A stretch of DNA of 10,656 nt from NCBI GenBank assembly GCA_027053075.1, contig JALUEE010000083.1, positions 1 to 10,656 on the forward strand, read 5' to 3'. Source of the DNA: a candidate division WOR-3 bacterium. GTDB lineage: Bacteria; Hydrothermota; Hydrothermia; B15-G9; WFZT01. The position numbers and the translations under genes are program-made. This document shows positions 1-10,656 of the stretch, one piece after another. The notes beneath the pieces were generated by a model, which was given only the letters and a program-made list of their open reading frames with translations, had not been told where the DNA came from and did no database searches. Within the stretch, counting starts at the first letter, position 1, and every line of letters begins with the position of its first letter.

Positions 1-37
1 GGGTGGTGGGGGCCGCCGAAGGCGGCCCCCACCACCC
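1..37. terminator. Perfect GC-rich inverted repeat (17-bp stem, 3-nt loop); probable intrinsic terminator or REP-like hairpin
   Basis: GGGTGGTGGGGGCCGCC (1-17), GAA, GGCGGCCCCCACCACCC (21-37); the arms are exact reverse complements. On + it is followed by an imperfect T-rich run (CATACTTCTTT). The left flank is outside the window, so the direction of termination is unknown. Confidence 0.65.
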
Positions 38-107
38 CATACTTCTTTAAAAACAATCCCACACCTAAATTTCATCCATTTAAGCCGATTTTTGTGATAC
101 CCTCAAG

Positions 108-136
108 TTGACAGGTCTATACTGGTTTGTTATATT
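108..136 (+). promoter_or_regulatory. Sigma70-type promoter for the 167-2962 unit
   Basis: Consensus -35 TTGACA (108-113), 17-bp spacer, -10 TATATT (131-136) with an extended -10 TG at 128-129. Shine-Dalgarno GGAGGT (155-160) precedes ATG 167. Confidence 0.8.
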
Positions 137-166
137 TTTCTGAAAAGATAAAAGGGAGGTTGGGAA

Positions 167-1345
167 ATGGCTGTTAAAATGCATTTTAACTACAAAGACG
201 TCCCGAGAGCCGCAAGATTTGGCTTCAGTGCTAAGAAAATTTATGTTCAATTTCTGGGATTGCTGGTGGGGACGATTCTCTACTCAATTTTCGCTTACAT
301 CGGCTTTTTAGCTTCAGGATACTCCATTACAGAGGTCTGGGATACCTTCCACTACGTGCCAATTCCCATAGGTGAACCCCTTACATTCTGGGGTTACGTG
401 TTCCTCTACACTGGTCTCGCTTTATTTGTTATTGTTGAATTTCTCTTCGGTGTAGCCATTTCAAAGATAACATACGAGCAGCTCAAAGGCGATGAATTTT
501 ACGAGATAAAGAAGGCACTTAAGTTCGCATTTACCGAGGGAAGAGCAGCGGTATTTACACCTATTACGATAATTCTCGTCATCATTTTCATCCTTCTTGG
601 AGGCGTTGTCCTTGGTTTGATTGGGAAAATCCCCTGGGTGGGTGAGCTCGTTCTGCTACTCATGAGTGTTCCTGTCGTGTTTACCGTTGTCTTTATAGTC
701 TATCTCTTCTTTGCCCTTATTCTTGCATACTATCTCGTCGCTCCTATCGTCGCAGTTACCAATTCAGACACATTTGACGCACTATTTGAGCTCTTCTCGA
801 CTCTCAACGACCAGAACTGGCGTTTTGTAGCCTACGAGGCTTTCCTCTACGTAATAAAGCCCATAGCGTTTGGCATATTTGCCTGGGCTATTGCAAAAGG
901 ACTTTACATCGCACATTGGGTGCTTTCAGCAGGCTGGCTTATGGGAGATAAGTACGTTAAGATCGAGAAAGCTGCACTCTCATATCTACCAAGCCATCCG
1001 GCTTTATACGTGTTCGAACCTGTTTTACGGATAATAGGTGCCACTCCTCTGCTCTATCCTCAGCCCGTTGCGAACCTTACTGTTCCAGAGGCAATTGTGG
1101 GATTTCTCTTTGGAATACTTCTTTATTTCATTATTTTCGTTGCGCTTTCCTACTGGGGAGCTATTCATTGGGCCGGAAATACACTCATTTTTGTTGTGCT
1201 GGCCAAGAAAAAGGATGATATCAATTATCTCGAGGTAAAAGAGGAGGAAGAAGAGTTCGAGGAAACATTTGAAGAAGAAAGTGAGGGTACTCAGGAAGAG
1301 AGTTTTGAAGAAGGGAAAGAAGAAACAGGAGAAAGCGAGAGTTGA
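167..1345 (+). CDS. Hypothetical polytopic membrane protein (392 aa) with a very acidic C-terminal tail
   Basis: Long ORF with strong RBS and promoter. It has multiple hydrophobic segments (roughly 6-8 TM helices), and the last 37 aa contain 20 Glu. The helix-loop pattern loosely recalls DUF4013/GPDPase-membrane-domain-type proteins, but no family is confidently recognised. Confidence 0.85.
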   Translation: MAVKMHFNYKDVPRAARFGFSAKKIYVQFLGLLVGTILYSIFAYIGFLASGYSITEVWDTFHYVPIPIGEPLTFWGYVFLYTGLALFVIVEFLFGVAISKITYEQLKGDEFYEIKKALKFAFTEGRAAVFTPITIILVIIFILLGGVVLGLIGKIPWVGELVLLLMSVPVVFTVVFIVYLFFALILAYYLVAPIVAVTNSDTFDALFELFSTLNDQNWRFVAYEAFLYVIKPIAFGIFAWAIAKGLYIAHWVLSAGWLMGDKYVKIEKAALSYLPSHPALYVFEPVLRIIGATPLLYPQPVANLTVPEAIVGFLFGILLYFIIFVALSYWGAIHWAGNTLIFVVLAKKKDDINYLEVKEEEEEFEETFEEESEGTQEESFEEGKEETGESES

Positions 1346-2103
1346 TACTGTGCGAATTTTTCCCTGATGTCTGCAAGGGCATTGAGTTTAAGAAGGGCAG
1401 AATAAAGGAAGTTTATTCAATTGATCGAAGCGAAGTTCTGGAATTTTTAAAAAAGAAGAGAAAACTGGTAAGGGGAATCCTGATAAATCCAGGGGAATTA
1501 TTTTACGAGGTTACCGATAAAAAGTTCAGCCGCATTGCAAAAAATATAGTGGATGAACAGTTTCCGGATATAAAGGAAAGGAGATGGCAAAAGTTTGAAG
1601 ACCTGAAGGGGAGAATACATATCGCATCCATCGATGGAACGGAGCTTGATTTTGTTAGAGAATTGGTAAAAACGTCCAGGGCCCAGTGTGAGATTATAGA
1701 TGTAAGCGCCTTTAACGTCACCAACTTCGTCATAAAGTTCTATGAAGGGATAAAAAATGGTGTTGTCTTGAACGTAACAGACGAGGTTACTTACGCCATC
1801 TATGTCAAAAAGAGGATGCCATTCTGGGGCAATAGTTTCCCTACTTCAGAATTCCCTGAATTTTTGAAGAAGCAGATCAACTACGTTTTCTCGGCTGTTC
1901 CAGAGGTCAAGGACTCTTTTAAAATTTATGCGAATTTTACATCGGCCAGCGTTGTCCAGGACCTTGGTAATCTAAAGGAGAATCTGAAGTTTGATATTGT
2001 TCCCATTGACCCTACAGGGATCGCTAAAAATCTCAAAAAATCTACGGACGAGTTACCATCAACATTTACCGCCCTCATAGGGCTTTCATTGAGGTTTCAA
2101 TAG
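1342..2103 (+). CDS. Degenerate PilM / GspL-cytoplasmic-domain-like actin-fold protein (253 aa)
   Basis: TTG start overlaps the upstream TGA, with AGGAG at 1327-1331. PilM-like segments appear in the correct order: N-terminal ILCEFFPDVCKGIEF (cf. xGxDIGxxxIKxVEL), IIDVSAFNVTN (cf. xIDVxxFALxN), VVLNVTDEVTYAIYVKKRMPFWGNSF (cf. ALVDIGAxxTxIxIxxxGxPxFxRxI) and C-terminal PSTFTALIGLSLR (cf. PxFAVAIGLALR). The CDS is confident; the family call is moderate. Confidence 0.6.
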   Translation: MILCEFFPDVCKGIEFKKGRIKEVYSIDRSEVLEFLKKKRKLVRGILINPGELFYEVTDKKFSRIAKNIVDEQFPDIKERRWQKFEDLKGRIHIASIDGTELDFVRELVKTSRAQCEIIDVSAFNVTNFVIKFYEGIKNGVVLNVTDEVTYAIYVKKRMPFWGNSFPTSEFPEFLKKQINYVFSAVPEVKDSFKIYANFTSASVVQDLGNLKENLKFDIVPIDPTGIAKNLKKSTDELPSTFTALIGLSLRFQ

Positions 2104-2104
2104 C

Positions 2105-2254
2105 ATGTTAGAATTTAATTTTTTAAAGGGAAATAAAATAGCCGCTAAAAGTAAAGGTAAGGCCGGGAGTAAAAAACTCCTGTGGCTTATACTTATTCTC
2201 ATAATTCTTCTTGCTGTTTATGCCTACATGAGCGGATTTTTGAAGGGATTCTAA
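2105..2254 (+). CDS. Small single-pass membrane protein (49 aa), PilN N-terminus-like; not in the ORF track
   Basis: Translated by hand: MLEFNFLKGNKIAAKSKGKAGSKKLLWLILILIILLAVYAYMSGFLKGF*. RBS GAGGT at 2091-2095. It starts 1 nt after the upstream stop and ends 3 nt before lepB, filling the gap exactly. It has a basic N-region and one hydrophobic helix, and MLEFNFL resembles the PilN MIxINLL(P) motif. Confidence 0.75.
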   Translation: MLEFNFLKGNKIAAKSKGKAGSKKLLWLILILIILLAVYAYMSGFLKGF

Positions 2255-2257
2255 AGG

Positions 2258-2962
2258 ATGTCGAGTAAAGTTAAAACTATCATCTGGACCATCGTTGTCA
2301 TAATACTGATACGTGCAGTTTTGGTTTATCCCTATGTAATTCCTTCAGGTTCAATGGAGGATACACTACTTCCTGGTGATGTGCTTCTCGCACTAAAATT
2401 TGTTTACGGAGTCGATATCCCCTACACAGACGTAAGAATTGCCCAATGGAGAAAGCCCAAAAGGGGAGATATCATCATTTTTAAATACCCAGTAGATGAG
2501 AGGAAACATTTTGTAAAACGCTGCATCGGTGAGCCAGGAGACACAATTGAAATTCGGAATAAAGTGGTCTACATAAATGGCAGGAAACTCAACGAGCCCT
2601 ATGCAGTGCACAAAGACCCTCACGTATACCCATCGAGGTATGACCTGACAAACAATCCATGGGCTCAAAAACTGTATCAGAAGAGCTGGGAAAATAGAGA
2701 ATTCATGAATGATCCCACTGTTCGCGACAATTTTGGGCCAATAGTCGTGCCCAAAGGCACAGTTTTTGCTATGGGTGACAACCGGGATTACTCATACGAC
2801 TCAAGGTTTTGGGGGCCTGTCCCCTATAAACTTGTCATCGGGATTCCCTTTATCATTTATTTTTCATACAATCCGAGTGCACCCTGGAGTAAGCCCTGGG
2901 AGAAGATTCGCTGGAGCAGAATTTTCGCCGTTTATGACATGGGCTTCGGCAAAATAAGATAG
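2258..2962 (+). CDS. lepB: Signal peptidase I (S26 family)
   Basis: N-terminal TM anchor, catalytic Ser box IPSGSMEDTL, RGDIIIF, catalytic Lys box FVKRCIGEPGD, and box E GDNRDYSYDSRFWG. Confidence 0.97.
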   Translation: MSSKVKTIIWTIVVIILIRAVLVYPYVIPSGSMEDTLLPGDVLLALKFVYGVDIPYTDVRIAQWRKPKRGDIIIFKYPVDERKHFVKRCIGEPGDTIEIRNKVVYINGRKLNEPYAVHKDPHVYPSRYDLTNNPWAQKLYQKSWENREFMNDPTVRDNFGPIVVPKGTVFAMGDNRDYSYDSRFWGPVPYKLVIGIPFIIYFSYNPSAPWSKPWEKIRWSRIFAVYDMGFGKIR

Positions 2963-2972
2963 CGAATTTTAA

Positions 2973-3002
2973 TTGACATAACTAAAATGCTAACTTTATC
3001 TT
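2973..3002 (+). promoter_or_regulatory. Sigma70-type promoter for the ATPase I-K-E to NusG-paralog unit
   Basis: -35 TTGACA (2973-2978), 18-bp spacer, -10 TATCTT (2997-3002), in the only sizeable intergenic gap between 167 and 10070. RBS GGAGGAGG (3014-3021) precedes ATG 3025. Confidence 0.6.
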
Positions 3003-3024
3003 TTTAGCCTGATGGAGGAGGACT

Positions 3025-4926
3025 ATGCTTGAGAAAATGGTAAAAGTTGAAATTGCAGGCTCCAAAAAGGATGTGGACGCACTGCTCAAAGAAATTTACA
3101 AATATGGCGTGCTGCATCTTGAAGAGCTTCCAAAAGACGATCCCAATATCAAGCACATTGAGCTTTCTTCTGATGAAATTGAGAAACTAAAAAATTTCAG
3201 GGGATACCTTAACGATCTTAAGGAAATTGTTGACGAGCTCGGATTGAGCTCAGAGGGAACCCCGGAATTCAGGGGTGATGAGAAAGAGCTGAAGGACAAA
3301 ATTGAGCAGATCAGGACAGAATTTAAGGAGATCGTTGAAGAAGAGAGAAGGATAAAAAGTGAGGAAAGACTTCTCAACGATTATAAAAAGGCCCTTCTCG
3401 CTCTGAAAGACTTGATCGCTCAGTACAAAGGCACTGAAAAACCAGGCTTTATAGGCATTTCAATTTCTAAGAGCGAAGCAAGGATTCTCGAATATTTAAA
3501 GGAATTGATAAAAGCAAAGCTTGGGGACATTGAATTTGAGATCATATCCACTGATTTAAGTGGTGATAGACTCGCAGGGCTTGTAATTGCCCCTGAAGAT
3601 AAGATTGAGGAGATTTCGAAGATTATCTGGAATGAGGGGATCAGTGAACTCAAAATTCCTGAGAAGTACAAAGACCTCTCCATTGAAGGCATGGTAAGTG
3701 CTCTTGAAAGTGATCTTGCCCGCATTCCCGAGCGACTCGAGGCAAATAGAAAGAAACTCGAAGAATTTAAGTCTCGATATGGAAAAACTATCCTCGAAAT
3801 GCTGGATTACGTTCAGGAAGAGGTGGAGGTTTTAGAGGCAAAAGAAAACTTCATCGGGCAGACAAAGTTCCTGTATTTTCTATGGGGATGGGTTCCAGAG
3901 CCTGAGTACAAAAAGTTTGAAAACTATCTTAAAAAGAATTTCAAAGGGAGACTGGTGTCAAAAGATATAACACCAGATAAACATGAGTATTCGAAGGTTC
4001 CGGTGAAGTTTAAAAACCTTTCGATTTTCAGACCTTTTCAATTGCTTCTTTCCATCTTTCAGCCGCCAATTTATGGCACCATAGACCCGACTCCCATGCT
4101 GTATATATTCTTCCCCATCTACTTTGGCTTTATGCTTGGAGATTTCGGATATGGGGCAGTGGCCCTGCTTCTTTTTGGAATGCTTTATCTTAAGGCAAAA
4201 AAGGGAAGCGTTCTTCAGCAGGTTGCAATTATTTTTCTATGGACGTCCCTCTGGACGATAATATTTGGCCTGTTTTACGGTGAGGCCTTCGGAGACCTTG
4301 CGGAAAAGCTTGGAATGCATCCTCTTGTAATTCACAGAATGCATGAGATTAAAACGATTCTCGTTGTAGCTGTGCTGTTCGGGGTGTTGCAGGTGGTGCT
4401 TGGCGTATTCCTTGGCTTTGTCAATAACCTGCGACTCGGTCACATAAAACACGCTAAATATGAATTTGCGAGATTTATAGGGCTTGTAGGGCTTTCTATC
4501 TCATTTATCGGCCCAATCCTTATGCTGATCGGAGGATGGCACGGATACCCGAAAATTCTTATAGAAATTGGGATTGCACTTCTTGTTATAGCAATTCCTG
4601 CAGTGGCAATTCTTCACAACTTTATAGCCCCGATTGAGATTCTCTCTGCAATGGGTAATATGTTCAGCTTTGCACGTTTGATGGCCATCGGACTCTCATC
4701 CGCCATTCTTGGTATGATTGCAAACATGTTTGGCGGCCTGATACCAAATCTAATTTTTGGCTTTACAGTCGCGTTTTTATTCCATTTATTGAATTTGATC
4801 TTAGGGCTTTTTGACCCCACCATACAGGGGCTCAGGTTGCAGTTTGTAGAATTCTTCTCAAAATTCTACATTTCTGGAGGAAAGAAATATAATCCATTTA
4901 AAAAAGGAGGTAGCCATGGTTCGTAA
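3025..4926 (+). CDS. ntpI: V/A-type ATP synthase subunit I (a subunit)
   Basis: Soluble coiled-coil N-terminal half, then GWVPE, PIYGTIDPTP, FGFMLGDFGYG, the essential-Arg motif SFARLMAIGL, and LRLQFVEFFSKFY. Confidence 0.97.
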   Translation: MLEKMVKVEIAGSKKDVDALLKEIYKYGVLHLEELPKDDPNIKHIELSSDEIEKLKNFRGYLNDLKEIVDELGLSSEGTPEFRGDEKELKDKIEQIRTEFKEIVEEERRIKSEERLLNDYKKALLALKDLIAQYKGTEKPGFIGISISKSEARILEYLKELIKAKLGDIEFEIISTDLSGDRLAGLVIAPEDKIEEISKIIWNEGISELKIPEKYKDLSIEGMVSALESDLARIPERLEANRKKLEEFKSRYGKTILEMLDYVQEEVEVLEAKENFIGQTKFLYFLWGWVPEPEYKKFENYLKKNFKGRLVSKDITPDKHEYSKVPVKFKNLSIFRPFQLLLSIFQPPIYGTIDPTPMLYIFFPIYFGFMLGDFGYGAVALLLFGMLYLKAKKGSVLQQVAIIFLWTSLWTIIFGLFYGEAFGDLAEKLGMHPLVIHRMHEIKTILVVAVLFGVLQVVLGVFLGFVNNLRLGHIKHAKYEFARFIGLVGLSISFIGPILMLIGGWHGYPKILIEIGIALLVIAIPAVAILHNFIAPIEILSAMGNMFSFARLMAIGLSSAILGMIANMFGGLIPNLIFGFTVAFLFHLLNLILGLFDPTIQGLRLQFVEFFSKFYISGGKKYNPFKKGGSHGS

Positions 4927-5221
4927 AGTAGGAATCATCCTTGGAGCAATATTGGTAGTAATTTTAGGAATTACAGGGGTGGCATTTGCTCAGGAGGCAG
5001 CAAATGCAGCAAGGAGTTGGGCACTTTACATCGGTGCATCTCTCGCAATTGGACTGCCTGCTCTTGCCACAGGTTACGCACAGGGTAAAATCGGTGCGGC
5101 AGGTGCCGGGACAATTGCAGAGAAGCCAGATATGACAGGTTCAGTCATCATTATGATCGCTATCCCTGAGACAGCTGTAATTCTCGGATTCGTGGTAGCA
5201 ATCCTTCTCTTTGTACTGTAA
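4916..5221 (+). CDS. ntpK: V/A-type ATP synthase subunit K (proteolipid c), single hairpin with N-terminal signal peptide
   Basis: Gly/Ala-rich helix GYAQGKIGAAGAGTIAEKP, ion-binding Glu in IAIPETAVILG, and an N-terminal leader ending AFA|QE. It overlaps ntpI by 11 nt and has RBS AGGAGGT. Confidence 0.95.
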   Translation: MVRKVGIILGAILVVILGITGVAFAQEAANAARSWALYIGASLAIGLPALATGYAQGKIGAAGAGTIAEKPDMTGSVIIMIAIPETAVILGFVVAILLFVL

Positions 5222-5802
5222 TGGGAAGAGACGACATAAGAAAAATCGTTATAGAAAACGCCGAAGAAGAAGCGCGAGCGATACTTGATGAGGCACGTCA
5301 GAATGTTGAAAAAGCTCTTGAAGAGGCCAAAAAAGAGCTCGAAAAAATAAAAAATCAGGAAGAGGCCAGATATCGTTACTGGGAACAGCTTGAGAGGTCG
5401 AGGCAGATTGGAAAGGCATTACAGATAGAGAAGGACCTGCTTCTTAGGGCGAAACACCGTGTAATTGAGGACATCATAAAGAGATTCCGTGAAGACTATA
5501 AAAACATATCGCCGGAGAGATACAGAGAGATTTTGAAAAATCTATTCGTGGAGGCGTACAACGAGGTTAAAGGCGGGGATCTAACAGTTTATACAAGTGA
5601 AAAAGACAGGAGCACCCTTGAGAAGATATTAAAAGAAATGGGGATAAAAGCTCGTCTCGAGACCAAAAAAGAAAAATTCGATGGTGTAATCATAGAGGAC
5701 AAAAACAGGGGATTTTTGATCTACAACACCATCGAAAATAGACTCGAGCGGGCGAGGGAGATACTTCTTGAGGAATTCAGTAAAATTTTATTGGGAGAAT
5801 AG
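5221..5802 (+). CDS. ntpE: V/A-type ATP synthase subunit E (peripheral stalk)
   Basis: N-terminal charged coiled coil (IENAEEEARAILDEA) and C-terminal GVIIE...IYNTIENRLE motif. TAATG coupling to ntpK and canonical I-K-E order. Confidence 0.9.
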   Translation: MGRDDIRKIVIENAEEEARAILDEARQNVEKALEEAKKELEKIKNQEEARYRYWEQLERSRQIGKALQIEKDLLLRAKHRVIEDIIKRFREDYKNISPERYREILKNLFVEAYNEVKGGDLTVYTSEKDRSTLEKILKEMGIKARLETKKEKFDGVIIEDKNRGFLIYNTIENRLERAREILLEEFSKILLGE

Positions 5803-5805
5803 AAA

Positions 5806-6402
5806 ATGCTAAGTTTAGTGGTTGCAACACTACTCATGCAGGGGGTAGTGTCTTATAATGCTGAATTCAAGCCCGGCGATGTAATACTAATCAAGGTTTA
5901 TAGGCATCCAGAGTACTCGGATACATTTCTTGTGGATGTTGATACCACTATTTATCTACCACTTATAGGCACCATCAAGGTCGCACATCTTACTGCTTCA
6001 GAGCTGAGGGACACCCTGTACCAGAAGTTTGCACAATTTATCAAACGGCCCGAGATCGATGTTATTCCTCTATTTAAAATAAACATTCTCGGAGAAGTAC
6101 GACGACCGGGGGTTTACAACATTACCAGTGCAACCAAAGTAACTGATGCCATTGCACTTGCAGGAGGACTGATGCCAGATGCTGACCCCAAAAGGGCCAT
6201 TATCAGGAGGGGCTCAAAAGTAATAAAAATAAACATTGATAAAGCCATCACAACCGAGAAAACCGCATACGACGTAGGACTGCGCTCTGGCGATATCATT
6301 TACATTCCGCGGAAAAGGATCAGATTGAGCCTGAGCACAATCTACACAATCCTCTCATCGATCAGTCTTTTGATTCTCATAATTGACAGATTGAACCGAT
6401 GA
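5806..6402 (+). CDS. Polysaccharide biosynthesis/export protein (short Wza/OPX-like: Poly_export plus one SLBB domain)
   Basis: PES-like motif FKPGDVILIKVY...VDVDTTIYLPLIGTIKVAHLTASELRDTL, SLBB motif ILGEVRRPGVY...DAIALAGG, LRSGDIIYIP, and a C-terminal hydrophobic/amphipathic helix. Confidence 0.88.
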   Translation: MLSLVVATLLMQGVVSYNAEFKPGDVILIKVYRHPEYSDTFLVDVDTTIYLPLIGTIKVAHLTASELRDTLYQKFAQFIKRPEIDVIPLFKINILGEVRRPGVYNITSATKVTDAIALAGGLMPDADPKRAIIRRGSKVIKINIDKAITTEKTAYDVGLRSGDIIYIPRKRIRLSLSTIYTILSSISLLILIIDRLNR

Positions 6403-7361
6403 GGGAACTCCTCTGTAAGCTCCTCGGGATTAAATATCCGATAATACAGGCGGGGATGGTCTGGGCAGCAACTTCTCCCCTTGCTATTGCTGTTTCTGAG
6501 AATGGCGGGCTTGGCACTCTCGGCGCCGGCTCAATGTCAAAGGATGAACTCAGAGAGGAAATAAAAAGGGTCGGAGAAGCAACAGACAAACCTTTCGCCG
6601 TTAATATTCCTATTCTCTATGGACATGCGGAGGAGCAGGTAAAGATTGCAATTGAAGAAAAATTACCTGTTGTCATAACTTCAGCGGGGAATCCGAAAAT
6701 CTTTACACCGATTTTAAAAGATCACGGCATAAAGGTTATGCACGTGGTCTCCTCGGTGAGATTTGCGAGGAAAGCTATTGAAGCCGGTGTAGATGTTGTT
6801 ATTGCAGAAGGAACAGAAGCTGGTGGACACAACGGCAGAGAGGGCATATCCACATTTCCTCTTCTCAGGGCCATTTTAAGCGAGGTTGGTGACTTTCCAG
6901 TGGTAGCAGCCGGTGGAATCGCAGATGGCTATGGATTTGCAGCCGCAATGATTGCAGGGGCAAGTGGCATTCAGATGGGCACAAGATTTGTCGCTACAGT
7001 AGAATGCGAAGCACATGAAAACTTCAAAAGGGCAATTGTAGAAGCCGGTGACTCCGATACGGTCTTAATTGGTGGAACCGTAATGGCTCCCACCCGGGTT
7101 ATCAGAAACAAATTTGCAGAAGAGGTTTTAAAGGCCGAGAGGTCAGGAAAATCCGCTGAAGAAATTGGCTTAATGTTTAAGGGACGCTCAAGACTTGGTA
7201 TAAGAGAGGGTGACCTTGAGAATGGGTCACTCATGGCCGGTCAGTCCGTCGCGTTGATTAAAGAAATCCTTCCTGTAAAAGAAGTCATCTCCCGCATCGT
7301 CACCACCGCCGTCAATGTTTCAAAAGAGTTTAACATCGAAAAACACTTCTGTGATAAATAA
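6399..7361 (+). CDS. fabK: Enoyl-ACP reductase FabK / nitronate monooxygenase-family FMN oxidoreductase
   Basis: LGIKYPIIQAGM, GGLGTLG, PFAVNI, VITSAGNP, catalytic EAGGH, AAGGIADG, GIQMGTRF and GSLMAGQS. ATGA overlap with the upstream gene. Confidence 0.85.
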   Translation: MRELLCKLLGIKYPIIQAGMVWAATSPLAIAVSENGGLGTLGAGSMSKDELREEIKRVGEATDKPFAVNIPILYGHAEEQVKIAIEEKLPVVITSAGNPKIFTPILKDHGIKVMHVVSSVRFARKAIEAGVDVVIAEGTEAGGHNGREGISTFPLLRAILSEVGDFPVVAAGGIADGYGFAAAMIAGASGIQMGTRFVATVECEAHENFKRAIVEAGDSDTVLIGGTVMAPTRVIRNKFAEEVLKAERSGKSAEEIGLMFKGRSRLGIREGDLENGSLMAGQSVALIKEILPVKEVISRIVTTAVNVSKEFNIEKHFCDK

Positions 7362-9479
7362 ATGGCACTAACCCGCGATAAAGTTATAAAAACCCTCAAA
7401 AAATGCCGAAGGAAATACGTTTCAACCAACACACTTGCCAAAAAACTGAGGCTCAAAAAGGACGGAAAAAAGCAACTTAAAAAGATCATCAATGAACTCA
7501 TAAAAGAAGGCTCAGTAGTTCAAAACAAAGACGGTAAGGTGGGATGGGCCGAGAAAATTGGCATCCTTAAAGGTAAAATTCAGAGGTTCAAAGAAGGATT
7601 CGGTTTCTTTCTCACACCTGAAGGGGAGGAGGATATATTTATAGCTCCTTCAAATATGAAGGGAGCACTCTCAGGGGACACGGTACTTGTTCAGGTCATT
7701 TCAAGAAGAAAACGAAGGAAACCCGAAGGCAGGGTAATTAAAGTAGTTGAAAGAGCCAAAGACCGGTACGTCGGTACGTTTTACGGCACGGCCAGGCGTG
7801 GGGAAGTCGAACCTGACGACCCCTCGTTACCACAGAGAATCCCAGTCGCAAAAGGTAAAACAAAAAATGCCAAGGATGGCTATAAGGTTATATTTACTGT
7901 TGTTGAGAAGAGGAAAAAACTTTATGCCGAAATTGTTTCAGTAGCGGGTCCGGAGGATGATCCAAATACTGACCTGATTGTCGTCCTCAAAAAATACGAC
8001 TTGAATCCTGAGTTTCCACCGCAGGTAGAGGAAGAGGTCGAGAACATAGAAATGCCAGAATACACCCCGTCTTCTCATAGACTGGACCTGAGGGACAGGC
8101 TAATTTTCACTATCGACCCGGTAGATGCCAAGGACTTCGATGACGCCATTTCGATTGAAAAAACAGAGAGGGGCTATAAACTCGGTGTTCATATTGCAGA
8201 CGTCTCATTTTTTGTCAAAGCCAAATCTGCTACCGACATTGAGGCACTTTCGAGAGGAACATCTGTTTATCTTGTGAACTTTGTCGTGCCCATGCTCCCC
8301 CATAGACTCTCAAGCAACTTGTGTTCGCTTGTACCCGGCGAGGACCGCTTCACAATGTCAGTTTTGATGGAGTTAGACCTTGAAGGTAATCTAATCAAGA
8401 GAAAGTTTAAAAAATCAGTAATTCGCTCAAAGGCTCGCCTGACCTATGAGGATGCTCAAATGCTCCTTGATGGCGAAGACTTGCCTGATGATAGCCATTC
8501 CATCTTTGCCTCAAAAGATGATTATGCCAGCGTCAAGGAGGCACTTAAACACGCGCTTGAGCTTGCAAAAATCCTGAGAGAAAGGCGCTGGGAGAGAGGC
8601 AGCCTCGATTTTGACCTGCCAGAGCCCGAAATTACTCTCTACCCTTCTGGCAAGGTGGCCTCAATTAAGCCTGCTGTACGAACATGGAGCCATAAACTTA
8701 TTGAAGAATTCATGATCAGGGCCAATGAGGCGGTCGCCGAATACTTCTCCAGCAGGGGATTGCCCACCATTTACCGCGTTCACGAGCCCCCTGATGCCGA
8801 AAAATTGAAAACATTTCTCATATTTGCAGAGAGTCTACTCGGGCAGAAATTCGATATCAAAGACATAACCCCCAAAACCCTTCAGCAGGTTCTTGTAAAA
8901 GTCGAAGGTAAACCGGAAGAGGCTTTACTGAACTACATGCTTTTGAGGTCTTTAAAAAGGGCACGCTATTCTGTGGAAAACGTCGGGCACTTTGGCCTTG
9001 CATCTGAAAATTATCTGCATTTCACGTCTCCCATAAGAAGATACCCTGATCTCGTTGTTCACCGACTTCTCAAATATGCTATCAAAGGAAAGCCGAGAAA
9101 AAGCGAGTCCTGGATTGAGTACCTTACCTATGTGGCGGAGCGTGCCTCTGAGCGGGAAAGAATCGCTGAAAGGGCCGAATTTGACCATATTGATTACAAA
9201 GCAATGGATTTCATGAAAAGTAAAATCGGGGAGATTTTTGAAGGATTGATCACTCATATCACATCAAATGGATTTTTTGTTCAGCTCAAAGAATTCCTTG
9301 TAGAAGGATTTGTAAATGTTGATAGCCTTGGGGGAAATTACATTTACGATCCTGAAAGATATGAATTGAGGGAGACAAGAACACAAAAAAGCTTTAAAAT
9401 TGGCCAAATTGTCAGGGTAATGGTGGTCAAAGTTGATAAGTGGATGAAAAGGCTGGACCTGATAATAAAGGAGGATTAA
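7362..9479 (+). CDS. rnr: Ribonuclease R
   Basis: N-terminal HTH, cold-shock domains (GFGFF...DIFI), RNB catalytic TIDPVDAKDFDDAIS, VHIADVS, LIEEFMI, HFTSPIRRYPDLVVHR, and a C-terminal S1 domain. Confidence 0.96.
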   Translation: MALTRDKVIKTLKKCRRKYVSTNTLAKKLRLKKDGKKQLKKIINELIKEGSVVQNKDGKVGWAEKIGILKGKIQRFKEGFGFFLTPEGEEDIFIAPSNMKGALSGDTVLVQVISRRKRRKPEGRVIKVVERAKDRYVGTFYGTARRGEVEPDDPSLPQRIPVAKGKTKNAKDGYKVIFTVVEKRKKLYAEIVSVAGPEDDPNTDLIVVLKKYDLNPEFPPQVEEEVENIEMPEYTPSSHRLDLRDRLIFTIDPVDAKDFDDAISIEKTERGYKLGVHIADVSFFVKAKSATDIEALSRGTSVYLVNFVVPMLPHRLSSNLCSLVPGEDRFTMSVLMELDLEGNLIKRKFKKSVIRSKARLTYEDAQMLLDGEDLPDDSHSIFASKDDYASVKEALKHALELAKILRERRWERGSLDFDLPEPEITLYPSGKVASIKPAVRTWSHKLIEEFMIRANEAVAEYFSSRGLPTIYRVHEPPDAEKLKTFLIFAESLLGQKFDIKDITPKTLQQVLVKVEGKPEEALLNYMLLRSLKRARYSVENVGHFGLASENYLHFTSPIRRYPDLVVHRLLKYAIKGKPRKSESWIEYLTYVAERASERERIAERAEFDHIDYKAMDFMKSKIGEIFEGLITHITSNGFFVQLKEFLVEGFVNVDSLGGNYIYDPERYELRETRTQKSFKIGQIVRVMVVKVDKWMKRLDLIIKED

Positions 9480-9482
9480 GCC

Positions 9483-10070
9483 ATGAGGGGTACCAGAAAA
9501 GGAGGGGTACCAAAAATCAAGGATGAAGTTTTCCTGGAATATCTGGATTATGATGTTGATGGTAAAAAATGGTTTGCATTCTATACACGCCCGCAGCAAG
9601 AGAACAAGGTAGAGAGATACCTAACTGACAGGGGTATCAAGGTCTTTGTTCCAAGAGCTCCCAAATACCTGAATGTAGCAGGCAAAAGGAGGCTGGTGAA
9701 GGCTCCCCTATTTAGAAGTTATGTATTTGCTAAACTTCATTACAAAACTGACGAATACTACCTTGCCCTTGATGCTCCCGGAATAAGCACTATTATACAT
9801 AAAAAAGGCATTCCCCAGCCGATCCCGGAAAAAGAGATGACATCGTTGATAACCGTGGTAAATAGGGCAAGAGGCAATATCCTCGAACACCCTTTCTTGA
9901 AATTGGGGCAAAGGGTGATAGTAGTCGAGGGTCCATTAAAAGGCGCGGTGGGGGTGATAGAGAAGATCGATAAGGACAAAACCCTGTTCTTTGTAAATAT
10001 TTCTCTCCTCAAACGGTCGGTCTCGGTACCTTTACACCCTCGGATGGTTGAAAGATACCGGGGTGAGTAG
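9483..10070 (+). CDS. Specialised NusG paralog (UpxY/RfaH/LoaP-class transcription antiterminator)
   Basis: NGN domain WFAFYTRPQQENKV...VFVP...PLFRSYVF, PQPIPEKEM, and KOW motif GQRVIVVEGPLKGAVGVI. It is not in the secE-nusG-rplK context. RBS AAGGAGG lies at the end of rnr. Confidence 0.9.
   Translation: MRGTRKGGVPKIKDEVFLEYLDYDVDGKKWFAFYTRPQQENKVERYLTDRGIKVFVPRAPKYLNVAGKRRLVKAPLFRSYVFAKLHYKTDEYYLALDAPGISTIIHKKGIPQPIPEKEMTSLITVVNRARGNILEHPFLKLGQRVIVVEGPLKGAVGVIEKIDKDKTLFFVNISLLKRSVSVPLHPRMVERYRGE
9485..9516 (+). repeat. Imperfect tandem direct repeat, 17-bp period
   Basis: GAGGGGTACCAGAAA (9485-9499) and GAGGGGTACCAAAAA (9502-9516) are 14/15 identical, and each carries the palindrome GGTACC. 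Confidence 0.7.
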
Positions 10071-10076
10071 TATAAT
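10048..10076 (+). promoter_or_regulatory. Near-consensus sigma70 promoter overlapping the 3' end of the NusG paralog
   Basis: -35 TTGAAA (10048-10053), 17-bp spacer, perfect -10 TATAAT (10071-10076). RBS AGGAGGT (10098-10104) precedes ATG 10112. Confidence 0.8.
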
Positions 10077-10111
10077 TTAGAACCAATAAAAATTAAAAGG
10101 AGGTAAAAATT

Positions 10112-10656
10112 ATGGCAAAAACAACTTTCGCTGAAGAAATATATCTGAGAGCGCTGACAGGAAAGGTAGTTGGAGAGCATGTTCTTGGTATTTACAACAA
10201 GGTTGCTGTCATATCCGTAAAAAACATTATCTGTAGCTCAATCAGTGCGGCTGCTGAGGCTGCTTTTGTAATGAAAACTCAGGGAAGAGCTGCACATTTT
10301 ATCGTGGAAGAAGGAAACGCTGAGGATGTGGCAAAGGAAGTTGCGAGGTTTGAGCCCAACGCAGTGATCCTGATGTTCGGTGGTGAAACTCCTATCGAAG
10401 AGACAAAGAAGCTGTTTGTTGAGACCCTGAAGGCACTCTCGGCACTGGACCTCGATGCGGATATCATTGTCCATGTCAGGATTTTTGCGGCAGGTGGACT
10501 TGCTGAAGCGGTCAAAGACAAGGACATCGCTGAGTTCCTGAATGACAGAGAAGTTTACGTTTACACTGTGGACTTTGACGGAGGATTCATTATCCTGAAT
10601 GACGTATTTCTTGAGGAGAATGGCGAGATTGTTCTCTCCAAGCTGAGTGAGATTCC
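10112..10656 (+). CDS. Hypothetical soluble alpha/beta protein, truncated by the window edge (at least 181 aa); not in the ORF track
   Basis: Open frame from ATG 10112 to the window end: MAKTTFAEEIYLRALTGKVVGEHVLGIYNKVAVISVKNIICSSISAAAEAAFVMKTQGRAAHFIVEEGNAEDVAKEVARFEPNAVILMFGGETPIEETKKLFVETLKAL... Perfect RBS and its own promoter. Confidence 0.88.
   Translation, partial: MAKTTFAEEIYLRALTGKVVGEHVLGIYNKVAVISVKNIICSSISAAAEAAFVMKTQGRAAHFIVEEGNAEDVAKEVARFEPNAVILMFGGETPIEETKKLFVETLKALSALDLDADIIVHVRIFAAGGLAEAVKDKDIAEFLNDREVYVYTVDFDGGFIILNDVFLEENGEIVLSKLSEI

Follow-up and report, generated by a model that had tools for sequence, protein, structure and literature searches.

The locus and its genes

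The window (the whole stretch of 10,656 nt analysed here) carries four forward-strand genes that overlap or sit 1-3 nt apart, encoding a polytopic membrane protein, a short PilM-like protein designated PilM2, a 49-aa microprotein, and signal peptidase I (LepB) (Table 1). The four genes likely form one operon behind a sigma-70-like promoter candidate, the latter chosen by consensus match alone (7 such sites versus 6.1 in shuffled sequences). The 392-aa membrane protein is present in 62 of 64 genomes of the class and is the constant upstream neighbour of the PilM2 module; its closest ESM Atlas clusters are unnamed ones from Planctomycetota and Fidelibacterota. The lepB gene adjoins the module solely in this genus, and other neighbours are found in six genomes of the sister families f2 and f3. 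A second lepB paralogue (contig C55, positions 11672-12274, 53% identical) occurs in 5/6 genus genomes and has no counterpart detected in the sister families at a threshold of E≤1e-20.

Table 1. Coordinates (positions in the window) of the operon candidate and its signals
Feature	Position	Strand	Description
sigma-70-like promoter candidate	108-136	+	TTGACA-17-TATATT, 11/12 match, TG extension
polytopic membrane protein	167-1345	+	392 aa, acidic tail, without Pfam family
PilM2	1342-2103	+	253 aa, actin-like fold, without ATP-binding motifs, ~45 helical residues short
GAGGT, Shine-Dalgarno-like	2091-2095	+	9 nt ahead of microprotein ATG, within last PilM2 codons (Leu-Arg-Phe)
microprotein ORF	2105-2254	+	49 aa: PilN-type N-terminal motif (residues 1-8), Lys-rich linker, TM helix 25-43, 6-residue tail
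AAGGGA (Lys-Gly codons of microprotein)	2243-2248	+	candidate lepB Shine-Dalgarno, 9 nt ahead of lepB ATG
lepB, signal peptidase I	2258-2962	+	Peptidase_S26, E=1.9e-46

Translation and hydropathy bear out the features that a sequence-only reading had ascribed to the microprotein, i.e., the start MLEFNFL (MLEFNFLK with the eighth residue), a Lys-rich linker (7 Lys in residues 1-25) and one transmembrane (TM) helix, followed by the C-terminus KGF. Kyte-Doolittle hydropathy averaged over 19 residues peaks at 2.63 (residues 25-43), a value reached by 4 of the 3908 ATG-started ORFs of 40-60 aa in the genome, the microprotein included. Since seven K/R residues lie ahead of the helix and one behind it, the charge distribution points to a single N-in TM helix. 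Pfam searches with the microprotein returned TM-type noise only.

The microprotein ATG lies 1 nt past the stop codon of pilM2, and the clean end described previously was confirmed, the stop codon (2252-2254) being separated by 3 nt from the lepB ATG at 2258. The same reading gave the ORF its own ribosome-binding site: the GAGGT is there at a suitable distance, but it lies inside PilM2 codons. Although GAGG is kept in 5/5 genomes compared, its conservation is confounded with that of the Leu/Met-Arg codons of PilM2, and because of this overlap a ribosome-binding role is inseparable from coding constraint or translational coupling. At the other end, AAAGGA, AAAGGT or AAGGGA is found at the equivalent place before lepB in 5/5 genomes; the Lys-Gly codons of the microprotein thus likely double as the lepB Shine-Dalgarno sequence, which may explain the conserved terminal KGF.

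Conservation and selection

The microprotein ORF was found in all six genomes of the genus with a length of 47-49 aa and the same neighbours on both sides (in one of them, G004, the locus is split across two contigs), and the MLEFNFLK start and terminal KGF are common to all six. Aligning five genomes gave 18 invariant columns; 16 of these are degenerate, and synonymous variation is seen in 15 of the 16. Nei-Gojobori counts for the same five genomes gave pN of 0.08-0.38 versus pS of 0.60-0.93, with pN well under pS in 10/10 pairs, dS being mostly saturated; this and the uniform length answer in the affirmative the question of conservation and dN/dS left by the sequence-only reading. The pN of PilM2 is in a similar range (0.13-0.29), and that of lepB is lower (0.03-0.13). 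Contigs from four other DNA studies contain five strain variants in the microprotein, four synonymous and one missense (Ala-to-Ser), and no indel, stop or joint was found across the ORF in these contigs. Judged by this substitution pattern, the microprotein ORF is a real conserved gene under purifying selection.

Three explanations were rejected: a chance ORF, in view of the genus-wide conserved sequence and the synonymous variation; misassembly, in view of the contigs from four other studies that are intact across the ORF; and a recent strain-level deletion, in view of the short form in six genomes and the same intact contigs.

One further explanation would make the ORF a relic whose reading frame persists solely because it couples translation to lepB and houses the lepB ribosome-binding site, as its spacing of 1 nt from pilM2 and 3 nt from lepB and the Lys-Gly codons at the expected Shine-Dalgarno place might suggest. 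We regard it as highly improbable: the first eight residues and the hydrophobic helix are conserved despite near-saturated synonymous sites, pN stays far below pS in every pair, and this residue-level conservation of motif and helix is not explained by translational coupling alone.

PilM2, a short paralogue of PilM

As a single sequence PilM2 has no Pfam match and falls below PilM_2 detection, and its AlphaFold model is of low quality (pLDDT 59, falling below 50 in the N-terminal lobe). The model matches actin-like proteins (BT_3980, EutJ, PilM and MreB; best Z 9.2, PilM 5eou 7.6), and in such fold searches PilM ranks no higher than MreB, BT_3980 and others. A 27-row profile that includes distant orthologues finds Myxococcus PilM (3jc8_Ma) at E=5.5e-9, the sole PDB match better than E=0.4, and hhalign aligns the profile to the PilMN protein of the same genome with a probability of 93%. 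In the ESM Atlas PilM2 falls mostly among unnamed clusters, a PilM cluster ranking 17th (score 0.93). The earlier assignment of the upstream protein as PilM-like therefore stands, and on the strength of sequence homology and the modelled actin-like fold PilM2 is a PilM paralogue.

In a quick tree the PilM2 rows are separated from 19 canonical PilM proteins by one branch (SH-aLRT 99). The paralogues are 200-265 aa in length. By simple pattern counts the adenosine GG motif is present in 0/27 PilM2 versus 19/19 canonical PilM, and the phosphate-1 motif (DxGS) in 1/27 versus 19/19; the C-terminal GLxLR helix is retained in most PilM2, including that of this genome. ATP binding by PilM2 appears unlikely because the adenosine motif is missing, the phosphate-1 motif is nearly always missing and ~45 helical residues are lost.

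Searches with genus-only queries found no PilM2 relatives outside the genus, and synteny with the gene for the 392-aa membrane protein was required to reach them. In this way PilM2 was found in the genus of the short form (f1, 6/6 genomes) and in the families f2 (2/2), f3 (4/4), f6 (8/8) and f12 (4/4). Other matches in 272 genomes of the phylum are weak (E≥2e-6), lie in frames of ~350 or 550 aa, and are canonical PilM where checked.

The canonical pilus operon

Contig C23 of the same genome carries a fused pilM-pilN gene followed by pilO, a gene for a PilP-domain protein, and pilQ. The fusion (8809-10461) joins pilM in frame to pilN and encodes 550 aa with PF11104, PF05137 and an internal TLINLSP. 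A genome inventory revealed one secretin, three ATPases that by score and length would be one PilB-like and two PilT-like, and two PilC-domain matches at contig ends; the genome encodes just one type IVa pilus system. Canonical PilM occurs in 39/64 genomes of the class, in long, fusion-sized frames in f1, f2, f3, f6, f8, f12 and two of three f9 matches, and separate from PilN in f5 and f11, where the unfused PilN starts with MIKINL[LM]P in 5/5 cases inspected.

Several side observations were made on this operon. Upstream of pilMN (7683-8807) is a gene for a 374-aa protein with an unusual pairing of MshEN/T2SSE_N (E=2e-17) and DnaA-type AAA+ (E=3e-16) domains. In the region 11028-12982, the canonical PilP has a signal-peptide-like start without Cys and carries an additional N-terminal domain ahead of the PilP domain at its C-terminus; the additional domain is AMIN-like by eye without a Pfam match, and the 400-aa PilQ has no AMIN match, so that AMIN may have shifted from PilQ to PilP. 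In f2, f3, f6, f8, f9 and f12, and not in this genus, a lipoprotein-like gene of 135-181 aa is located between pilMN and pilO.

Longer orthologues in related families

The gene following pilM2 outside the genus is longer, 111-156 aa counted from the first start codon, in all 18 genomes of f2, f3, f6 and f12. This long form consists of a PilN-type motif, one helix and a terminal domain of ~60 residues. A motif followed by a helix comes directly after PilM2 in 24/24 PilM2 genomes, and the motif pattern L-D/R/K-L/F-N/D-F is common to short and long forms, its last Phe being invariant in 22/22 rows. In a profile alignment of the short and long forms the probability is 92% over only six columns, to which the shared helix and synteny are added.

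The terminal domain was identified by profile and structure. The top three PDB sequence matches of a 17-row long-form profile are PilP (E 0.012-0.032). A model of one long form (genome G054) has a pLDDT of ~90 across the terminal domain, which superimposes on the homology region (HR) of GspC (3oss_C) with Z 9.1 and an rmsd of 2.0 over 60 residues; its nine best structural matches are GspC/PilP/GspB-type HR domains (including LspC and PulC) plus one Dot/Icm chain, and unrelated folds score Z 5.0 or less. Foldseek agrees on the HR domain, yet with E-values of at least 0.049. By these sequence matches and the model, the periplasmic domain of the long form is a PilP/GspC-HR beta-domain and not the ferredoxin-like domain of PilN.

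A third gene follows the long form in 18/18 genomes and encodes a protein of 161-285 aa with a signal-peptide-like start and without a secretin domain. Its similarity to AMIN is weak (E=0.0012 and 0.025 in two of seven proteins scanned, below the cut-off), and it matches PilQ (3jc8_Qa) at E=0.021; a possible N0-like end is unsupported by profile comparison, the N0 alignment having a probability of 0.2%.

Direction of the truncation

A profile of the third gene finds 18/18 genomes in f2, f3, f6 and f12, of which 15 were used to build it, and has no match in the six genomes of the genus (82-96% complete). No remainder of the HR domain was detected elsewhere in the studied genome, where the long-form profile matches canonical PilP only. 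The PilM2 tree contains three lineages and leaves the relation of short to long forms unresolved. The tree of the neighbouring membrane protein (a quick tree of 29 rows, midpoint-rooted, with SH-aLRT only) groups the five short-form rows with the long-form family f2 and the module-less f9 (support 97), and nests this clade in a wider one with the long-form families f3, f6 and f12 (support 89). In GTDB, f1, f2 and f3 belong to one order and f6 and f12 lie outside it. Given this nesting and the GTDB ranks, the short form is most simply read as the product of a single old truncation of a PilN-motif/TM/PilP chimera, retained by selection, and the truncation most simply predates synonymous-site saturation in the genus.

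The sequence-only reading had proposed a PilN that lost its ferredoxin-like domain, and had taken the tight packing of the genes as an argument against a recent truncation. That the loss is not recent agrees with the genus-wide occurrence of the short form (6/6 genomes). The other elements have to be revised: packing is no argument against truncation as such, as relatives carry a 111-156-aa gene and the tree nests short among long forms, and what the longer relatives (18/18) carry is a PilP/GspC-HR domain. A truncated canonical PilN is thus rejected.

Comparison with known systems

With PilN (T. thermophilus 2YCH, P. aeruginosa 5EOU) the microprotein shares the gene position right after a pilM homologue, a basic linker and one TM helix. 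Its N-terminus, claimed to be PilN-like, agrees with the PilN motif in part: it is in register with MIKINL[LM]P, read in the unfused PilN of five genomes of the class, and keeps the hydrophobic pattern and the Asn, but Pro is absent and Phe replaces Leu; in 10 of 17 long orthologues the Asn is changed to Asp. The microprotein differs from PilN in that it has no coiled coil and no ferredoxin-like domain (PF05137, matched in this genome by the C23 PilMN fusion only) and ends six residues past the helix. Nor is pilO its neighbour: lepB follows it here, and in relatives the following gene codes for an exported AMIN-like protein. The long orthologues terminate in an all-beta PilP-type domain, and the adjoining PilM2 lacks ATP motifs. 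The microprotein would therefore work like the N-terminus of PilN while failing PilN membership, having neither ferredoxin domain nor PilO.

The divergence of the motif from canonical PilN is one of three observations consistent with a peptide that is translated and membrane-inserted and acts apart from PilM2, e.g., on LepB, another membrane protein or the main PilMN; the others are the switch of neighbour to lepB in this genus and a C-terminal SGxxKGF that is new and invariant. We consider such an independent role improbable. The best-conserved part is the ancestral N-terminal motif, which is common to long forms that have no lepB link, and the motif site of the main PilM is likely occupied in cis by TLINLSP.

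The long orthologues share with GspC the layout of a short cytoplasmic tail, a TM helix and an HR domain, and differ from GspC and PilP by the PilN-type N-terminal motif, by their position after pilM, and by the next gene, which encodes the 161-285-aa exported protein without a secretin domain. The 49-aa microprotein has no HR domain at all. The GspC HR domain, a structural homologue of PilP, binds the N0 domain of the secretin (PMC3169554).

PilM2 together with the peptide would equal the cytoplasmic domain of GspL or BfpC, i.e., an actin-fold domain tethered by one TM helix, but here it is split in two genes, without a periplasmic domain and with no T2SS genes nearby. GspL, like PilM2, presumably lacks ATP binding and a subdomain. 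GspL was not among the listed fold matches of the PilM2 model, which is a poor one. PilMN is orthologous to GspL, and GspL serves as the anchor of the traffic ATPase (PMC4471445).

Bacteroides BT_3980 (PDB 3HRG), a 257-aa actin-like protein of unknown function, is similar to PilM2 in length and is the top Foldseek match (E 4.6e-7, Z 9.0), but the 27-row PilM2 profile, which finds PilM instead, does not match its sequence at E≤10. A literature search, outside which most subscription papers lay, returned no description of such a module, a second PilM, a truncated PilN or the motif string.

Proposed function

We propose, with a probability of roughly 60%, that the microprotein is an N-in single-pass anchor that holds PilM2 at the inner membrane via its PilN-like motif. 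Selection in the genus has kept exactly the motif and the helix, adjoining PilM2. Two findings on canonical PilM are relevant here: the short cytoplasmic tail of PilN binds the IA-IC cleft of PilM (PMC7613929), and in Thermus the binding and stimulation of PilF by PilM do not depend on ATP binding (PMC6325625). Several points weigh against the anchor reading: the divergence of the motif from canonical PilN, the six-column extent of the short-to-long profile alignment, the low quality of the PilM2 model, the poor resolution of short and long lineages in the PilM2 tree, and the chance that the terminal KGF is retained for ribosome binding at lepB.

The ancestral module would have comprised three genes, for PilM2, a motif-TM-HR protein and an exported AMIN-like protein whose end may be N0-like. 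Its order (M, N-motif, P-domain, AMIN-like) matches pilMNOPQ and suggests that it arose by streamlining a second pilMNOPQ operon; it may have linked cytoplasm to periplasm without a secretin of its own. In this genus a rearrangement beside lepB would have deleted everything beyond the helix, and the surviving pair would resemble the GspL cytoplasmic domain plus a bare anchor. Since the main PilM already has the PilN motif in cis, the most plausible client of the pair would be the motor of the only type IVa pilus system of the genome, with the pair serving as an accessory dock; it is homology alone that ties PilM2 to the pilus motor.

The peptide might also anchor PilM2 in a pair that was diverted from pili to another use, such as a cytoplasmic scaffold with the co-transcribed 392-aa membrane protein. 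The module always lies directly behind the gene for that protein and away from pilus genes, and the pilus operon of the genome is complete without it. Co-option also has a precedent in the flagellar cage of H. pylori, where PilMNO (PMC10823254) resembles the present case in being encoded by remote pilM/N homologues outside a pilus operon and without a PilQ of their own, but retains complete periplasmic domains in PilN and PilO and serves the flagellum. A search for FliG gave no match in the 95%-complete genome studied here, most of the 62/64 class genomes with the membrane protein have no PilM2, and 24/24 PilM2 genomes also encode canonical pilM, though these kin are not independent; repurposing thus seems to us unlikely, if less so than a peptide acting apart from PilM2.

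The anchor reading can be extended to the class as a whole. Tentatively, and with more doubt than confidence, we suggest that the class has a second, undescribed secretin-less alignment module (ATP-less PilM, PilN-motif/TM/PilP chimera, AMIN-N0 stub), which in one genus may have been reduced to an anchor and an actin-fold protein, a free-standing dock or regulator of pilus motor ATPases without periplasmic connection. The loci form a natural deletion series of PilMNOPQ, from the full operon through a three-gene chimera to a two-gene cytoplasmic stub, alongside a fused PilM-PilN system. A working stub would mean that PilM-type proteins can play a part for which a membrane tether is required and neither ATP nor a secretin link, and the views of PilMNOP as "ATPase dock" and as "trans-envelope connector" would become separable. 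All the parts are known folds, and the pair is a variant of the pilus alignment complex with a putative function; it adds a conserved unannotated microprotein of traceable origin, and a 49-aa peptide with a 253-aa protein is a simple pair for testing.

Other features of the window

The contig opens with a perfect 17-bp G+C-rich hairpin (positions 1-37). Of a V/A-type ATPase, positions 3025-5802 encode subunits I, K and E only, with a Wza-like gene for polysaccharide export next in line; the operon of the ATPase is split. At positions 9483-10070, directly behind an RNase R-like gene, is the gene for a NusG/KOW protein, which we take to be possibly a specialised NusG paralogue.
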